Assembly (NCBI RefSeq): GCF_054482525.1
Contig: NZ_CM137006.1
Strand: one strand, 5' to 3'
Length of the DNA stretch: 64,000 nt
The notes beneath the pieces were generated by a model. It ran no database searches. It had not been told where the DNA came from and saw only the letters and a list, made by a program, of their open reading frames with translations. This document shows, piece by piece, positions 1 to 64,000 of the stretch. Made by a program: the position numbers and the translations under genes. Each line of letters starts with the position of its first letter. Within the stretch, counting starts at the first letter, position 1.

Positions 1-268
1 CAATACTCAGAAAATTTTCCGCTGGGTGGAGAAAGACACCCCTGATGCGGTTAAAAAAATTCAGGCGTTGTTACCAGCTATCGAAAAAGCAATGCCACCT
101 CTGCTGGTGGCCCGAATGCGCAGTCATAGCTCAGCCTATTTTCGGGAACTAGTGGAGACGCGGGAACGACTGGTGAGAGACGCTGATGATTTTGTCGCAG
201 TGGCGATCGCTGGTTTCAACCAGATGAATCGTGGTGGCCCTGCAGGAAATATTGTGGCTGTGCATTGA
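1..268 (+). CDS. hypothetical prophage early-region protein; the frame is open to the window start, so the 5' end may lie upstream
   Basis: ORF with a GTG at 26 and no upstream in-frame stop within the window; no recognisable family. Confidence 0.3.
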   Translation, partial: NTQKIFRWVEKDTPDAVKKIQALLPAIEKAMPPLLVARMRSHSSAYFRELVETRERLVRDADDFVAVAIAGFNQMNRGGPAGNIVAVH

Positions 269-339
269 CTCGCAATATTCATACCGGATCACTTCCGGCA
301 ATTTGTGAGTAAAAAGATTCGGTATCAAAAGAGGTGAGT

Positions 340-1410
340 ATGGCTAACGCCTGGCTCAGATTATGGCATGACATGCCAAATGACCCTAAGTGGCGAACAA
401 TTGCCAGGGTGTCAGGGCAGCCAATTGCAACAGTGATGGCAGTGTATATCCACCTCCTGGTGAGCGCGTCACGAAATGTCACGCGAGGTCACATTGATGT
501 CACGACAGAAGATTTGGCAAGTGCGCTCGACGTGACAGAAGAGGTAATTGATTCAATTTTGCAGACGATGCAGGGGCGGGTACTTGATGGTGATTTAATC
601 ACTGGATGGGAAAAACGCCAGGTGCTTAAAGAGGACAACGGCAATATTTCGCAAACCGCAAAATCTCCTGCAGAGCGCAAGAGGGCGCAGCGAGAGAGGG
701 AAAGAAAGCGGGAACAAAATGGCGATTGTCACGGCGCGTCACGAAATGTCACGCACATGTCACGACGAGTCACGACAGATAAAGATACAGATAAAGATAC
801 AGATCAAGAAGATCAAAACACTATGGTCCATGGCGTAAAAAACGCCACGAACCAGGCAGGGGATGTTCAGACCGTCAATCCTGGTCAGCCAGCAGGCACG
901 ACACCGGAAGCCGATTCAGCGTATGCGCTGAAAGCCGATTCGGGCGCTGTGCAGCAGGTGATGACCGCAAGGCCGGAGCAATCACACCAACTGCAGCAGC
1001 CTGAAGCCGATTCCGCCATTCAGCGGGAAGCCGATCGGGTAGTCCCGGAAAGCACCGGGCAGTCTGTGGGACGAGTGGATTATCCGGATGTGTTCGAACA
1101 GGTCTGGCGGGAGTACCCGTTGCGTGCTGGGGCAAACCCGAAGAAATCCGCTTTCAGTGCTTGGAAGGCCAGATTACGCGAGGGGGTGCCACCAGAGGCC
1201 ATGCTGGATGGCGTGAGGCGTTACGCAAGATACTTGGCGGCTACCGGGAAAACGGGAACGGAATTTGTTCAGCGAGCGACGACGTTTTTTGGACCGGATC
1301 GGAATTTTGAGAACCCCTGGTTGCTCCCGGTAAGCGGCACGAACAACCAGCGTTGTGTGAATCATATTTCTGAACCGGATAACGAAATTCCGCCGGGCTT
1401 CAGGGGGTAA
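340..1410 (+). CDS. phage replication initiation / replisome-organizer protein with a DnaT-like C-terminal tail and origin iterons inside the gene
   Basis: SD AAGAGG 7 nt before the ATG at 340. The C-terminus (...HISEPDNEIPPGFRG) matches the C-terminus of primosomal protein DnaT (...VSEPDSQIPPGFRG). Two clusters of GTCACG repeats lie in the coding sequence. It sits where the O gene would be, upstream of the nin region. Confidence 0.65.
   Translation: MANAWLRLWHDMPNDPKWRTIARVSGQPIATVMAVYIHLLVSASRNVTRGHIDVTTEDLASALDVTEEVIDSILQTMQGRVLDGDLITGWEKRQVLKEDNGNISQTAKSPAERKRAQRERERKREQNGDCHGASRNVTHMSRRVTTDKDTDKDTDQEDQNTMVHGVKNATNQAGDVQTVNPGQPAGTTPEADSAYALKADSGAVQQVMTARPEQSHQLQQPEADSAIQREADRVVPESTGQSVGRVDYPDVFEQVWREYPLRAGANPKKSAFSAWKARLREGVPPEAMLDGVRRYARYLAATGKTGTEFVQRATTFFGPDRNFENPWLLPVSGTNNQRCVNHISEPDNEIPPGFRG
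466..504. repeat. iteron cluster 1: 4x GTCACG at 10-11 bp spacing
   Basis: GTCACG at 468, 478, 488 (GTCACA) and 499; one copy per helical turn. Confidence 0.5.
728..825. promoter_or_regulatory. candidate replication origin: 5x GTCACG iterons (728-774) followed by an AT-rich GATAAAGATACA direct repeat (775-825)
   Basis: GTCACG at 728, 738, 748, 759 and 769 (spacing 10,10,11,10), immediately followed by gataaagatacagataaagatacagatcaagaagatc; the lambda ori is likewise iterons plus an AT-rich segment inside O. Confidence 0.5.
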
Positions 1411-1450
1411 GTGTTAATTTCTGGTCATGAGGTAATTTTCAGGAGGGCTT

Positions 1451-1876
1451 GTGGCAAAAGTTTTTACACAAGAAGAGCGGGAAAAAATTAAAGGGCAGGT
1501 TGTTGAACTTGTACGTCTGAGCGGTCGCGAGACGTTGCGGCAACTGGAAGCCAGGACAGGTGCGACAAGATATCTGATGAGTGTTCTCGCCAGAGAGCTG
1601 GTTGCCAGTGGCGATGTATACAACTCTGGTTACGGGTTATTCCCGTCTGAACAGGCGCGTAAGGACTGGCAAAATGCTCGCAAAAAACTCTCAAGGGCAA
1701 AGGTGAAGAAACCTGCAGTGGTTGATCCGGACCTTATCTGGTCGTTACCAGACGGCGAAATACGCCGCTACGACAGGCGCCTGAATATAATCTGTCGCGA
1801 GTGCCGGAAGAGCGAAGCTATGCAGCGTGTACTGGCATTTTATCAAGGAAATGTTAGGTATTTTAGACGTTACTAG
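1451..1876 (+). CDS. hypothetical protein with an N-terminal winged-helix-like segment (replication-module accessory?)
   Basis: SD caggaggg upstream; the TLRQLEARTGATRYLMSVLARELVASG segment resembles a wHTH; no helicase-loader (P/DnaC-like) gene follows. Confidence 0.45.
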   Translation: MAKVFTQEEREKIKGQVVELVRLSGRETLRQLEARTGATRYLMSVLARELVASGDVYNSGYGLFPSEQARKDWQNARKKLSRAKVKKPAVVDPDLIWSLPDGEIRRYDRRLNIICRECRKSEAMQRVLAFYQGNVRYFRRY

Positions 1877-2029
1877 ATTAAAGAGCATTAGTTCAGATGT
1901 GAATTGACATTTTCATGGCGCAGGGTAGAGCCAGCGTGGTTGTCCGCTTTGCGTCAAAACCAGATATTACCAGATTTAGACATATATTCCCGATAGACCT
2001 GCTCTGATGCTACACTCTGTGCTATTTTC

Positions 2030-2716
2030 ATGACCCCAATAAAAATATTTATGACTATTGCTGATTTCAAACGGCCTAAATTGGAGCTCCCAAACGGGGC
2101 AAACAAACTACTACTGCACTCTTGCTGTGCTCCATGTTCCGGTGAAGTGATGGAGGCGCTTCAGGCCTCGGGAATCGACTACACCATCTTTTTCTACAAC
2201 CCGAACATTCATCCTCAGAAAGAGTATTTAATTCGTAAGGATGAAAATATTCGCTTTGCTGAACAACACGGCGTGCCGTTTATCGATGCTGATTACGACA
2301 CCGACAACTGGTTTGAACGTGCCAAAGGAATGGAATGGGAGCCTGAGAGGGGGATCCGTTGTACCATGTGTTTTGACATGCGTTTTGAGCGGACAGCGTT
2401 GTACGCTGCTGAAAATGGTTTCAGTGTGATCAGCAGTTCACTGGGCATTTCACGCTGGAAAAATATGCAGCAGGTTAACGAGTGTGGGCGGCGAGCTGTT
2501 GCGCATTATCCGGGTATGGTGTACTGGGATTATAACTGGCGCAAGCAGGGCGGCTCGTCCCGTATGATTGAAATCAGCAAGCGCGAAAAATTCTATCAGC
2601 AGGAATATTGTGGCTGTGTGTATTCTCTGCGCGATACCAATCTACACCGCAAATCTCAGGGACGCCCTCTTATCAAAATTGGCCAACTCCACTACGGAAA
2701 AGAAGAGAAGGAGTGA
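2030..2716 (+). CDS. queH: epoxyqueuosine reductase QueH (DUF208 family, cobalamin-independent)
   Basis: N-terminal [14 protein letters not shown]...[23 protein letters not shown]...[10 protein letters not shown], plus the CTMCF and CGCVYSL cysteine motifs typical of QueH/DUF208; preceded by a 150-bp non-coding stretch with promoter-like hexamers. Confidence 0.8.
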
Positions 2717-2952
2717 TTTTATGGATCACCTTTCTGATTGATTTTATATTGGCGAGGTAACGGGAGTTAAGTAGAATGGCTGCGGGTGCTTGAGGCTATC
2801 TGTCTCAGGCATGAACACCAAAGGCAGATAGAGAAAAGCCCCAGTTAACATTACGCGTCCTGCAAGACGCTTAACATTAATCTGAGGCTCAATCTATGAA
2901 CGGCAAATCTAGGTTAGCCTCTTACGTGCCGAAAGGCAAGGAGAAGCAGGCT

Positions 2953-3108
2953 ATGAAGCAGCAAAAGGCGATGTTAATCGCCCTGATCGTCATCTGTTTA
3001 ACCGTCATTGTGACGGCACTGGTAACGAGGAAAGACCTCTGCGAGGTACGAATCCGAACCGGCCAGACGGAGGTCGCTGTCTTCACAGCTTACGAACCTG
3101 AGGAGTAA
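2953..3108 (+). CDS. hok: Hok/Gef family type I toxin
   Basis: MKQQKAMLIALIVICLTVIVTALVTRKDLCEVRIRTGQTEVAVFTAYEPEE is near-identical in pattern to Gef/HokC. Strong SD AAGGAG 9 nt upstream. An in-frame upstream start at 2896 is mok-like. An inverted repeat at 2796-2846 lies in the leader. Confidence 0.8.
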   Translation: MKQQKAMLIALIVICLTVIVTALVTRKDLCEVRIRTGQTEVAVFTAYEPEE

Positions 3109-3251
3109 GAGACCTGGCGGGGGAGAAATCCCTCGCCACCTCTGATGTGTCAGGCATCCTCAACGCACCCGCACTTAACCCGCTTCGGCGTTTTTTCCGT
3201 TGATTAACTCTAGTTATTAGAGAACCGAACTTTTATTGATGGGGCAGGGAG

Positions 3252-3644
3252 ATGAAGAAACTTGTTTTAGTCGCAGGTGTAATGATTGCAACAGTAATGT
3301 TGGGAGGGTGTGCAGCAAAGATCGATCCAGCGTTGAAAGCAGAAGCAATGAAGCCACTAACATGTAATGATGAAAAGCAATGTGACTTTTATTGGAAACG
3401 AGCGCAATTCTGGTTGGCTAATAATTCCTCATGGAAAATTCAAACGGCGACAGACACGCTAATTTCCACTTATAATCCCTCTCCAAATAGTCCATTCCTC
3501 GCTTATCAAGTGAGTAAAATGCCAAATGAAGATGGATCCTCAAGAATTTTCATCAAGCCTTTTTGCGATAATATGTTTGGCTGTCAACCAAACCCCTATC
3601 AGGCAGTTGTTTCCTTTAAAAACTTCGTTAAAACAGGGCAGTAG
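3252..3644 (+). CDS. lipoprotein of unknown function (AT-rich moron)
   Basis: Signal peptide with lipobox MLGG-C; SD gggag; low GC compared with the flanks. Confidence 0.65.
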   Translation: MKKLVLVAGVMIATVMLGGCAAKIDPALKAEAMKPLTCNDEKQCDFYWKRAQFWLANNSSWKIQTATDTLISTYNPSPNSPFLAYQVSKMPNEDGSSRIFIKPFCDNMFGCQPNPYQAVVSFKNFVKTGQ

Positions 3645-3843
3645 TGTATAGCTTGGACGATAAATTATTAGTGAAAACGCCGTAAACCCTCACCCAATGT
3701 GGACTAAGTCTATCAAACATGACTGTGATGATTAGTCCGTAGTTGTTGTCTATGAAATCTGGATTGAGTCAGGGTTTAATCCAATAATTATTCTATCGTT
3801 CCTTTACAAGTCCGGTATATTACTTTCAGTTTGTTTTAGCATA

Positions 3844-3868
3844 CCCGCTTCGGCGGGTTTTGTTTTTT
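3844..3868 (+). terminator. rho-independent terminator
   Basis: cccgc-ttcg-gcggg hairpin followed by a T-run. Confidence 0.7.
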
Positions 3869-3940
3869 CCTGGCATTCTGGTTTACAATTCGCACGCCAG
3901 CCTGAACAACTGGCACCTGCTGCGCCAGCAGAGACAACCG

Positions 3941-4219
3941 ATGGCGCACGATACCAAATTACACAATTCTGATGATTCTGCCGTCTTTGCCAGCAGGCAC
4001 GGGCGGCGTTCCCGCACTTTCAAATCTGACTGGTTCCAGCATGACCCATGTACTGAAGAACAGGCCGAATGGCTAATTCATAACTATCGCAGACGCGGAT
4101 ACGAGATTAAGAAAGCCCTCAGCCTCGATTATCGTCACTGGATAATCTATGTCAGGCTCCCTTATTCCGAACGCCCACCGCGCCCATCCCGCACATACCA
4201 GCAACGGATCTGGAGGTAA
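3941..4219 (+). CDS. hypothetical nin-region protein (92 aa from the first Met after the terminator)
   Basis: The listed ORF 3860-4219 begins inside the terminator hairpin, so the first plausible start is the Met at 3941; its 3' end overlaps the following ORF in another frame. Confidence 0.35.
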   Translation: MAHDTKLHNSDDSAVFASRHGRRSRTFKSDWFQHDPCTEEQAEWLIHNYRRRGYEIKKALSLDYRHWIIYVRLPYSERPPRPSRTYQQRIWR

Positions 4220-4292
4220 CGTGCGGATATTACTTCGACCTGTTCTGGTACCGGAACTCGGGCTGGTGGTCCTTAGGCCGGGCCGTGAATCC

Positions 4293-5270
4293 ATGCAAGT
4301 ATTTCATAACCCTCGAGTGCTGGTGGAGCCTGAACCGAAAAGCATGCGCGGTCTGCCGTCCGGAGTCGTCCCTGCCGTTCGCCAGCCGCTGGCGGAGGAT
4401 AAATCATTACTGCCATTTTTCAGCGATGAGCGGGTGATTCGTGCTGCTGGCGGCGCTGGGGCGCTGTCTGACTGGCTGTTGCGTCATGTCAAATCCTGCC
4501 AGTGGCCTCATGGTGACTATCATCACAGTGAAATCGTCATACATCGTTACGGTACCAGCGCGATGGTGTTGTGCTGGCACTGCGACAACCAGTTGCGTGA
4601 CCAGACATCCGAATCACTCGGGCAACTTGCTCATCAAAACCTGTCAGCATGGATGATTGACGTCATACGCCATGCAATGAATGGCACGCAGGAGCGGGAA
4701 TTGTCGCTGGCTGAATTATCTTGGTGGGCGGTCTGCAATCAGGTGGCGGACGCGCTTCCGGAGGCAGTATTACGTCGTTCTCTGGGGGTACGTGCGGAAA
4801 AAATCCGCTCCTTGTACCGCGAAAGCGACATCGTACCGGGAGAGCAGACCGCCACCAGCATACTGAAGCAGCGCACAAAAAATCTTGCGCCGTTGCCTCA
4901 TGCCCACCAGCAACAGAACCCACCACAGGAAAAGACGGTGGTATGCATCACCGTTGATCCGGAGTCTCCGGAATCTTTCATGAGGCGACCTAAACGTCGC
5001 CGTTGGCTAAATGAGAAATATACGCGCTGGGTGAAGACACAGCCGTGTGCGTGTTGTGGTCAGCCAGCCGACGATCCCCATCACCTGATTGGTCACGGTC
5101 AGGGAGGGATGGGAACAAAGGCCCACGATATTTTCACGCTACCGTTGTGCCGGGAACATCACAACGAACTTCATGCGGATCCGCTGGCGTTCGAAGAAAA
5201 GCATGGTTCCCAGGTTGATTTAATTTTTCGTTTTCTTGATCACGCCTTTGCAACCGGCGTGCTCGGGTAA
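4293..5270 (+). CDS. DUF968-like nin-region protein with a C-terminal Cys/His (HNH-like) motif; start uncertain (4149 or 4293)
   Basis: C-terminus ...QPCACCGQPADDPHHLIGHGQGG...LPLCREHHNELHADP, typical of the lambdoid DUF968 family; lies directly upstream of rusA. Confidence 0.55.
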   Translation: MQVFHNPRVLVEPEPKSMRGLPSGVVPAVRQPLAEDKSLLPFFSDERVIRAAGGAGALSDWLLRHVKSCQWPHGDYHHSEIVIHRYGTSAMVLCWHCDNQLRDQTSESLGQLAHQNLSAWMIDVIRHAMNGTQERELSLAELSWWAVCNQVADALPEAVLRRSLGVRAEKIRSLYRESDIVPGEQTATSILKQRTKNLAPLPHAHQQQNPPQEKTVVCITVDPESPESFMRRPKRRRWLNEKYTRWVKTQPCACCGQPADDPHHLIGHGQGGMGTKAHDIFTLPLCREHHNELHADPLAFEEKHGSQVDLIFRFLDHAFATGVLG

Positions 5271-5282
5271 AAGAGGTTACTG

Positions 5283-5642
5283 ATGCGTATAGAGTTTGTT
5301 TTGCCTTATCCGCCGACGGTGAATACTTACTGGCGACGTCGTGGCAACACATATTTTGTATCAAAAGTCGGTGAGCGTTATCGCCGTGATGTGGCACTAA
5401 TTGTTCGCCAGCAGCGGTTGAAATTAAACCTGTCCGGAAGGCTGGCAATAAAAATTATTGCAGAGCCACCGGATAAGCGCCGCCGCGACCTGGACAATAT
5501 CCTGAAGGCACCACTGGATGCGCTGACGCATGCCGGACTTCTCATAGACGACGAGCAGTTTGATGAAATCAATATTGTGCGCGGACTGCCTGTTCCTGGT
5601 GGTCGGCTGGGGATAAAAATCACAGAACTGGAGTGCGCATGA
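5283..5642 (+). CDS. rusA: Holliday junction resolvase RusA
   Basis: 120 aa; YPPTVNTYW...RRRDLDNILKAPLDALTHAGLLIDDEQ...GGRLGIKITELE matches the RusA family including the catalytic DLDN. Confidence 0.85.
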   Translation: MRIEFVLPYPPTVNTYWRRRGNTYFVSKVGERYRRDVALIVRQQRLKLNLSGRLAIKIIAEPPDKRRRDLDNILKAPLDALTHAGLLIDDEQFDEINIVRGLPVPGGRLGIKITELECA

Positions 5643-6328
5643 ATAACCAGTATTTACAGTTTGTGCGTGAGCAGCTCATTATCGCCACCGCTGATTTGAG
5701 TGGGGCAACAAAAGGTCAGCTTGAAGCCTGGCAAGAGAATGCCATGTTCGATACAGGGCGTTACAGGCGAAAAAAAATCCGGTACCGCGATGAAGTGACT
5801 GGAAAAATGATAACGCGGGATAATCCACCAATCCCGGGAAAGCAATCGCTGGCGAAGGGGACGTCAATTCCTCTGGTCAGTCCGGTTGAGTTTTCGACAT
5901 CATCGTGGCGGCGGGCTGTTTTGTCTCTTGAAGAACATCATAAAGCCTGGTTGTTGTGGTGTTACAGCGGGAGTATTTGTTGGGAATATCAGATCGCGAT
6001 AACACAGTGGGCGTGGAATGAATTTAATACTCAATCCGGTACCAGAAAAATTGCAGGGAAAACGCAGGAACGCCTGAAAAAATTAATCTGGCTGGCGGCG
6101 CAGGCAGTAAAAGCAGAACTTTTTGGTGGGGAAGGTTATGAATACCAGGAGCTGGCATTACTGGCGGGAGTGACAACTAAAAACTGGTCCAAAACATTTA
6201 CTCGTCACTGGGTTGCAATGAAACACATTTTTCACCGACTTGATAGTGAGGCTTTATTGTTTGTAATGAGAACACGTTCAAAACAAAAGGCGGCATTTTC
6301 AAAGCAAAGTATTGCAAAAGTAGATTGA
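5633..6328 (+). CDS. late-gene antiterminator Q-like protein (assigned mainly by position)
   Basis: Last early gene; overlaps the rusA stop; followed by a non-coding stretch ending in a strong intrinsic terminator (tR'-like), then tRNAs and the lysis genes. Confidence 0.5.
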   Translation: MRMNNQYLQFVREQLIIATADLSGATKGQLEAWQENAMFDTGRYRRKKIRYRDEVTGKMITRDNPPIPGKQSLAKGTSIPLVSPVEFSTSSWRRAVLSLEEHHKAWLLWCYSGSICWEYQIAITQWAWNEFNTQSGTRKIAGKTQERLKKLIWLAAQAVKAELFGGEGYEYQELALLAGVTTKNWSKTFTRHWVAMKHIFHRLDSEALLFVMRTRSKQKAAFSKQSIAKVD

Positions 6329-6393
6329 AAGGCATATATTTCATGCAAATCTGATATTTTGCCGATTTTGTACGTGATGGCAAAAGCAAACAA

Positions 6394-6418
6394 AACCCGC
6401 CCACAAGCGGGTTTTTTG
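6394..6418 (+). terminator. tR'-like intrinsic terminator downstream of Q
   Basis: cccgc-ccacaa-gcggg hairpin followed by TTTTTT. Confidence 0.7.
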
Positions 6419-6522
6419 TGCCACTTATCTCGGATAGACATGGTGAATGCGCTAGTGGAGGAGATAAGGGTGATTTTTGAATGCTTGCAACATTGATTTC
6501 GTAACGTTATTATCCTGCGCCC

Positions 6523-6598
6523 GGCCCTTTAGCTCAGTGGTGAGAGCGAGCGACTCATAATCGCCAGGTCGCTGGTTCAAATCCAGCAAGGGCCACCA
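6523..6598 (+). tRNA. ileZ: tRNA-Ile (anticodon CAU, lysidine type; ileX/ileZ-like)
   Basis: 76 nt ending in CCA; near-identical to E. coli ileX; anticodon loop cuCAUaa. Confidence 0.85.
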
Positions 6599-6599
6599 G

Positions 6600-6676
6600 C
6601 CGCCACTAGCTCATCAGGAAAGAGCGTCAACCCTTTAAGTTGAGTGTGCGAGGTTCGAGTCCCCGGTGGCGGTCCA
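6600..6676 (+). tRNA. tRNA, probable Lys (anticodon UUU), with unusual C33 and C1:G72
   Basis: 77-nt cloverleaf; D stem gctc/gagc, anticodon stem tcaac/gttga, loop ccTTTaa, T loop ttcgagt, encoded CCA; one mismatch in the T stem. Confidence 0.55.
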
Positions 6677-6678
6677 GT

Positions 6679-6754
<76 letters not shown>

Positions 6755-6757
6755 TAT

Positions 6758-6832
<75 letters not shown>

Positions 6833-7038
6833 GTTAGAGTCTTTCAGTCTGCGATGATGGGAAATCCCGGAGTGACTGAAAGACGTTTAAGTTATGAATG
6901 ATCGCTTTTTTTGCAAAATTGCTGTGCAGAAATACTAACCTTCGGGCAGGCGATCATTCATAAGCACTCTGCTTTTATTCCGATTAACTGTGGGTGGTTT
7001 GTTGGATAGAGTGCTTCCCTTACTGTATATATCGTTTC

Positions 7039-7063
7039 GCCCGCTTTTGCGGGTTTTTCTTTT
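7039..7063 (+). terminator. intrinsic terminator upstream of the holin gene
   Basis: gcccgc-tttt-gcgggt hairpin plus T-run. Confidence 0.65.
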
Positions 7064-7123
7064 CAAATCCCTTTCATTTCTCAGTGTAAAACTACGCCAT
7101 CCGTTATTTGCGGAGGTGAGGCT

Positions 7124-7339
7124 ATGAAATCCATGGACAAAATTTCAACGGGCATTGCCTACGGCACCTCCGCAGGCAGTGCTGGCTACTGGTTTTTACA
7201 GTGGCTTGATCAGGTCAGTCCGTCACAGTGGGCTGCGATTGGTGTACTGGGGAGTCTGGTTCTGGGCTTCCTGACTTATCTGACAAATCTGTACTTCAAA
7301 ATCAGAGAAGACAAGCGTAAGGCTGCACGGGGAGAGTAA
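7124..7339 (+). CDS. S: class II pinholin, phage-21 S type, with the dual-start motif MKSMDK
   Basis: 71 aa, essentially the S21 sequence ([70 protein letters not shown]); SD ggaggtgagg. Confidence 0.85.
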
Positions 7340-7343
7340 TTCA

Positions 7344-7694
7344 ATGACTCAAAACTATGAACTGATTGTGAAAGGGATCCGCAATTTTGAGAATAAAGTT
7401 ACGGTAACTTTAGCGTTACGGGACAAAAAACGCTTTGACGGCGAAATTTTTGACCTGGACATCTCGCTGGACCGTGTTGAAGGTGCCGCGCTGGAGTTTT
7501 ATGAGGCAGCAGCCAGAAGGAGCATCAGACAGGTCTTCCTGGATGTTGCTGCCGGGTTATGTGAAGGGGATGAGCAGTCGCCGGAAAAGCGCCCCGTAAT
7601 TTTAGAGGCGCAGAATGTGTGGATAACCTACAAAGGAAAGCTACCAGGAAGAATTACTGGTTCTCTGAAGACTCCTCCGGAATCACAACCTTAA
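7344..7694 (+). CDS. hypothetical protein inserted between holin and endolysin (possibly YdfR/DUF1327-like)
   Basis: 116-aa ORF tightly packed between S (stop 7339) and R (start 7758); the Qin prophage has ydfR in the same position. Confidence 0.45.
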   Translation: MTQNYELIVKGIRNFENKVTVTLALRDKKRFDGEIFDLDISLDRVEGAALEFYEAAARRSIRQVFLDVAAGLCEGDEQSPEKRPVILEAQNVWITYKGKLPGRITGSLKTPPESQP

Positions 7695-7757
7695 GTCACT
7701 GACCGGAACAGATAAACCTGTCCGTGGGCAGAAACCGATAAATCCTGATAAATATCC

Positions 7758-8291
7758 ATGAACGCAAAAATCAGATACGGCCTGTCGGCTGCCGTTCTGG
7801 CACTGATTGCCGTCGGTGCGCCCGCGCCTGATATTCTCGACCAGTTTCTGGATGAAAAAGAAGGTAACCACACAACGGCATACCGCGATGGTTCCGGCAT
7901 CTGGACCATCTGTCGGGGTGCCACGATGGTGGATGGAAAACCCGTTTTTCCCGGTATGAAACTGTCGAAGGAAAAATGCGACCAGGTCAACGCCATTGAG
8001 CGTGATAAGGCGCTGGCATGGGTGGAGCGCAATATTAAAGTACCACTGACCGAACCACAAAAAGCGGGTATCGCGTCATTTTGTCCCTATAACATTGGCC
8101 CCGGTAAGTGTTTTCCATCGACGTTTTATAAGCGGCTGAATGCTGGTGATCGTAAGGGCGCATGCGAGGCGATTCGCTGGTGGATAAAAGATGGTGGGCG
8201 CGATTGCCGCATACGTTCAAATAACTGCTATGGACAGGTTATTCGTCGTGACCAGGAAAGCGCATTAGCCTGTTGGGGAATAGATCAGTGA
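7758..8291 (+). CDS. R: SAR endolysin (T4-lysozyme fold with an N-terminal signal-arrest-release segment)
   Basis: N-terminal hydrophobic Gly/Ala-rich SAR domain ([16 protein letters not shown]); E-8aa-D-5aa-T catalytic pattern ([16 protein letters not shown]); pairs with a pinholin. Confidence 0.85.
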
Positions 8292-8755
8292 GCAGAGTCG
8301 CCGCGATTATTTATGCTCTGGTTATCTGCATCATCGTCTGCCTGTCGTGGGCGGTCAATCATTACCGTGATAACGCCATCACCTACAAAGAACAGCGTGA
8401 TAAAAAAGTCAGTGAGCTGAAGCAGCTGACCGCCACCATCGCTGACATGCAGCAGCGTCAGCGTGATGTTGCTGCGCTCGATGCAAAGTACTCGAGAGAA
8501 TTAGCCAATGCGAAAGCTGAAAATGAAACTCTGCGCGCTGATGTTGCCGCTGGTCGTAAGCGCCTGCGGGTCAATGCCAGTTGCTCCGCAGCCGTGCGTG
8601 AAGCCACCGGACCCACCAGCGTGGATAATGCAACCAGCCCCAGACTGGCAGACACCGCTGAACGGGATTATTTCACCCTCAGAGAACGGTTGATGACGAT
8701 GCAGAAGCAACTGGAAGGGGCACAGCTATACATTCGTGAGCAATGTCTCAGATAA
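8273..8755 (+). CDS. Rz: i-spanin Rz
   Basis: N-terminal TM segment, coiled-coil periplasmic domain; start overlaps the R stop. Confidence 0.8.
8508..8693 (+). CDS. Rz1: o-spanin Rz1 lipoprotein embedded in the +1 frame of Rz
   Basis: Lipobox LVVSAC, proline-rich mature peptide; entirely inside Rz, as in lambda and phage 21. Confidence 0.7.
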
Positions 8756-8910
8756 AAACCGGCCAAGGATAATCCGCTAAAGATTCGCCGGTGGCGAAAG
8801 AGAGCCAAGGTGTCAACCTACGCTATTACTTATGATAATGCAACAGACGAAGCGGGACATATTGGCGCATAACAAATCAGTGCAGGCTAACTGCAGGAAG
8901 AACTTAGGGC

Positions 8911-9177
8911 GTGAACGTAGAAAACCTAAGTAACGCACATTACATCTATAACGAGATGAAAGAGCTACAGCGACAGAAAGGTATACTGGAAAGTGGTGCA
9001 GGGCTTGGTGTGACAATCCAGTCTGCCTATCAATATAGTGCTTTTCTTGAGGCCATACGCCCGCATGCAGTTGCTGAACTTAACAGCCGTATTGAGGAAA
9101 AGAAATCCGCGCTGGTTAATTTGGGTGCTTCCTTCTCTATATACGAGCATAATAAGGCGGGTTGGAAACCCGCCTAA
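8911..9177 (+). CDS. hypothetical small protein (88 aa); the start may be GTG 8911 or ATG 8956
   Basis: ORF between Rz and the packaging genes; weak SD; the 3' end overlaps the bidirectional hairpin ggcgggtt-ggaa-aacccgcc at 9152-9175. Confidence 0.3.
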   Translation: MNVENLSNAHYIYNEMKELQRQKGILESGAGLGVTIQSAYQYSAFLEAIRPHAVAELNSRIEEKKSALVNLGASFSIYEHNKAGWKPA

Positions 9178-9182
9178 AGCAC

Positions 9183-9722
9183 TTAGAAACTGCGTGGAGC
9201 TGTGGAAAGAATGGATGCCAGTTCTTCCTTCGATAAATCCCAGCTTCGATTTACAGCGTCAATTTTCTTAAACTCATCAAGCATTGCGTTATAGAGATGT
9301 TCTGTACGTGAATGAGTATTGGCAATGGGCTGTTTCTGTTCGGGGAAGCGATCAATTTTCTGATATGCCTCAATGATACTGAAGTAATCGCATTCATTAT
9401 TACCGTCGAAACCTGGGAGCTGAATTGCCCCATCATGTATTTTTAGATGATGGTCACGGACTAATTCTTTTTGCTCGTCATCACTAAGTTTCCTGAAAGC
9501 ATTGGAAAGTCCGCGATACATATTCAAGACAGCAGTAACAAAATCACGATCTTCTTTACTTGGTTCATCAACATCCAAATGTGAATATTCGGCCTTCATA
9601 ACCCAACCATTACCAGATGACACAGCATATTTAACAAGCTGTGGATCAATATCAGTTTCGATACCTAGGTGGATGGCAATGTCACATAACAAAATGGTAT
9701 TGATTTTATCTTTAATATCCAT
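9183..9722 (-). CDS. YfbU (UPF0304)-like protein on the strand opposite to the late operon
   Basis: 179 aa; remembered YfbU blocks align: EDRDFVTAVLNMYRGL vs EETCRTIIDIMEMYHAL, LPGFDGNNE vs FLGFDAATE, DLSKEELASIL vs HLSANEINQII; has its own upstream region 9723-9860. Confidence 0.55.
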   Translation of the reverse strand: MDIKDKINTILLCDIAIHLGIETDIDPQLVKYAVSSGNGWVMKAEYSHLDVDEPSKEDRDFVTAVLNMYRGLSNAFRKLSDDEQKELVRDHHLKIHDGAIQLPGFDGNNECDYFSIIEAYQKIDRFPEQKQPIANTHSRTEHLYNAMLDEFKKIDAVNRSWDLSKEELASILSTAPRSF

Positions 9723-9860
9723 GAGTTAACCCTCTGAAGTAAAAAGTAATATCTACACCCGTTAGCTCATGAAGTCTATTGATCTGGCTCATATCAGCGG
9801 CAAATCTATTTCATGGAGATACTCAATGCAGGTCACTTTTGATTTATATAAGGGCGAAAC

Positions 9861-10211
9861 ATGCCAGCACTAATCCCACGAGCCTGCCGTAAACGTGGAT
9901 GTGCAGGTACAACCACAGACAGTTCTGGTTACTGCGATAAACATCGTGGCGAAGGATGGGTACAGCATCAGCGCGGACTGAGTCGCCACCAGCGTGGCTA
10001 TGGCTCGAAATGGGATGCCATACGTGCGCGCATACTGAAGCGTGATAATGATCTGTGTCAGAACTGCCTGCGCAATGGGAGAGCCGTTGAAGCCAGAACT
10101 GTGGACCACATCATTCCGAAAGCTCATGGTGGCTCGGATGCAGACAGTAACCTGCAGAGTCTGTGCTGGCCCTGCCATAAAGCAAAAACAGCGCGCGAAC
10201 GCATCAATTGA
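9861..10211 (+). CDS. HNH endonuclease (terminase-associated)
   Basis: CxxC...CxxC with DHIIPKAHGGSDADSNLQSLCWPCH; sits immediately upstream of terS as in HK97-like phages. Confidence 0.85.
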   Translation: MPALIPRACRKRGCAGTTTDSSGYCDKHRGEGWVQHQRGLSRHQRGYGSKWDAIRARILKRDNDLCQNCLRNGRAVEARTVDHIIPKAHGGSDADSNLQSLCWPCHKAKTARERIN

Positions 10212-10360
10212 TAACAGTTCCCATCTGTAGGGGAGGGGTGGGTCAAATCCCTGCAGCCCTGGCTGCTCAGTACCGCCGCCTGACCCTTCCTCACATCGCC
10301 GCAGGTTCGAAAACTTTTTTTTTGGAAATGTGAACAAACGATTGATAGGTAAGACCGATT
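10212..10360. other. candidate cos/packaging recognition region between the HNH and terS genes
   Basis: GC-rich non-coding 150 bp (ggggaggggtgggtcaaatccctgcagccc...) at the position of cos in HK97-type genomes. Confidence 0.3.
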
Positions 10361-10843
10361 ATGTCAGGACCTCCGAAAACCCCGCCACGCCTGCATTTGA
10401 TTCGAGGTAACCCCTCAAAGCGCCCCGTTAAAGACCACAAAAAAACCGCTAAAAAGGATGAAAAAGGTCTTCCTAAAATTCCGCAGCATTTAGGGGCTCA
10501 GGGGAAGTACTGGTTCAGGCGAATGGCGGAAGAGCTGAATGCGGAAGGGATCATTTCTCAGCTTGATGCGCGTGCGCTCGAGCTGCTGGTGGAAGCCTAC
10601 ACCGAATATCGGCATCACTGCGAAACACTCGATGTTGAGGGGTATACCTACCGCACGGAAACGCAGAGCGGTGATGTACTGATTAAGGCGCACCCCGCGG
10701 CGGCAATGAAAGCGGATGCCTGGAAGCGGATCCGGGCAATGCTTGCAGAGTTTGGTATGTCACCGGCAAGCCGGGCTAAAGTAAATATCGCCGGACCGGA
10801 TGATGTTGATCCGCTGGCGGAGCTTTTAAAAGCGAGAGACTGA
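10361..10843 (+). CDS. terS: terminase small subunit (P27 family)
   Basis: 160-aa basic N-terminus; P27-family-like; followed by terL with an ATGA start/stop overlap. Confidence 0.8.
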   Translation: MSGPPKTPPRLHLIRGNPSKRPVKDHKKTAKKDEKGLPKIPQHLGAQGKYWFRRMAEELNAEGIISQLDARALELLVEAYTEYRHHCETLDVEGYTYRTETQSGDVLIKAHPAAAMKADAWKRIRAMLAEFGMSPASRAKVNIAGPDDVDPLAELLKARD

Positions 10844-12600
10844 TGGCAAAAGTGGCTGACGGGATCCGCTACGCCGAACGTGTTGTTGCAGGAGAAATTG
10901 TTGCTGGCGAATTTGTCCGCCTGGCCTGCCAGCGTTTTCTTGATGATCTGAAGTACGGCGAAGAGCGGGGGATTTATTTCAGTGAACCCCGTGCGCAGCA
11001 CATCCTGAATTTCTACAAATTTGTGCCTCATGTAAAAGGGGCGCTGGCAGGCCAGCCCATTGAGTTGATGGACTGGCATGTATTTATCCTCATTAATATT
11101 TTTGGTTTTGTCATTCCGCTGGTCAATGAAGAGACCGGGGAAGTTGTCATGCGCAGCGATGGCAGCGGACGTCCGGTGATGGTGCGCCGGTTCCGGACGG
11201 CGTACAACGAAGTCGCCCGTAAAAACGCAAAATCAACTCTGTCATCGGGTATCGGCCTGTATATGACGGGGGCAGATGGTGAAGGCGGAGCTGAGGTGTA
11301 TTCAGCCGCAACCACGCGTGACCAGGCCAGAATCGTGTTTGAAGACGCCAAAAATATGGTCAGAAAAGCCCGGTCGACACTCGGGCGGTTGTTTGATTTC
11401 AACAAGCTGGCGATTTACCAGGAGCAGAGCGCATCAAAATTTGAACCGCTTTCTTCGGATGCAAACAACCTAGATGGTCTGAACATCCACTGCGCCATTA
11501 TTGATGAGCTGCATGCACATAAAACCCGTGACGTGTGGGACGTTCTGGAAACGGCAACCGGTGCCCGTCTGCAGTCCCTTTTATTTGGTATCACCACGGC
11601 AGGGTTTAACAAGGAAGGGATTTGTTACGAGCAGCGTGATTACGCCATCAAGGTATTGCGTGGCTATAACAGCGACGTGGAGGGCGCGGTAAAAGACGAC
11701 TCCTACTTTGCGATTATTTACACCCTCGATGAGGGAGATGATCCGTTTGATGAAACGGTCTGGCAGAAAGCGAATCCCGGCCTGGGCATCTGTAAACGCT
11801 GGGATGATCTGCGTCGCCTGGCGAAAAAAGCGAAAGAACAGGTCTCTGCGCGGGTGAATTTTTTTACCAAACACATGAATGTGTGGGTAACAGCAGAGTC
11901 TGCCTGGATGGACATGATTAAGTGGGAGAAGTGCGAATACATTGCCCCACGACATGAGCTGAAAACGTATCCCATGTGGGTCGGCGTTGACCTTGCTCAT
12001 AAGATTGATATCTGTGCGGCGGCAAAACTCTGGCGAACGGATAACGGGCATGTTCATGCCGATTTTAAATTCTGGCTTCCGGAAGGACGGCTGGAACGAT
12101 GCTCGCGGCAGCAGGCAGAACTTTACCGGAAGTGGGCGGAGATGGATAAGCTGATTCTGACGGATGGTGATGTTATCGATCATGCTCAGATAAAAAGTGA
12201 CTTACTGGAATGGATTGGTGGTGAAAACCTCAGGGAACTGGGATTTGACCCGTGGAGCGCGATGCAGTTCAGCCTGGCACTGGCTGAAGAAGGGATACCG
12301 CTGGTGGAGGTTCCGCAGACGGTTCGCAATCTGTCAGAGGCCATGAAGGAAACGGAATCACTGGTCTATGCCGGGCGTTTCCATCACAGCAATCATCCGG
12401 TCATGAACTGGATGATGTCTAACGTTACGGTAAAACCGGACAAAAACGACAATATCTTCCCGAATAAATCCACGCTGGAAGCCAAAATCGACGGCCCTGT
12501 TGCGATGTTTACAGCAATGAGCCGGATGCTGGTCAATGGTGGTGAACCGGAGCTGGATCTGTCTGAACATCTGGTCAGCGTGGGCATCCGCTCGCTTTAA
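10843..12600 (+). CDS. terL: terminase large subunit
   Basis: 585 aa; ATPase and nuclease domains (e.g. AIIDELH motif). Confidence 0.9.
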
Positions 12601-12611
12601 CCGAGGTCATT

Positions 12612-12794
12612 ATGTTTCTGATAATTCTCGCGCCACTGGTGGGCGTGCTGGGTGCGCTTTTGCTGGCGTATGGTGCCTGGCTGATTTATCCCCCGGCGGG
12701 TTTTGTTGTTGCCGGGGTGCTGTGCCTGTTCTGGTCGTGGCTGGTGGCGCGATATCTCGACCGTACACAGCCGTCTGTCGGCGGAGGTAAATAG
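12612..12794 (+). CDS. small membrane protein (60 aa)
   Basis: Two hydrophobic segments; tightly packed between terL and the portal gene. Confidence 0.4.
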
Positions 12795-14035
12795 TGTTCT
12801 TTTCGGGATTATTTCAACGAAAAAGTGACGCACCGGTGACCACGCCAGCAGAGCTGGCGGATGCCATCGGGTTGTCTTACGACACCTATACCGGAAAGCA
12901 GATCAGCAGTCAGCGGGCCATGCGACTGACGGCGGTTTTTTCCTGCGTCAGAGTGCTGGCAGAGTCGGTCGGGATGTTGCCCTGCAATCTGTATCACCTG
13001 AACGGCAGCCTGAAACAGAGGGCCACCGGCGAACGTCTGCATAAGCTGATCTCCACGCATCCCAATGGCTATATGACGCCGCAGGAGTTCTGGGAGCTGG
13101 TGGTCACCTGTCTGTGCCTGAGGGGAAACTTTTACGCCTACAAAGTGAAAGCATTTGGCGAAGTGGCTGAACTGCTGCCCGTCGATCCCGGTTGTGTGGT
13201 ACCGAAGCTTAACAGTCGCTGGGAGCCGGTCTATCAGGTCACATTCCCGGACGGTTCCACGGATGTACTGAGCCAGGAAGATATCTGGCATGTGCGCACG
13301 CTGACGCTGGACGGTCTGGTGGGACTGAATCCCATCGCCTATGCCCGCGAGGCAATATCGCTGGCAGCAGCGACCGAAGAGCACGGGGCCAGACTGTTCA
13401 GCAATGGTGCGGTGACGTCCGGTGTGTTGCGTACAGAACAGACGCTGTCGGATCAGGCTTATGAGCGCCTGAAGAAAGATTTTGAGGAGCGTCACACCGG
13501 GCTTGGCAATGCTCACCGCCCGATGATCCTTGAGATGGGGCTGGACTGGAAGTCGATGGCGCTGAACGCCGAGGACAGCCAGTTCCTGGAAACCCGCAAG
13601 TTTCAGCTTGAAGAAATCTGTCGTCTGTTCCGGGTGCCGTTGCACATGGTGCAGAACACCGATCGCGCCACCTTCAACAATATCGAAGAGCTGGGGCTGG
13701 GATTTATCAACTATTCACTGGTGCCGTATCTGACCCGCATCGAACAGCGGATCAACACCGGACTGGTACGAAAAAGTAAGCAGGGCGTTTATTACGCCAA
13801 ATTTAACGCCGGGGCGTTACTGCGCGGGGATATGAAGTCCCGTTTTGAAGCCTACGCCACCGGGATCAACTGGGGAATTTACTCTCCCAATGACTGCCGC
13901 GACCTGGAAGATATGAATCCGCGTCCCGGTGGTGATGTCTATCTCACACCGATGAACATGACCACAAAACCCTCCGATGGCAGTAAAGCCGGTAAGCAGA
14001 AGGATAACGCCAATGCAGACGAAACAACGTCTTGA
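12794..14035 (+). CDS. portal protein (HK97 family)
   Basis: 413 aa in the conserved position after terL; GTG start overlaps the preceding stop. Confidence 0.85.
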   Translation: MFFSGLFQRKSDAPVTTPAELADAIGLSYDTYTGKQISSQRAMRLTAVFSCVRVLAESVGMLPCNLYHLNGSLKQRATGERLHKLISTHPNGYMTPQEFWELVVTCLCLRGNFYAYKVKAFGEVAELLPVDPGCVVPKLNSRWEPVYQVTFPDGSTDVLSQEDIWHVRTLTLDGLVGLNPIAYAREAISLAAATEEHGARLFSNGAVTSGVLRTEQTLSDQAYERLKKDFEERHTGLGNAHRPMILEMGLDWKSMALNAEDSQFLETRKFQLEEICRLFRVPLHMVQNTDRATFNNIEELGLGFINYSLVPYLTRIEQRINTGLVRKSKQGVYYAKFNAGALLRGDMKSRFEAYATGINWGIYSPNDCRDLEDMNPRPGGDVYLTPMNMTTKPSDGSKAGKQKDNANADETTS

Positions 14036-14663
14036 TGTACCGCTGAGTCTGAAATCTGTCAGTGACTCCGGTGAGTTTGAAGGGTATGGCTCCGTCTTTG
14101 GTGTAAAGGACAGCCACGATGATGTGGTGATGTCCGGGGCATTTGCTGCTTCCCTGCGGGCGTGGAGTGACAGAAAAGCGTTACCTGCGCTGCTCTGGCA
14201 GCACCGCATGGATGAACCCATCGGTGTTTACACCGAAATGAAGGAAGACGATGTCGGGCTTTACGTCAGGGGACGGTTGCTTATTGATGATGATCCCCTC
14301 GCAAAACGCGCACATGCACACATGAAGGCCGGTTCGTTAACCGGCCTTTCTATTGGGTACGTCCTGAAAGACTGGGAATACGACCGGAGCAAAGAAGCCT
14401 TTCTGCTGAAAGAAATCGACCTCTGGGAAGTCAGCCTGGTGACGTTCCCGTCTAACGACGAGGCGCGGATCAGCGACGTCAAGAACGCACTGGCCCGCGG
14501 GGAAATCCCCGAACAGAAAAAAATCGAAAGAGTCCTGCGTGATGTCGGACTCTCCCGTACCCAGGCCAAAGCATTCATGGCCGGGGGCTATGGCGCACTG
14601 TCCCTGCGCGACGCTGAGGATGTGGGCTCTGCACTGAATGCACTGAAAAATCTAAACTTCTAA
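14013..14663 (+). CDS. prohead maturation protease (HK97 family); start probably 14013 (alternative 13977), overlapping the portal stop
   Basis: Family motifs ...GYGSVFGVKDSHDDVVMSGAF...; lies between portal and major capsid. Confidence 0.8.
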   Translation: MQTKQRLDVPLSLKSVSDSGEFEGYGSVFGVKDSHDDVVMSGAFAASLRAWSDRKALPALLWQHRMDEPIGVYTEMKEDDVGLYVRGRLLIDDDPLAKRAHAHMKAGSLTGLSIGYVLKDWEYDRSKEAFLLKEIDLWEVSLVTFPSNDEARISDVKNALARGEIPEQKKIERVLRDVGLSRTQAKAFMAGGYGALSLRDAEDVGSALNALKNLNF

Positions 14664-14677
14664 TCAGGAGAAATACG

Positions 14678-15883
14678 ATGGCGGTTGATATTAAAGATGT
14701 CGAACAGGTCGCGCAGGAGCTGCAGCAGAAGTTTGACGACTTCAAAGCAAAGAACGACAAGCGCGTGGATGCGATTGAGCAGGAAAAAGGCAAACTTGCC
14801 GGGCAGGTGGAAACCCTGAACGGGAAACTCAGCGAGCTGGAAAACCTCAAAAGCGATCTTGAAAAAGAGCTGCTTGAGCTGAAACGTCCGGCAGGTGGTG
14901 CGCAAAATAAACTGGCCACCGAGCATAAAGAAGCGTTTGTGGGCTTCCTGCGTAAAGGCCGTGAAGATGGTCTGCGCGATCTGGAGCGCAAGGCATTACA
15001 GGTGGGCACCGATGAAGACGGCGGCTATGCCGTGCCGGAAGCACTGGATCGCAACATTCTCACCCTGCTGAAAGATGAAGTGGTGATGCGCCAGGAAGCC
15101 ACGGTGATCAGCGTTGGTGGTTCCGACTACAAAAAACTGGTGAATCTGGGCGGCACGGCTTCCGGATGGGTTGGCGAGACTGACGCGCGCTCCCAGACTG
15201 CCACCTCAAAACTGGGCCTGATTGAACCTTTCATGGGGGAAATCTACGGTAACCCGCAGGCCACCCAGAAAATGCTGGATGATGCCTTTTTCAACGTGGA
15301 AGCATGGATCAACAGCGAGCTGGCAACCGAATTTGCCGAACAGGAAGAAATTGCCTTTACCACCGGCGATGGTACCAAGAAGCCGAAAGGGTTCCTGGCG
15401 TATGAGTCCACGGATGAAACAGACAAGGTCCGGGCGTTCGGCAAACTTCAGCATATTGTATCCGGCGAAGCGACGGCGGTGACCGCAGATGCCATTATCA
15501 AACTGATTTACACGCTGCGTAAGGCACACCGCACTGGCGCGAAGTTCATGATGAACAACAACAGTCTGTTTGCCATCCGTCTGCTGAAAGACAGTGAGGG
15601 TAACTATCTGTGGCGTCCGGGGCTGGAGCTGGGGCAGCCGTCCTCTCTGGCGGGTTACGGTATCGCTGAAAACGAACAGATGCCGGATATTGCCGCTGAT
15701 GCGAAAGCCATTGCATTTGGTAACTTCAAACGGGGTTACACCATCGTTGACCGTATCGGTACCCGCATTCTGCGTGACCCGTACACCAATAAACCGTTTG
15801 TCGGTTTTTATACCACCAAGCGCACCGGCGGCATGCTGGTCGATTCGCAGGCCATCAAACTGCTGAAGATTGCAGCGGCGTAA
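14678..15883 (+). CDS. major capsid protein (HK97 fold) with an N-terminal scaffolding-like delta domain
   Basis: 401 aa; strong SD aggag; coiled-coil N-terminal ~100 aa, then the capsid domain. Confidence 0.9.
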   Translation: MAVDIKDVEQVAQELQQKFDDFKAKNDKRVDAIEQEKGKLAGQVETLNGKLSELENLKSDLEKELLELKRPAGGAQNKLATEHKEAFVGFLRKGREDGLRDLERKALQVGTDEDGGYAVPEALDRNILTLLKDEVVMRQEATVISVGGSDYKKLVNLGGTASGWVGETDARSQTATSKLGLIEPFMGEIYGNPQATQKMLDDAFFNVEAWINSELATEFAEQEEIAFTTGDGTKKPKGFLAYESTDETDKVRAFGKLQHIVSGEATAVTADAIIKLIYTLRKAHRTGAKFMMNNNSLFAIRLLKDSEGNYLWRPGLELGQPSSLAGYGIAENEQMPDIAADAKAIAFGNFKRGYTIVDRIGTRILRDPYTNKPFVGFYTTKRTGGMLVDSQAIKLLKIAAA

Positions 15884-15890
15884 TCATTCA

Positions 15891-15918
15891 GGGGGCGCAG
15901 AAGTGCGCCCCCTGTTCT
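15891..15918 (+). terminator. strong hairpin downstream of the major capsid gene
   Basis: gggggcgca-gaag-tgcgccccc 9-bp GC stem followed by a U-containing tract. Confidence 0.55.
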
Positions 15919-15934
15919 GACAGGTGAAAGAATC

Positions 15935-16123
15935 ATGATCCTGAAACAAGATCTGAAATGGTCACCGGACGGTATGCGTGTTGAGATTATTCGGGCCGGT
16001 GAGTATGAAGATAAAGAATTACCCGAACGGGTACGCGAAATTGCCACTGCAGCTGGGATTGTCTCTGATAAGAGAACACCTGTTGCGCGGGGGGCTGATA
16101 AGTCTAAAAAACAGCATTCATAG
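15935..16123 (+). CDS. hypothetical head-module protein (62 aa)
   Basis: SD gaaagaatcATG; sits between the capsid and connector genes. Confidence 0.4.
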   Translation: MILKQDLKWSPDGMRVEIIRAGEYEDKELPERVREIATAAGIVSDKRTPVARGADKSKKQHS

Positions 16124-16134
16124 AGGTTGCCCAA

Positions 16135-16440
16135 ATGATGCCCACTCTGGAAGAGCTTCGTGTTCAGTGCCGGATTGATGATGACAATGAACAGGAGAAT
16201 TCTCTTCTTATGATGTATCTGGCTGCTGCCAGGGAAGAGGCTGAAAAGTTTTTAAACCGGACGCTTTACGATGAAACTGTTTCTGAGCAGGATACGACCG
16301 GGCTTGTAATAACACCTCTGATAAAACTGCGTCTTATGCAACTGGTTGGCTACTGGTACGAGAACAGGGAAATGCAGGATGCAGTGCCTGATTTTTTCTA
16401 TACCGGACTGCGGATGTATCGATTTCATCCCGGAACATAG
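16135..16440 (+). CDS. head-tail connector (gp6-like)
   Basis: 101 aa; position and size in the HK97-like order. Confidence 0.65.
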   Translation: MMPTLEELRVQCRIDDDNEQENSLLMMYLAAAREEAEKFLNRTLYDETVSEQDTTGLVITPLIKLRLMQLVGYWYENREMQDAVPDFFYTGLRMYRFHPGT

Positions 16441-16448
16441 GAGGATTC

Positions 16449-16787
16449 ATGCAGGCAGGAAGATTACGTGATCGTGTGGTTATTCTGAATGCCACCACCG
16501 TTCGGTCTCCGTCAGGGCACCCTGTGGAAACAATGACGGAGGGGGCAACCATATGGGCAGAAGTTAAGGGGATCAGTGGCAGGGAGAGAATATCCGGAGG
16601 CGCAGAAACTGCTCAGGCTACAGTGAGGGTCTGGATGAGATTCCGGCGAGATGTAACAGCAACTTCATGTCTGAAAGTGCTGACTGGTGCATTCAAAGGC
16701 GCGATTCTGAGTATAGACGGTCCGCCGATACCGGATGCTCGTGCCACACGGCTTGAGATACTCTGTTCTCAGAAGGGGAATGTGTGA
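16449..16787 (+). CDS. head closure / head-tail adaptor protein
   Basis: 112 aa; gene order. Confidence 0.6.
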   Translation: MQAGRLRDRVVILNATTVRSPSGHPVETMTEGATIWAEVKGISGRERISGGAETAQATVRVWMRFRRDVTATSCLKVLTGAFKGAILSIDGPPIPDARATRLEILCSQKGNV

Positions 16788-17233
16788 TGGATTTCAGTCT
16801 TGATTTTTCAGGTCTGGCGGATATTGCACGGGATCTGGAGACGCTCAGCAGGGCAGAAAATAATAAGGTACTGCGCGATGCCACCCGTGCCGGTGCTGAA
16901 GTTATGCGGGATGCAGTTGTTGAACGTGCGCCGGAGCGAACCGGGAAACTGAAGAAAAATGTGGTTGTTCTCACTCAGCGTTCAAAGCGTCGCGGGGAAA
17001 TTATCTCGGGTGTCCACATTCGTGGACGGAACCTGCGAACCGGAAACAGTGATAACAGCATGAAAGCCAGTGATCCCCGAAATGCGTTTTACTGGCGCTT
17101 TGTGGAGCTGGGAACGATAAACATGCCCGCGCATCCGTTCATTCGCCCGGCTTTCGATACGACAGAGGAACTGGCAGCACAGATTGCCATACAGCGAATG
17201 AATCAGGCTATTGATGAGGTCTTAAGTAAATGA
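16784..17233 (+). CDS. HK97 gp10-like neck protein
   Basis: 149 aa; overlapping start/stop; gene order. Confidence 0.55.
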   Translation: MMDFSLDFSGLADIARDLETLSRAENNKVLRDATRAGAEVMRDAVVERAPERTGKLKKNVVVLTQRSKRRGEIISGVHIRGRNLRTGNSDNSMKASDPRNAFYWRFVELGTINMPAHPFIRPAFDTTEELAAQIAIQRMNQAIDEVLSK

Positions 17234-17574
17234 GAGAGACCACACTGTATTCCCTGCTGTCTCAACTGGCCGGAGGACAGGTTTATCCTTATGTGGTCCC
17301 GCTGACGGAGGGAAAGCCTGCGGTATCTCCGCCATGGCTGGTATTTTCTGTGGTGTCTGACACTGCGTCTGATGTGCTTGATGGTCAGGCTGAATCCAGA
17401 ATTACCGTGCAGATCGATGTCTGGGCAACAGTACCTGATGACGCAGATGATATCCGTGAGCAGGCGCTTGATGCGGTAAGGCAACTTGCACCCTCCGTTA
17501 TTTCTAAAACTCAGGGTTATGATCCTGATTCCCGTCTGAGCAGAGCCACGCTTGAATTTCAGGTAATAGCCTGA
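17230..17574 (+). CDS. tail completion / tail terminator protein
   Basis: 114 aa; last gene before the major tail gene. Confidence 0.5.
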   Translation: MRETTLYSLLSQLAGGQVYPYVVPLTEGKPAVSPPWLVFSVVSDTASDVLDGQAESRITVQIDVWATVPDDADDIREQALDAVRQLAPSVISKTQGYDPDSRLSRATLEFQVIA

Positions 17575-17595
17575 GGTCGTTAATGATTTTACCCA

Positions 17596-17616
17596 CCCGC
17601 CGCTGGCGGGTTTTTT
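17596..17616 (+). terminator. intrinsic terminator between the neck genes and the major tail gene
   Basis: cccgc-cgctg-gcggg hairpin + TTTTTT. Confidence 0.65.
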
Positions 17617-17633
17617 ATTTTCAGGAGACGAGT

Positions 17634-18338
17634 ATGTCCTCTAATTTTGAGCGTTCGCAACTGACGAAAATTATGATTTCGTCTGCACCGGTAACAGCAG
17701 AAACCCTGGATTCTGCCAGCTATCTTGGCCTGAGCTGTACAATCAAAGAGGTGCAGTTTACCGCAGGACAAAAGCAGGATATTGATGTCACCACGCTGTG
17801 TTCTGTTGAGCAGGAAAATATTAACGGCCTTGGTGCCGCGTCAGAGATTTCCATGTCAGGCAACTTTTACCTCAATGCTGCCCAGAACGCGTTGCGCAGT
17901 GCCTATGACAATGACACCACGTATGGCTTTAAAGTTATTTTTCCGTCAGGCAACGGATTTACCTTTATGGCAGAGGTGCGTCAGCATACCTGGTCTGCAG
18001 GAACTAATGGTGTTGTGGCTGCAACGTTTTCCCTGCGCCTGAAAGGTAAACCTGTGCTGACGACAGAGCCGCTGAAAGTGAAGGTCGATTTAAACAGCAC
18101 GCTGCAGGTTTCTGCCGGAGCGAAACTCGAAATGGTGGTTGAGGCTGCCGGTGGTGTGCCGCCTTATTCTTATGTCTGGAAGAAAGGTAGTTCTCCTGTT
18201 TCCGGACAGACGGCGGCAACATTCAGTAAGGCATCAGCAGCATCAGGTGATGCCGGTGCGTATACCTGCGAGATTTCTGATTCAGCAAGCCCTGTTAACA
18301 AGGTGACCTCCACTTCCTGCACTGTTACCGTCAGTTAA
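17634..18338 (+). CDS. major tail protein with a C-terminal Ig-like (Big_2-type) domain
   Basis: SD caggagacgagtATG; the C-terminal 90 aa (VSAGAKLEMVVEAAGGVPPYSYVWKKG...YTCEISD) form an Ig-like module, as in lambda gpV. Confidence 0.8.
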   Translation: MSSNFERSQLTKIMISSAPVTAETLDSASYLGLSCTIKEVQFTAGQKQDIDVTTLCSVEQENINGLGAASEISMSGNFYLNAAQNALRSAYDNDTTYGFKVIFPSGNGFTFMAEVRQHTWSAGTNGVVAATFSLRLKGKPVLTTEPLKVKVDLNSTLQVSAGAKLEMVVEAAGGVPPYSYVWKKGSSPVSGQTAATFSKASAASGDAGAYTCEISDSASPVNKVTSTSCTVTVS

Positions 18339-18724
18339 TGAGGATAGATGTGATGACTAAAAATATCCGCAATCTGGCACTGGCAACGATGTCGGGGTTT
18401 CGCCATAAAACTGTTGATGTGCCTGAATGGGAAGGGGCAACGGTTGTATTACGGGAACCTTCTGCAGAAGCCTGGTTGCGCTGGCAGGAGATCGTTAAAG
18501 CAAAAGATGATGAGACACCGTTATCCGTTGCGGAGCGCGCCCGCCGAAATCTGGAGGCAGATGTTGAACTGTTCATTGATGTTCTGTGTGATACCGGACT
18601 GCAACCTGTATTTTCAGAGGATGATCGTGAACAGGTGATTGCCGTGTATGGCCCGGTGCATGCGCGGCTTCTTCGGCAGTCTCTGGAACTGATCAGTGAT
18701 GCCGGCGAGGTTAAAAAAAAGTAG
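18338..18724 (+). CDS. tail assembly chaperone G
   Basis: 128 aa; ends ...GEVKKK on the slippery run AAAAAAAAG. Confidence 0.75.
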   Translation: MRIDVMTKNIRNLALATMSGFRHKTVDVPEWEGATVVLREPSAEAWLRWQEIVKAKDDETPLSVAERARRNLEADVELFIDVLCDTGLQPVFSEDDREQVIAVYGPVHARLLRQSLELISDAGEVKKK

Positions 18725-19026
18725 AGCTTCCGGGGATGCGTTTTCTGATGATGCTGGCGCTCAGGATGGGGCGCACATTGTCAGAGTTACGCCGGGAAAT
18801 GTCCGCATCAGAAATCATGATGTGGGCAGAATTTGACAGGTTCAGCCCGCTGGGTGACGAGCGGGCTGATATCCGGGCTGCCCAGATAGTTTCTGCGGTT
18901 TACGGTGCGCAGGGTGTCAAAGTCCCACTGAATGATGCGCTTCTTCAGTGGGAACAAGAGCAGACAGAAGGCGTCTCAGATCCATTTGCCGGACTGGAAA
19001 ACGCGCTTTTAATAGTGTCTCAGTGA
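18338..19026 (+). CDS. tail assembly chaperone G-T fusion made by a programmed -1 frameshift (downstream ORF 18736-19026 lies in the -1 frame)
   Basis: G is in frame 2 and the 96-aa downstream ORF in frame 1 (-1 shift); an A8G heptamer sits at the end of G. Confidence 0.65.
18712..18720 (+). other. -1 ribosomal frameshift slippery site (A AAA AAA AG)
   Basis: Run of eight A followed by G at the G/T junction. Confidence 0.6.
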
Positions 19027-19034
19027 GTCAACAT

Positions 19035-19056
19035 AACCGCTTCGGCGGTTTTTTTC
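19035..19056 (+). terminator. intrinsic terminator between the G-T gene and the tape measure gene
   Basis: accgc-ttcg-gcggt hairpin + T8. Confidence 0.65.
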
Positions 19057-19065
19057 GTCCGGAGA

Positions 19066-22000
19066 ATGAGTGTGGCGACATTACGTGAACTGATTATTAA
19101 AATCTCGGCAAATTCCCGGTCATTCCAGTCAGAGATCTCCCGGGCTTCGCGTATGGGGCAGGATTACTACCGTACCATGCAGAACGGAGGCCGGCAGTCC
19201 GCTGCTGCATCCCGTGAAATGCGGCGTGCACTGGCAGAAGTGACGGATCAGATAAATACAGCTAAATCTTCGGCACTGAATATGGCGGGGGCATTTGCCG
19301 GAGCTTTTGCTACCGGTCATCTTATTTCTCTCGCCGATGAGTGGAATTCAGTAAATGCCCGTCTGAAGCAGGCTTCACAGTCCAGTGATGATTTTCAGGT
19401 ATCACAACGTGAATTAATGGCAATCAGCCAGAGAACGGGAACGGCGTTTTCTGATAACGCCAGCCTTTTTGCCCGCTCTGCAGCTTCCATGCGGGAGTAT
19501 GGCTACAGTTCTGAGGAGGTACTGAAAGTCACCGAGGCGATCTCCACGGGCCTGAAATTATCCGGTGCCAGTACAGCAGAAGCCAGTTCGGTGATCACGC
19601 AGTTCAGTCAGGCACTGGCGCAGGGAGTGCTGCGCGGTGAAGAATTTAACGCTGTGAATGAGAACGGCGATCGTGTTATTCGTGCGCTGGCTGCGGGAAT
19701 GGGTGTTGCCCGTAAGGATCTGAAGGCCATGGCGGATAACGGAAAACTGACCGCCGATAAGGTTGTTCCTGCACTGATTAGTCAGCTTGGGGCGTTGCGT
19801 GATGAATATGCAGCAATGCCTGATACTGTTTCATCCTCTGCAACCAAAGTTGAAAACGCCTTTATGGCCTGGGTTGGTGGTGCGAACGAGGCAAGCGGAG
19901 TGACAAAGACACTCACCGGGGTGTTGAATGGTGTTGCAGACAATATTGATACCGTGGCTGCTGCAGCTGGCGCACTGGTTGCCGTCGGGGTAGCCCGATA
20001 TTTTGGCAATATGGCGTCGTCTGCTGGATCTGCAACTGCCGGATTAATTACTGCATCCAGAAACGAAGTGGCTCTTGCTGAAGCGCAACTTCGGGGGACA
20101 CAGATAGCAACCGCCAGGGCGCGTGCGGCGGTTTATCGTGCGCAACAGGCGGTTGTTGCTGCTCGCGGTACCGAAAGGCAGGCCGCAGCAGAAGCGAAGC
20201 TGACAGCTGCCCAGGCGTCACTTACCCGTAATATTGCGGCCAGAACAGCGGCACAGACAACGCTGAATACTGTCACGTCAGTGGGGAGTCGTCTGTTAAG
20301 TGGTGCGCTGGGGTTGGTTGGTGGTGTGCCGGGACTCGTCATGCTGGGGGCGACGGCCTGGTACACGATGTATCAGAATCAGGAGCAGGCCAGAGAATCT
20401 GCACGCCAGTATGCCGCAACAATCGACGAAATTCGCCAGAAAACGTCGGCAATGTCGCTTCCTGAAGCGTCAGATAATGAGGAAAAGACGCGGCAGGCAC
20501 TTGATGAGCAAAACAGGTTAATTGACGAGCAGAAAAGTAAGATTAAATCCTTACAGGAAAAAATTGCTGGCTATCAGTATGTGCTGGCAAACCCGGGCTG
20601 GACAACCGATAACGGTTTTATGATTAACCACATGACGTCGGTAAAAACTGTCACAGAAGGGCTTGCAGAAGCAACAAATCAACTGGCAGTTGAACAGTCC
20701 CGTCTCACACAAATGCAGGGCAAAGCGCAATCCATTCAGGATGTGCTTGCCGGGCTGGAGGAGCGACGGGTGGCGTTGATCCGTCAACAGGCCGCGGAAC
20801 AAAACAAAGCGTATCAGTCCCTGTTGATCATGAATGGGCAGCATACCGAGTTTAATCGCCTTCTCGGGCTCGGTAATGAATTACTTCAGCAGCGACAGGG
20901 GCTGGTGAATGTACCGTTACGGCTACCACAGGCAACCCTGGATGATAAACAGCAGACCGCACTGAATAACAGCGAGCGCGAACTGGCTCTGTCCCGCCTG
21001 AAGGGGGAAGCCCGTGAGCGTGCCCGCCTGGGTTATGCTGCGGATGATCTCGGCTTTGTGGGAGAGGCGTATCAGACAGCCAGACAGAATTATATCAATA
21101 CCTCACTGGATGCCTGGCGAAATAACCAGGTAAATAAACCCAAAGCGCATAAAAAGACCGAAGCGGAAAAAACAGAAGATATTTATAAACGGCTGATTAA
21201 ACAGCAAAAAGAACAAATAGCACTGGCAGGGCAGAATACTGAACTGGCTAAGATGAAATATCAGGTCAGTCAGGGCGAATTATCAACCCTGTCAGAAGCG
21301 CAGAAAAAAACGCTTTTGCAGAATGCAGCACTTATCGACCAGAAAAAGATTCGTGAGCAGCTTGCTGCGTATGAGAGCAGTCTGGCGGACAGTAATGCCA
21401 GTGCCCGGGCATCTGACGAAGCGCAGTTGTTGGGATATGGTGAAGGCTCACGGATGCGTGAACGACTCCAGGAAATGTGGAGTATCCGGCAGGCGTTTGA
21501 GCAGAAAAATAACGAGCTACTGAGACAGTATCAGGCCGGAGAAATTGAAGAAGCCCTGTGGAAACAGGAAAAATCGCTGAATGAAAAATATCTGGAAGAG
21601 CGTCTCAGCGATCAGCAGGATTATTATGCAAAGGCTGATGCTTTACGCAGTGACTGGAATGCCGGCCTCCAGGAGGGACTGACGAACTGGGCAGACAGTG
21701 CCACCGATTATGCTTCGCAGGCGGCAGATGCTGTCGTTTCCACTATGGACGGGCTGGTATCAAATATTTCCGATGCACTGGCCGGAAATGTTGTGGACTG
21801 GCGAAACTGGGGGAGTTCAATTCTCCAGGAAGTTTCAAAAATTCTGATGAACGCTGCCATCGTTAACGGGCTGAAGTCACTTTCCAAAAGCATGTCCGGT
21901 GCCGGAGGATGGCTTGGTACGGTCGGCGACTGGCTTTCCGGTGCAGTGGCAAACGCAAAAGGTGGTGTTTATACATCTGCAAATCTGAGTGCTTACAGTA

Positions 22001-22311
22001 ACACCATTGTGGATACCCCGACGTATTTTGCTTTTGCGAAAGGTGCCGGGCTGATGGGCGAGGCCGGGCCTGAAGCTATCATGCCACTGACCCGGGCAGC
22101 GGACGGCTCTCTTGGAGTCAGAGCCATTGGCAATGTGAATGGTGGCGGGGGATTTGTTTATTCTCCCGTGTATCACATCAGTATTCAGAATAAAGGGAGC
22201 AATGGCGAGATAGATACGCAGTCAGCCAGGGGGCTGGTGGATCTGATCGACAGCAGGGTTGTGTCAATTATGCAGTCATCACGTCGGGACGGAGGATTAT
22301 ACAGTGCCTGA
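19066..22311 (+). CDS. tail tape measure protein
   Basis: 1081 aa; Ala/Gln-rich coiled-coil-like sequence with a C-terminal hydrophobic segment. Confidence 0.9.
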   Translation: MSVATLRELIIKISANSRSFQSEISRASRMGQDYYRTMQNGGRQSAAASREMRRALAEVTDQINTAKSSALNMAGAFAGAFATGHLISLADEWNSVNARLKQASQSSDDFQVSQRELMAISQRTGTAFSDNASLFARSAASMREYGYSSEEVLKVTEAISTGLKLSGASTAEASSVITQFSQALAQGVLRGEEFNAVNENGDRVIRALAAGMGVARKDLKAMADNGKLTADKVVPALISQLGALRDEYAAMPDTVSSSATKVENAFMAWVGGANEASGVTKTLTGVLNGVADNIDTVAAAAGALVAVGVARYFGNMASSAGSATAGLITASRNEVALAEAQLRGTQIATARARAAVYRAQQAVVAARGTERQAAAEAKLTAAQASLTRNIAARTAAQTTLNTVTSVGSRLLSGALGLVGGVPGLVMLGATAWYTMYQNQEQARESARQYAATIDEIRQKTSAMSLPEASDNEEKTRQALDEQNRLIDEQKSKIKSLQEKIAGYQYVLANPGWTTDNGFMINHMTSVKTVTEGLAEATNQLAVEQSRLTQMQGKAQSIQDVLAGLEERRVALIRQQAAEQNKAYQSLLIMNGQHTEFNRLLGLGNELLQQRQGLVNVPLRLPQATLDDKQQTALNNSERELALSRLKGEARERARLGYAADDLGFVGEAYQTARQNYINTSLDAWRNNQVNKPKAHKKTEAEKTEDIYKRLIKQQKEQIALAGQNTELAKMKYQVSQGELSTLSEAQKKTLLQNAALIDQKKIREQLAAYESSLADSNASARASDEAQLLGYGEGSRMRERLQEMWSIRQAFEQKNNELLRQYQAGEIEEALWKQEKSLNEKYLEERLSDQQDYYAKADALRSDWNAGLQEGLTNWADSATDYASQAADAVVSTMDGLVSNISDALAGNVVDWRNWGSSILQEVSKILMNAAIVNGLKSLSKSMSGAGGWLGTVGDWLSGAVANAKGGVYTSANLSAYSNTIVDTPTYFAFAKGAGLMGEAGPEAIMPLTRAADGSLGVRAIGNVNGGGGFVYSPVYHISIQNKGSNGEIDTQSARGLVDLIDSRVVSIMQSSRRDGGLYSA

Positions 22312-22645
22312 GCCTGAAGTTTTTAACTGGATCCCCCGCGAGGGGATGGAGACGACACGAAAGCCATCTGTTATTACGGTAAAGTTCGGTGACGGATATG
22401 AACAGCGGCGGGCTGGTGGTCTGAATGCGGATCTGAAAACGTTTAAACCGGTGTTTCGTGTCACAGATGAATATTCCCGTGCTGCGCTGGACAGTTTTTT
22501 ATCCCGTCATGCCGGGATACGTGCTTTTTTGTGGCGTCCGCCAAAACACAACAGAACCGTCCGGGTTGTCTGCAGGGAGTGGAGTATTTCGGATAATGCC
22601 ATGTATACCGATTTTAACTGTACCTTTGAAGAGGTCACTCACTGA
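22304..22645 (+). CDS. minor tail protein M; probable GTG start overlapping the tape measure stop
   Basis: Aligns with lambda gpM (FNWIPREGMET...VKFGDGYEQR vs FRWKVKPGMDV...VRFGDGYSQR). Confidence 0.75.
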   Translation: MPEPEVFNWIPREGMETTRKPSVITVKFGDGYEQRRAGGLNADLKTFKPVFRVTDEYSRAALDSFLSRHAGIRAFLWRPPKHNRTVRVVCREWSISDNAMYTDFNCTFEEVTH

Positions 22646-23343
22646 TGCAGGATATACAGCAGGAAACACTGAATGAGTGTACAAAAGCGGAGCAATCCGC
22701 GCTGGTCGTGCTCTGGGAAGTCGATCTGACAGAAGTCGGCGGAGAGCGTTATTTTTTCTGTAATGAGCAGAACGAAAAAGGTGAGTCAGTCACCTGGCAG
22801 GGGCGACAGTATCAGGCGTACCCTATTCAGGGAAGCGGCTTTGAGATGAACGGCAAAGGAGCCAGTGCAAGACCAACGCTGAAAGTCTCTAACCTGCACG
22901 GCATGGTCACCGGGATGGCGGAAGACCTGCAAAGTCTGGTCGGCGGAACGGTGGTCAGGCGTAAGGTTTACGCCCGTTTTCTGGATGCGGTGAACTTCGT
23001 CAACGGAAACAGTGACGCCGATCCGGAGCAGGAGGTGATCAGCCGCTGGCGCATCGAGCAGTGCAGCGAACTGAGCGCGGTCAGTGCCTCCTTTGTGTTG
23101 TCCACACCGACGGAAACGGATGGTGCCGTTTTTCCGGGGCGCACCATGCTGGCCAACACCTGCACCTGGACCTATCGCGGTGATGAGTGCGGTTATAATG
23201 GTCCGGCTGTCGCGGATGAATATGACCAGCCGACGTCCGATATCACGAAGGATAAATGTAGCAAATGCCTGAGTGGCTGTAAGTTTCGCAATAACGTCGG
23301 CAACTTTGGCGGCTTCCTTTCCATTAACAAACTTTCGCAGTAA
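22645..23343 (+). CDS. minor tail protein L
   Basis: 232 aa; lambda gpL-like, including the C-terminal Cys cluster. Confidence 0.85.
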   Translation: MQDIQQETLNECTKAEQSALVVLWEVDLTEVGGERYFFCNEQNEKGESVTWQGRQYQAYPIQGSGFEMNGKGASARPTLKVSNLHGMVTGMAEDLQSLVGGTVVRRKVYARFLDAVNFVNGNSDADPEQEVISRWRIEQCSELSAVSASFVLSTPTETDGAVFPGRTMLANTCTWTYRGDECGYNGPAVADEYDQPTSDITKDKCSKCLSGCKFRNNVGNFGGFLSINKLSQ

Positions 23344-23348
23344 ATCCC

Positions 23349-24092
23349 ATGACAGAGACAGAATCAGCGATTCTGGCGCACGCCCGGCGATGTGCGCCAG
23401 CGGAGTCGTGCGGCTTCGTGGTGAGAACGCCGGAGGGGGAAAGATATTTTCCCTGCGTGAATATCTCCGGTGAGCCGGAGGAGTATTTCCGGATGTCGCC
23501 GGAGGACTGGCTGCAGGCAGAGATGCAGGGTGAGATTGTGGCGCTGGTCCACAGCCATCCCGGTGGTCTGTCCTGGCTGAGTGAAGCCGACCGGCGGCTG
23601 CAGGTGCAGAGTGATTTACCGTGGTGGCTGGTCTGCCGCGGGGAGATTCATAAATTCCGCTGTGTGCCGTATCTCACCGGGCGGCGCTTTGAGCACGGGG
23701 TGACGGACTGTTACACGCTGTTCCGGGACGCTTACCATCTGGCGGGGATTGAGATGCCGGATTTTCACCGCGAGGATGACTGGTGGCGTAACGGCCAGAA
23801 TCTCTATCTGGATAATCTGGAGGCCACAGGGCTGTATCAGGTGCCGTTGTCATCGGCCCAGCCGGGCGATGTGCTGCTGTGCTGTTTTGGTTCATCGGTG
23901 CCGAATCATGCCGCCATTTACTGCGGCGACGGCGAGCTGTTGCACCATATTCCTGAACAACTGAGCAAACGAGAGAGGTATACCGACAAATGGCAGCGAC
24001 GCACACACTCCCTCTGGCGTCACCAGGCATGGCACGCATCTGCCTTTACGGGGATTTGCAACGATTTGGCCGCCGCATCGACCTTCGTGTGA
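23349..24092 (+). CDS. tail assembly protein K (MPN/JAB + NlpC/P60 domains)
   Basis: HSHP motif and a Cys-His peptidase segment; lambda gpK-like. Confidence 0.85.
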   Translation: MTETESAILAHARRCAPAESCGFVVRTPEGERYFPCVNISGEPEEYFRMSPEDWLQAEMQGEIVALVHSHPGGLSWLSEADRRLQVQSDLPWWLVCRGEIHKFRCVPYLTGRRFEHGVTDCYTLFRDAYHLAGIEMPDFHREDDWWRNGQNLYLDNLEATGLYQVPLSSAQPGDVLLCCFGSSVPNHAAIYCGDGELLHHIPEQLSKRERYTDKWQRRTHSLWRHQAWHASAFTGICNDLAAASTFV

Positions 24093-24637
24093 AAACGGGG
24101 GCTGAAGCCATCCGGGCGCTGTCCACACAGGTCCCGGCGTTTCGTCAGAAACTGAATGACGGCTGGTATCAGGTGCGCATTGCCGGGCGTGATGCAGGTG
24201 AAACCGAATTATCTGCCCGTCTTAATGAGCCGCTGGCAAATGGTGCAGTGATCCACATCGTGCCGCGTCTGGCGGGAGCCAAAAGTGGCGGTGTTTTTCA
24301 GGCGGTGCTGGGTGCGGCGCTGATTGCGGTGGCGTGGTGGAACCCCGCAGGCTGGCTGGGTGCCGCGGCTTTATCGGGCATGTATGCGGCTGGGGCCAGT
24401 ATGATCCTGGGTGGTGTGGCGCAGATGCTGGCACCGAAAGCCCGGACGCCCACGGCAGCCAGTACAGATAACGGCAAACAGAACACGTATTTCTCGTCAC
24501 TGGATAACATGGTTGCCCAGGGCAATGTTCTGCCCGTTCTGTACGGTGAAATGCGTGTGGGGTCGCGAGTGGTATCTCAGGAGATCAGCACGGCAGATGA
24601 AGGTGATGGTGGTCAGGTTGTGGTGATTGGTCGCTGA
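23990..24637 (+). CDS. tail assembly protein I; start uncertain, overlaps K as in lambda
   Basis: C-terminal hydrophobic Gly/Ala-rich segment; gene order K-I-J. Confidence 0.7.
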   Translation: MAATHTLPLASPGMARICLYGDLQRFGRRIDLRVKTGAEAIRALSTQVPAFRQKLNDGWYQVRIAGRDAGETELSARLNEPLANGAVIHIVPRLAGAKSGGVFQAVLGAALIAVAWWNPAGWLGAAALSGMYAAGASMILGGVAQMLAPKARTPTAASTDNGKQNTYFSSLDNMVAQGNVLPVLYGEMRVGSRVVSQEISTADEGDGGQVVVIGR

Positions 24638-24697
24638 TGCAAAATGTTTTATGTGAAACCGCCTGCGGGCGGTTTTGTCGTTTATGGAGCGTGAAGA

Positions 24698-27600
24698 ATG
24701 GGTAAAGGCAGCAGTAAGGGGCATACCCCGCGCGAAGCGAAGGACAACCTGAAGTCCACGCAGTTGCTGAGTGTGATCGATGCCATCAGCGAAGGGCCGA
24801 TTGACGGTCCGGTGGATGGATTAAAAAGCGTGCTGCTGAACAGTACGCCAGTGCTGGACACTGAGGGGAATACCAACATCTCCGGCGTCACGGTGGTGTT
24901 CCGGGCAGGTGAGCAGGAGCAGACTCCGCCGGAGGGGTTTGAATCCTCCGGCTCCGAGACGGTGCTCGGTACAGAAGTGAAATATGACACGCCGATCACC
25001 CGGACCATCACGTCGGCAAACATTGACCGTCTGCGTTTTACTTTCGGCGTGCAGACACTGGTGGAAACCACCTCAAAGGGGGACAGGAATCCGTCGGAAG
25101 TCCGCCTGCTGGTTCAGATACAGCGTAACGGTGGCTGGGTGACGGAAAAAGACATCACCATTAAGGGCAAAACCACCTCGCAGTATCTGGCCTCGGTGGT
25201 GGTGGGTAACCTGCCGCCGCGCCCGTTTAATATCCGGATGCGCAGGATGACGCCGGACAGCACCACAGACCAGCTGCAGAACAAAACGCTCTGGTCGTCA
25301 TACACCGAAATCATCGATGTGAAACAGTGCTACCCGAACACGGCACTGGTCGGCGTGCAGGTGGACTCGGAACAGTTCGGCAGTCAGCAGGTGAGCCGTA
25401 ATTATCATCTTCGCGGGCGCATTCTGCAGGTGCCGTCGAACTATAACCCGCAGACGCGGCAATACAGCGGTATCTGGGACGGAACGTTTAAGCCAGCATA
25501 CAGCAACAACATGGCCTGGTGTCTGTGGGATATGCTGACCCATCCGCGCTACGGCATGGGGAAGCGTCTCGGTGCGGCGGATGTGGACAAATGGGCGCTG
25601 TATGTCATCGGCCAGAATTGCGACCAGTCGGTGCCGGATGGCTTTGGTGGCACGGAGCCGCGCATCACCTGTAATGCCTGGCTGACCACACAGCGTAAGG
25701 CGTGGGATGTTCTCAGTGATTTCTGCTCGGCGATGCGCTGTATGCCGGTATGGAACGGGCAGACGCTGACGTTCGTGCAGGACCGACCATCAGATAAGGT
25801 GTGGACCTATAACCGCAGTAATGTGGTGATGCCGGATGATGGCGCGCCGTTCCGCTACAGCTTCAGCGCCCTGAAGGACCGCCATAATGCCGTTGAGGTG
25901 AACTGGATTGACCCGAACAACGGCTGGGAGACGGCGACAGAGCTTGTTGAAGATACGCAGGCCATTGCCCGTTACGGTCGTAACGTCACGAAGATGGATG
26001 CCTTTGGCTGTACCAGCCGGGGGCAGGCACACCGCGCCGGGCTGTGGCTGATTAAAACGGAACTGCTGGAAACGCAGACCGTGGACTTCAGCGTGGGCGC
26101 AGAAGGGCTTCGCCATGTACCGGGCGATGTCATTGAAATCTGTGATGATGACTATGCCGGTATCAGCACCGGTGGTCGTGTGCTGGCGGTGAACAGCCAG
26201 ACCCGGACGCTGACGCTCGACCGTGAAATCACGCTGCCATCCTCCGGTACCACGCTGATAAGCCTGGTTGACGGAAGTGGCAATCCGGTCAGCGTGGAGG
26301 TTCAGTCCGTCACCGACGGCGTGAAGGTAAAAGTGAGCCGTGTTCCTGACGGTGTTGCTGAATACAGCGTATGGGGGCTGAAGCTGCCGACGCTGCGCCA
26401 GCGCCTGTTCCGCTGTGTGAGTATCCGGGAGAACGATGACGGTACGTATGCCATCACCGCCGTGCAGCATGTACCGGAAAAAGAAGCCATCGTGGATAAC
26501 GGGGCGCACTTTGACGGCGACCAGAGCGGCACGGTGAATGGTGTCACGCCGCCAGCGGTGCAGCACCTGACCGCCGAAGTCACCGCAGACAGCGGGGAAT
26601 ATCAGGTGCTGGCGCGATGGGACACGCCGAAGGTGGTGAAGGGCGTGAGCTTCCTGCTTCGCCTTACCGTGGCAGCGGACGACGGCAGTGAGCGGCTGGT
26701 CAGCATGGCCCGGACGACGGAAACCACATACCGCTTCAGGCAACTGGCGCTGGGGCGTTACACGCTGACGGTCCGGGCGGTAAATGCGTGGGGGCAGCAG
26801 GGCGATCCGGCATCGGTATCGTTCCGGATTGCGGCACCGGCAGCGCCTGTCACTATTGAACTGATACCAGGGTATTTTCAGATAACAGCGGTCCCGAAAC
26901 TGGCTGTATATGACCCGACGGTGCAGTTTGAGTTCTGGTTCTCGGAAACGCGGATTACCGATATCAGGCAGGTTGAAACCACAGCCCGCTACCTTGGCAC
27001 GGGGCTGTACTGGATAGCCGCCAGTATCAATATCAAACCGGGCCATGATTATTACTTTTATATCCGCAGTGTGAACACCGTTGGCAAATCGGCATTCGTG
27101 GAGTCCGTCGGTCGGGCGAGCGATGATGCGGAAGGTTACCTGGATTTTTTCAAAGGCAAGATAACCGAATCCCATCTCGGCAAGGAGCTGCTGGAAAAAG
27201 TCGATCTGACGGAGGATAACGCCAGCAGACTGGATGAGTTTTCGAAAGAGTGGAAGGATGCCAACGATAAATGGAATGCCATGTGGGCTGTCAAAATTGA
27301 GCAGACCAAAGACGGCAAACATTATGTCGCGGGTATTGGCCTCAGTATGGAGGACACGGAGGAAGGCAAACTGAGCCAGTTTCTGGTTGCCGCTAACCGT
27401 ATCGCGTTTATTGACCCGGCAAACGGGAATGAAACGCCGATGTTTGTGGCGCAGGGCAATCAGATATTCATGAACGACGTGTTCCTGAAACGCCTGACGG
27501 CCCCCACCATTACCAGTGGTGGAAATCCACCGGCATTTTCCCTGACACCGGATGGGCGGCTGACGGCGAAAAATGCCGATATCAGCGGTAACGTGAATGC

Positions 27601-28093
27601 GAACTCCGGGACGCTCAACAACGTCACGATTAACGAGAACTGTCGGGTTCTGGGAAAACTGTCCGCGAACCAGATTGAAGGCGATCTCGTTAAAACAGTG
27701 GGCAAAGCTTTCCCCCGGGACTCCCGTGCACCGGAACGGTGGCCATCAGGGACCATTACCGTCAGGGTTTATGACGATCAGCCGTTTGACCGGCAGATTG
27801 TTATTCCGGCGGTGGCATTCAGCGGCGCTAAACATGAGAGAGAGCATACTGATATTTACTCCTCATGCCGTCTGATAGTGCGGAAAAACGGTGCTGAAAT
27901 TTATAACCGTACCGCGCTGGATAATACGCTGATTTACAGTGGCGTTATTGATATGCCTGCCGGTCACGGTCACATGACGCTGGAGTTTTCGGTGTCAGCA
28001 TGGCTGGTAAATGACTGGTATCCCACTGCGAGCATCAGCGATTTGCTGGTTGTGGTGATGAAGAAAGCCACTGCAGGCATCACTATTAGCTGA
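24698..28093 (+). CDS. host specificity / central tail fiber protein J
   Basis: 1131 aa; lambda gpJ-like N-terminus; fibronectin-type repeats. Confidence 0.9.
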
Positions 28094-28112
28094 ATTTTAT
28101 AACCCAGATACG

Positions 28113-28136
28113 GGCGCCAGAAATGGCGCCTTTTTT
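28113..28136 (+). terminator. intrinsic terminator after J
   Basis: ggcgcc-agaaat-ggcgcc + TTTTTT. Confidence 0.7.
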
Positions 28137-28160
28137 ATTGCAGAAAAGCGAGAGGTAATT

Positions 28161-28760
28161 ATGCGTAAATTATGTGCTGTTATTCTGTCCGCAGTAGTCT
28201 GGCTGGTTGCCGCTGGTACGCCAGCGAGCGCAGCAGAGCATCAGTCCACACTAAGCGCCGGGTATCTTCAGACCCATACTGATATGCCAGGCAGCGATGA
28301 CCTGAAGGGCATTAATGTGAAATACCGTTATGAATTTACGGACACGCTGGGGCTGGTGACGTCATTCAGTTATGCCAATGCCAAAGATGAGCAAAAAACG
28401 CATTACAGCGATACCCGCTGGCATGAAGATTCAGTGCGTAACCGCTGGTTCAGCATGATGGCGGGGCCATCTGTACGCGTGAATGAATGGTTCAGTGCTT
28501 ATGCGATGGCAGGTGTGGCTTACAGCCGTGTTTCGACTTTTTCCGGGGATTATCTCCGCGTAACTGACAGCAAGGGGAAAACGAACGATGTGCTGACCGG
28601 AAGTGATGATGATCGCCACAGCAACACGTCTCTGGCGTGGGGAACTGGCGTGCAGTTTAACCCGACCGAATCCGTGGCCGTTGATATTGCTTATGAAGGT
28701 TCCGGCAGTGGCGACTGGCGCACTGACGGTTTCATCGTGGGTGTCGGTTATAAATTCTGA
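28161..28760 (+). CDS. lom: Lom/Ail family outer-membrane beta-barrel protein
   Basis: Signal peptide, alternating beta-strand pattern, C-terminal ...VGVGYKF; position after J as in lambda. Confidence 0.85.
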   Translation: MRKLCAVILSAVVWLVAAGTPASAAEHQSTLSAGYLQTHTDMPGSDDLKGINVKYRYEFTDTLGLVTSFSYANAKDEQKTHYSDTRWHEDSVRNRWFSMMAGPSVRVNEWFSAYAMAGVAYSRVSTFSGDYLRVTDSKGKTNDVLTGSDDDRHSNTSLAWGTGVQFNPTESVAVDIAYEGSGSGDWRTDGFIVGVGYKF

Positions 28761-28787
28761 TTAGCCAGGTAACACAGTGTTATGACA

Positions 28788-28813
28788 GCCCGCCGGTTCA
28801 GGCGGGCTTTTTT
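28788..28813 (+). terminator. intrinsic terminator after lom
   Basis: gcccgcc-ggttca-ggcgggc + TTTTTT. Confidence 0.7.
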
Positions 28814-28818
28814 GTGGA

Positions 28819-31224
28819 GTGGATATGGCAGCAGTAAAAATCTCAGGTGTGCTGAAAGATGGTGCGGGAAAACCAATACAGAACTGCACTATTCAACTGA
28901 AGGCAAAGCGTAACAGCACCACGGTACTGGTGAACACGGTGGCCTCTGAAAATCCGGATGAAGCCGGGCGTTACAGCATGGATGTTGAGTATGGCCAGTA
29001 CAGCGTCATCCTGCTGGTTGAAGGTTTTCCGCCTTCACATGCCGGGACCATTACCGTCTATGAAGGCTCCAGACCAGGTACGCTGAATGATTTTCTCGGT
29101 GCCATGACGGAAGATGATGTCATGCCGGAGGCATTGCGTCGTTTTGAGGAAATGGTGGAAGAAGCGGCACGCAACGCTGAAGCCGCCTCTCAGAGCGCAG
29201 CGGCGGCAAAGAAATCAGAAACTGCAGCGGCATCATCGAAGAACGCGGCGAAAACCTCAGAAACGAATGCAGCTAACAGCGCACAGGCGGCAGCGGCCTC
29301 ACAGACTGCATCAGCAAACTCCGCGACAGCAGCCAAAAAATCAGAAACCAACGCGAAAAATAGCGAGACAGCCGCAAAGACGAGCGAAACCAACGCAAAG
29401 TCCAGCCAGACGGCAGCGAAAACCAGCGAAACGAATGCCAAAGCCAGTGAAACTGCGGCAAAAAACAGCCAGGTTGCAGCAGCCCAAAGCGAGAGCGCGG
29501 CAGCCGGTTCTGCGACTTCAGCAGCTGGATCAGCAACTGCTGCGGCTAACAGCCAGAAAGCTGCGAAGACGAGTGAAACTAACGCAAAGTCCAGCCAGAC
29601 GGCAGCGAAGACCAGCGAAACGAATGCCAAAGCCAGCGAAACTGCGGCGAAAAACAGTCAGGATGCAGCAGCCCAAAGCGAGAGTGCTGCAGCTGGTTCT
29701 GCAAGCGCGGCGGCTGCTTCTGCCACTGCATCAGCCAACAGTCAAAAAGCAGCAAAAACCAGTGAAACCAATGCAAAGACAAGCGAGACTGCAGCGGCGA
29801 ACTCGGCGAAAGCATCGGCAGCAAGCCAGACAGCAGCTAAAGCAAGTGAAGACGCAGCCAGAGAGTATGCAAGTCAGGCAGCAGAGCCGTATAAATATGT
29901 CTTACAGCCACTGCCTGATGTGTGGATACCGTTTAACGATTCACTGGATATGATTACGGGCTTTTCGCCGTCATATAAAAAAATTGTTATTGGTGATGAT
30001 GAAATAACGATGCCTGGCGACAAGGTTGTTAAGTTTAAACGCGCATCAACTGCCACATATATCAATAAATCAGGCGTATTTAGTGTTGCTAAAATTGATG
30101 AGCCACGATTTGAAAAAGAAGGTTTATTGATTGAAGGACAGCGCACTAACTATTTTGTTAAATCCAATACTCCCGCTGAATGGACGAGTACCAGCAATAT
30201 CGATAAAACTAATAATGGTGTTGATGAATTTGGTTTTTCATATGCCAAAATGCGAACAAAAGATAATATGACAGGACAATCATCTGCACTTAGTCTGCAT
30301 ACATGCAGTGCATCCCGGGGGATTGATGTTAGTGGCGATAATAAGTATTGCACTGTTTCATGCAGGGTTAAAGCTCCTGATGGTCTTCGTTGTCGTTTGC
30401 GTTTTGAAAAATACGATGGGTCGGTTTATACATTTTTAGGAGATGCTTATTTAACTTTCGGAACTCTGATAATAGAAAAAACTGGCGGAGCAGCCAATAG
30501 AATAGCAGCTACTGCAACTAAAGATCCGGTTACAGGGTGGATTTTCTATGAGGCAACTATAGAAGCTGTTGAAGGTGAAACCTTAATTGGCGCAATGATT
30601 CAGTATGCGCCGAAAAAAGGTGGTATAACTGAAGCGGGAGATTATATTTACCTTGCAACACCACAATTTGAAAACGGCGGATGTGCTTCATCTTTTGTTA
30701 TTACGACAACTGCACCCGCAACCCGCTCCAGTGATATGGTGACGATCCCAACTGAAAATAATATCTATAATAGACCGCTTACGTGTCTTGTCGAGGTTAA
30801 TAGAAATTGGGGCGATATTCCTCCTAATGTAGCACCGCGTATTTTTGATTTTTCTGGTGTGCCACCTATTGAGTCAATTACATACGCTTTTAACACAACT
30901 GAGAAATATTACGGTCAGCTTTATATGCAGACTTATAAAGCGTCGACAAGTACTTACGTTTCTAGTGTGTTTGCTGGTCGAACTGATGTTCGAAAATTCA
31001 TTGGTGGTTTTAATATTTATTCTGATGGTACTAAACGAGTAGTTTCTAACGGTGAGGCTACTAAAACTATGAAAACGGAGTGGACGGGCGTAAAAACACG
31101 GACCTTTATTCGAATTGGAGGTCAAGCCACATCGGGAACTCGTCATCTATTCGGCCATTTGAGAAATCTTCGTCTCTGGCATAAAGAATTAACTGATGCG
31201 CAAATGGGGGAGAGTATTAAATGA
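28819..31224 (+). CDS. stf: side tail fiber (lambda Stf-like N-terminus, Ala/Ser/Thr-rich repeat shaft, divergent AT-rich C-terminal receptor-binding region)
   Basis: First ~120 aa nearly identical in pattern to lambda Stf (MAVKISGVLKDGAGKP...EGFPPSHAGTITVYE); repeat shaft at 29150-29870; C-terminal half has low GC. Confidence 0.85.
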   Translation: MDMAAVKISGVLKDGAGKPIQNCTIQLKAKRNSTTVLVNTVASENPDEAGRYSMDVEYGQYSVILLVEGFPPSHAGTITVYEGSRPGTLNDFLGAMTEDDVMPEALRRFEEMVEEAARNAEAASQSAAAAKKSETAAASSKNAAKTSETNAANSAQAAAASQTASANSATAAKKSETNAKNSETAAKTSETNAKSSQTAAKTSETNAKASETAAKNSQVAAAQSESAAAGSATSAAGSATAAANSQKAAKTSETNAKSSQTAAKTSETNAKASETAAKNSQDAAAQSESAAAGSASAAAASATASANSQKAAKTSETNAKTSETAAANSAKASAASQTAAKASEDAAREYASQAAEPYKYVLQPLPDVWIPFNDSLDMITGFSPSYKKIVIGDDEITMPGDKVVKFKRASTATYINKSGVFSVAKIDEPRFEKEGLLIEGQRTNYFVKSNTPAEWTSTSNIDKTNNGVDEFGFSYAKMRTKDNMTGQSSALSLHTCSASRGIDVSGDNKYCTVSCRVKAPDGLRCRLRFEKYDGSVYTFLGDAYLTFGTLIIEKTGGAANRIAATATKDPVTGWIFYEATIEAVEGETLIGAMIQYAPKKGGITEAGDYIYLATPQFENGGCASSFVITTTAPATRSSDMVTIPTENNIYNRPLTCLVEVNRNWGDIPPNVAPRIFDFSGVPPIESITYAFNTTEKYYGQLYMQTYKASTSTYVSSVFAGRTDVRKFIGGFNIYSDGTKRVVSNGEATKTMKTEWTGVKTRTFIRIGGQATSGTRHLFGHLRNLRLWHKELTDAQMGESIK
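29376..29759 (+). repeat. perfect-frame 192-bp tandem duplication (2 copies, ~92% identical) inside stf
   Basis: aagacgagcgaaaccaacgcaaagtccagccagacggcagcgaa... repeated at 29376-29567 and 29568-29759. Confidence 0.8.
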
Positions 31225-31502
31225 AAGATTTAACACTCAAATTTGCAGACAGGGCCGACTTTTCGGCCTTTATGGAGAGCATTGGCTATTATGATGACGA
31301 GTCGATGCAGGATGATATTCTTATTGACGTGATAGGTAATGTGTACAAAGAAACCGGAGAACTTACTGAAGATGGCGAGCCGGTATGTGTTAAGGAGGAC
31401 GGATATTTTGTAAACGTGCGCATCATTAATGATTCGCAAATATCGTCATTATTCGATGAATACGCGGTTGCTGTTGAGCATCAACTTCGTGGCTGGATGT
31501 GA
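31221..31502 (+). CDS. hypothetical acidic protein (93 aa) between the two fiber genes
   Basis: Start overlaps the stf stop; not Tfa-like. Confidence 0.4.
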   Translation: MKDLTLKFADRADFSAFMESIGYYDDESMQDDILIDVIGNVYKETGELTEDGEPVCVKEDGYFVNVRIINDSQISSLFDEYAVAVEHQLRGWM

Positions 31503-31511
31503 GGAAGGAAA

Positions 31512-32552
31512 ATGGCTACATCGACAGTAATTCCTGATGATATCAAAACGCTAAAATCCGACGTTAGCAAATTAAAAAACGATCAAGGGAGCTACGCAAC
31601 AAAATCATATGTAGACAATAAAACAACATGGAATAGTTATTGCAATGTAATCTATGATCAAAAGACATTGCCGACCACTGGAACTATATTTAGCGGTAAG
31701 ATTCACTTGTCAAATAAGACAGGAGAAACCGAAAACGCTTATAGTGAGATGTACACCAGAAAAAATATTGACGGTACAAAAGATACAATGACAAGGATTG
31801 TCACACACAATGGAACAAAAGGTATCTTTTGGGATTTTAGCGATCTTTACGGCGGAACATTAATTTTTCCAGGCAGTGATGGTTACCTTAAGATGGGGAA
31901 CTGTCTCATGTCGTATGGTGTGCGGGGAAGTAACGCGCTTATTAAGTTTGACTGCACAGACACATTACAAATCAAATATGCCAATCATGGGTCAACCATG
32001 ACATTAAACACACAGGGGACCGCTCATTCTGGCGCTACTACTAGTTTGTGGGGTAACTCTACCCGTCCGGTTGTATATGAAGTTGGTGCTGATGGTGGCG
32101 CGTATATGTTCTATGCGCAGAAAAATACCGATAACACCTATATGTTAAGCGTTAATGGTGCATGTCATGCCACCGCATTTAACCAGCATTCCGACCGGGA
32201 TCTGAAAGACAACATTCAGGTGATCGATAATGCAACCGACCGCATCCGTAAAATGAACGGCTATACATACACGCTTAAAGAAAACGGTATGCCCTATGCA
32301 GGTGTCATTGCACAGGAAGCTCTGGAAGCAATCCCAGAAGTTGTAGGTTCCGCAATGAAATATCAGGACGGTGCAAGCGGATCGGAAGGTGAAGAAGGTG
32401 AACGTTATTACACAGTAGATTATTCTGGTGTTACTGGCTTGCTTGTTCAGGTAGCCAGAGAGTCAGACGACAGAATAACAGTACTGGAAGAAGAAAACGC
32501 AGAATTAAGGCAAAGATTATCTGCAATTGAGGCGACGCTTGCGTCTAAATAA
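31512..32552 (+). CDS. second tail fiber / tailspike protein with a C-terminal intramolecular chaperone (peptidase S74-like) domain
   Basis: C-terminal ...FNQHSDRDLKDNIQVIDNATDRIRKMNGYTYTLKENGMPYAGVIAQE... matches the auto-cleaving chaperone domain of endosialidase/L-shaped fibers; terminal coiled coil. Confidence 0.7.
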   Translation: MATSTVIPDDIKTLKSDVSKLKNDQGSYATKSYVDNKTTWNSYCNVIYDQKTLPTTGTIFSGKIHLSNKTGETENAYSEMYTRKNIDGTKDTMTRIVTHNGTKGIFWDFSDLYGGTLIFPGSDGYLKMGNCLMSYGVRGSNALIKFDCTDTLQIKYANHGSTMTLNTQGTAHSGATTSLWGNSTRPVVYEVGADGGAYMFYAQKNTDNTYMLSVNGACHATAFNQHSDRDLKDNIQVIDNATDRIRKMNGYTYTLKENGMPYAGVIAQEALEAIPEVVGSAMKYQDGASGSEGEEGERYYTVDYSGVTGLLVQVARESDDRITVLEEENAELRQRLSAIEATLASK

Positions 32553-32593
32553 TATTAAGGGCTATGCGCCCCGTTTTATTGGGTAGGATGAAA

Positions 32594-32881
32594 ATGGATA
32601 TAACACCTTTTCTTCATGCGCTTTGTGCTGTGGCTGCGCAGGTACTGGTTGGTTTTTTTACCGGAAACTGGGCTTACGGGGCGATAGCCGGTTGTACATT
32701 CTTCATTGCGCGGGAACACACCCAGGCAGAATATCGCTGGATTGAAATGTTCGGGCATGGCAAGCGGATTAACATGCCGTGGTGGGGCGGTTTTGATCCA
32801 CGTGCATGGGATGTGGCAAGCCTGATGGATTTTGCTGTGCCGGTGGTGGCGTGTCTGCTGATCTGGATGTTGATCCGTTAA
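32594..32881 (+). CDS. small inner-membrane protein; start uncertain (32564 or 32594)
   Basis: Three hydrophobic segments; last ORF before the attachment site. Confidence 0.4.
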   Translation: MDITPFLHALCAVAAQVLVGFFTGNWAYGAIAGCTFFIAREHTQAEYRWIEMFGHGKRINMPWWGGFDPRAWDVASLMDFAVPVVACLLIWMLIR

Positions 32882-33228
32882 ATATAAAAAGTAAAAAGCC
32901 GCAGTAACTTGTCATGATAGGATACTGCGGCTGGCTGGTTAACTTTCGATAGTGCGAGTATTGAATGATTTCCAGCCGTTACCGATTTTATATAACTGCA
33001 GTGGAATTATTCAACACACAGGCAAAACGGAATAAGCTGAGAAAAAAGCGTGCTTACCCAATCTGGGGTAAATCACGTCTGAATGACACCTGAAAACAGG
33101 TGGTGGCCTCAAGAAGGCTTGGAATATTCTTCTTTAATGTTATGTAATTTATTGATTTTTCGTGTACGATTTTAAGACATTTATTCCAAGAAAAATTTTT
33201 AACTCTTTGATTTTTCGACTCTGTATCA

Positions 33229-33291
33229 TCGGTCTCGAAAACCGGAGTAGGGGCAACTCTACCGGGGGTTCAAATCCCCCTCTCTCCGCCA
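33229..33291 (+). other. attR: 61-nt copy of the 3' end of tRNA-Ser serU (anticodon CGA), not a complete tRNA
   Basis: ggtctCGAaaaccggagtaggggcaactctaccgggggttcaaatccccctctctccgcca matches serU from the anticodon stem to the 3' end; the sequence immediately upstream does not match the 5' half of the tRNA. Confidence 0.75.
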
Positions 33292-33960
33292 CTTTATCAA
33301 TGACTTATCTCCCGACTTCCCGCCTTGCTTTTCCTAAACAGAACAATCGTAGAATATTCTTGAAGGGTTAGATCGTCACTGTTTTCTGTTCGATACTGTG
33401 ACATTCAGCACTTGATTCGCTATGGATCTGACAGGAAGGTCTCGAGCGAAAATCTGCAGTTATTCAGTCGTTTTCTTATCGGTCACCATTATTCTTTTAG
33501 ACATTGATCCTACGAAGCTGCCGCAAAGTTGGTGGTGGGAACTGAATTTGCGTAGAGAAGGGGTCAATAATTGAGCCAAAAAAGGAACGCGGCCGTCAGA
33601 TTAAAGCCGCGGGACAAAGTCCATAATTTCCAAGAGTTGTTGAATTTCCCAGCTTTTTTGAAAGCCTTTGTATCATACTAACAAGTAAAAAAGGTTTAAA
33701 TACCAAAATTAACCTATATTTCTGGTTAGCTTTACCATGACAGATGACTTGCTCCTGGAGACATTGGCGCAGCCAGTCTGTATTGGTGAGTTGTGTATTT
33801 ATTGTTCGCCGTTTTCTCAGTTTTTTTCTACAGACATAATAAAAAAGACACGTCTCAAGCATGAGCGTGTCTGAGTTTGTCTTATTTATTTGTCTTGGTA
33901 AATTATTGTCGTTACTACCAGGCACTGTTCTGTTAAATAATTGAAGTCAGCGCAAAAAAA

Positions 33961-34611
33961 TCAATGAGACATCATTTCCTCGACCACTTCTTCGCTACTC
34001 AACTGATATGGATAATACGTTGGCCAGTTTTCCATTTCATTTAATAAAGATTGCTGTGAATCATTACCCATAAAAATGTGAAAATGAGATGATTTTCGTG
34101 GTGCAATTATATGATCGCTAAATTGTATATATTTAGGGGCTTTGCTTTTAGGATCTTTACATTCGAATAAGTAACGAACGCCTTTCTTGCCTGATTTATA
34201 GGTGAGTATTTTGTATCCATCGTAATCATATTTACAGGATGTTGTTTCATTATTTCTATGGAATTCAACAATGCCGTCCTCAATGCCAATCATCTCGATA
34301 TCTGTCACATAACCTTTGCGATAATAATCTTTAATTTCAGCAAATGTTTTAGTTTTATCTGCATCCGCTTTCTTCTGAAAGACGGGGTCAAGTTTGCCAC
34401 TTTGCAGTAAAGGATAAACGGATTGCCAGACTCCATCCCAGTCACTGAGCGTTCGGTTTTGTACATTGGCATCATCAAAAACACCATTAGCAGCTTTTTG
34501 TTCGACCTCTGTTAAGGGTTTGCCGTGTGAGTGATGACCATGCGAAAAGGCAGGAGCGCTAACAATAAAGACACCTAAAGCAACAGCCAGTTTATGAAGA
34601 CGAATCGCCAA
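33961..34611 (-). CDS. zinT: zinc/cadmium-binding periplasmic protein ZinT (YodA)
   Basis: 216 aa, signal peptide then HGHHSHG; intrinsic terminator on the minus strand at 33836-33871. Confidence 0.85.
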
Positions 34612-34819
34612 AACAGTTTCCTCCAGAGTTAATGTATATGATGTGTAATGTTATATTGTAACACATAAAAAAATGCAACAACTCTTAGGAGACAAGAGAA
34701 TAGTTCTCTCAGGTGTGCTTATCTATCTTATTGAAATAAAATAAATTATGTCGATGATTTGAGGTTGATGACAAACGAAACATAACCTAATGCGATCTGT
34801 GTATGCCGGATAAGGCGCT

Positions 34820-35574
<755 letters not shown>

Positions 35575-35678
35575 ATCAGCATACTTGTCCTTAGCCTTCT
35601 GCAGTGACAGCTGGTAGTACAGCGTGCTTCTGGCCAGCCCTGCAGCCTTTAACAGGTCAGACTGGCAGTGTCCGCACC

Positions 35679-36209
35679 TCAGGCTCCGGATGACTTTCGT
35701 TTTTTCTCCAGCTCCTGGCGCTTTTTTTCCAGGAGATGCTCCTGCATGGCTTTCAGATATGCATTTTCTGCGCGAAGATAACGCAGCTCATTCTTCATCT
35801 CTTCCGGCGTCATGTTTGCCTCGTTTTCATGGGTATCATCAGAACGGGTCATGCTTTTCTCCTTCCTGCGCCTGATAAAGGCCTCATTACCAGATTTGCG
35901 GTAGCCTTTTATCCAGTTTTTAACCGTGTTGTGGCTGGGAATGTTAAACCGGGCAGCTACCCGGGGTAGAGACTCAGAATGCCCGAGAGCATAAAGAACC
36001 ACGCAAAGTTTATCTTCAGGAGAATAGCTACGCTTGTGTCTGCAATCCAGTGCCCGAGGACCGTGAAGAAGAAAAAGATTAATCCAGTGTGAGAGGCTGG
36101 TGTGAGAAAGTTGAAAGAGTTTTGCCGTAGAAATGATGCCTGCATGACCAGCCAGGTAATGATTTACAGCGGCAAGTTTTACTTCAAATGAATGTTTCAT
36201 AAACTGCAC
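35679..36209 (-). CDS. insJ: IS150 orfA (HTH + leucine zipper)
   Basis: MQFMKHSFEVKLAAVNHYLAGHAGI...; IS3-family OrfA. Confidence 0.8.
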   Translation of the reverse strand: MQFMKHSFEVKLAAVNHYLAGHAGIISTAKLFQLSHTSLSHWINLFLLHGPRALDCRHKRSYSPEDKLCVVLYALGHSESLPRVAARFNIPSHNTVKNWIKGYRKSGNEAFIRRRKEKSMTRSDDTHENEANMTPEEMKNELRYLRAENAYLKAMQEHLLEKKRQELEKKRKSSGA

Positions 36210-36302
36210 CTTCAGATGTCAGATTATGTCCAACATTTGGGGTGCAGTTCAGCTCGCGCCGCATCCGGCAGGGATAACGCGTACTTTGTCGGCAATATGA
36301 AG

Positions 36303-36938
36303 TTATAGAGATAATTTGTTGTGAACCTGCTTGCGTAACCGGTTGAAAAGGGAAAGCAACTTCTTATACCGTAAGGCTAAAAGCAGTACCGCCAGCCCAG
36401 CGTAGATGAGTGGCTGCGGTGAAATAATCTTCACTGACCACAGATAATGTATTGGGGCCAGGATCACGACAAGATAGACGAAGTTATGCAACTGTTGCCA
36501 GTGTTTGCCGAGTTTTCGCTGCATCGCCTGGGTTGAAGTGAACGCTAAAGCAAGCAAAATAACCCAGCTGATAATTCCTAACGTTAAATAAGGCCGGGTA
36601 ATTAACTCCTTGCCTAATAACGCCAGATTATTCACGCCCAGCTCCAGTAATGCGTAACTGGTTAAATGCAGTGTCGCCCAGGCAAAGCACCATAAGCCTA
36701 ACAGGCGGCGAGTGCGTATCAATAACGGCTGTTTTGCGTAGCGTGCCAGAGGTGTGATTAACAAGGCCGCCAGCAAAAATTTCAGTGCAGTGCGACCAGT
36801 AAAATGCTGAATATCTTTCACCGGATCGGCACCCAATCCACCGTGATTAATCGCCCAGACCAGCCAGAGAAACGGCAACAATCCGGCAAGATGCAGGCAA
36901 ACTTTCAGCCATGTCACCTGTTTTGCTGTCAGACGCAT
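36303..36938 (-). CDS. msrQ: methionine sulfoxide reductase heme-binding subunit MsrQ (YedZ)
   Basis: 211-aa membrane protein; stop/start adjacent to msrP. Confidence 0.85.
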
Positions 36939-37949
<1,011 letters not shown>

Positions 37950-38051
37950 TCACACTTTTTTGTCTTTAGCCAGCAAGAGCCGTTTACTGTTAATCTGTCA
38001 GGGAGTGTCCTCCCTAACAGTAGCAGAGATCTGCTTTTACATATTTATGCA

Positions 38052-38465
38052 TTAACTGCCACGATAGGTTGAATACCCATATTGGCTAAGTAATAAAGGC
38101 ACATGATAATGCTCGTTCACTTTATTAATATGAAATTCAACGGGGATCTCAGGGAAGAGACTTTCAAGATTTTGTTTCTTGAAATAGTCCCCGGTTTTAA
38201 ATACGACACGGTAATCGCCCGTAGTTGCAGTTTGCTCGGGCCACAGTGCCTTAATTCGTCCATCCTTATCTGTTTTGGCGGTATTAAGTTGTAACCAGCC
38301 GTTATCCGCTTTCTTTTCAAGAGTGACTGTCACGTCGGCAGCGGGTTTTCCTGTTTGCTGGTTCAAAATATGCACGCTAAGAATGTTTTGTTGTGCAGCA
38401 TAGACCAAAGAAGGTAATGAAAATGCAGCCGTTACTACGGAGAGTACTAAATAACGCTTTAACAT
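38052..38465 (-). CDS. hiuH: 5-hydroxyisourate hydrolase (transthyretin-like) HiuH
   Basis: 137 aa with signal peptide; C-terminal YRGS. Confidence 0.85.
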
Positions 38466-38597
38466 GTTTATATCCTTGTCATGTGAATGAGTTTTGAGGA
38501 TAGCGAAAAAGCGTCCAGGGTAACCTTACAGAAGCATTACAATTTTGTAATGAACCAGGCTGTTTCTATAACATATGATTTATGGCATATTATTTTC

Positions 38598-39269
38598 ATG
38601 AAGATTCTACTTATTGAAGATAATCAAAGGACCCAGGAATGGGTAACGCAGGGGCTTTCAGAAGCGGGTTATGTCATTGATGCCGTTACTGATGGCAGAG
38701 ACGGGCTTTATCTTGCGCTGAAGGATGATTATGCATTGATCATTCTGGATATTATGCTTCCGGGTATGGATGGCTGGCAGATCTTACAAACGTTAAGAAC
38801 GGCAAAGCAAACTCCTGTTATTTGCCTTACTGCAAGAGATTCTGTCGATGACAGAGTCAGAGGGCTGGACAGTGGGGCAAATGATTATCTGGTAAAACCT
38901 TTTTCATTTTCTGAGTTGCTGGCAAGGGTTCGGGCACAATTAAGGCAACATTACGCTTTGAATTCAACATTAGAAATCAGCGGCTTAAGAATGGACTCTG
39001 TTAGTCAAAGTGTGAGCAGGGACAATATCAGTATTACACTGACGCGCAAGGAGTTTCAGTTACTTTGGCTACTGGCCTCCAGAGCTGGCGAAATTATACC
39101 CAGAACGGTTATTGCGAGTGAAATTTGGGGAATCAACTTTGATAGTGATACCAATACGGTGGATGTCGCCATTCGCAGGCTCCGCGCAAAAGTTGATGAT
39201 CCTTTTCCTGAAAAGCTAATCGCCACAATCCGGGGGATGGGCTATTCATTCGTAGCGGTAAAAAAATAA
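38598..39269 (+). CDS. hprR: two-component response regulator HprR (YedW)
   Basis: MKILLIEDN...; OmpR-family receiver plus winged helix; the internal Met at 38598 gives the K-12 length of 223 aa. Confidence 0.85.
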   Translation: MKILLIEDNQRTQEWVTQGLSEAGYVIDAVTDGRDGLYLALKDDYALIILDIMLPGMDGWQILQTLRTAKQTPVICLTARDSVDDRVRGLDSGANDYLVKPFSFSELLARVRAQLRQHYALNSTLEISGLRMDSVSQSVSRDNISITLTRKEFQLLWLLASRAGEIIPRTVIASEIWGINFDSDTNTVDVAIRRLRAKVDDPFPEKLIATIRGMGYSFVAVKK

Positions 39270-40627
39270 TGAAAAGATTATCTATAACCGTCCGTTTAAC
39301 CTTGCTTTTTATATTGCTGCTGTCTGTTGCTGGCGCTGGAATTGTATGGACTCTCTATAATGGCCTGGCAAGTGAGTTGAAATGGCGCGATGATACAACA
39401 CTCATTAACCGGACAGCGCAGATCAAGCAGTTGTTAATTGATGGGGTAAATCCAGATACGTTACCTGTGTACTTTAACCGGATGATGGATGTTAGTCAGG
39501 ATATCTTGATCATTCATGGTGATAGCATCAACAAAATTGTTAACCGGACGAATGTCAGTGATGACATGTTAAATAACATACCTGCTACTGAGACAATCAG
39601 CGCAGCTGGCATTTACAGAAGCATTATTAATGATACAGAGATAGATGCTTTACGAATTAATATTGATGAAGTTTCGCCATCATTAACGGTTACTGTGGCT
39701 AAATTGGCTTCAGCCAGACATAACATGCTTGAACAGTATAAAATTAATAGCATTATAATTTGCATTGTCGCCATTATACTTTGCTCAGTATTAAGTCCGT
39801 TGTTAATCAGAACGGGGTTACGAGAGATCAAAAAGTTGAGTGGTGTAACGGAAGCGCTGAATTATAACGATAACCGGGAGCCTGTTGAGGTTAGCGCATT
39901 ACCGAGAGAACTAAAACCTCTTGGGCAGGCGTTGAATAAAATGCACCAAGCCTTAGTCAAAGATTTTGAACGCCTAAGTCAATTTGCTGACGATCTCGCT
40001 CATGAACTTAGAACACCAATTAATGCATTACTGGGTCAGAATCAGGTTACGCTCAGTCAAACCAGAAGTATCGCTGAATATCAAAAAACAATTGCCGGAA
40101 ACATTGAAGAGCTGGAAAATATTTCGCGGTTAACAGAGAACATACTGTTTCTTGCCAGGGCAGATAAAAACAATGTTTTGGTGAAACTGGATTCGCTTTC
40201 TCTCAATAAGGAAGTCGAAAATTTGTTGGACTATCTTGAATACCTTTCAGACGAGAAAGAGATTTACTTTAAGGTCGAGTGCAATCAGCAAATTTTTGCG
40301 GATAAAATTTTACTGCAACGAATGTTATCGAATCTTATTGTTAACGCTATTCGATATTCACCAGAAAAATCGCGCATTCAGATAACCAGTTTTCTTGATA
40401 CCAACGGTTCTCTTAATATTGATATCGCCAGTCCTGGAACGAAAATTCATGAGCCTGAAAAACTCTTCCGTAGATTTTGGCGGGGAGATAATTCGCGTCA
40501 TTCCGTAGGTCAGGGACTTGGTCTTTCTTTAGTCAAAGCGATTGCCGAATTGCATGGGGGAAGTGCTACGTATCACTATCTCAATAAGCATAATGTGTTC
40601 CGGATTACGTTACCGCAAAGAAATTAA
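39269..40627 (+). CDS. hprS: sensor histidine kinase HprS (YedV)
   Basis: 452 aa; two TM segments, HAMP, H-box HELRTP, ATPase domain. Confidence 0.85.
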   Translation: MKRLSITVRLTLLFILLLSVAGAGIVWTLYNGLASELKWRDDTTLINRTAQIKQLLIDGVNPDTLPVYFNRMMDVSQDILIIHGDSINKIVNRTNVSDDMLNNIPATETISAAGIYRSIINDTEIDALRINIDEVSPSLTVTVAKLASARHNMLEQYKINSIIICIVAIILCSVLSPLLIRTGLREIKKLSGVTEALNYNDNREPVEVSALPRELKPLGQALNKMHQALVKDFERLSQFADDLAHELRTPINALLGQNQVTLSQTRSIAEYQKTIAGNIEELENISRLTENILFLARADKNNVLVKLDSLSLNKEVENLLDYLEYLSDEKEIYFKVECNQQIFADKILLQRMLSNLIVNAIRYSPEKSRIQITSFLDTNGSLNIDIASPGTKIHEPEKLFRRFWRGDNSRHSVGQGLGLSLVKAIAELHGGSATYHYLNKHNVFRITLPQRN

Positions 40628-40733
40628 CATAGGGCTTCAGTACGCCATAAATTAACCGTGAAAAACGCAGCCACGTCGTGAGTACTAACGCGGCTGCGAT
40701 TGATTATGTGCTTACATTCAAACGTAACAGGGA

Positions 40734-41585
40734 TTAACCCGCGTAAGCTGCCAGCATTTCCTGCGCCGCCAGTTTACCCAACGCATTCGCTGCGAAAGGA
40801 CTGTCGCCGGTGAGAACTTTACGGTCCTTATGTACTCGCCCGGTGATGTCGTCATTAATAATGTTCATGCCCATTTTCTTCAGCTCTTCGCCGAAGTACC
40901 AGGTGAGATGACCCGGCATATAGCCTATCTCTGGCGTTTGTTTGTCTGCGGCGTCTGGGAATGCGCAAATGGAATAACCATTCAGTGGGTTATCGCCGTG
41001 GCGAAGCGCCAGAAATGCCGCCGGGCCGTGGCAAAGGGAGATAACAAAACGGTCATTTTTGATTGCCCACTGTAAAGCGGCAGCCACGTTCTGGCTTTCT
41101 GGTAAACCAATAAGTGCGCCATGACCACCAGGAACAAAGATTGCTGCATATTCGCTGTCAGCGTTGAGGCTGGCGACAACATCCGCGAGTTTCTTCGGAT
41201 TGCGGAACAACGATTTATGCTGCTCAAAGAATGGCATTACTTTTTCATCTTTGTGCGGCATAGCCCAGTATTCAAACTTGGTCATCAGACCGGAAATGGT
41301 CGCCACTTCGAATTCGAAACCTGCAGCGTGGAGATGATACAACGGCAGCAACGTTTCAATCGGATGGTTACCGGTCGAGAACAGTTTTCCGTTATCGGTC
41401 GGCAAATAACGTTCGTCCGCGGCGATCACCAGAATTTTATGTTTACCGCGATACGGTTTTGGATAGTCCACGCCATCAAGATCAGAGACAGGACTGGTAT
41501 ATTGGCTAAGCGAATATTCTGAAGGGAAGAATGCATTATCTTCAGCAATATCGACCTGCGGATTTTTACTTGTTTGAACAGTCAT
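40734..41585 (-). CDS. hchA: glyoxalase / chaperone Hsp31 HchA
   Basis: 283 aa; DJ-1/PfpI fold with nucleophile Cys in the ...ISLCHGPAAF... segment. Confidence 0.9.
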   Translation of the reverse strand: MTVQTSKNPQVDIAEDNAFFPSEYSLSQYTSPVSDLDGVDYPKPYRGKHKILVIAADERYLPTDNGKLFSTGNHPIETLLPLYHLHAAGFEFEVATISGLMTKFEYWAMPHKDEKVMPFFEQHKSLFRNPKKLADVVASLNADSEYAAIFVPGGHGALIGLPESQNVAAALQWAIKNDRFVISLCHGPAAFLALRHGDNPLNGYSICAFPDAADKQTPEIGYMPGHLTWYFGEELKKMGMNIINDDITGRVHKDRKVLTGDSPFAANALGKLAAQEMLAAYAG

Positions 41586-42176
41586 AGTGTATTCCTTATT
41601 GTTGCTTAGTTAGGGTAGTCACTATATTTGCGACTGAGCTGGTCGTTATTTTTACCCAGTCTGGAAAATTGAGTCAATATATCGAAAGCGGTAGTCGGCG
41701 GGCGTAAGTATGTAATGATGATGCTGCACTGGTGTTGAATATTATTCACGCCAAATTTTCCTTATGGAGCAACGCCGTCGCAAGTGGCCTCAATGATTTT
41801 AGACCATTATCAGAGGTCCGGGGCGGCAGGGAGAGATTTAATGTTGTGGAATATTGTGGTGCTGATGAATATTTATATCGCGGATTGGTAGAGAAAAAGC
41901 TTTTTTCATGCACTATTTTTGCAAATATTTCTATATGGACGGCGGTTTTGTTGCGGATTAATTCATAAAGAAATGCATTTGGGTGTTGGCTGGAAGAGAC
42001 GCTGGTAGATTTTATTGAGCCAGGAGGGGCGGGGTAATGTGCTGTATCGATATGCTTTGGCAATTGCGTGTGCCGCAGATGGAGATGAAATGCCAATAAA
42101 AAAGCCTGAGTTCGATGAGGGACGAACTCAGGCTATTGTTAAGTTTTACAGTAACACGCCACGGCGCGTTGGCTGA

Positions 42177-43292
42177 TTAGAACTGGTAGACGATACCAAC
42201 TGCAAACTGGTCATCAGCTGCTGCGCCAGTAATGGCGGCGTCATCTTTATCCAGCATGTTGAATTTGTATGCAGTATAAACGTTCATGTTCTTATTGAAG
42301 TAGTACCAGGTACCAACTTCAATGTAGTTCACACGGTCAGCGTCAACATATCTATGTCCAGGTACACCTTTGATATCTTTACCTTTAGAATACACATAAC
42401 CTAAGGACGGACGCAGACCAAAGTCGAATTGATACTGAACAACCGCTTCAAAGTTCTGGGTTTCATTGATAAGTTGATCACGCATTATTGTATTGCCTTC
42501 TCGATCGGCAACACCTGTATCAATAGAACTCGGAGTCATATTACGAGTTTCACCGTACATTACAGCTGCGTAGACATTGTTCGCGTCATACTTTGCAGCC
42601 AATGACCACAGTTCAGCATTTGAACCGTTTCCATCGGCAACTTGATCGTTGGTGCGATCAGATTTGCTATATGCACCAACGATACCAAAACCATTGATGT
42701 TATAGTCTACAGACAACGCATAGCCGTCACCATTTTGTTTCTTAGTGCTACGGTTGCTGTTTTTGCCTTGGTACTGAATCGCAAAATCAAGACCATCAAC
42801 CAGACCAAAGAAATCAGAGTTACGGTAGGTTGCAACACCGTTGGTACGACCGTTCATGAAGTTGTCAGCGGACGCCCAGGAATCACCACCCCATTCAACT
42901 AACATATCGGTATAAGCTGCGGCATCATAAGCAACACCGTAGTTACGACCATAGTCGAAAGATCCTAACTCGTTATATTTCAAACCTGCGAAGGTTAAAC
43001 GGGTTTTTTCCTGATTAGAGCCTTCGGGCTTGCTGGCGTCGAGGTTGTATTCAAACTGACCAAAACCAGTCAGTTCGCTGGTGATTTGGGTTTCACCTTT
43101 AACACCGAAACGAGCATAGGAGGTATCTTCGTTTTCGCTGTTATTATCATCAGTATTTGACCAGATGCGTTCGCCAACCATCTTGCCGTAGAAATCAACT
43201 TTATTGCCATCTTTATTATAAATTTCAGCCGCATTTGCTGCGCCAGCAACTAATAACGCCGGGACCAGCATTGCCAGAACTTTTCTTTTCAT
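42177..43292 (-). CDS. yedS: intact OmpC/OmpF-family general porin at the yedS locus (a pseudogene in K-12)
   Basis: Signal peptide [21 protein letters not shown], 16-strand porin pattern, C-terminal ...VGIVYQF; AT-rich OmpR-box-like upstream region at 43300-43840. Confidence 0.8.
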
Positions 43293-43839
43293 TATGTATT
43301 CCCTTGTGATTATAATCTTCATGAATATATCAATAAGTGCTGTTATCCAAAAAAAAGCACATTTGGATACTATTCTATGAAGTTCATTTTATTTTAAAGA
43401 TTACATGTAACAAATGTATTTAAAAGATTTCAAAATGTTTCCAATCTATTTAATATAATTCAGAATTATGAATTCTAAATATAAGCATTCATGAAAATTA
43501 TAAATACATATCAATATGTTATGAGTTGAGCGGAAATATAGGGGGTATCAATGATTGTTGCGCCAAACGGCTGGTGTGATCACGCGCACATTAATGAAGA
43601 CATAAAAAAAGCCGGCATCATGCCGGCCCAAAAAATATAAACAAGACGATAAAAGGCTAATAACGGAAGCATCATGACACAGAATAATAAAAAGGGATAA
43701 TTGTAATCAGTGCTAATATATTGATCGAATGAATTAATAAAGCCGATATCAAAGATAAATAAAATCGCTCAAAACGATTTTTCCTGTATTCACTGCCATT
43801 GCGCAAAAATTATCTATTTGTTCAAAAAATGATTGAGTC

Positions 43840-44223
43840 TTGACTGGCTCATCCAATGTGGAAAAATGTGACTTTTATCACATAATAGTACTAAGTCTGA
43901 ATTTTCCGGGTTATCTCAAAATGGAATACGGTTCGACAAAGATGGAAGAGAGACTCTCTCGCAGCCCTGGTGGCAAATTGGCTTTGTGGGCTTTCTATAC
44001 ATGGTGTGGCTATTTTGTCTGGGCAATGGCGCGTTACATCTGGGTGATGAGCCGGATCCCCGATGCCCCCGTGTCGGGATTTGAAAGCGATTTAGGCTCT
44101 ACCGCGGGAAAGTGGTTAGGGGCACTGGTCGGCTTTTTATTTATGGCTCTGGTCGGGGCATTGTTAGGCAGCATTGCCTGGTACACCCGACCTCGTCCCG
44201 CACGCAGCAGACGCTATGAATAA
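43840..44223 (+). CDS. yedR: inner membrane protein YedR; start uncertain (GTG 43858 possible)
   Basis: Two TM segments; K-12 gene order. Confidence 0.6.
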   Translation: MTGSSNVEKCDFYHIIVLSLNFPGYLKMEYGSTKMEERLSRSPGGKLALWAFYTWCGYFVWAMARYIWVMSRIPDAPVSGFESDLGSTAGKWLGALVGFLFMALVGALLGSIAWYTRPRPARSRRYE

Positions 44224-44262
44224 AAACTGCTAATGTTGCGACTCTTTGGCAACGGAGCGCGT

Positions 44263-44958
44263 ATGGACTTACAACACTGGCAGACACAGTTCGAAAACTG
44301 GTTGAAAAACCATCATCAGCACCAGGACGCGGCCCATGACGTGTGTCATTTTCGCCGCGTCTGGGCTACGGCACAGAAGCTGGCGGCAGATGACGATGTC
44401 GATATGCTGGTGATTTTAACCGCCTGTTATTTTCACGATATTGTGAGCCTGGCGAAAAATCATCCACAACGGCAGCATTCTTCAATCCTGGCGGCAGAAG
44501 AGACGCGTCGCCTGCTCCGTGAAGAGTTCGTGCAATTTCCGGCGGAGAAAATCGAGGCCGTTTGTCATGCCATTGCCGCTCACAGTTTCAGCGCGCAAAT
44601 CGCCCCCTTAACAACGGAAGCTAAAATCGTCCAGGATGCGGATCGGCTGGAAGCCCTGGGGGCGATTGGCCTGGCGCGCGTGTTTGCTGTTTCAGGGGCA
44701 TTGGGCGTGGCGCTGTTTGATGGTGAAGATCCGTTCGCACAGCATCGCCCGCTTGATGATAAACGCTACGCGCTGGATCATTTCCAGACTAAGTTGCTGA
44801 AGCTACCGCAAACCATGCAAACCGCAAGAGGCAAGCAGCTGGCGCAGCACAACGCGCAATTTTTAGTCGAGTTTATGGCGAAGCTCAGTGCCGAACTGGC
44901 GGGGGAGAATGAAGGTGTCGATCACAAGGTGATAGATGCGTTTTCACCCGCGGGCTGA
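44263..44958 (+). CDS. yedJ: HD-domain phosphohydrolase YedJ
   Basis: HD motif ...CYFHDIV...; the internal Met gives 231 aa. Confidence 0.8.
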
Positions 44959-45024
44959 GCGCGTGGCCCTAAATGGCTGTAATTATGTTAACCTGTCGGC
45001 CATCTCAGATGGCCGGTTAAATCT

Positions 45025-46443
45025 ATGCAGGAAAATATATCAGTAACCGATTCATACAGCACCGGGAATGCCGCACAGGCAATGCTGGAGAAACTGCTGC
45101 AAATTTATGATGTTAAAACGCTGGTGGCGCAGCTTAATGGTGTGGGTGAGAATCACTGGAGCGCGGCAATTTTAAAACGTGCGCTGGCGAATGACTCGGC
45201 ATGGCACCGTTTAAGTGAGAAAGAGTTCGCCCATCTGCAAACGTTGTTACCCAAACCACCGGCACATCATCCGCATTATGCGTTTCGCTTTATCGATCTA
45301 TTTGCCGGTATTGGCGGCATCCGTCGCGGTTTTGAATCGATTGGCGGACAGTGCGTGTTTACCAGCGAATGGAACAAACATGCGGTACGCACTTATAAAG
45401 CCAACCATTATTGCGACCCGGCGACGCATCATTTTAATGAAGATATCCGCGACATCACCCTCAGCCATAAAGACGGCGTGAGTGATGAGACGGCGGCGGA
45501 ACATATTCGTCAACACATTCCTGAACACGATGTATTACTGGCCGGTTTCCCATGTCAGCCATTTTCGCTGGCTGGCGTATCGAAAAAGAACTCGCTCGGG
45601 CGGGCGCACGGTTTTGCCTGCGATACCCAGGGCACGCTGTTCTTTGATGTGGTGCGCATTATCGACGCGCGTCGTCCGGCGATGTTTGTGCTCGAAAACG
45701 TCAAAAACCTGAAAAGTCACGATAAAGGAAAAACGTTCCGCATCATCATGCAGACGCTGGACGAACTGGGCTATGACGTGGCTGATGCAGAAGATAACGG
45801 GCCGGACGATCCGAAAATCATCGATGGTAAACATTTCCTGCCGCAGCACCGTGAACGCATCGTGCTGGTGGGTTTTCGTCGCGATCTGAATCTGAAAGCC
45901 GATTTTACCCTGCGTGATATCAGCGAATGTTTTCCTGCGCAGCGAGTGACGCTGGCCCAGCTGCTGGACCCGATGGTCGAGGCGAAATATATCCTGACGC
46001 CGGTGCTGTGGAAGTACCTCTATCGTTATGCGAAAAAACATCAGGCACGCGGTAACGGCTTCGGTTATGGAATGGTTTATCCGAACAATCCGCAAAGCGT
46101 CACGCGTACTCTGTCTGCGCGTTATTACAAAGATGGCGCGGAAATTTTAATCGATCGCGGCTGGGATATGGCCACGGGTGAAAAAGACTTTGACGATCCG
46201 CTGAATCAGCAACATCGTCCACGTCGGTTAACGCCTCGGGAATGCGCGCGCTTAATGGGTTTTGAAGCGCCGGGAGAAGCGAAATTCCGCATTCCGGTTT
46301 CGGACACTCAGGCCTATCGCCAGTTCGGTAACTCGGTGGTCGTGCCGGTCTTTGCCGCGGTGGCAAAACTGCTTGAGCCAAAAATCAAACAGGCGGTGGC
46401 GTTGCGTCAGCAAGAGGCACAACATGGGCGACGTTCACGATAA
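45025..46443 (+). CDS. dcm: DNA cytosine-5 methyltransferase Dcm
   Basis: 472 aa; FAGIGG, PCQ and ENV motifs. Confidence 0.9.
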
Positions 46444-46894
46444 GGCCACCCGCAGCAAAAATATGCGCGCGATTGCTACGCGTGATACGGCGATTGAGAA
46501 GCGCCTCGCCAGTCTGTTAACCGGGCAGGGCCTGGCATTTCGCGTTCAGGACGCGGATCTCCCCGGACGCCCGGATTTTGTCGTTGATGAATATCGCTGC
46601 GTGATATTTACCCACGGCTGCTTCTGGCATCATCATCACTGCTATCTGTTTAAAATGCCTGCGACTCGAACCGAGTTCTGGCTGGAGAAGATAGGTAAAA
46701 ATGTTGAGCGGGATCGCCGTGATATCAGTCGCTTGCAGGAGCTTGGCTGGCGTGTACTGATTGTCTGGGAGTGTGCGTTACGTGGGCGCGAGAAGCTGAC
46801 GGATGAAGCGCTTACCGAGCGTCTGGAAGAGTGGATCTGCGGCGAAGGTGCCAGCGCGCAGATCGACACGCAGGGGATTCATTTACTCGCTTGA
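46424..46894 (+). CDS. vsr: very short patch repair endonuclease Vsr (start overlaps the dcm 3' end by 20 nt)
   Basis: 156 aa; [28 protein letters not shown]...; overlap with dcm as in K-12. Confidence 0.9.
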
Positions 46895-47803
46895 TGCATC
46901 CTGAATAACTGGCGCAACTACGGGTTTTGCCGGGAAGAGATATTTTCCCAACGTGACCAGTACCACCGCGAAGACAATCACGCCGAGCGCCAGCCATTCA
47001 ATCTTCGACAGCGTCTCTCCGCCCAGTCCCGTACCCAGCAAGACCGCGACCACAGGGTTAACGTAGGCGTAGCTGGTGGCGAGAGCCGGACTGACGTTGC
47101 GGATTAAATACATATAAGCGTTAATGGCGATAATCGAACCAAACAGCGCCAGATAGCCGACCGCAAGGAAGCCTGAAAGGGAAGGGAGCGCCGTCAGTTT
47201 TTCACCCGCAATCATCGACGCGATCATTAACACCACGCCTGCCGCCAGCATCTCAATCGCACCCGCCATCATCCCTACAGGTAAGGTAATGCGCGAGCCA
47301 TAAACCGAGCCAAACGCCCAGCTAATCGAGCCGATTAAAATCAGAATCGCGCCCCACGGATTGCCGCTTAAATTTCCACCGCTATTGAGCATGATGATTC
47401 CGGCAAGCTCAATGGCGATACCCACCCATTCCAGTTTGCGCGTTTTAATGCCAAACAGGCGGCTGAAGCACAGGGTAAAAAGGGGCACGGTTGCAACCAC
47501 TACGGCGGCGATGCCGGAAGGAACATTTTGATGTTCGGCAACCGTCACCATGCCATTACCGACAGCCAGCAATAACAGGCCAATCAGCGCGGCATTGAGC
47601 AGCGGACGTAGCGGGGGGAGTTTGTGTCCGCGCAGTAGCAAAAATGCCAGCAATAAAATACCGGCTGCCAGGAATCGAACGCCCGCCATCATTAACGGAG
47701 GCCAGCTTTCCACGCCAATCCGAATGACAAAATAGGTTGAGCCCCAAATGATATACAACGCAAACAACGCGCCAAAAAGCGGTAACAACTGGCGGAAACG
47801 CAT
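46883..47803 (-). CDS. yedA: EamA-family transporter YedA
   Basis: 306 aa; 10 TM segments. Confidence 0.85.
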   Translation of the reverse strand: MRFRQLLPLFGALFALYIIWGSTYFVIRIGVESWPPLMMAGVRFLAAGILLLAFLLLRGHKLPPLRPLLNAALIGLLLLAVGNGMVTVAEHQNVPSGIAAVVVATVPLFTLCFSRLFGIKTRKLEWVGIAIELAGIIMLNSGGNLSGNPWGAILILIGSISWAFGSVYGSRITLPVGMMAGAIEMLAAGVVLMIASMIAGEKLTALPSLSGFLAVGYLALFGSIIAINAYMYLIRNVSPALATSYAYVNPVVAVLLGTGLGGETLSKIEWLALGVIVFAVVLVTLGKYLFPAKPVVAPVIQDASSE

Positions 47804-47975
47804 AATCCCTCACGGTGGAAATAAAAAGGTGGTTCATAGTAAACGTGAAAATCATTCTGCTGGCGAGAGATATAATTGCACTTGATTGTTAAAAAAATGT
47901 TGACCTGTGAAGCAAGTATCAGAGGTGCCGTTTTTGCTTCATACTTACACCCTTCAACAATAAAAATGAGAGGGA

Positions 47976-48893
47976 ATGCTTTTGGCCGGGAGTAGTTTAC
48001 TGACGTTGCTCGATGATATCGCCACACTGCTGGACGATATTTCCGTGATGGGCAAGCTGGCGGCGAAGAAAACCGCCGGTGTATTAGGGGATGACTTATC
48101 GCTCAATGCGCAACAAGTTTCAGGCGTGCGGGCCAACCGGGAACTTCCCGTGGTCTGGGGCGTGGCGAAAGGATCGCTGATCAATAAAGTGATTCTGGTG
48201 CCGCTGGCGCTGATCATCAGTGCGTTTATCCCGTGGGCGATTACGCCACTGTTGATGATTGGCGGCGCGTTTCTCTGCTTTGAAGGGGTAGAGAAAGTGC
48301 TGCATATGCTGGAGGCGCGTAAACATAAAGAAGATCCGGCGCAGAGTCAGCAGCGTCTGGAGAAGCTGGCGGCGCAGGATCCGCTGAAGTTTGAAAAAGA
48401 CAAAATAAAAGGGGCGATTCGTACCGATTTTATATTGTCTGCGGAAATCGTCGCCATCACGCTGGGGATTGTGGCAGAAGCGCCGTTGCTTAATCAGGTG
48501 CTGGTGCTTTCAGGCATCGCGCTGGTAGTGACCGTGGGCGTCTACGGTCTGGTAGGGGTTATCGTTAAGATTGATGACCTGGGGTATTGGCTGGCGGAAA
48601 AATCCAGCGCGCTGATGCAGGCATTAGGTAAAGGGTTATTGATCATTGCGCCCTGGTTGATGAAAGCGTTATCGATTGTCGGCACGCTGGCGATGTTCCT
48701 CGTCGGCGGCGGGATTGTGGTACATGGTATTGCGCCGCTGCATCACGCCATTGAACATTTCGCCGGGCAGCAAAGTGCAGTGGTGGCGATGATATTACCG
48801 ACTGTTTTAAATCTGATTCTTGGATTTATCATCGGCGGCATCGTGGTGCTGGGAGTGAAAGCAGTAGCGAAAATGCGCGGTCAGGCACATTAA
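47976..48893 (+). CDS. yedI: DUF808 inner membrane protein YedI
   Basis: 305 aa; K-12 gene order. Confidence 0.8.
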
Positions 48894-48971
48894 TACTCGC
48901 ACTGGCTATTATGCAAAATTCGCCATCTTCAACTAAGGTGAACAAGTTTCACTCGAAAAAAGGAGGCGAGT

Positions 48972-49154
48972 ATGAGCTTTATGGTTAGTGAGGAAGTTAC
49001 GGTTAAAGAGGGCGGCCCGCGGATGATTGTCACCGGATACTCCAGCGGTATGGTTGAGTGTCGTTGGTATGACGGTTACGGGGTCAAGCGGGAAGCTTTT
49101 CATGAAACCGAGCTTGTTCCGGGGGAGGGGAGTCGTTCTGCGGAAGAAGTTTGA
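48972..49154 (+). CDS. yodC: small protein YodC
   Basis: 60 aa; SD aaggagg. Confidence 0.6.
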   Translation: MSFMVSEEVTVKEGGPRMIVTGYSSGMVECRWYDGYGVKREAFHETELVPGEGSRSAEEV

Positions 49155-49324
49155 AAGGGTATCATTAACACCAGGCCGGATCACATCCGGCCTGGTGTGC
49201 CAATGCCTGCAATGAATGATAGTCGCGTCTTATCATGCCACCATTATAAAATTATCGCTGTTTTGCGGTACGTTATCGCCGGGTTATGCCAGAATCATAA
49301 AAAAGCAGGTTGGGAGTCGTCAGG

Positions 49325-51849
<2,525 letters not shown>

Positions 51850-52028
51850 TTACCAGGATGATTCTTAAAACAGCACAAATTATCAAAGATGATTTTTTCG
51901 GGAGCGATCCCGTTGACGCCAGAGCCACCAAGGGGTGACGCGCGTCACATTTCTATTCATAAGTAGCGTTAATCATTCATATCACGAATATTTTCTTGTC
52001 AGCGAAAAAAATTGCGGATAAGGTGATG

Positions 52029-52115
52029 AACACATCAGATTTCCTGGTGTAACGAATTTTTTAAGTGCTTCTTGCTTAAGCAAGTTTCATCCCGACCCCC
52101 TCAGGGTCGGGATTT
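52029..52115 (+). ncRNA. dsrA: DsrA small regulatory RNA
   Basis: AACACATCAGATTTCCTGGTGTAACGAATTTTTTAAGTGCTTCTTGCTTAAGCAAGTTTCATCCCGACCCCCTCAGGGTCGGGATTT + T-run; matches the remembered DsrA sequence. Confidence 0.85.
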
Positions 52116-52128
52116 TTTTATTGTGCAT

Positions 52129-52356
52129 TCAACGATTCACTTCAGAGACGCTGAAGTCATGAATATCCAGTTCGAAGGCATCCGCCAATTCACGCCATGT
52201 ATGATATTCACGTCCATCGACGCTAACGTGTTCAGAATCGTTCTGGCTGCGATGAACTTCGCTTTCGCTAATTTCATTGATCGCCGCCAGCAGGGCATCG
52301 ACATCGACGCTGACCTCACGTTTTGCGGTATCGCTGTACTCTTTTGCGGTTTTCAT
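52129..52356 (-). CDS. yodD: stress-induced protein YodD
   Basis: 75 aa from MKTAKEY... Confidence 0.75.
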   Translation of the reverse strand: MKTAKEYSDTAKREVSVDVDALLAAINEISESEVHRSQNDSEHVSVDGREYHTWRELADAFELDIHDFSVSEVNR

Positions 52357-52428
52357 CATCTTTCCTCGCAACCGTTACTCTGTTGTTGCCGCCAGTCGTT
52401 AAGTCCGCCTGGCATCTCTTAAGTATAG

Positions 52429-52707
<279 letters not shown>

Positions 52708-52750
52708 TCTAATTCAGCCTGACTGGTGGGAAACCACCAGTCAGAATGTG

Positions 52751-53374
52751 TTAGCGCATGTTGACAAAAATACCATTAGTCACATTATCCGTCAGTCGGA
52801 CGACATGGTAGATAACCTGTTTATTATGCGTTTTGATCTTACGTTTAATATTACCTTTATGCGATGAAACGGTCTTGGCTTTGATATTCATTTGGTCGGA
52901 GATTTGAATGGTTCCCTGACCTGCCATCCACATTCGCAACATACTCGATTCGGTTCGGCTCAATGATAACGTCGGCATATTTAAAAACGAGGTTATCGTT
53001 GTCTCTTTTTTCAGAATATCGCCAAGGATATCGTCGAGAGATTCCGGTTTAATCGATTTAGAACTGATCAATAAATTTTTTCTGACCAATAGATATTCAT
53101 CAAAATGAACATTGGCAATTGCCATAAAAACGATAAATAACGTATTGGGATGTTGATTAATGATGAGCTTGATACGCTGACTGTTAGAAGCATCGTGGAT
53201 GAAACAGTCCTCATTAATAAACACCACTGAAGGGCGCTGTGAATCACAAGCTATGGCAAGGTCATCAACGGTTTCAATGTCGTTGATTTCTCTTTTTTTA
53301 ACCCCTCTACTCAACAGATACCCGGTTAAACCTAGTCGGGTGTAACTACATAAATCCATAATAATCGTTGACAT
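52751..53374 (-). CDS. rcsA: capsule synthesis regulator RcsA (LuxR-type HTH)
   Basis: 207 aa; C-terminal HTH; K-12 position next to fliR. Confidence 0.9.
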
Positions 53375-53663
53375 GGCATACCCTCACTCAATGCGTAACG
53401 ATAATTCCCCTTACCTGAATATTTCATCATGACTAAACGGAACAACATGGGTCACCTAATGCGCCACTCTCGCGATTTTTCAGGCGGACTTACTATCCCG
53501 TAAAGTGTTGTATAATTTGCCTGGAATTGTCTTAAAGTAAAGTAAATGTTGCGATATGTGAGTGAGCTTAAAACAAATATTTCGCCGCAGGAGTATCCTG
53601 GAAGATGTTCGTAGGTATTATTTTTCGGATAATCCTTAGGATAACATGATAAACGTTACGGAA

Positions 53664-54449
53664 TTATATTAATGGCAATTCACTAATAATATCAGCCAGC
53701 AAATTAAACATCTCACTGAATAAATGTTCGCAAAAAGGCGCAATTAACGGCATTAATGCCGCCATTAAAGAGATACCGACAGTCAGAGTTAATGGAAATC
53801 CAATAACAAAAATGGATAATTGCGGGGCCATACGATTAAGTAAACCTAATGCCAGATTCAGGGTCAGCAGCAGAGTAATGAGCGGTAACGCCAGCATCAG
53901 CCCGTTAAGGAAAATCAAACTCCCTGCTTTGGTGAGTGCCAGAAACGCATTGCTGTTCAACGGTTCGCCACCAATTGGCAGGGTGTGAAAGGTATCGACC
54001 AGCAGTGAAATCAACCATAAATGACCGTTAAATGTCAGGAACAGCAATAATGCCAGCATATCCATGATACGCGCTAGAACGGGCATATTGAGATGGCTGG
54101 CCGGATCGACAAACGTCGCAAATGACAGCCCCATTTGCAGACCGATAATTTCGCCAGCGGTTCGTACAGCGGCAAAGGCAAATTGCATGGTAAAACCAAG
54201 CGCAATGCCGATCAGGATCTGCTGCACGGCCAGCCACAGAGCAAAGAACGAAAAAACAGGAACATCGTTGGCAGGTAATGATGGGGCAATAGCGAACGTG
54301 ATCATCATTGCCAGACCCAGTTTTACCCGTTTCGGCACGCTGCGTTCGCTCAGAATTGGCGCGGTAGAAATGAGCGCCAGCACGCGCAGTAACGGCCAGA
54401 AGTACAGACTTAGCCAGGAAAGCCATTGATCGCTTGTCACCTGCATCAT
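53664..54449 (-). CDS. fliR: flagellar export apparatus protein FliR
   Basis: 261 aa; polytopic. Confidence 0.9.
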
Positions 54450-54457
54450 TGTACGGG

Positions 54458-54727
54458 CTACCCGATGATATACGGCAGGTTAGTGAACAAGGTGCGGACG
54501 TAATCCAGCAACAGATTGAGCATCCACGGTCCGGCAATAATAATGGCGATAAATACGGCGATGATTTTCGGAATAAACGACAGCGTCATTTCGTTAATCT
54601 GTGTGGCGGCCTGCAAAATACTGATGATAAGGCCCGTGACCAGCGCCACCAGCAACAGCGGGGCAGCCAGTGCCAGCGCGACTTTCATCGCTTCAGTCCC
54701 CATCATCATGACCGATTCAGGTGTCAT
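54458..54727 (-). CDS. fliQ: flagellar export apparatus protein FliQ
   Basis: 89 aa. Confidence 0.9.
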
Positions 54728-54736
54728 TTTGCCTCT

Positions 54737-55474
54737 CTAGCTGTAAAAGCTCTGCGCCAGCGAACCGACCAGCAATTGCCAGCCATCCACCAGTACAAAC
54801 AGCATCAGTTTAAAGGGCAGAGCAATAGTGGCTGGGGGAACCATCATCATCCCCAATGCCATCAACACGCTGGCAATCACCAGGTCGATAATCAAAAAAG
54901 GAATGAAAATCGTGAAGCCTATCTGAAATGCGGTTTTCAACTCGCTGGTCACGTAAGCCGGGAGCAAAATGCGCATCGGCACGGCTTCAGGTCCCTGCAA
55001 CGGGCCAGTATTTGCCAGTCTGGCAAACAACCCTAAATCCGCCTCACGGGTCTGACGCAGCATAAACTCACGCAGCGGCTGCGCCCCTTTTTCCAGCGCC
55101 TCCTGCATTGATATTTTCTCTTCGCTGAATGGCTGGTACGCATCGACATAAATTTTGTCGATCACCGGTGACATAATAAAAAAGGTCAAAAACAGTGCCA
55201 GCCCCAGCAATACCTGGTTAGGTGGCGCGGAGGGCGTTCCCAGCGCGTTACGCAATAAACCAAAAACAATGATGATGCGGGTGAAACTGGTCATCATCAG
55301 TAAAATTGCCGGAATAAACGTCAACGAGGTGATGAATACCAGCGTCTGCACCGGGAGCGACCAGCTTTGTCCACCGCCAGGCAGCGGCTGGCTGGTGATA
55401 CCCGGCAGTTGCGCGAAGGCGAGGGGCGTAATCAGCCAGAGAAGGACAGGTGCGACAGACAACAAACGACGCAT
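54737..55474 (-). CDS. fliP: flagellar export apparatus protein FliP
   Basis: 245 aa; signal peptide. Confidence 0.9.
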
Positions 55475-55839
55475 CAGGATCTCCCGCTACGCTTAAGCAA
55501 GTTTTTCATGACCGACTGAAAATCGGTCTGCGGTATCTCTTCCGTTGGTGCTGAAGGGGGAAGTTTATGCAGCAGATTGATTTGCCCAGCGGTAACGCCG
55601 AGCACCAGCCGTGCATCTTCCACATCGACCACCACGACCCGTTCACGCGCGCCCAGCGAAGCACTGGCGCTAATTTTCAGACCGTTAACGCCAGTGCGTT
55701 TCTGGGCAAATCCCAGCCGTTTTACCAGCCAGGCAGCAGCGAGGATCAGGGCAATAATGGCGATGAGTGCGCCGCTCACCTGCAGCAGTGGCGCAGCAGA
55801 AACCGGCGCGGAAGATTGCACAGTAGCGTGGTTATTCAT
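55474..55839 (-). CDS. fliO: flagellar protein FliO
   Basis: 121 aa; single TM. Confidence 0.85.
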
Positions 55840-55841
55840 CA

Positions 55842-56255
55842 CTAACGGCTCAGGCGGCGCATCCGCTCAGACGGAGTAATGATATCGGTGATCCGCACGC
55901 CATATTTATCAGCGACTACGACAACTTCGCCCTGAGCAATTAAATAACCGTTGATCAGAATATCCAGCGGTTCGCCCGCCAGACCGTCCAGCGCCACGAC
56001 TGATCCTTGCGTCAGACGCAATAACTCTTTGATGGTCATTCGTGTGCGGCCCAGCTCGACGGTCAGCTTGACCGGAATATCCATAATCAGGTCGATATCC
56101 TGTAACGTTCCGCTGACATCACCACCGCCAAATTGCTGGAACACCGCGTCGGCAGCGCTTTTGCTGCTGGTTGATTTTTGTTCGCTCAACGCTTCAGCCC
56201 ACAGATCGTCCATTGCGCCGTTGTTGTCATCGGCCGGATTATTCATGTCACTCAT
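55842..56255 (-). CDS. fliN: flagellar motor switch protein FliN
   Basis: 137 aa; SpoA domain. Confidence 0.9.
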   Translation of the reverse strand: MSDMNNPADDNNGAMDDLWAEALSEQKSTSSKSAADAVFQQFGGGDVSGTLQDIDLIMDIPVKLTVELGRTRMTIKELLRLTQGSVVALDGLAGEPLDILINGYLIAQGEVVVVADKYGVRITDIITPSERMRRLSR

Positions 56256-57256
56256 TTGGGCTGTTCCTCGTTCAGAGAATTTAAAATCGGGTTAATCAAA
56301 TGTTCTATCCGTAACGCATATTGACCGTTGAGTGTGCCGTACTGACTGGTCAGCACCGGGACGCCGTCAACATGGGCGATGATGCGGTCGGGTTTTTCTA
56401 TCGGCAGGACGTCGCCGGGTTTCAGTTTTAAAATCTGCGACAGGCGTAGCGAGATATCGGCAAAGTTGGCGACCAGCTCCAGCTGTGAATGCTGCACCTG
56501 GCGCACCAGGTTATCGCGCCAGTTCTGATCTTCATTACGCGAGTTTTCCAGCGGCGGGTTAACCAACAATTCCCGTAGCGGCTCGATCATGCTGAATGGC
56601 AGGCAGATATTAAATTCGCCGGTCAGGTTGCCAATCTCCACATGGAACGGCGTGTTAACCACGATGTCGTTCGGCGAGGTGGTGATATTGGTAAATTTCA
56701 CCTGCATTTCCGAACGTACGTACTCAACTTCCAGCGGATTAATCGCCTTCCAGGCATCGCTATAGCCTTCAAGCGCCAGCTTTAACATGCGGTTGATGAC
56801 GCGCTGTTCGGTATGGGTAAACTCGCGACCTTCCACTTTAGTCGGGAAGCGTCCATCGCCGCCAAACAGGTTATCCACGGCGATAAACACCAGACTCGGT
56901 GAGAACACCACCAGCCCTGTGCCGCGCAGCGGTTTCAGATGGATAAGGTTCAGGTTGGTCGGCACCGGCAGGTTGCGGGCAAATTCATGGTACGGCTGAA
57001 TGCGGATGGCCCCGACGGTTATATCCGGGCTACGGCGCAGCAGGTTGAACAGCCCCATACGAAAATGGCGAGCAAAGCGCTCATTAATGATTTCCAGCGC
57101 CTGCAAACGTTCGCGCACAACCCGTCGTTGGGTATTCGGATCGTACGGACGAATGTCACTTTCGCCGCTTACACTGGCTGTCGGTTCGTCTTTGACTTCG
57201 CTGTCACCATTCAACAGCGCATCAATTTCAGCTTGAGAAAGAATACTATCGCCCAT
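56252..57256 (-). CDS. fliM: flagellar motor switch protein FliM (334 aa from MGDSILSQAEIDALL)
   Basis: The listed ORF is N-terminally over-extended; the K-12-like start gives 334 aa. Confidence 0.9.
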   Translation of the reverse strand: MGDSILSQAEIDALLNGDSEVKDEPTASVSGESDIRPYDPNTQRRVVRERLQALEIINERFARHFRMGLFNLLRRSPDITVGAIRIQPYHEFARNLPVPTNLNLIHLKPLRGTGLVVFSPSLVFIAVDNLFGGDGRFPTKVEGREFTHTEQRVINRMLKLALEGYSDAWKAINPLEVEYVRSEMQVKFTNITTSPNDIVVNTPFHVEIGNLTGEFNICLPFSMIEPLRELLVNPPLENSRNEDQNWRDNLVRQVQHSQLELVANFADISLRLSQILKLKPGDVLPIEKPDRIIAHVDGVPVLTSQYGTLNGQYALRIEHLINPILNSLNEEQPK

Positions 57257-57260
57257 GTCG

Positions 57261-57725
57261 TTATCGCAGAATAAAAGCGGTATACAGCACGTCGGTGACA
57301 TCCTGTTTCGGTTGCCCGGCAACAAGCGGGGTGGAAAGTGTGGTTTTAATCTCGGCAATCAGTTTTTTCTTGCCTTCTTCTGTCGCCAGTACGGCAGCAT
57401 CCTGACGCGAAAACAGTAACAGCAAACGGCTACGGACTTCCGGCAAATACTCACTCAGCCGCGAGCGGGTAGCTTCATCTTTCAGTCGCAGGGTTATGCC
57501 GATATAAAGCACGCGATCCGCATCGCCCAGATTGACCGTAAAGGTATCCAGCGCATAGAAGACCGGGGAGGGCACGACGCGTTGCTGTGCTTTGTCTTCA
57601 GCGGCAACCTGATGCGAATGCCAGTAGCTGTAACCTGCGCTGGCACAGGCCGCGAGGGTAATGAATACCAGAATCGGGATCCAAAGCGATCGCTTGCTTT
57701 TCTTGCTTATCGCGTAATCAGTCAT
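57261..57725 (-). CDS. fliL: flagellar basal body-associated protein FliL
   Basis: 154 aa; single TM. Confidence 0.9.
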
Positions 57726-57829
57726 GTGTTGCGGTCTTCCTGTGTCGCTACTGCTTATCGGCTAATTATCCTGCGTCTTGAGCGCAACAAAGCGGGGAAA
57801 AGACGCGGATTACGGTGCTACCTCTGACG

Positions 57830-58957
57830 TTAGGCGAAAATATCAACGCCGCTGTTGCCTGTTACACGCCCTTGTAAAGAGACGGGAACCGGAAGCGTAT
57901 CGTCGTCTTCCCCCGCCAGAGGTTCATGGTTTGCTGTGCGTTGGCTTTGCTGTTGCTGGGAAGCGGCCTGCTGCTGACCACTAAAGCTTTCGCCACTAAT
58001 GTTGCTTTGCCCTAACTGAATGCCACTTTCGGCCAGCTGCGTACGCAGTACCGGAAGCGCTGCTTCCAGGGCGGCGCGTACGTGCTGATGCGGTGAAACC
58101 ATCTGGATTTGCGCCTGGTTATCATCCACTTTGAGGGAGATTTGCACTTCACCTAAATCCTGCGGGTGCAGACGCAACTCTGCACTTTGTTGCCCCTGGC
58201 GGGTTAACAGCGAAATATGCTGGCTTAATGATTGTTGCCATTCGTGAGAACCCAGCGGTGCACTCAAAACAGGCGCGGCGACGGTGGGCAGTGGCTGTGT
58301 CTGGTGTGGAGTGATTAGCGGGCTGGCGGCAGCGGTCACCGACGAAGGCGTGCTGATGACTTCCGCTTTACTCTGGGCTTCTGCTACCAGCGGTGTTAAT
58401 GGCTGAGCTGGTGTGCCGGGGGCGTCATCAGGCTGTGCTGTTGTGAGTTGCTCAGAAGTCAGTTTTGTGAAGAGCGTTGGTTTCTCTGTCGGTAATACGG
58501 TTGACGGTGCATCAGTCACTTTGGGCGTATTGTCAAAACCCGGCAACATCGCAAAAAGGGCACTCAGGCTGGCGGTGACGTCTTCATTCAGATCATCCGC
58601 TTTTTCGTCTTTTGCCGTATTGTTGTCAGCCGCCGCAGCCAACGTTATCGTCTGAGCGGTGGTTAACGGTGTTGATGTGGATTGTTCGTCGTTGATGACA
58701 GGCAGTGTTTCATCCACGGGGATCAGTAAATCCGCTTGGTGCGCGTCGGAAACAATATCGCTGACCAGCGGCTCGCCTTTTGTCGTGGGCTTATCTGTTG
58801 CCACCAGCAGCTGGGGGGCCGCTTTGTCGGTAGTTGCCTCGCCTGCTAATGCTTCGCTTAACAACGCGAGAAAATCTTGTGCAGCATCGCTGGCTTTGCC
58901 GCCAGGCAATGTGGTGGTGTCAACGTCGGCGGTAATCAAGGGCGCTAAGCGAATCAT
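57830..58957 (-). CDS. fliK: flagellar hook-length control protein FliK
   Basis: 375 aa; Pro/Gln-rich. Confidence 0.85.
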
Positions 58958-59397
58958 TCAGGTTTCCTCATGGCGGCGCGCTGGGCGAACTCATCCATCT
59001 TTTTCTGATCGAGGCGGTTTTCTGCAAGCAGTGCCGCCGTGGATTGCCGTTCCTGCAGTGTCTGCCAGGCCTGCAAACGTTGTTTCTTTTCTCGCCAGCT
59101 GTTCAGGGCAATGTCAACTTTCTGCGTCCACTGATTAAGTTGCTGGCGATGCTGAGTAATGGCTTTTTCCAGCGTCTGGATAAACTGCTGATAGTTGATC
59201 CAGCGGTTGCTGGTCATCCCGGCACTCATATCGCTATTGAGGTTATTGCGATATTCATTCTGATAATCGATCAGCATTTTGAGCTGTTCTTCCGCCTGCT
59301 GACATCCGCGACGCATTTCACCCAGCAGGCGCGCGGCATCCTCTACCTCTTTTTCTGCCAGATCTTTCAGGGTCGCCAGCGCACCATGTTCTGCCAT
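58954..59397 (-). CDS. fliJ: flagellar export chaperone FliJ
   Basis: 147 aa; coiled coil. Confidence 0.85.
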
Positions 59398-59415
59398 CTG
59401 CCGTTATCTCCTGGG

Positions 59416-60788
59416 TTATGACACTGTCGGGAAAATACGCTCCAGCCCCTGGAGAGACGCTTCCCAGTCCGCGCGTTCAAAAATGCCTTGTTGCAAATAG
59501 CCCTCCAGCTGCGGCCACAGGGCGATGGCTTTGTCGAGCATCGGATCGCTGCCTTTGGCATACGCGCCGACGCTAACCAGATCGCGGTTACGCTGAAAAC
59601 TCGACAACAGCTGTTTGAAGGTGCGCACTCGCGCGTAATGTTGCTCACTGATCAACGCCGTCATTGCGCGGCTGATCGACGCTTCAATATCGATAGCCGG
59701 ATAGTGCCCGGCTTCCGCCAGTCGGCGAGACAGCACAATGTGACCGTCGAGGATGGCCCGCGCGGAGTCGGCAATGGGGTCCTGCTGGTCATCGCCCTCG
59801 GTGAGCACGGTATAAAACGCGGTAATCGAGCCGCCGCCGCTAATGCCATTTCCGGCACGCTCGACCAGTGCCGGTAATTTGGCAAACACCGACGGGGGAT
59901 AACCTTTGGTGGCGGGTGGTTCGCCAATCGCCAGCGCAATTTCACGCTGGGCCATCGCGTAGCGGGTGAGGGAGTCCATAATCAGCAACACATGCTGACC
60001 ACGATCGCGAAAATCTTCGGCAATGCGCGTGGCATAGGCGGCACCCTGCATTCGCAGGAGCGGAGAAACATCCGCCGGAGCGGCAATCACCACGGAGCGT
60101 GCACGTCCTTCGGCACCGAGGATATTCTCAATAAAATCTTTTACTTCGCGCCCACGTTCACCAATCAAACCCACGACAATGACATCGGCGCGGGTGTAAC
60201 GTGCCATCATCCCCAGCAGCACACTTTTACCAACGCCGGACCCGGCAAACAGCCCCATACGCTGCCCACGCCCAACGGTAAGCAGGGCATTGATTGGGCG
60301 CACGCCGGTGTCCAGCACATGTTCAATCGGTGTACGTTGCAACGGGTTAAATGGCGGGGTAATCAGCGCACCGGTTTCCGTCGTATCGGGGGAGGGGAGG
60401 CCATCGAGCGGTTTACCGCTGCCGTCCAGAACGCGACCTAATAACGCCGGACCGAGCGGCAACTGCTTGCCGCTTTGCAGCCCTTCAGCCGAAATGTTTT
60501 TGGCATAAACACGCGCGCCGGGCAGGACACCTTCCACTTCCTCCAGCGGCATTAAAAACAGCCGTTGACCGTTAAAGCCAACGACTTCGCTTTCTACTTC
60601 GTGCGTTTCGCTGCCGTTCTGGCGTTCAATGACACAGGTTGCGCCGAGCGGCAATTGTAATCCGGTGGCTTCCAGCACCAGCCCGGTAGCGCGGGTTAAT
60701 CGCCCGTAGCGACGTACCGCAGGCAACTGCGCCATTTTGGCTTCAAAGTTATCCAGCGTGGTTAGCCAGCGAGTCAGACGCGTGGTCA

Positions 60789-60789
<1 letters not shown>
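59416..60789 (-). CDS. fliI: flagellum-specific ATPase FliI
   Basis: 457 aa; Walker A GSGVGKS. Confidence 0.9.

Positions 60790-64000
<3,211 letters not shown>

What the first reader, a model, noticed from the sequence alone, without database searches (positions are those of the whole stretch)
340..1410. Replication gene with two in-gene iteron clusters and a DnaT-like C-terminal tail
Inside the coding sequence, GTCACG recurs at 10-11 bp spacing, four times at 466-504 and five times at 728-774, so one copy per helical turn on one DNA face. The second cluster is followed by AT-rich GATAAAGATACA direct repeats (775-825). This is the classic iteron plus DNA-unwinding-element layout of an origin embedded in its initiator gene, as lambda ori sits in O, but with unrelated repeats. 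The same repeats are translated as SRNVTRGHIDVTT and SRNVTHMSRRVTT. The protein ends with ...ISEPDNEIPPGFRG, nearly the same as the C-terminus of host primosomal protein DnaT. No P/DnaC-like loader gene follows. The initiator may instead recruit the host primosome or DnaC through the DnaT-like tail.
Basis: partly seen in the sequence, partly recalled or inferred. Interest (0 to 1): 0.5.

Follow-up and report, generated by a model that had tools for sequence, protein, structure and literature searches.

The report
Phage origin inside its initiator gene
This prophage gene encodes the phage's replication starter protein and very probably contains the phage's replication origin, and the protein ends in the same short tail as the host restart protein DnaT, which seems to let the phage use the host's helicase loader DnaC instead of carrying its own.

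Summary
Window 340-1410 (+) encodes a 356-aa phage replication initiator at the lambda-O position of a Qin/Rac-like E. coli prophage.

**Origin.** The gene holds two arrays of GTCACG at 10-11 bp phasing:
- 468, 478, 499, a degenerate copy at 488, and an inverted copy at 531;
- 728, 738, 748, 759, 769, followed by an A-rich tract at 775-825.

The copies fall in all three reading frames. Relatives from E. coli to Pseudomonas-type phages keep both arrays, the phasing and the A/purine-rich tract, while the C-terminal half is swapped. Synonymous sites inside the hexamers are 93% conserved, against 44% elsewhere in the domain. More distant clades carry variant cores (GTAACG, GTGACG, CGAACG) at the same place. 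This is the signature of a co-evolving initiator-iteron origin of the lambda ori-in-O kind. Origin activity itself is inferred.

**Tail.** Similarity to DnaT is limited to the last ~25 residues (…SEPDNEIPPGFRG). The tail type tracks the downstream loader:
- PPGFRG goes with a DnaC-family gene or with no loader gene;
- an EALDCxDWxDD tail goes with a lambda-P-like gene.

No loader gene is in the window or in the plaque-forming phage Tritos.

**Verdict.** This is a new member of a known kind, of moderate interest.

The parts
340..1410 (+). Gene for the 356-aa replication initiator (ATG 340, stop 1408-1410). It occupies the lambda-O position, after the cI, cro and YdaT/cII-like genes.
   Evidence: ORF. 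Full-length match to phrog_3729 'replication initiation protein', E 2e-257. NCBI names the 99%-identical cluster 'phage replisome organizer'. Gene order taken from the PGAP annotation of a 99.7%-identical locus.
340..717 (+). N-terminal domain, presumed to bind the iterons. It comprises a helical, winged-helix-like fold (aa 1-90) and a basic helix (aa 110-126).
   Evidence: AF2 pLDDT is 70-90 over aa 1-90, and H110-126 is predicted helical. There are weak end-to-end matches to Phage_rep_org_N (PF09681, E 0.13) and TIGR01714 (E 0.016). This domain is the only protein part that always travels with the arrays.
468..504 (+). Iteron array 1: GTCACG at 468, 478 and 499, plus degenerate GTCACA at 488. 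It encodes a surface loop (aa 43-55).
   Evidence: Positions. The loop has pLDDT <50 and is prone to insertions and deletions in relatives, where the extra residues (VT, CH, SR) correspond to extra iterons. Synonymous sites are 93% conserved against 44% elsewhere, Mann-Whitney p = 7.5e-7.
531..536 (-). Single inverted GTCACG copy (CGTGAC on the + strand) just after array 1.
   Evidence: Position. It is retained at the same place in most relatives (rev 191; codon view).
728..774 (+). Iteron array 2: five GTCACG copies at 728, 738, 748, 759 and 769, one per helical turn. It lies in the coding region for the disordered linker.
   Evidence: Positions. Linker from AF2. The array is kept, with 3-9 copies, in all 23 diverse relatives although the encoded peptides differ. 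Across 445 iterons the spacing is 10 bp (238 times), 11 bp (52) or 21 bp (25).
775..825 (+). A-rich tract directly after the last iteron (ACAGATAAAGAT x3, then CAAGAAGATCAAAACAC). It is the presumed DNA-unwinding element and helicase entry site.
   Evidence: Repeats. GC is 0.33-0.37 with AT skew up to 0.63. The 50 nt after the last iteron are 72% A+T against 46% for the gene. All 23 relatives show the same enrichment, mean +0.19, and the tract is polypurine in GC-rich hosts.
1072..1335 (+). Folded helical C-terminal domain (aa 245-332). It is shared with many enterobacterial phage initiators that have other N-domains.
1336..1407 (+). Flexible C-terminal tail (aa 333-356) ending SEPDNEIPPGFRG. 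This is the motif shared with host DnaT and Rac YdaU, and it is the presumed docking motif for DnaC or the DnaB-DnaC complex.
   Evidence: Similarity to DnaT. YdaU ends ...VSLPDSAIPPGFRG and is followed by the DnaC-like gene ydaV. The tail type covaries with the loader type.
1451..1876 (+). Context: the downstream gene, DUF977/LygF ('Ren-like exclusion protein'). It is not a helicase loader.
   Evidence: PF06163, E 8e-28, and phrog_142.
26..268 (+). Context: the 3' part of the upstream YdaT/cII-like regulator gene, cut by the window start.
   Evidence: phrog_163 'CII-like transcriptional activator', E 2e-13. PGAP calls it 'toxin YdaT family protein' in the matching genome.

Best explanation
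Window 340-1410 is the single-gene replication module of a lambdoid (Qin/Rac-like) E. coli prophage. It encodes an O-type initiator, and the phage origin lies inside its own coding sequence.

Proposed mechanism, with each step marked as shown or inferred:

1. Rightward early transcription from the cro side expresses the gene. (Inferred from gene order.)
2. The N-terminal helical domain binds the GTCACG iterons. Five copies, one per helical turn, lie at 728-774. A second set of 3-4 copies plus one inverted copy lies 260 bp upstream at 468-536. Together they would form an O-some-like nucleoprotein complex. (Co-inheritance and co-evolution of domain and iterons are shown. Binding is inferred.)
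3. The adjoining A-rich tract at 775-825 melts. (Its composition and conservation are shown. Melting is inferred.)
4. The flexible C-terminal tail ...SEPDNEIPPGFRG, the motif also found at the end of host DnaT, brings in a DnaC-family loader carrying DnaB. This phage has no loader gene, so the loader would be host DnaC. (Covariation of tail type with loader type is shown. Physical contact is inferred.)

The protein is modular: an N-domain with its cognate iterons, a disordered linker that is the origin, a small helical C-domain, and a tail. Recombination swaps these modules between phages.
For: **Position and identity of the gene.**

**The arrays are real and non-random.**

**The constraint acts on the DNA, independently of the protein.**
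- The copies lie in three reading frames.
- Array 2 is conserved although the encoded peptides differ.
- Synonymous sites in array 1 are 93% conserved against 44% elsewhere.

**The arrays travel with the N-domain, not with the C-terminus or with the neighbouring genes.**
- In 91 of 120 array-selected loci the array lies inside an N-domain homologue.
- Pseudomonas phage phi1 shows the same arrangement.
- Of 70 protein-selected distant homologues, 56 have at least 3 phased hexamers at nt ~310-415. The cores vary by clade (GTCACG, GTAACG, GTGACG, GAAACG, GCAACG, CGAACG), and the same purine tract follows.

**Geometry.** Phasing is 10/11 bp across 445 iterons. AF2 gives a folded N-domain, a disordered linker (aa 127-244) that holds array 2 and the A-rich tract, a folded C-domain and a floppy tail.

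**Tail and loader.**
- The tail equals the DnaT tail.
- The arrangements dnaT-dnaC, ydaU-ydaV and 75/02 Stx 'primosomal protein I'-DnaC all place a PPGFRG tail directly upstream of a DnaC-family gene.
- A 100%-identical N-domain occurs both with and without a DnaC-like gene 6 nt downstream (L049, L090 and L123 against about 30 versions without).
- That DnaC-like protein is 48% identical to E. coli DnaC.
- Counts are 70/71 against 0/72.
- Proteins with the same N- and C-domains but an LDCxEWQ tail are followed by PF06992 P-like genes.

**One gene is sufficient.** Phage Tritos has a 98.6%-identical initiator, no loader or helicase gene in 46 kb, and forms plaques on MG1655 hsdR-.
Against: - There is no experimental evidence here for initiator-iteron binding, for melting of the A-rich tract or for origin activity.
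- The N-domain scores below the curated thresholds of every named family, and Foldseek finds no significant fold match.
- The function of array 1 is unclear. Lambda has only one array, so array 1 could be regulatory.
- The loader covariation samples are dominated by closely related enterobacterial prophages, so the counts are not independent events.
- No direct DnaT-DnaC contact has been reported (PMC11087952).
- The 2026 preprimosome structure shows the DnaT C-domain on PriA and proposes that the DnaT N-domain recruits DnaB/DnaC (PMC13377028). The tail's partner could therefore be something other than DnaC.
- MG1655, the plating host of Tritos, carries the Rac gene ydaV, a DnaC paralogue. It is presumably repressed, but this was not excluded.
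Confidence: 0.8

Rival explanations
1. The arrays are genuine binding sites for the initiator but are not the origin. They would serve autoregulation, copy-number control by handcuffing, or exclusion of related phages, and replication would start elsewhere.
For: - There are two separated arrays (468-536 and 728-774). Iteron plasmids use second arrays for control. (General knowledge.)
- Array 1 lies inside the coding region of a folded domain, far from the A-rich tract.
Against: - In every relative, array 2 directly abuts a conserved A/purine-rich tract, which is the standard iteron-plus-unwinding-element layout.
- No other iteron-like cluster exists in the 64 kb. The next most clustered hexamer reaches only 3 copies.
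- The location in the linker of the O-position gene matches the known lambdoid origins.
Confidence: 0.1
2. The origin reading is right, but the PPGFRG tail docks on the restart primosome (PriA and/or PriB) rather than on DnaC. Helicase loading would then run PriA-PriB-DnaT-DnaB/DnaC, as for phage Mu or phiX174.
For: - The motif comes from DnaT, whose C-terminal domain sits on PriA in the preprimosome structure (PMC13377028).
- No direct DnaT-DnaC contact is documented (PMC11087952).
- The role of DnaT residues 154-179 is undefined beyond a modest effect on ssDNA-binding cooperativity (PMC4132743).
Against: - The tail type tracks the type of the adjacent loader gene, DnaC-family against P-family, even when the N-domain and folded C-domain are held constant. 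A PriA-binding role does not predict this.
- Phage initiators with this tail lack DnaT's N-domain, linker and ssDNA-binding domain.
Confidence: 0.2
3. The hexamer repeats are by-products of a repetitive peptide or of replication slippage and have no cis-acting function.
For: The arrays are translated, and the linker is low-complexity (DKDTDKDTD).
Against: - The copies lie in all three frames.
- Synonymous sites are selectively frozen.
- Peptide sequences diverge while the DNA core and the 10/11-bp phasing persist across genera.
- Clade-specific core variants keep the same layout.
Confidence: 0.02
4. The module is a decayed remnant. A loader gene was lost, and the prophage can no longer replicate on its own.
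For: - Some otherwise identical initiators are followed by a DnaC-like gene (L049, L090, L123).
- Many E. coli prophages are cryptic.
Against: - The loader-less arrangement is the commonest form, with about 30 unique versions.
- The gene is intact in 1645 of 5426 complete E. coli genomes.
- Phage Tritos has this arrangement, makes virions and forms plaques.
Confidence: 0.03

Closest known systems
Bacteriophage lambda O protein and ori-lambda (and the ori-in-initiator arrangement of other lambdoid phages)
   Same: - The gene sits at the same map position, after cro and cII.
- The origin lies inside the initiator gene, in the region coding for the interdomain linker.
- There is an array of direct repeats, one per helical turn, followed by an A+T-rich tract with strand asymmetry.
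- The N-terminal half specifies the DNA site, and the C-terminal end specifies the helicase-loading partner.
- Origin specificity co-evolves with the N-domain.
   Different: - There is no detectable sequence homology to lambda O; no Phage_rep_O hit appears.
- The iteron core is a 6-7 bp GTCACG(a/c) with variable spacers, not a 19-bp inverted-repeat iteron.
- There are two arrays instead of one.
- No P gene follows.
- The partner-specifying element appears to be a short terminal tail rather than the folded C-domain.
Phage replisome organizers (PF09681/TIGR01714 N-terminal family, for example lactococcal phage Rep proteins and SPP1 G38P)
   Same: - NCBI names the 99%-identical cluster 'phage replisome organizer'.
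- There is an end-to-end, though sub-threshold, match to the N-terminal model.
- From my own knowledge of that family, its members also carry origin repeats within their own gene.
   Different: - The scores are below the curated cut-offs (12.8 against 23.3 bits; 15.4 against 49.8 bits).
- The hosts are different.
- The C-terminal part is different (no Rep_Org_C hit).
Rac prophage YdaU-YdaV of E. coli K-12 and Stx phage 75/02 'primosomal protein I'-DnaC
   Same: - The C-terminal tail is the same (YdaU ...VSLPDSAIPPGFRG; 75/02 ...ISEPDTEIPPGFRG).
- The 75/02 protein shares the folded C-domain, 65% identity over aa 158-356.
- The neighbourhood is the same: YdaT-like regulator upstream, DUF977 downstream.
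   Different: - Those initiators have other N-domains (DUF1376 in YdaU) and no GTCACG arrays.
- Each is followed by its own DnaC-family loader gene. Here that gene is absent.
Host primosomal protein DnaT (with dnaC in the dnaT-dnaC operon)
   Same: The last ~25 residues match, 60% identity, ending IPPGFRG. Both lie upstream of, or work with, a DnaC-family loader.
   Different: - The protein here has no DnaT N-domain, no acidic PriB-binding linker and no PF17948 three-helix ssDNA-binding domain.
- DnaT is targeted by PriA/PriB to fork structures, not to a DNA sequence.
DopC/DopE (Brezellec et al. 2017, PMC5509034)
   Same: It is a chimera of an O-type N-terminus with a DnaT-derived C-terminal element, paired with a loader. 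This shows that O-DnaT mosaics were already noticed.
   Different: - DopC is a domesticated chromosomal gene without detectable iterons.
- Its DnaT-like part is the PDB 2ru8-type domain.
- Its partner is P-like. This matches the PF17948 sister alleles seen here, not the window protein.

Membership tests
Lambda-type origin embedded in the initiator gene (architecture) | An array of at least 3-4 direct repeats spaced one helical turn apart | tested here: met
   There are five exact copies at 10, 10, 11, 10 bp, plus a second array. Simulations never exceed 2 copies per 50 nt. Across 445 iterons in relatives the spacing is 10/11 bp.
Lambda-type origin embedded in the initiator gene (architecture) | An A+T-rich, strand-asymmetric tract directly next to the repeats | tested here: met
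   GC is 0.33-0.37 and AT skew is up to 0.63 at 761-840. The tract is conserved in 23 of 23 relatives.
Lambda-type origin embedded in the initiator gene (architecture) | The repeats lie in the initiator's own gene, in the linker between the DNA-binding part and the partner-binding part | tested here: met
   In the AF2 model aa 127-244 are disordered. Array 2 corresponds to aa 130-146 and the A-rich tract to aa 146-162.
Lambda-type origin embedded in the initiator gene (architecture) | The initiator binds the repeats and the fragment supports replication | not testable with these tools
   Only comparative support is available: co-inheritance and co-variation of the N-domain and the iteron core.
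Lambda O protein family (Pfam Phage_rep_O) | Sequence match to the family model | tested here: not met
   The Pfam scan at E <= 1 lists no Phage_rep_O hit.
Phage replisome organizer, N-terminal region (PF09681 / TIGR01714) | Score at or above the curated cut-off | tested here: not met
   PF09681 scores 12.8 bits against a cut-off of 23.3. TIGR01714 scores 15.4 against 49.8. Both alignments nevertheless span the whole model, aa 5-122 to model positions 1-118 of 121. A distant relationship is plausible, but membership is not established.
DnaT (NCBIfam NF002770 equivalog; Pfam PF17948 DnaT ssDNA-binding domain) | Full-length equivalog score, and presence of the three-helix ssDNA-binding domain | tested here: not met
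DnaT (NCBIfam NF002770 equivalog; Pfam PF17948 DnaT ssDNA-binding domain) | C-terminal tail motif S-x-P-D-x-x-I-P-P-G-F-R-G at the very end of the protein | tested here: met
   BLASTP gives 60% identity over 25 aa, E 1e-7. The PDB DnaT chains 6aep, 2ru8 and 9zbt match the tail only.
DnaD-like C-terminal domain (label of phrog_1701) | Sequence and fold similarity to DnaD-type helical domains | tested here: inconclusive
PHROG 3729 'replication initiation protein' | Full-length profile match | tested here: met
   E 2.3e-257, aa 1-356 aligned to model positions 1-356 of 356.

The most novel reading that the evidence does not exclude
The C-terminal motif (S/Q)xPDxxIPxGF(R/K)G would be a portable docking peptide for DnaC-family loaders, or for the DnaB-DnaC complex. 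It is shared by host DnaT, Rac YdaU and many enterobacterial phage initiators.

If so:
- DnaT would recruit DnaB-DnaC to the restart primosome through its last ~15 residues, rather than, or as well as, through its N-domain as proposed in 2026.
- The dnaT-dnaC operon would be the descendant of a phage initiator-loader module.
- Loader-less phages such as this one would simply plug into host DnaC by mimicking DnaT.
Probability: 0.4. Interest if true: 0.7.

Novelty: new member of a known kind. Interest (0 to 1): 0.5.

Why it matters
**How common it is.** The gene is in roughly a third of complete E. coli genomes: 1645 of 5426 at 80% coverage or more. It is also in plaque-forming phages such as Tritos. 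Yet RefSeq often calls it 'hypothetical protein', and I found no paper describing its origin.

**What the origin assignment gives:**
- a defined cis element and specificity determinant for a very common prophage replicon;
- a way to predict replication incompatibility and exclusion between co-resident prophages from their iteron core;
- a large natural series of initiator-iteron pairs (GTCACG, GTAACG, GTGACG, CGAACG and others) for studying how DNA recognition co-evolves.

**What the tail result gives.** How the PriA-PriB-DnaT preprimosome hands over to DnaB-DnaC is explicitly described as unknown in recent work (PMC11087952, PMC13377028). The covariation of the PPGFRG tail with DnaC-type loaders gives a concrete, cheap hypothesis to test on DnaT itself.

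Tried and rejected
- **Foldseek of the full-length AF2 model against the PDB.** Nothing reached E <= 0.001. Only weak winged-helix repressors (MepR, PagR, ArsR) appeared, so I do not claim a fold assignment for the N-domain.
- **Profile search of the C-domain against PDB sequences.** Only the tail matches DnaT. The other hit is a designed repeat protein, which I take as spurious.
- **Pfam and NCBIfam.** No family reaches its cut-off.
- **DnaA boxes.** Only three scattered one-mismatch sites lie in 1-2000, and none is at the arrays. I do not propose a DnaA-dependent origin.
- **Window-wide enrichment of GTCACG.** There is none, 31 observed against 28 expected. The signal is purely local clustering.
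- **'Eru' non-lambdoid replication types of Stx phages (PMC8044961).** These are different proteins: an SF2 helicase with Toprim, and DnaB-type helicases. They are not this module.
- **Literature searches for GTCACG iterons.** Only unrelated hits came back.
- **Constant helical phase between the two arrays.** I considered this and dropped it. The distances are 240-320 bp and depend on copy number.
- **Treating the 70/71 against 0/72 counts as independent statistics.** I did not, because the loci are close relatives. The argument rests instead on the domain-swap cases.
Full report
**What is there**

Window 340-1410 (+) is an intact 356-aa ORF with an SD-like GAGGTG ahead of ATG 340. It matches phrog_3729 'replication initiation protein' end to end, E 2e-257. 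Its 99%-identical protein cluster is named 'phage replisome organizer' by NCBI. In a 99.7%-identical E. coli locus the PGAP gene order is int, exonuclease, dicB ... cI-like, cro-like, YdaT-family, this gene, DUF977 ... hokD, DUF968, RusA, Q, tRNAs, lysis and HK97-type head genes. That is a Qin/Rac-like lambdoid prophage with this gene at the lambda-O position.

DNA at least 80% covering the gene is present in 1645 of 5426 complete E. coli genomes. It is also in deposited phages (Tritos, Evi, vB_EcoS-689R5 and others), where it is annotated variously as 'DNA replication protein O', 'Primosomal protein I' or 'N-terminal phage replisome organiser'.

**Check of the observation**

- GTCACG starts on the + strand at 468, 478 and 499, with a degenerate GTCACA at 488 and one inverted copy at 531. 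It also starts at 728, 738, 748, 759 and 769.
- The hexamer is not enriched window-wide, 31 against 28 expected. However, five same-strand copies within 50 nt never occurred in 300 dinucleotide-preserving simulations, where the maximum was 2. It is the most clustered hexamer of the whole 64 kb.
- The copies occupy all three reading frames.
- ACAGATAAAGAT is repeated three times at 775-810. GC drops to 0.33-0.37 there, with strong A-skew.
- The last 25 residues align with E. coli DnaT 155-179 at 60% identity, E 1e-7. NCBIfam DnaT and three PDB DnaT chains match that tail only.

The one correction is that the first array has three exact copies plus one degenerate copy.

**Are the repeats a cis element or a coding accident?**

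Four independent comparisons all point to a cis element.

1. *Array-selected loci.* A scan of IMG/VR for GTCACG-N4-GTCACG-N4-GTCACG returned 120 loci. In 91 of them the array lies inside a homologue of this protein's N-terminal domain (27-100% identity, contig GC 0.43-0.65), and only 41 share the C-terminal half. The two-array layout, at nt ~128-160 and ~385-450 of the gene, persists down to about 60% identity. Pseudomonas phage phi1 is an example. Its unannotated ORF has a 69.5%-identical N-domain, arrays at the same two places, an A-rich tract, an unrelated C-terminus, and a Toprim-DnaB primase-helicase as the next gene.

2. *Synonymous sites.* Among 14 diverged homologues, synonymous third positions that fall inside array-1 hexamers are identical to the window in 93% of cases. 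For the other 69 codons of the domain with the same amino acid the figure is 44% (per-codon Mann-Whitney p = 7.5e-7).

3. *Array 2.* It is kept as DNA, with 3-9 copies, although the encoded peptides differ. In all 23 diverse relatives it is followed at once by ACAGA(T/G)A.AGA..., an A/purine-rich tract that averages 0.19 more A+T than the gene. Across 445 iterons in 58 unique gene versions, successive copies are 10 bp (238 times), 11 bp (52) or 21 bp (25) apart.

4. *Protein-selected loci.* I then selected relatives by protein alone, using a distant branch of the N-domain family. Of 70 unique loci, 56 have at least 3 phased hexamers at nt ~310-415 of the gene. About half use GTCACG. Other clades use GTAACG, GTGACG, GAAACG, GCAACG or CGAACG (the common part is ACGC), again followed by the purine tract.

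Domain and site are therefore inherited together, and the core changes clade by clade. That is the expected behaviour of an initiator and its iterons.

**Anatomy of the protein**

AF2 with a 32-sequence alignment gives the following:
- a helical N-domain, aa 1-90, pLDDT 70-90;
- a basic helix, aa 110-126;
- a disordered stretch, aa 127-244;
- a confident small helical C-domain, aa 245-332;
- a low-confidence tail, aa 333-356.

Array 2 and the A-rich tract (aa 130-162) lie in the disordered linker. Array 1 (aa 43-55) encodes a low-confidence loop. In relatives this loop carries insertions made of VT, CH and SR units, which are extra iterons.

Sister alleles with an 85-90%-identical N-domain and the same iterons do carry a true DnaT ssDNA-binding domain (PF17948) instead of this C-domain.

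**The loader question**

The next gene (1451-1876) is DUF977/LygF, labelled 'Ren-like'. tblastn with DnaC-like, YdaV, lambda-P-like, DnaB-like and primase-helicase queries finds nothing in the window. It also finds nothing in the complete 46-kb genome of phage Tritos, whose initiator is 98.6% identical. Tritos makes virions and was propagated from a plaque on MG1655 hsdR- (PMC9928086). One phage gene is therefore enough.

The C-terminal tail predicts which loader follows:
- Versions with a PPGFRG-type tail are followed either by LygF (about 30 unique versions) or, 2-6 nt downstream, by an IstB/DnaC-family gene (L049, L090, L123, L053, L040). That gene's product is 48% identical to E. coli DnaC.
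- Versions ending ...EALDCxDWxDD are always followed by a 153-aa lambda-P-like gene.
- Serratia and Yersinia proteins have the same N-domain and the same folded C-domain as the window protein, but an LDCxEWQ-type tail. They are followed by PF06992 P-like genes. This is the critical case.
- The PPGFRG tail sits on three different C-domains, each next to a DnaC-family gene: this one, the DUF1376-type of Rac YdaU (followed by YdaV), and host DnaT (followed by DnaC).
- In loci selected by the loader, 70 of 71 YdaV/DnaC-like genes have an upstream ORF ending [IVL]PxGF[RK]G, against 0 of 72 for the P-like loader. These loci are close relatives, so the counts illustrate the pattern rather than test it. 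The domain-swap cases carry the argument.

**Most likely mechanism**

The N-domain binds the phased GTCACG sites. The adjoining A-rich tract opens. The tail brings in DnaB through a DnaC-family loader, which here would be host DnaC. Binding, melting and the tail-DnaC contact are all inferred.

The main alternative for the last step is that the tail docks on PriA/PriB. In the 2026 preprimosome structure the DnaT C-domain sits on PriA, and the authors suggest that the DnaT N-domain recruits DnaB/DnaC (PMC13377028). [quoted passage not shown] The role of DnaT 154-179 is undefined (PMC4132743).

**Relation to what is known**

Architecturally this is lambda O/ori-lambda again, but without sequence homology to O, with a short 6-7 bp core, two arrays and no P gene. 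O-N-terminus/DnaT-C-terminus mosaics were noted before (DopC, PMC5509034). Annotation pipelines already label some of these proteins 'Primosomal protein I'. I found no description of the GTCACG origin or of the tail-loader rule in the searchable literature. That is absence of evidence only.

**Verdict**

- Novelty: a new member of a known kind, namely an origin embedded in the initiator gene.
- There is a more novel, still unproven corollary about the DnaT tail as a DnaC-docking motif.
- Interest: 0.5.

Noticed in passing
window 2030-2716 (+): A QueH epoxyqueuosine reductase gene (PF02677, E 1e-65) sits in the early-right region of the prophage, between the replication module and hokD. The otherwise matching prophage of strain AMSCJX02 has other small genes at this place, so it looks like a moron or cargo gene.
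   Followed up: partly
window 2896-3108 (+): A Hok/Gef-family toxin ORF (PF01848, E 3e-23), equivalent to hokD of related prophages. HokD is the most highly expressed Tritos gene in LF82 lysogens according to PMC9928086.
   Followed up: partly
window 6523-6832 (+): Four clustered tRNA genes lie directly after the Q antiterminator gene: Met/Ile2-type CAT, Lys-TTT, Thr-TGT and Gly-TCC. PGAP calls the first one tRNA-Ile in the matching genome.
   Followed up: no
IMG/VR loci L108, L082, L035 etc.; proteins P0068, P0100: Sister alleles have the same N-domain and GTCACG iterons but a genuine DnaT ssDNA-binding domain (PF17948) as C-domain, an ...EALDCxDWxDD tail and a truncated 153-aa lambda-P-like partner. 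The DnaT three-helix domain and the DnaT tail are therefore separate modules that circulate independently among phage initiators.
   Followed up: partly
L097 (IMG/VR), gene nt 409-498: One relative carries nine phased GTCACG copies in array 2 and six in array 1. Iteron copy number is therefore highly variable within the family, 3 to 9 in array 2.
   Followed up: no
L005 3001-3897 (Pseudomonas phage phi1, KT887557): The homologous initiator ORF, with both iteron arrays, is not annotated in the GenBank record. The following 609-aa gene, annotated 'replication protein P', is in fact a Toprim plus DnaB-like primase-helicase by Pfam.
   Followed up: partly
E. coli K-12 Rac prophage, L128 3620-5230: YdaU, annotated only as 'DUF1376 domain-containing protein', ends in a DnaT-like tail nearly identical to that of DnaT (RQVNTVSLPDSAIPPGFRG against RDVNTVSEPDSQIPPGFRG). 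It precedes the DnaC paralogue YdaV, mirroring the dnaT-dnaC operon.
   Followed up: partly

Follow-up and report, generated by a model that had tools for sequence, protein, structure and literature searches.

The DNA analysed here (hereafter the window) is a 64,000 nt stretch of contig NZ_CM137006.1 (RefSeq assembly GCF_054482525.1), and its start falls within a Rac/Qin-type lambdoid prophage of E. coli. A gene predicted to encode the tRNA-modifying enzyme QueH was found in this prophage, and the following features make up its surroundings:

334-1410, + strand: replisome organiser
1451..1876, + strand: DUF977 gene, labelled 'Ren-like' in phage HannyBb (Pfam PF06163, E 7.7e-28)
2051..2716, + strand: queH coding sequence (221 aa plus stop codon), predicted cobalamin-independent tRNA epoxyqueuosine(34) reductase, from Pfam, PDB, AF2 and RefSeq
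2784..3108, + strand: hok/sok type I toxin-antitoxin module, hokD (Rfam RF01794 sok, 110 bits, 2784-2958; Hok/Mok ORF, 2896-3108)
3252-3644: 130-aa ORF with a lipoprotein-like N-terminus, MKKLVLVAGVMIATVMLGGC; no Pfam match; conserved in related prophages, where it is annotated as 'hypothetical protein'
6523-6832: tRNA array (Met-CAT, Lys-TTT, Thr-TGT, Gly-TCC), just after the antiterminator Q gene

The hok/sok module is complete and starts 68 bp 3' of queH, and RefSeq uses the name hokD for it in near-identical prophages. Downstream of the 130-aa ORF, the order is DUF968, RusA, antiterminator Q (5633-6328), the four tRNA genes, lysis genes and HK97-type head and tail genes. The initial annotation had placed the gene in the nin region of a prophage, and this agrees with its location in the early-right, nin-equivalent segment, bounded by the replication genes and DUF977 on one side and by hok, DUF968, RusA and Q on the other. 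The sRNA genes rseX (43604-43693, - strand) and dsrA (52029-52115, + strand) are present in the chromosomal flank, and this fits a prophage integrated at tRNA-Ser/mtfA, the site occupied in strain CM2.

The gene had been described as a 228-aa ORF with CCAPC, FIDADYD and downstream Cys motifs. The ORF list includes an ORF of this length on the + strand (2030-2716), and the CCAPC, FIDADYD, RCTMC and YCGC motifs can all be read in its translation. The start assigned to it at 2030 is probably about 7 codons too far 5', as the ATG at this position is not conserved, being replaced in an alignment by ATT followed by an in-frame TAA in the GF47 allele, and RefSeq and all orthologues start at ATG 2051 (MTIADFKRP..., 221 aa). 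No obvious Shine-Dalgarno sequence was seen in the queH leader. In the PHROGs collection, the protein corresponds to phrog_3217 ('unknown function'), and this profile begins at residue 41 of the 228-aa ORF, so that residues 1-40 (window positions 2030-2150), with CCAPC, are missed. It seems that many phage gene calls take an internal Met as the start and thereby lose the CCAPC cluster motif, and this may be why phrog_3217 has no assigned function.

Membership of the QueH family

QueH is an iron-sulfur, cobalamin-independent enzyme that converts epoxyqueuosine (oQ) to queuosine (Q) at position 34 of the tRNAs for Asp, Asn, His and Tyr. The assignment to this family, made initially from motifs, was upheld by a match of the window protein to Pfam PF02677 (QueH/DUF208) that spans profile positions 1-174 of 175 and is far beyond chance (E 1.1e-65; 221.5 bits, the curated cut-off being 23.5 bits). 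PF02677 was the only domain returned by the Pfam scan, with no QueG-type domain in the window protein, and no model match was obtained in an NCBIfam profile search.

A search of 1.84 billion representative proteins produced 4,775 matches at E <= 0.001, and two diverse alignments were examined, one of 34 sequences (the window protein and 33 relatives) and one of 39 sequences from which the Thermotoga maritima enzyme was omitted. The window protein keeps the residue in every invariant column, namely C25, C26, N52, Y59, R62, E99, R103, C104, C107, K137, Q184, C187, G188 and C189. A further residue in the membership list, R111, is also present (34- and 39-sequence alignments). The cysteine motifs are encoded as follows:

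2123..2137, + strand: CCAPC codons (Cys25-Cys26-Ala-Pro-Cys29), with C25 and C26 invariant in both alignments
2357..2371, + strand: RCxxC codons (Arg103-Cys104-x-x-Cys107), with R103, C104 and C107 invariant
2606..2617, + strand: YCGC codons (Tyr186-Cys187-Gly188-Cys189), with C187, G188 and C189 invariant

At least 90% of the members of the 34-sequence alignment have C29, T. maritima being an exception with Asp, and in the 39-sequence alignment the residue is invariant. The Asp in question is Asp13 of T. maritima QueH, opposite Cys29 of the window protein (codon 2135-2137). As Cys is the family norm, the window protein is typical at this position and the enzyme of the crystal structure is the exception. 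A D13N mutant of T. maritima QueH has also been deposited in the PDB (9dco), and the reference QueH structure may therefore be atypical at a position that has been functionally probed.

The only QueH entries that have been solved are those of T. maritima, and the window protein matches the sequence of one of these (PDB 7lc5) with E 7.8e-22. An AF2 model of the window protein (mean pLDDT 95.3, pTM 0.91) was superimposed on 7lc5 by Foldseek with an rmsd of 1.3 A over 179 columns and a TM score of 0.92 on the target. The best five Foldseek matches in the PDB were all T. maritima QueH, and the next folds, TtuA-type sulfurtransferases, had E values weaker by approximately nine orders of magnitude. 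On the basis of its profile match, its invariant residues and its predicted fold, the window protein is a bona fide QueH.

The queH cassette and its promoter-like element

The non-coding gap 5' of queH extends from 1877 to 2050 (about 150-170 bp). A gap of 150 bp with promoter-like hexamers had been reported here initially; the gap was confirmed, and a generic sigma-70 two-hexamer scan of positions 1-7000 identified no promoter-like site in 1877-2050. An extended -10 element was instead recognised from its conservation in alignments, and the region can be described as follows:

1969..2007, + strand: left edge of the queH cassette; prophages that lack queH match the window to ~1951-1968 only, and some queH loci break at 1873-1987
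2008..2016, + strand: predicted extended -10 element TGCTACACT, with TG at 2008-2009 and the -10 hexamer at 2011-2016, from comparative alignment
2030..2050, + strand: in-frame 5' extension of the 228-aa ORF, probably non-coding leader, given the ATT/TAA of GF47 and the divergence of chromosomal orthologues here

The block (A/G)TGCTACA(A/C)T is the only 5' block conserved in all 8 aligned phage and chromosomal copies of queH, and the extended -10 promoter motif pattern that it matches is TGnTAnnnT. The form TGCTAC(A/C)(A/C)T is located 42-45 nt 5' of the start in E. albertii, Scandinavium, Kluyvera, Enterobacter and Symbiopectobacterium. The two-hexamer scan missed TGCTACACT because there is no good -35 sequence. 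It is likely that a native queH promoter was captured along with the gene, though this is an inference from the alignment.

The extent of the cassette was assessed from the ends of homology around queH. In 80 IMG/VR loci, homology starts 5' mostly at 1442 (the DUF977 start) and sometimes at 1744-1987, and ends 3' at 2784-2888 or at 3190. The ~1951-1968 limit in prophages lacking queH corresponds to query positions 510-527 of 1442-2716, and was seen in, for example, the LF82 locus, where a gene for an FRG-domain protein occupies the queH slot. On the 3' side, the allele groups diverge immediately past the stop codon. Taken together, the 5' limit and this divergence predict a mobile unit of about 750 bp (~1969-2722). 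No terminator-like hairpin was detected after queH in the window by a generic terminator scan (2717-2895), and an 11-bp hairpin without mismatches, GAGCAGGTCAT...ATGACCTGCTC, can be read in the alignment 3' of queH in the variants of E. coli B, GF47 and HannyBb.

Prophages carrying DUF977 were found in 4,044 genomes, and queH in just 994. The earlier suggestion that the gene is a moron is consistent with its absence from related prophages, with the mosaic junctions that bound it and with the conserved promoter-like element.

The space between the DUF977 gene and hokD (window 1877-3190) is a variable cargo slot, as exemplified by loci L008, L013, L078, L085 and L175. The slot may hold queH alone, queH with an NgoMIV-type restriction-modification pair (a C5 methylase, PF00145, and PF09015; 20 of 73 IMG/VR loci), or queH with a KwaB-like Kiwa gene. 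Pairs of HTH and M78/IrrE peptidase genes lie beyond hokD in some loci, and IS elements are found on both sides of hokD, including the interval that separates it from queH.

Distribution, origin and selection

The queH gene was detected by megablast in 994 of 5,426 complete E. coli genomes (18%), and is full length in 984 of these. The queG gene is present in 5,425 of the 5,426, and the initial statement that E. coli uses QueG for this step was thus well founded. The accompanying view that the species has no queH was not, given its presence in 18% of complete genomes, where the RefSeq product name is already 'epoxyqueuosine reductase QueH'. As queG is close to universal, queH in E. coli is invariably an additional route, one that does not need B12.

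A joined DUF977 and queH query was covered over at least 80% of its length in 957 genomes, compared with the 994 that carry queH, indicating that at least 96% of E. coli queH copies directly follow DUF977. As 957 of the 994 copies adjoin this phage gene, there is no sign of a spread of queH through E. coli chromosomal contexts unrelated to phages. All sampled E. coli contexts of queH are lambdoid prophages, which differ in backbone and in site of integration. They include prophages at the ompW site and at the tRNA-Ser/mtfA site, a defective Qin-like element of E. coli B, a Rac-like element beside trkG, a Qin-like element with a Kiwa-like gene, and a decaying prophage with a truncated queH copy. 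In strain B-DidR, which is derived from E. coli B, an intact queH (L083, 7022-7687) encoding a protein with 96% identity is located in the defective Qin-like prophage, and laboratory strains of the B lineage may thus depend on B12 for Q to a different degree from K-12. An identical copy of queH with the same phage neighbours was found in E. albertii.

At least 190 viral contigs in IMG/VR include queH, and the isolated phage HannyBb carries a copy that is labelled 'hypothetical'. A protein-level search of a curated phage collection identified QueH homologues in 25 of 50,697 records, most of them short metagenomic fragments or oversized records, with only HannyBb convincing. Some of the records with QueH homologues in this collection (among H104, H105 and H122) are 280-380 kb in length, such as Acinetobacter phage MD-2021a and Staphylococcus phage SA 1306 Kay. 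The oversized 'phage' records may be bacterial or transduced DNA and not phage genomes.

The gene was also found as lone cargo on conjugative IncF plasmids, namely 11 plasmids of Klebsiella pneumoniae (~84% nucleotide identity) and one of Salmonella (91.7%). Two of these copies are:

L176, 6001-6669: queH on a Klebsiella IncFIB/IncFII plasmid
L177, 6001-6669: queH on a Salmonella IncFII plasmid

The presence of queH alone on IncF plasmids of Klebsiella and Salmonella argues for repeated selection of the trait in enterobacteria already equipped with QueG.

The nearest QueH proteins of non-phage origin are those of Scandinavium (92% protein identity), Kluyvera (91%) and Enterobacter (88-90%), and no phage genes were found in the contexts of the genes that encode them. 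Providencia QueH is more distant, with ~80% identity in the alignment used for the neighbour-joining tree and 84% by BLASTP, and its gene adjoins tmcA and purC. The six phage alleles group together as a single clade in the neighbour-joining tree, inside the chromosomal QueH of the Enterobacteriaceae, and this points to a single capture. Among five phage alleles, dN/dS is 0.04-0.09 with dS up to 0.46, indicating that strong purifying selection has acted over the long term while the gene was carried by phages.

These values bear directly on whether the gene is no more than a neutral passenger, picked up by illegitimate recombination and hitch-hiking with successful prophages at no benefit to phage or host. 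The function of queH is redundant where queG is universal, the slot that it occupies holds many unrelated cargo genes, and truncated copies are known from decaying prophages, all as would be expected of a passenger. However, neutrality is contradicted by the low dN/dS across so wide a range of dS, and 984 of 994 copies are full length, the gene has persisted across several prophage backbones and integration sites, and it has been mobilised independently onto plasmids. This explanation is therefore considered improbable.

The close relationship to chromosomal QueH likewise bears on the idea that the enzyme has been re-purposed and now either acts on a different substrate (a 7-deazaguanine base in DNA, or an epoxide other than oQ) or takes part in defence or anti-defence. 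Phages do use Q-pathway enzymes for DNA modification (PMC6884629), and queH adjoins hok/sok and, elsewhere, an NgoMIV-type restriction-modification system or a Kiwa-like gene, in a slot rich in defence genes. However, no DpdA/TGT, QueA or preQ0-synthesis gene is annotated in the prophages inspected, and QueH was absent from the DNA-modifying phages studied by Hutinet et al. (PMC6884629). With 88-92% identity to chromosomal QueH and all invariant residues kept, the protein also gives no sign of divergence, and a re-purposed enzyme is very hard to credit. A role in DNA modification specifically was rejected, as partner genes are not annotated in the inspected prophages.

Proposed role of a mobile QueH and relation to known systems

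A connection between queH and the tRNA array of the prophage had been proposed in the initial annotation, together with the observation that the tRNAs of the phage are not Q substrates. The latter is correct, as there is no tRNA with a GUN anticodon among the four. The connection itself was rejected for want of evidence: the array is separated from queH by 3.8 kb and follows the antiterminator Q gene, includes no GUN tRNA and is variable, other prophages with queH having Ile+Arg, Ile+Thr or Thr+Gly sets. The CAT-anticodon tRNA of the array could be an Ile2-type (lysidine) tRNA. The fraction of NAU among Asn, Asp, His and Tyr codons is 0.594 in the prophage and 0.622 in the chromosomal flank, the codon use thus being like that of the host, and a need of the phage for Q in the translation of NAU-rich genes of its own was also rejected, as there is no such bias.

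The orientation of queH leaves room for a role in the lytic cycle. The gene is co-oriented with the early-right operon and could be expressed only on induction. It would then be an auxiliary gene of the lytic cycle and not one of lysogenic conversion, read mainly by early-right transcription after induction and either raising Q for the synthesis of phage proteins or overriding a host response. No terminator-like site was found between queH and the co-oriented replication genes upstream, and queH is retained in the isolated phage HannyBb. In addition, a 2026 preprint describes a rise in Shewanella queG and in the Q/oQ ratio on phage infection, indicating that the oQ-to-Q step can be a regulated node. 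However, NAU use in the prophage is no higher than in the flank, and the promoter-like element of phage queH is the same as that of chromosomal copies. Defective Qin-like prophages that have lost lytic function, for example the one in E. coli B, still carry the gene intact, and it is also found on conjugative plasmids. A lytic role is thus rather unlikely, though less so than a neutral passenger.

The explanation that best accounts for the data as a whole, to which we assign a probability of about three in four, is that this is a functional QueH, captured once together with its promoter, that provides the lysogen with a B12-independent second route to Q. A lambdoid phage lineage would have captured queH on a single occasion from the chromosome of a member of the Enterobacteriaceae, with the native extended -10 promoter, and the gene would since have been carried as a ~750 bp cassette in the variable slot that separates the replication/DUF977 genes from hok/sok. 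In the repressed prophage, transcription would probably start from the promoter of the cassette. The prophage QueH would then reduce oQ34 to Q34 on the tRNA-Asp, -Asn, -His and -Tyr of the host without B12, and host or phage may benefit. As E. coli is unable to synthesise B12 de novo, a prophage queH would give the lysogen a second route to Q that is independent of this cofactor. To our knowledge, no phenotypic difference between oQ and Q has been established. QueH has been reported to replace QueG in the conversion of oQ to Q without cobalamin (PMC5372724), and oQ reduction in E. coli is described as cobamide-dependent in the title of Frey et al. 1988, cited in the same paper (PMC5372724).

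The identity of the gene is not new, as RefSeq already labels it QueH. The gene is best regarded as a phage-borne addition to a known enzyme family and as a novel type of moron cargo. No homologues of QueA, QueG or QueH were reported in the viruses analysed by Hutinet et al. in 2019 (PMC6884629), and no paper on a phage- or prophage-borne QueH was found in a full-text literature search. Queuosine influences how Asn, Asp, His and Tyr codons are decoded, and links have been made to biofilm formation, virulence, and metal and oxidative stress (PMC10570037, PMC9508795).

It is possible, though on balance doubtful, that mobile queH, in lambdoid prophages of E. coli and E. albertii and on IncF plasmids of Klebsiella and Salmonella, constitutes a lysogenic-conversion trait that acts on the tRNA epitranscriptome. 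If so, queH would uncouple the last step of Q synthesis from imported B12, and cells that are deficient in btuB or live where B12 is scarce would keep their tRNA fully Q-modified, with shifts in NAU/NAC decoding and in Q-linked traits such as stress tolerance, biofilm formation and virulence. The phage might also gain control in this way over a step that is regulated by some hosts when they are infected. A B12-independent enzyme carried by phages or plasmids would represent a simple and testable case of the rewiring of host tRNA modification by mobile elements. Strains with queH, which make up approximately one fifth of E. coli genomes and include a derivative of E. coli B, may differ from K-12 in oQ/Q when B12 is not available, and such a difference would bear on work on tRNA modification and on recombinant expression.

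Compared with T. maritima QueH (7lc5), the window protein belongs to the same family and has the same fold and CC...CxxC...CGC cysteine set, but the two share only ~30-33% identity and the window gene is carried by a prophage and is not chromosomal. QueG performs the same reaction, oQ34 to Q34 on tRNA (PMC5372724), but belongs to an unrelated family and uses another cofactor, and queG is a core gene (5,425/5,426) whereas queH is accessory (994/5,426). The chromosomal QueH of Scandinavium, Kluyvera and Enterobacter are much closer, with 88-92% identity, equal length and the same extended -10 element in front of the gene. However, the neighbours of the chromosomal genes encode an SDR, an MBL-fold hydrolase and LysR regulators, whereas the E. 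coli and E. albertii copies are found inside lambdoid prophages.

Like the lambdoid morons lom, bor and stx, which are lysogenic-conversion cargo, queH is a single cargo gene between conserved modules, is missing from close relatives and has a promoter-like element. It differs in that autonomous transcription is a prediction and no terminator is evident in the window variant, and in that the cargo is a tRNA-modification enzyme and not a surface protein, toxin or defence gene. The Dpd-type gene sets for 7-deazaguanine modification of phage DNA are likewise phage-borne genes of the queuosine pathway (PMC6884629). However, those sets comprise FolE, QueD, QueE and QueC with DpdA, and have been reported to lack QueA, QueG and QueH (PMC6884629), whereas the prophage described here carries the tRNA-specific enzyme of the last step alone.

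What the first reader, a model, noticed from the sequence alone, without database searches (positions are those of the whole stretch)
8756..9860. Convergent two-gene island (88-aa ORF and YfbU/UPF0304-like protein) between the lysis and packaging modules
Two ORFs sit in the classic lambdoid moron slot after Rz/Rz1, where lambda has bor. The 88-aa ORF (8911-9177) is on the plus strand. The 179-aa ORF (9183-9722) is on the minus strand with its own upstream region (9723-9860). They converge on a shared GC hairpin (ggcgggtt-ggaa-aacccgcc, 9152-9175) that can serve as a bidirectional terminator. The minus-strand protein aligns block-for-block with my recollection of E. coli YfbU (UPF0304), a conserved protein of unknown function. 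A phage-borne, opposite-strand, independently transcribed YfbU-like gene next to a small partner ORF has the architecture of a lysogen-expressed accessory system. That could be exclusion, defence or a toxin-antitoxin-like pair. I know of no described function for it.
Basis: partly seen in the sequence, partly recalled or inferred. Interest (0 to 1): 0.55.

Follow-up and report, generated by a model that had tools for sequence, protein, structure and literature searches.

The report
Prophage YfbU-like antisense accessory gene
An E. coli prophage carries a single self-contained gene for a distant YfbU-family protein, set backwards between its lysis and DNA-packaging genes; it most resembles a recently described one-gene anti-phage system from Lactococcus, and the small ORF beside it is an unrelated phage late gene, not its partner.

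Summary

The "two-gene island" does not hold. The 88-aa ORF is a member of a widespread 76-aa family (phrog_5415) that always directly follows the spanin gene(s) of a lysis cassette. In this window its stop codon mutated (TAA to ATA), so it reads 12 codons into the neighbouring gene's terminator hairpin. The two genes occur independently in both directions. In some E. coli prophages the small ORF has an internal stop while the YfbU-like gene stays intact.

The mobile unit is one gene, about 9139-9800, with its own terminator and a conserved 5' region. In 74 of 75 viral contigs, relatives at 29-100% identity lie antisense to the late genes. In 53 of them the gene is demonstrably between lysis and terminase.

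The closest known system is Kamadhenu, a 180-aa single-gene YfbU-domain abortive-infection system. Best reading: a lysogen-expressed, Kamadhenu-like exclusion gene. This is untested.

The parts
8756..8843 (.). Non-coding joint after Rz. Sequence here has no counterpart in the other phages that carry the 76-aa ORF.
   Evidence: blastn homology to L083-L085, L096, L097 and L101 starts only at window 8842-8844.
8844..8933 (+). 3' remnant (about the last 30 codons) of an o-spanin lipoprotein gene from a different lysis cassette. It was left behind when the lambda-type S/YdfR/R/Rz-Rz1 cassette was recombined in.
   Evidence: The translation ...QTKRDILAHNKSVQANCRKNLGRERRKPK* matches the C-terminus of the 68-aa lipobox proteins at L084/L085 2817-3023.
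8911..9177 (+). 88-aa ORF, a member of the 76-aa phrog_5415 family, which is the late-strand gene directly after the spanin gene(s). Codons 77-88 (9139-9174) are a lineage-specific read-through caused by loss of the ancestral stop (TAA to ATA).
   Evidence: phrog_5415 E 2e-38 over residues 1-76 of 76. The family alignment ends at ...SFS*. Klebsiella has TCT TAA where the window has TCT ATA. Substitutions by codon position are 112/72/244, so the ORF is coding. The model is a two-helix hairpin (pLDDT 79) with no significant fold match.
9155..9175 (-). Stem-loop (9 bp stem, 3 nt loop) that starts 8 nt after the YfbU-like stop codon, with a T-rich tail on the minus strand. Probably the intrinsic terminator or 3'-end stabiliser of the YfbU-like transcript.
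   Evidence: Folding gives z about -3.1. Every YfbU-like gene examined has a GC hairpin 8-15 nt after its stop with a T-rich tail on its own strand. The stems differ by compensatory changes: GGCGGGTT/AACCCGCC, GGCGGGG/CCCCGCC, GGCGGGAA/TTCCCGCC.
9183..9722 (-). 179-aa YfbU-family protein (phrog_6084), the cargo gene.
9723..9800 (-). Conserved 5' region that travels with the gene. It holds an RBS AGAGGG (9735-9730, 7 nt before the ATG), a -10-like GATATT (9753-9748) and a -35-like TAGACT (9778-9773, 19-nt spacer). The promoter is inferred, not shown.
   Evidence: The blocks ATAGACT, GATATTA and TTTTACTTCAGAGGGTTA are invariant or nearly invariant across relatives of 75-94% identity whose sequence further upstream is unrelated. 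The consensus sigma-70 scan found no minus-strand site.
9801..9860 (.). Spacer before the HNH start. It is shared only with the closest relatives.
   Evidence: Alignments A2 and A7.
9861..10211 (+). HNH endonuclease, the first gene of the packaging module and the right flank of the slot.
   Evidence: Pfam HNH E 2.3e-16. Homology to loci that lack the cassette resumes at its ATG.

Best explanation
The feature is a one-gene accessory cassette (a moron), not a pair. It occupies about 9139-9800. It consists of a YfbU-family gene on the strand opposite the late operon, its own 5' regulatory region and its own terminator hairpin. It sits in the lysis-to-terminase gap of an E. coli lambdoid prophage, the same place and orientation as lambda bor.

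Because it is antisense to everything around it, it is most likely transcribed from its own promoter in the lysogen. Late transcription running across it would probably silence it. Both points are inferred.

Its most likely job is that of Kamadhenu, the 180-aa single-gene YfbU-domain abortive-infection system of lactococcal plasmids. On that reading, a soluble two-domain helical protein is harmless in the lysogen. It is triggered by a component of a superinfecting phage; for Kamadhenu the escape mutations lie in a Sak-like single-strand annealing protein. It then stops the infection at a late step at the cost of the cell. This protects the lysogen population and the prophage.

Shown here: family membership, fold, cassette boundaries, independence from the 88-aa ORF, purifying selection, and the recurrent antisense position.
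Inferred: the promoter, expression in the lysogen, anti-phage activity, and the trigger.

The 88-aa ORF is a separate late gene at the end of the lysis cassette, of unknown role. In this lineage it is accidentally extended into the cassette's terminator.
For: Family and fold:

Kamadhenu precedent:
- It is a single gene of 180 aa in PF03887 and confers an abortive-infection phenotype.
- Escape mutations lie at G22 of a Sak-like SSAP (PMC12184496).
- It has no effect on phage DNA replication, transcription or translation (PMC13064643).

Cassette boundaries:
- Homology to loci that lack the gene breaks at the 76-aa ORF's stop and resumes at the HNH ATG.
- The slot is empty in L085, holds a plus-strand 187-aa gene in L084, and holds a minus-strand 146-aa gene in Salmonella.

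Mosaicism:
- Between E. coli and Klebsiella the YfbU-like CDS is 93% identical at nucleotide level. The 76-aa ORF is 83% and HNH is 70%.

Position and orientation:
- In 74 of 75 IMG/VR loci with recognisable flanks the gene is antisense to all lysis and terminase genes. In 53 it is demonstrably between the two modules. This holds across three terminase types and several lysis cassettes, and for relatives down to 29% identity. The same is seen.

Own signals:
- A terminator hairpin with compensatory stem changes.
- A conserved 5' region.

Mobile elements and defence neighbourhoods:
- Relatives sit on a conjugative Kosakonia plasmid, on 146 Enterococcus plasmids, and in a P2-like Yersinia phage after the tail-fibre genes.
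- Among 122 immediate neighbours of distant homologs, PADLOC models hit PDC-S15 (7), MADS mad3 (2) and mad8 (1), TIR/bSEFIR (2), PDC-S66, PDC-S43 and PDC-M01A (2 each), AriAB of PARIS (1) and HEC-05 (1).

Frequency:
- The gene is present in 224 of 5426 complete E. coli genomes.
Against: - There is no functional or expression data for this gene.
- No PADLOC model matches it. However, Kamadhenu is not in PADLOC or DefenseFinder (PMC13335696).
- I could not obtain the Kamadhenu sequence, so the closeness of the two proteins within PF03887 is unknown.
- The promoter-like hexamers are weak (4/6 and 4/6, with a 19-nt spacer), and the consensus scan did not call them.
- The hairpin's T-tail is imperfect.
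- The defence-neighbourhood count has no matched control.
- Canonical YfbU is a chromosomal housekeeping-type gene linked to MazF-dependent death, not to phage defence, so family membership alone does not imply defence.
Confidence: 0.5

Rival explanations
1. The 88-aa ORF and the YfbU-like gene form a two-component, lysogen-expressed system, either a toxin-antitoxin-like pair or a two-gene defence system, that shares a bidirectional terminator.
For: The two genes are adjacent in all 224 or so E. coli genomes that carry the YfbU-like gene, and in Klebsiella prophages. All 36 viral loci where the YfbU-like protein is at least 89% identical also carry the small ORF.
Against: - The co-occurrence is limited to one recent lineage. 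It is 0 of 42 viral loci below 85% identity.
- By profile HMM, 11 sampled loci have YfbU only and 19 have the 76-aa ORF only.
- The small ORF is on the late-operon strand. Its start overlaps the upstream spanin gene by 4 or 23 nt, whatever lies downstream.
- It carries an internal stop (Q41*) in E. coli cS33a and I2, where the YfbU-like gene is intact.
- Its 12-aa tail in this window is a stop-codon loss.
- Convergent orientation is atypical for toxin-antitoxin operons (general knowledge).
- Kamadhenu works as a single gene.
- The hairpin has a T-tail on one strand only.
Confidence: 0.05
2. A lysogenic-conversion gene that acts on host physiology and not on incoming phages. On this reading a YfbU paralog modulates the host's stress or DNA-damage death pathway, in which chromosomal YfbU was implicated. 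This changes lysogen survival or prophage induction.
For: E. coli YfbU is selectively made after MazF induction and is required for mazEF-mediated death after DNA damage (PMC2646832). The gene's position and orientation match lambda bor, a host-phenotype gene (general knowledge). The gene is common in human extra-intestinal isolates.
Against: The protein is only about 19% identical to host YfbU, so sharing partners or co-assembling with it is doubtful. The only experimentally characterised mobile-element-borne YfbU-domain protein is an anti-phage system. Distant homologs lie next to defence genes.
Confidence: 0.2
3. A gene used in the phage's own lytic cycle or as a counter-defence. An example would be blocking a host YfbU/MazEF-type suicide response so that the phage can complete its growth.
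For: mazEF-type death pathways can act as abortive infection (general knowledge). The phage carries a paralog of a host 'death protein'.
Against: Antisense placement inside the late operon in 74 of 75 loci is the opposite of what a late lytic function needs. Q-antiterminated late transcription would collide with it. It is not in the early region, where anti-defence genes usually lie. The sequence distance from host YfbU also argues against it.
Confidence: 0.1

Closest known systems
Kamadhenu (pUCCL624_130), a single-gene abortive-infection-like antiphage system of lactococcal plasmids (Grafakou et al. 2024, PMC11381338; Mosterd et al. 2025, PMC12184496)
   Different: The host phylum differs (Bacillota plasmid versus enterobacterial prophage). 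Sequence identity is unknown because the Kamadhenu sequence could not be retrieved. Anti-phage activity, abortive phenotype and the SSAP-linked trigger are shown for Kamadhenu only. The fixed antisense position between lysis and terminase is specific to the prophage clade.
Chromosomal YfbU (UPF0304) of E. coli, PDB 1WPB and 4LR3
   Same: Same Pfam family and same two-domain helical fold. The GFD...E..Y motif is shared.
   Different: About 19% identity. The NCBIfam equivalog score is 35.5 against a cutoff of 90. There is no DNA similarity: blastn of the phage gene hits only 224 of 5426 E. coli genomes. The N-terminal 54 or so residues are not alignable by profile. Canonical YfbU is a conserved chromosomal gene, whereas this one is a variable prophage cargo gene.
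Lambda bor, and accessory genes (morons) of the Rz-to-cos/terminase gap in general
   Same: Same slot and same antisense orientation to the late operon. Both are self-contained transcription units. Presence varies among related phages.
   Different: The protein is unrelated. Bor is an outer-membrane lipoprotein that confers serum resistance. This protein is predicted to be soluble and cytoplasmic.
Two-gene loci pairing YfbU with a small membrane protein, seen here in diverse bacteria and on Enterococcus faecium plasmids (not described in the papers I found)
   Same: The YfbU-domain protein belongs to the same GFDGNNE-motif subfamily.
   Different: Those loci have a co-directional neighbour of about 167 aa with an N-terminal transmembrane helix (28 of 79 loci; L086). 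The window has no such gene.

Membership tests
Pfam YfbU / UPF0304 (PF03887) | Whole-protein score above Pfam's gathering threshold | tested here: met
   48.4 bits against a cutoff of 25, E 1.4e-12, residues 38-172 on model positions 38-164 of 166.
Pfam YfbU / UPF0304 (PF03887) | YfbU two-domain helical fold | tested here: met
Canonical YfbU ortholog (NCBIfam NF003936 equivalog) | Score above the equivalog cutoff | tested here: not met
   35.5 bits against a cutoff of 90. Single-sequence phmmer does not find 1WPB.
Kamadhenu-type single-gene YfbU defence | A protein of about 180 aa consisting of one YfbU domain | tested here: met
   179 aa. PF03887 and the fold match cover the protein. Kamadhenu is 180 aa with PF03887.
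Kamadhenu-type single-gene YfbU defence | Stand-alone gene with no obligatory partner, on a mobile element | tested here: met
   Independent distribution from the adjacent ORF. Prophage and plasmid carriage.
Kamadhenu-type single-gene YfbU defence | Direct sequence relatedness to pUCCL624_130 | not testable with these tools
   The sequence was not retrievable. No supplement text is held. tblastn against plasmids and a protein search seeded with the Enterococcus homolog showed no Lactococcus hit in the listed rows.
Kamadhenu-type single-gene YfbU defence | Confers phage resistance with an abortive phenotype, with escape through a phage single-strand annealing protein | not testable with these tools
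   This needs experiments. It is known only for Kamadhenu.
Toxin-antitoxin or two-gene system with the 88-aa ORF | Conserved co-occurrence of both genes across lineages | tested here: not met
   11 loci have YfbU only and 19 have the 76-aa ORF only. Co-occurrence is 0 of 42 viral loci below 85% identity.
Toxin-antitoxin or two-gene system with the 88-aa ORF | Both genes kept intact together | tested here: not met
   The 76-aa ORF has an internal stop in cS33a and I2, where the YfbU-like gene is intact.
Phage moron (self-contained accessory transcription unit) | Variable presence at a fixed slot between conserved modules | tested here: met
   The slot is empty or holds other cargo in related phages. 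Sharp homology breaks flank it.
Phage moron (self-contained accessory transcription unit) | Own terminator | tested here: met
   A hairpin follows the stop codon in every lineage, with compensatory stem changes and a T-rich tail on the gene's own strand. The strict consensus scan missed it.
Phage moron (self-contained accessory transcription unit) | Own promoter, active in the lysogen | tested here: inconclusive
   A conserved 5' block holds weak -35-like and -10-like hexamers. No consensus promoter was called. No transcript data are available.

The most novel reading that the evidence does not exclude
YfbU-domain genes may form an old, diverse and so far unrecognised class of prophage-encoded abortive-infection or exclusion genes in Enterobacteriaceae. 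They have kept the antisense lysis-to-terminase slot while diverging to below 30% identity. They would be triggered by the recombination (single-strand annealing) proteins of superinfecting phages, as the Kamadhenu escape mutants suggest. If so, the function of the long-unexplained chromosomal YfbU 'death protein' could be approached through them. The paired loci (YfbU with a small membrane protein) and the fusions of a ribbon-helix-helix domain to YfbU seen elsewhere would be further variants of one sensor module.
Probability: 0.3. Interest if true: 0.65.

Novelty: new member of a known kind. Interest (0 to 1): 0.42.

Why it matters
- If active, this gene would extend the Kamadhenu type of one-gene defence from dairy lactococci to prophages in about 4% of complete E. 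coli genomes, and to prophages of Klebsiella, Enterobacter and relatives. This is relevant to phage therapy host range.
- PADLOC and DefenseFinder do not model this system, so annotation pipelines label the gene only 'YfbU family protein'.
- It offers a tractable E. coli model for finding out what the YfbU fold does. That has been open since the structure was solved in 2004 and the 'death protein' report of 2009.
- The analysis shows that the gap after the spanin-associated 76-aa gene is a cargo hotspot. It holds several unknown antisense genes that would be worth screening.

Tried and rejected
- Two-gene or toxin-antitoxin model. Rejected on distribution, strand, the pseudogene evidence and the stop-loss origin of the 12-aa tail.
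- Bidirectional terminator. Rejected in favour of a minus-strand terminator, because there is no T-run on the plus strand.
- Known defence models. PADLOC gave no hit for either protein.
- Function of the 88-aa ORF. There is no Pfam, NCBIfam or PDB sequence hit. The model is a helical hairpin with no significant Foldseek match; the best E is 1.0.
- Retrieving the Kamadhenu sequence. All of these failed: paper supplements, tblastn of the window protein and of the E. faecium homolog against plasmids, and a protein search seeded with the E. faecium homolog.
- Other cargo genes of the same slot (146, 187 and 192 aa, and others). No Pfam or PADLOC identity.
- Consensus promoter scan of 8600-10000. 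Two plus-strand sites were found, which is no more than chance (2.9 expected). None was found on the minus strand.

Full report
**What is in the sequence**

The region lies in the late operon of an E. coli lambdoid prophage. Upstream, all on the plus strand, are a class II holin (7124-7339), a YdfR/DUF1327 gene (7344-7694), a lysozyme (7758-8291) and Rz/Rz1 (8273-8755 / 8508-8693). Downstream are an HNH endonuclease (9861-10211), a P27-type small terminase (10361-10843) and the large terminase (10843-12600).

- 8911-9177 (+), 88 aa, GTG start.
- 9183-9722 (-), 179 aa.

The 1.2-kb region is 100% identical to E. coli strains W46 and 405 and 99.5% identical to induced phage vB_EcoS-689R5. RefSeq labels the two genes 'hypothetical protein' and 'YfbU family protein'.

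**The hairpin**

The hairpin is AGGCGGGTT-GGA-AACCCGCCT at 9155-9175. Its free energy is about -16 kcal/mol, with z about -3.1 to -3.3. It lies inside the last codons of the 88-aa ORF.

**The YfbU claim**

The claim holds, but at a distance.
- Pfam PF03887 scores 48.4 bits against a cutoff of 25.
- NCBIfam's YfbU equivalog model scores 35.5 against a cutoff of 90.
- Single-sequence phmmer finds no solved YfbU.
- A profile of 26 relatives finds 1WPB and 4LR3 at E 1e-7, over residues 55-173 only.
- blastn of the gene hits only 224 of 5426 complete E. coli genomes, so it does not cross-match the chromosomal yfbU.

It is therefore a divergent paralog, not a copy of the host gene. A whole-library profile search finds 1733 cluster representatives at E up to 1e-3 and 690 at E up to 1e-10, mostly 170-190 aa.

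**The 88-aa ORF is not a partner**

It belongs to phrog_5415, a family of 76 aa with more than 276 clusters in Citrobacter, Salmonella, Klebsiella and E. coli. It is clearly coding: substitutions by codon position are 112/72/244.

In every context sampled it is the gene directly after the spanin gene or genes. Its start overlaps them by 4 or 23 nt, and it is on the late strand.

What follows it varies:
- Nothing before HNH (E. coli DA33137, L085).
- A plus-strand 187-aa gene (ETEC, L084).
- A minus-strand 146-aa gene (Salmonella, L101).
- A minus-strand 192-aa gene (L109-L113; the query protein carries Citrobacter freundii source names).
- Plus-strand gene clusters (L104-L108, L114-L118).
- The YfbU-like gene (E. 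coli and Klebsiella).

Profile HMM searches of the fetched loci give 9 loci with both genes, 11 with YfbU-like only and 19 with the 76-aa ORF only. In IMG/VR viral contigs the small ORF accompanies the YfbU-like gene in 36 of 36 loci at 89% protein identity or more, and in 0 of 42 below 85%. The adjacency is therefore linkage within one recent lineage.

In the cS33a/I2 class of E. coli prophages the small ORF has an internal stop at codon 41, while the YfbU-like gene is intact. That argues against an antidote role.

The extra 12 residues in this window come from loss of the ancestral stop codon. Klebsiella reads TCT TAA TGC GAG where the window reads TCT ATA TAC GAG. Translation therefore runs on through the hairpin to the next stop.

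The predicted structure is a two-helix hairpin with no informative fold match.

**The real unit is a one-gene cassette**

Alignment with loci that lack the gene shows homology ending at the 76-aa ORF's stop (window about 9138) and resuming at the HNH start codon.

Comparison with relatives of 75-83% identity in other phage backgrounds shows that about 78 nt of 5' sequence travels with the gene. It contains invariant blocks:
- ATAGACT, which contains the -35-like TAGACT at 9778-9773.
- GATATTA, which contains the -10-like GATATT at 9753-9748.
- An AGAGGG ribosome-binding site 7 nt before the ATG.

The hexamers are weak and the consensus scan did not call them, so the promoter is inferred.

Every YfbU-like gene examined, in five lineages, has a GC stem-loop 8-15 nt after its stop with a T-rich tail on its own strand. 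Stem sequences differ by compensatory changes. On the plus strand the window's hairpin has no T-run. It is therefore the terminator of the minus-strand gene and not a shared bidirectional one.

Between E. coli and Klebsiella the cargo CDS is 93% identical at nucleotide level. The flanking 76-aa ORF is 83% and HNH is 70%. This is a mosaic pattern typical of exchanged cassettes.

**Position is the most striking regularity**

In 74 of 75 IMG/VR loci with recognisable flanking genes, the YfbU-like gene is antisense to all lysis and terminase genes. In 53 it is demonstrably between the two modules. This holds across P27/HNH, Nu1/gpA and DUF1441/gpA terminases and several lysis cassettes, and for proteins from 100% down to 29% identity. 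Searches show the same.

This is the position and orientation of lambda bor (general knowledge). It argues for expression that is uncoupled from late transcription, that is, expression in the lysogen.

**What it most likely does**

A full-text search shows that a YfbU-domain protein has a demonstrated mobile-element function. Kamadhenu is a 180-aa single-gene system on a lactococcal plasmid.
- Escape phages carry a mutation at G22 of a Sak-like single-strand annealing protein (PMC12184496).
- Phage DNA replication, transcription and translation are unaffected (PMC13064643).

Chromosomal YfbU was reported to be required for mazEF-dependent death after DNA damage (PMC2646832).

Kamadhenu is not in PADLOC or DefenseFinder (PMC13335696). 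This explains the empty PADLOC result.

Supporting context:
- Relatives occur on a conjugative Kosakonia plasmid, on many Enterococcus plasmids, and in a P2-like Yersinia phage after the tail-fibre genes.
- Among 122 immediate neighbours of distant homologs in 79 genomes, PADLOC models hit PDC-S15/FRG (7), MADS components, TIR proteins, PARIS AriAB and several candidate systems. There is no matched control for this count.

My best reading, at confidence about 0.5, is a lysogen-expressed, Kamadhenu-like single-gene exclusion or abortive-infection gene. That it is a stand-alone antisense cassette I hold at about 0.85. The anti-phage function and the trigger are inferred.

**Rivals**

- A host-physiology conversion gene that acts on stress or DNA-damage death (0.2).
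- A lytic-cycle or counter-defence role (0.1). This is disfavoured by the antisense late-operon position.

**Novelty and interest**

The kind of system is known since 2024, but in another phylum and on plasmids. I found no paper that links enterobacterial prophage YfbU-family genes to it.

I rate it a new member of a known kind and moderately interesting. It is common and testable in E. coli, and it may give a handle on the unexplained YfbU fold. No activity is shown here.

Noticed in passing
window 8844-8933: This is a 3' remnant of an o-spanin lipoprotein gene from a different lysis cassette (the holin_8 / holin_3_7 / GH19 / i-spanin / o-spanin type). It marks where the lambda-type S-YdfR-R-Rz/Rz1 cassette was swapped in. 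Homology to those phages begins at 8842-8844.
   Followed up: yes
window 8911-9138; loci L084, L085, L096-L118: The 76-aa phrog_5415 gene is always the gene directly after the spanin gene(s), with a 4- or 23-nt start overlap. This holds across several lysis-cassette and terminase types. It looks like an uncharacterised terminal gene of lysis cassettes and is predicted to form a helical hairpin.
   Followed up: partly
L101 3777-4217 (-), L109 2767-3345 (-), L084 3306-3869 (+), L104-L108, L114-L118: The gap after the 76-aa gene is a cargo hotspot. Other occupants include an antisense 146-aa gene (Salmonella), an antisense 192-aa gene (L109-L113), a sense 187-aa gene (ETEC) and sense clusters with a methyltransferase. 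None of those scanned has an informative Pfam or PADLOC match.
   Followed up: partly
L012 7452-7973, L017 7465-7968 and 26 more loci; L086 4523-5035: In 28 of 79 genomes with distant (25-36% identical) YfbU-like genes, a co-directional protein of about 167 aa lies immediately next to the YfbU-like gene (upstream in 27, downstream in one). It has an N-terminal transmembrane helix and a coiled-coil. E. faecium plasmids have a similar membrane protein just downstream. This may be a two-gene variant. The protein has no Pfam or PADLOC hit.
   Followed up: partly
proteins P0214, P0223 (232-238 aa): Some family members carry an N-terminal extension of about 50 aa that looks like a ribbon-helix-helix (CopG/Arc-type) DNA-binding domain fused to the YfbU domain. 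I judged this by eye from the sequence and did not test it against a profile.
   Followed up: no
L016 8545-9228, L082 5963-7075 and 5 more loci: FRG-domain proteins (PADLOC candidate system PDC-S15) lie directly next to distant YfbU-like genes in 7 of 79 loci.
   Followed up: partly
L087 (Yersinia phage vB_YenM_324) 4956-5534: A YfbU-like gene (32% identical) sits in a P2-like phage after the tail-fibre genes, near the genome end. In P2-like phages that region is a known site of variable anti-phage cargo (from memory, not checked here).
   Followed up: no
window 6523-6832: Four tRNA genes (Met-CAT, Lys-TTT, Thr-TGT, Gly-TCC) lie between the Q antiterminator region and the holin. RefSeq calls the first one tRNA-Ile in strain 405.
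   Followed up: no
window about 28161-28760 and about 32900-34800: By collinearity with E. coli strain 405, the prophage also carries an Ail/Lom-family outer-membrane accessory gene after gpJ. It ends after the tail-fibre genes, next to zinT. The rest of the window is chromosome (msrPQ, hprRS, dcm-vsr, fli operons). The window has extra segments relative to strain 405 at about 34819-36252 and 41462-44521.
   Followed up: partly
window 9010-9039 (+): A sigma-70-like site (GTGACA-18-TATAGT, 10 of 12 matches) lies inside the 88-aa ORF. The number of such sites in the region is no higher than in shuffled sequence, so it is probably chance.
   Followed up: no
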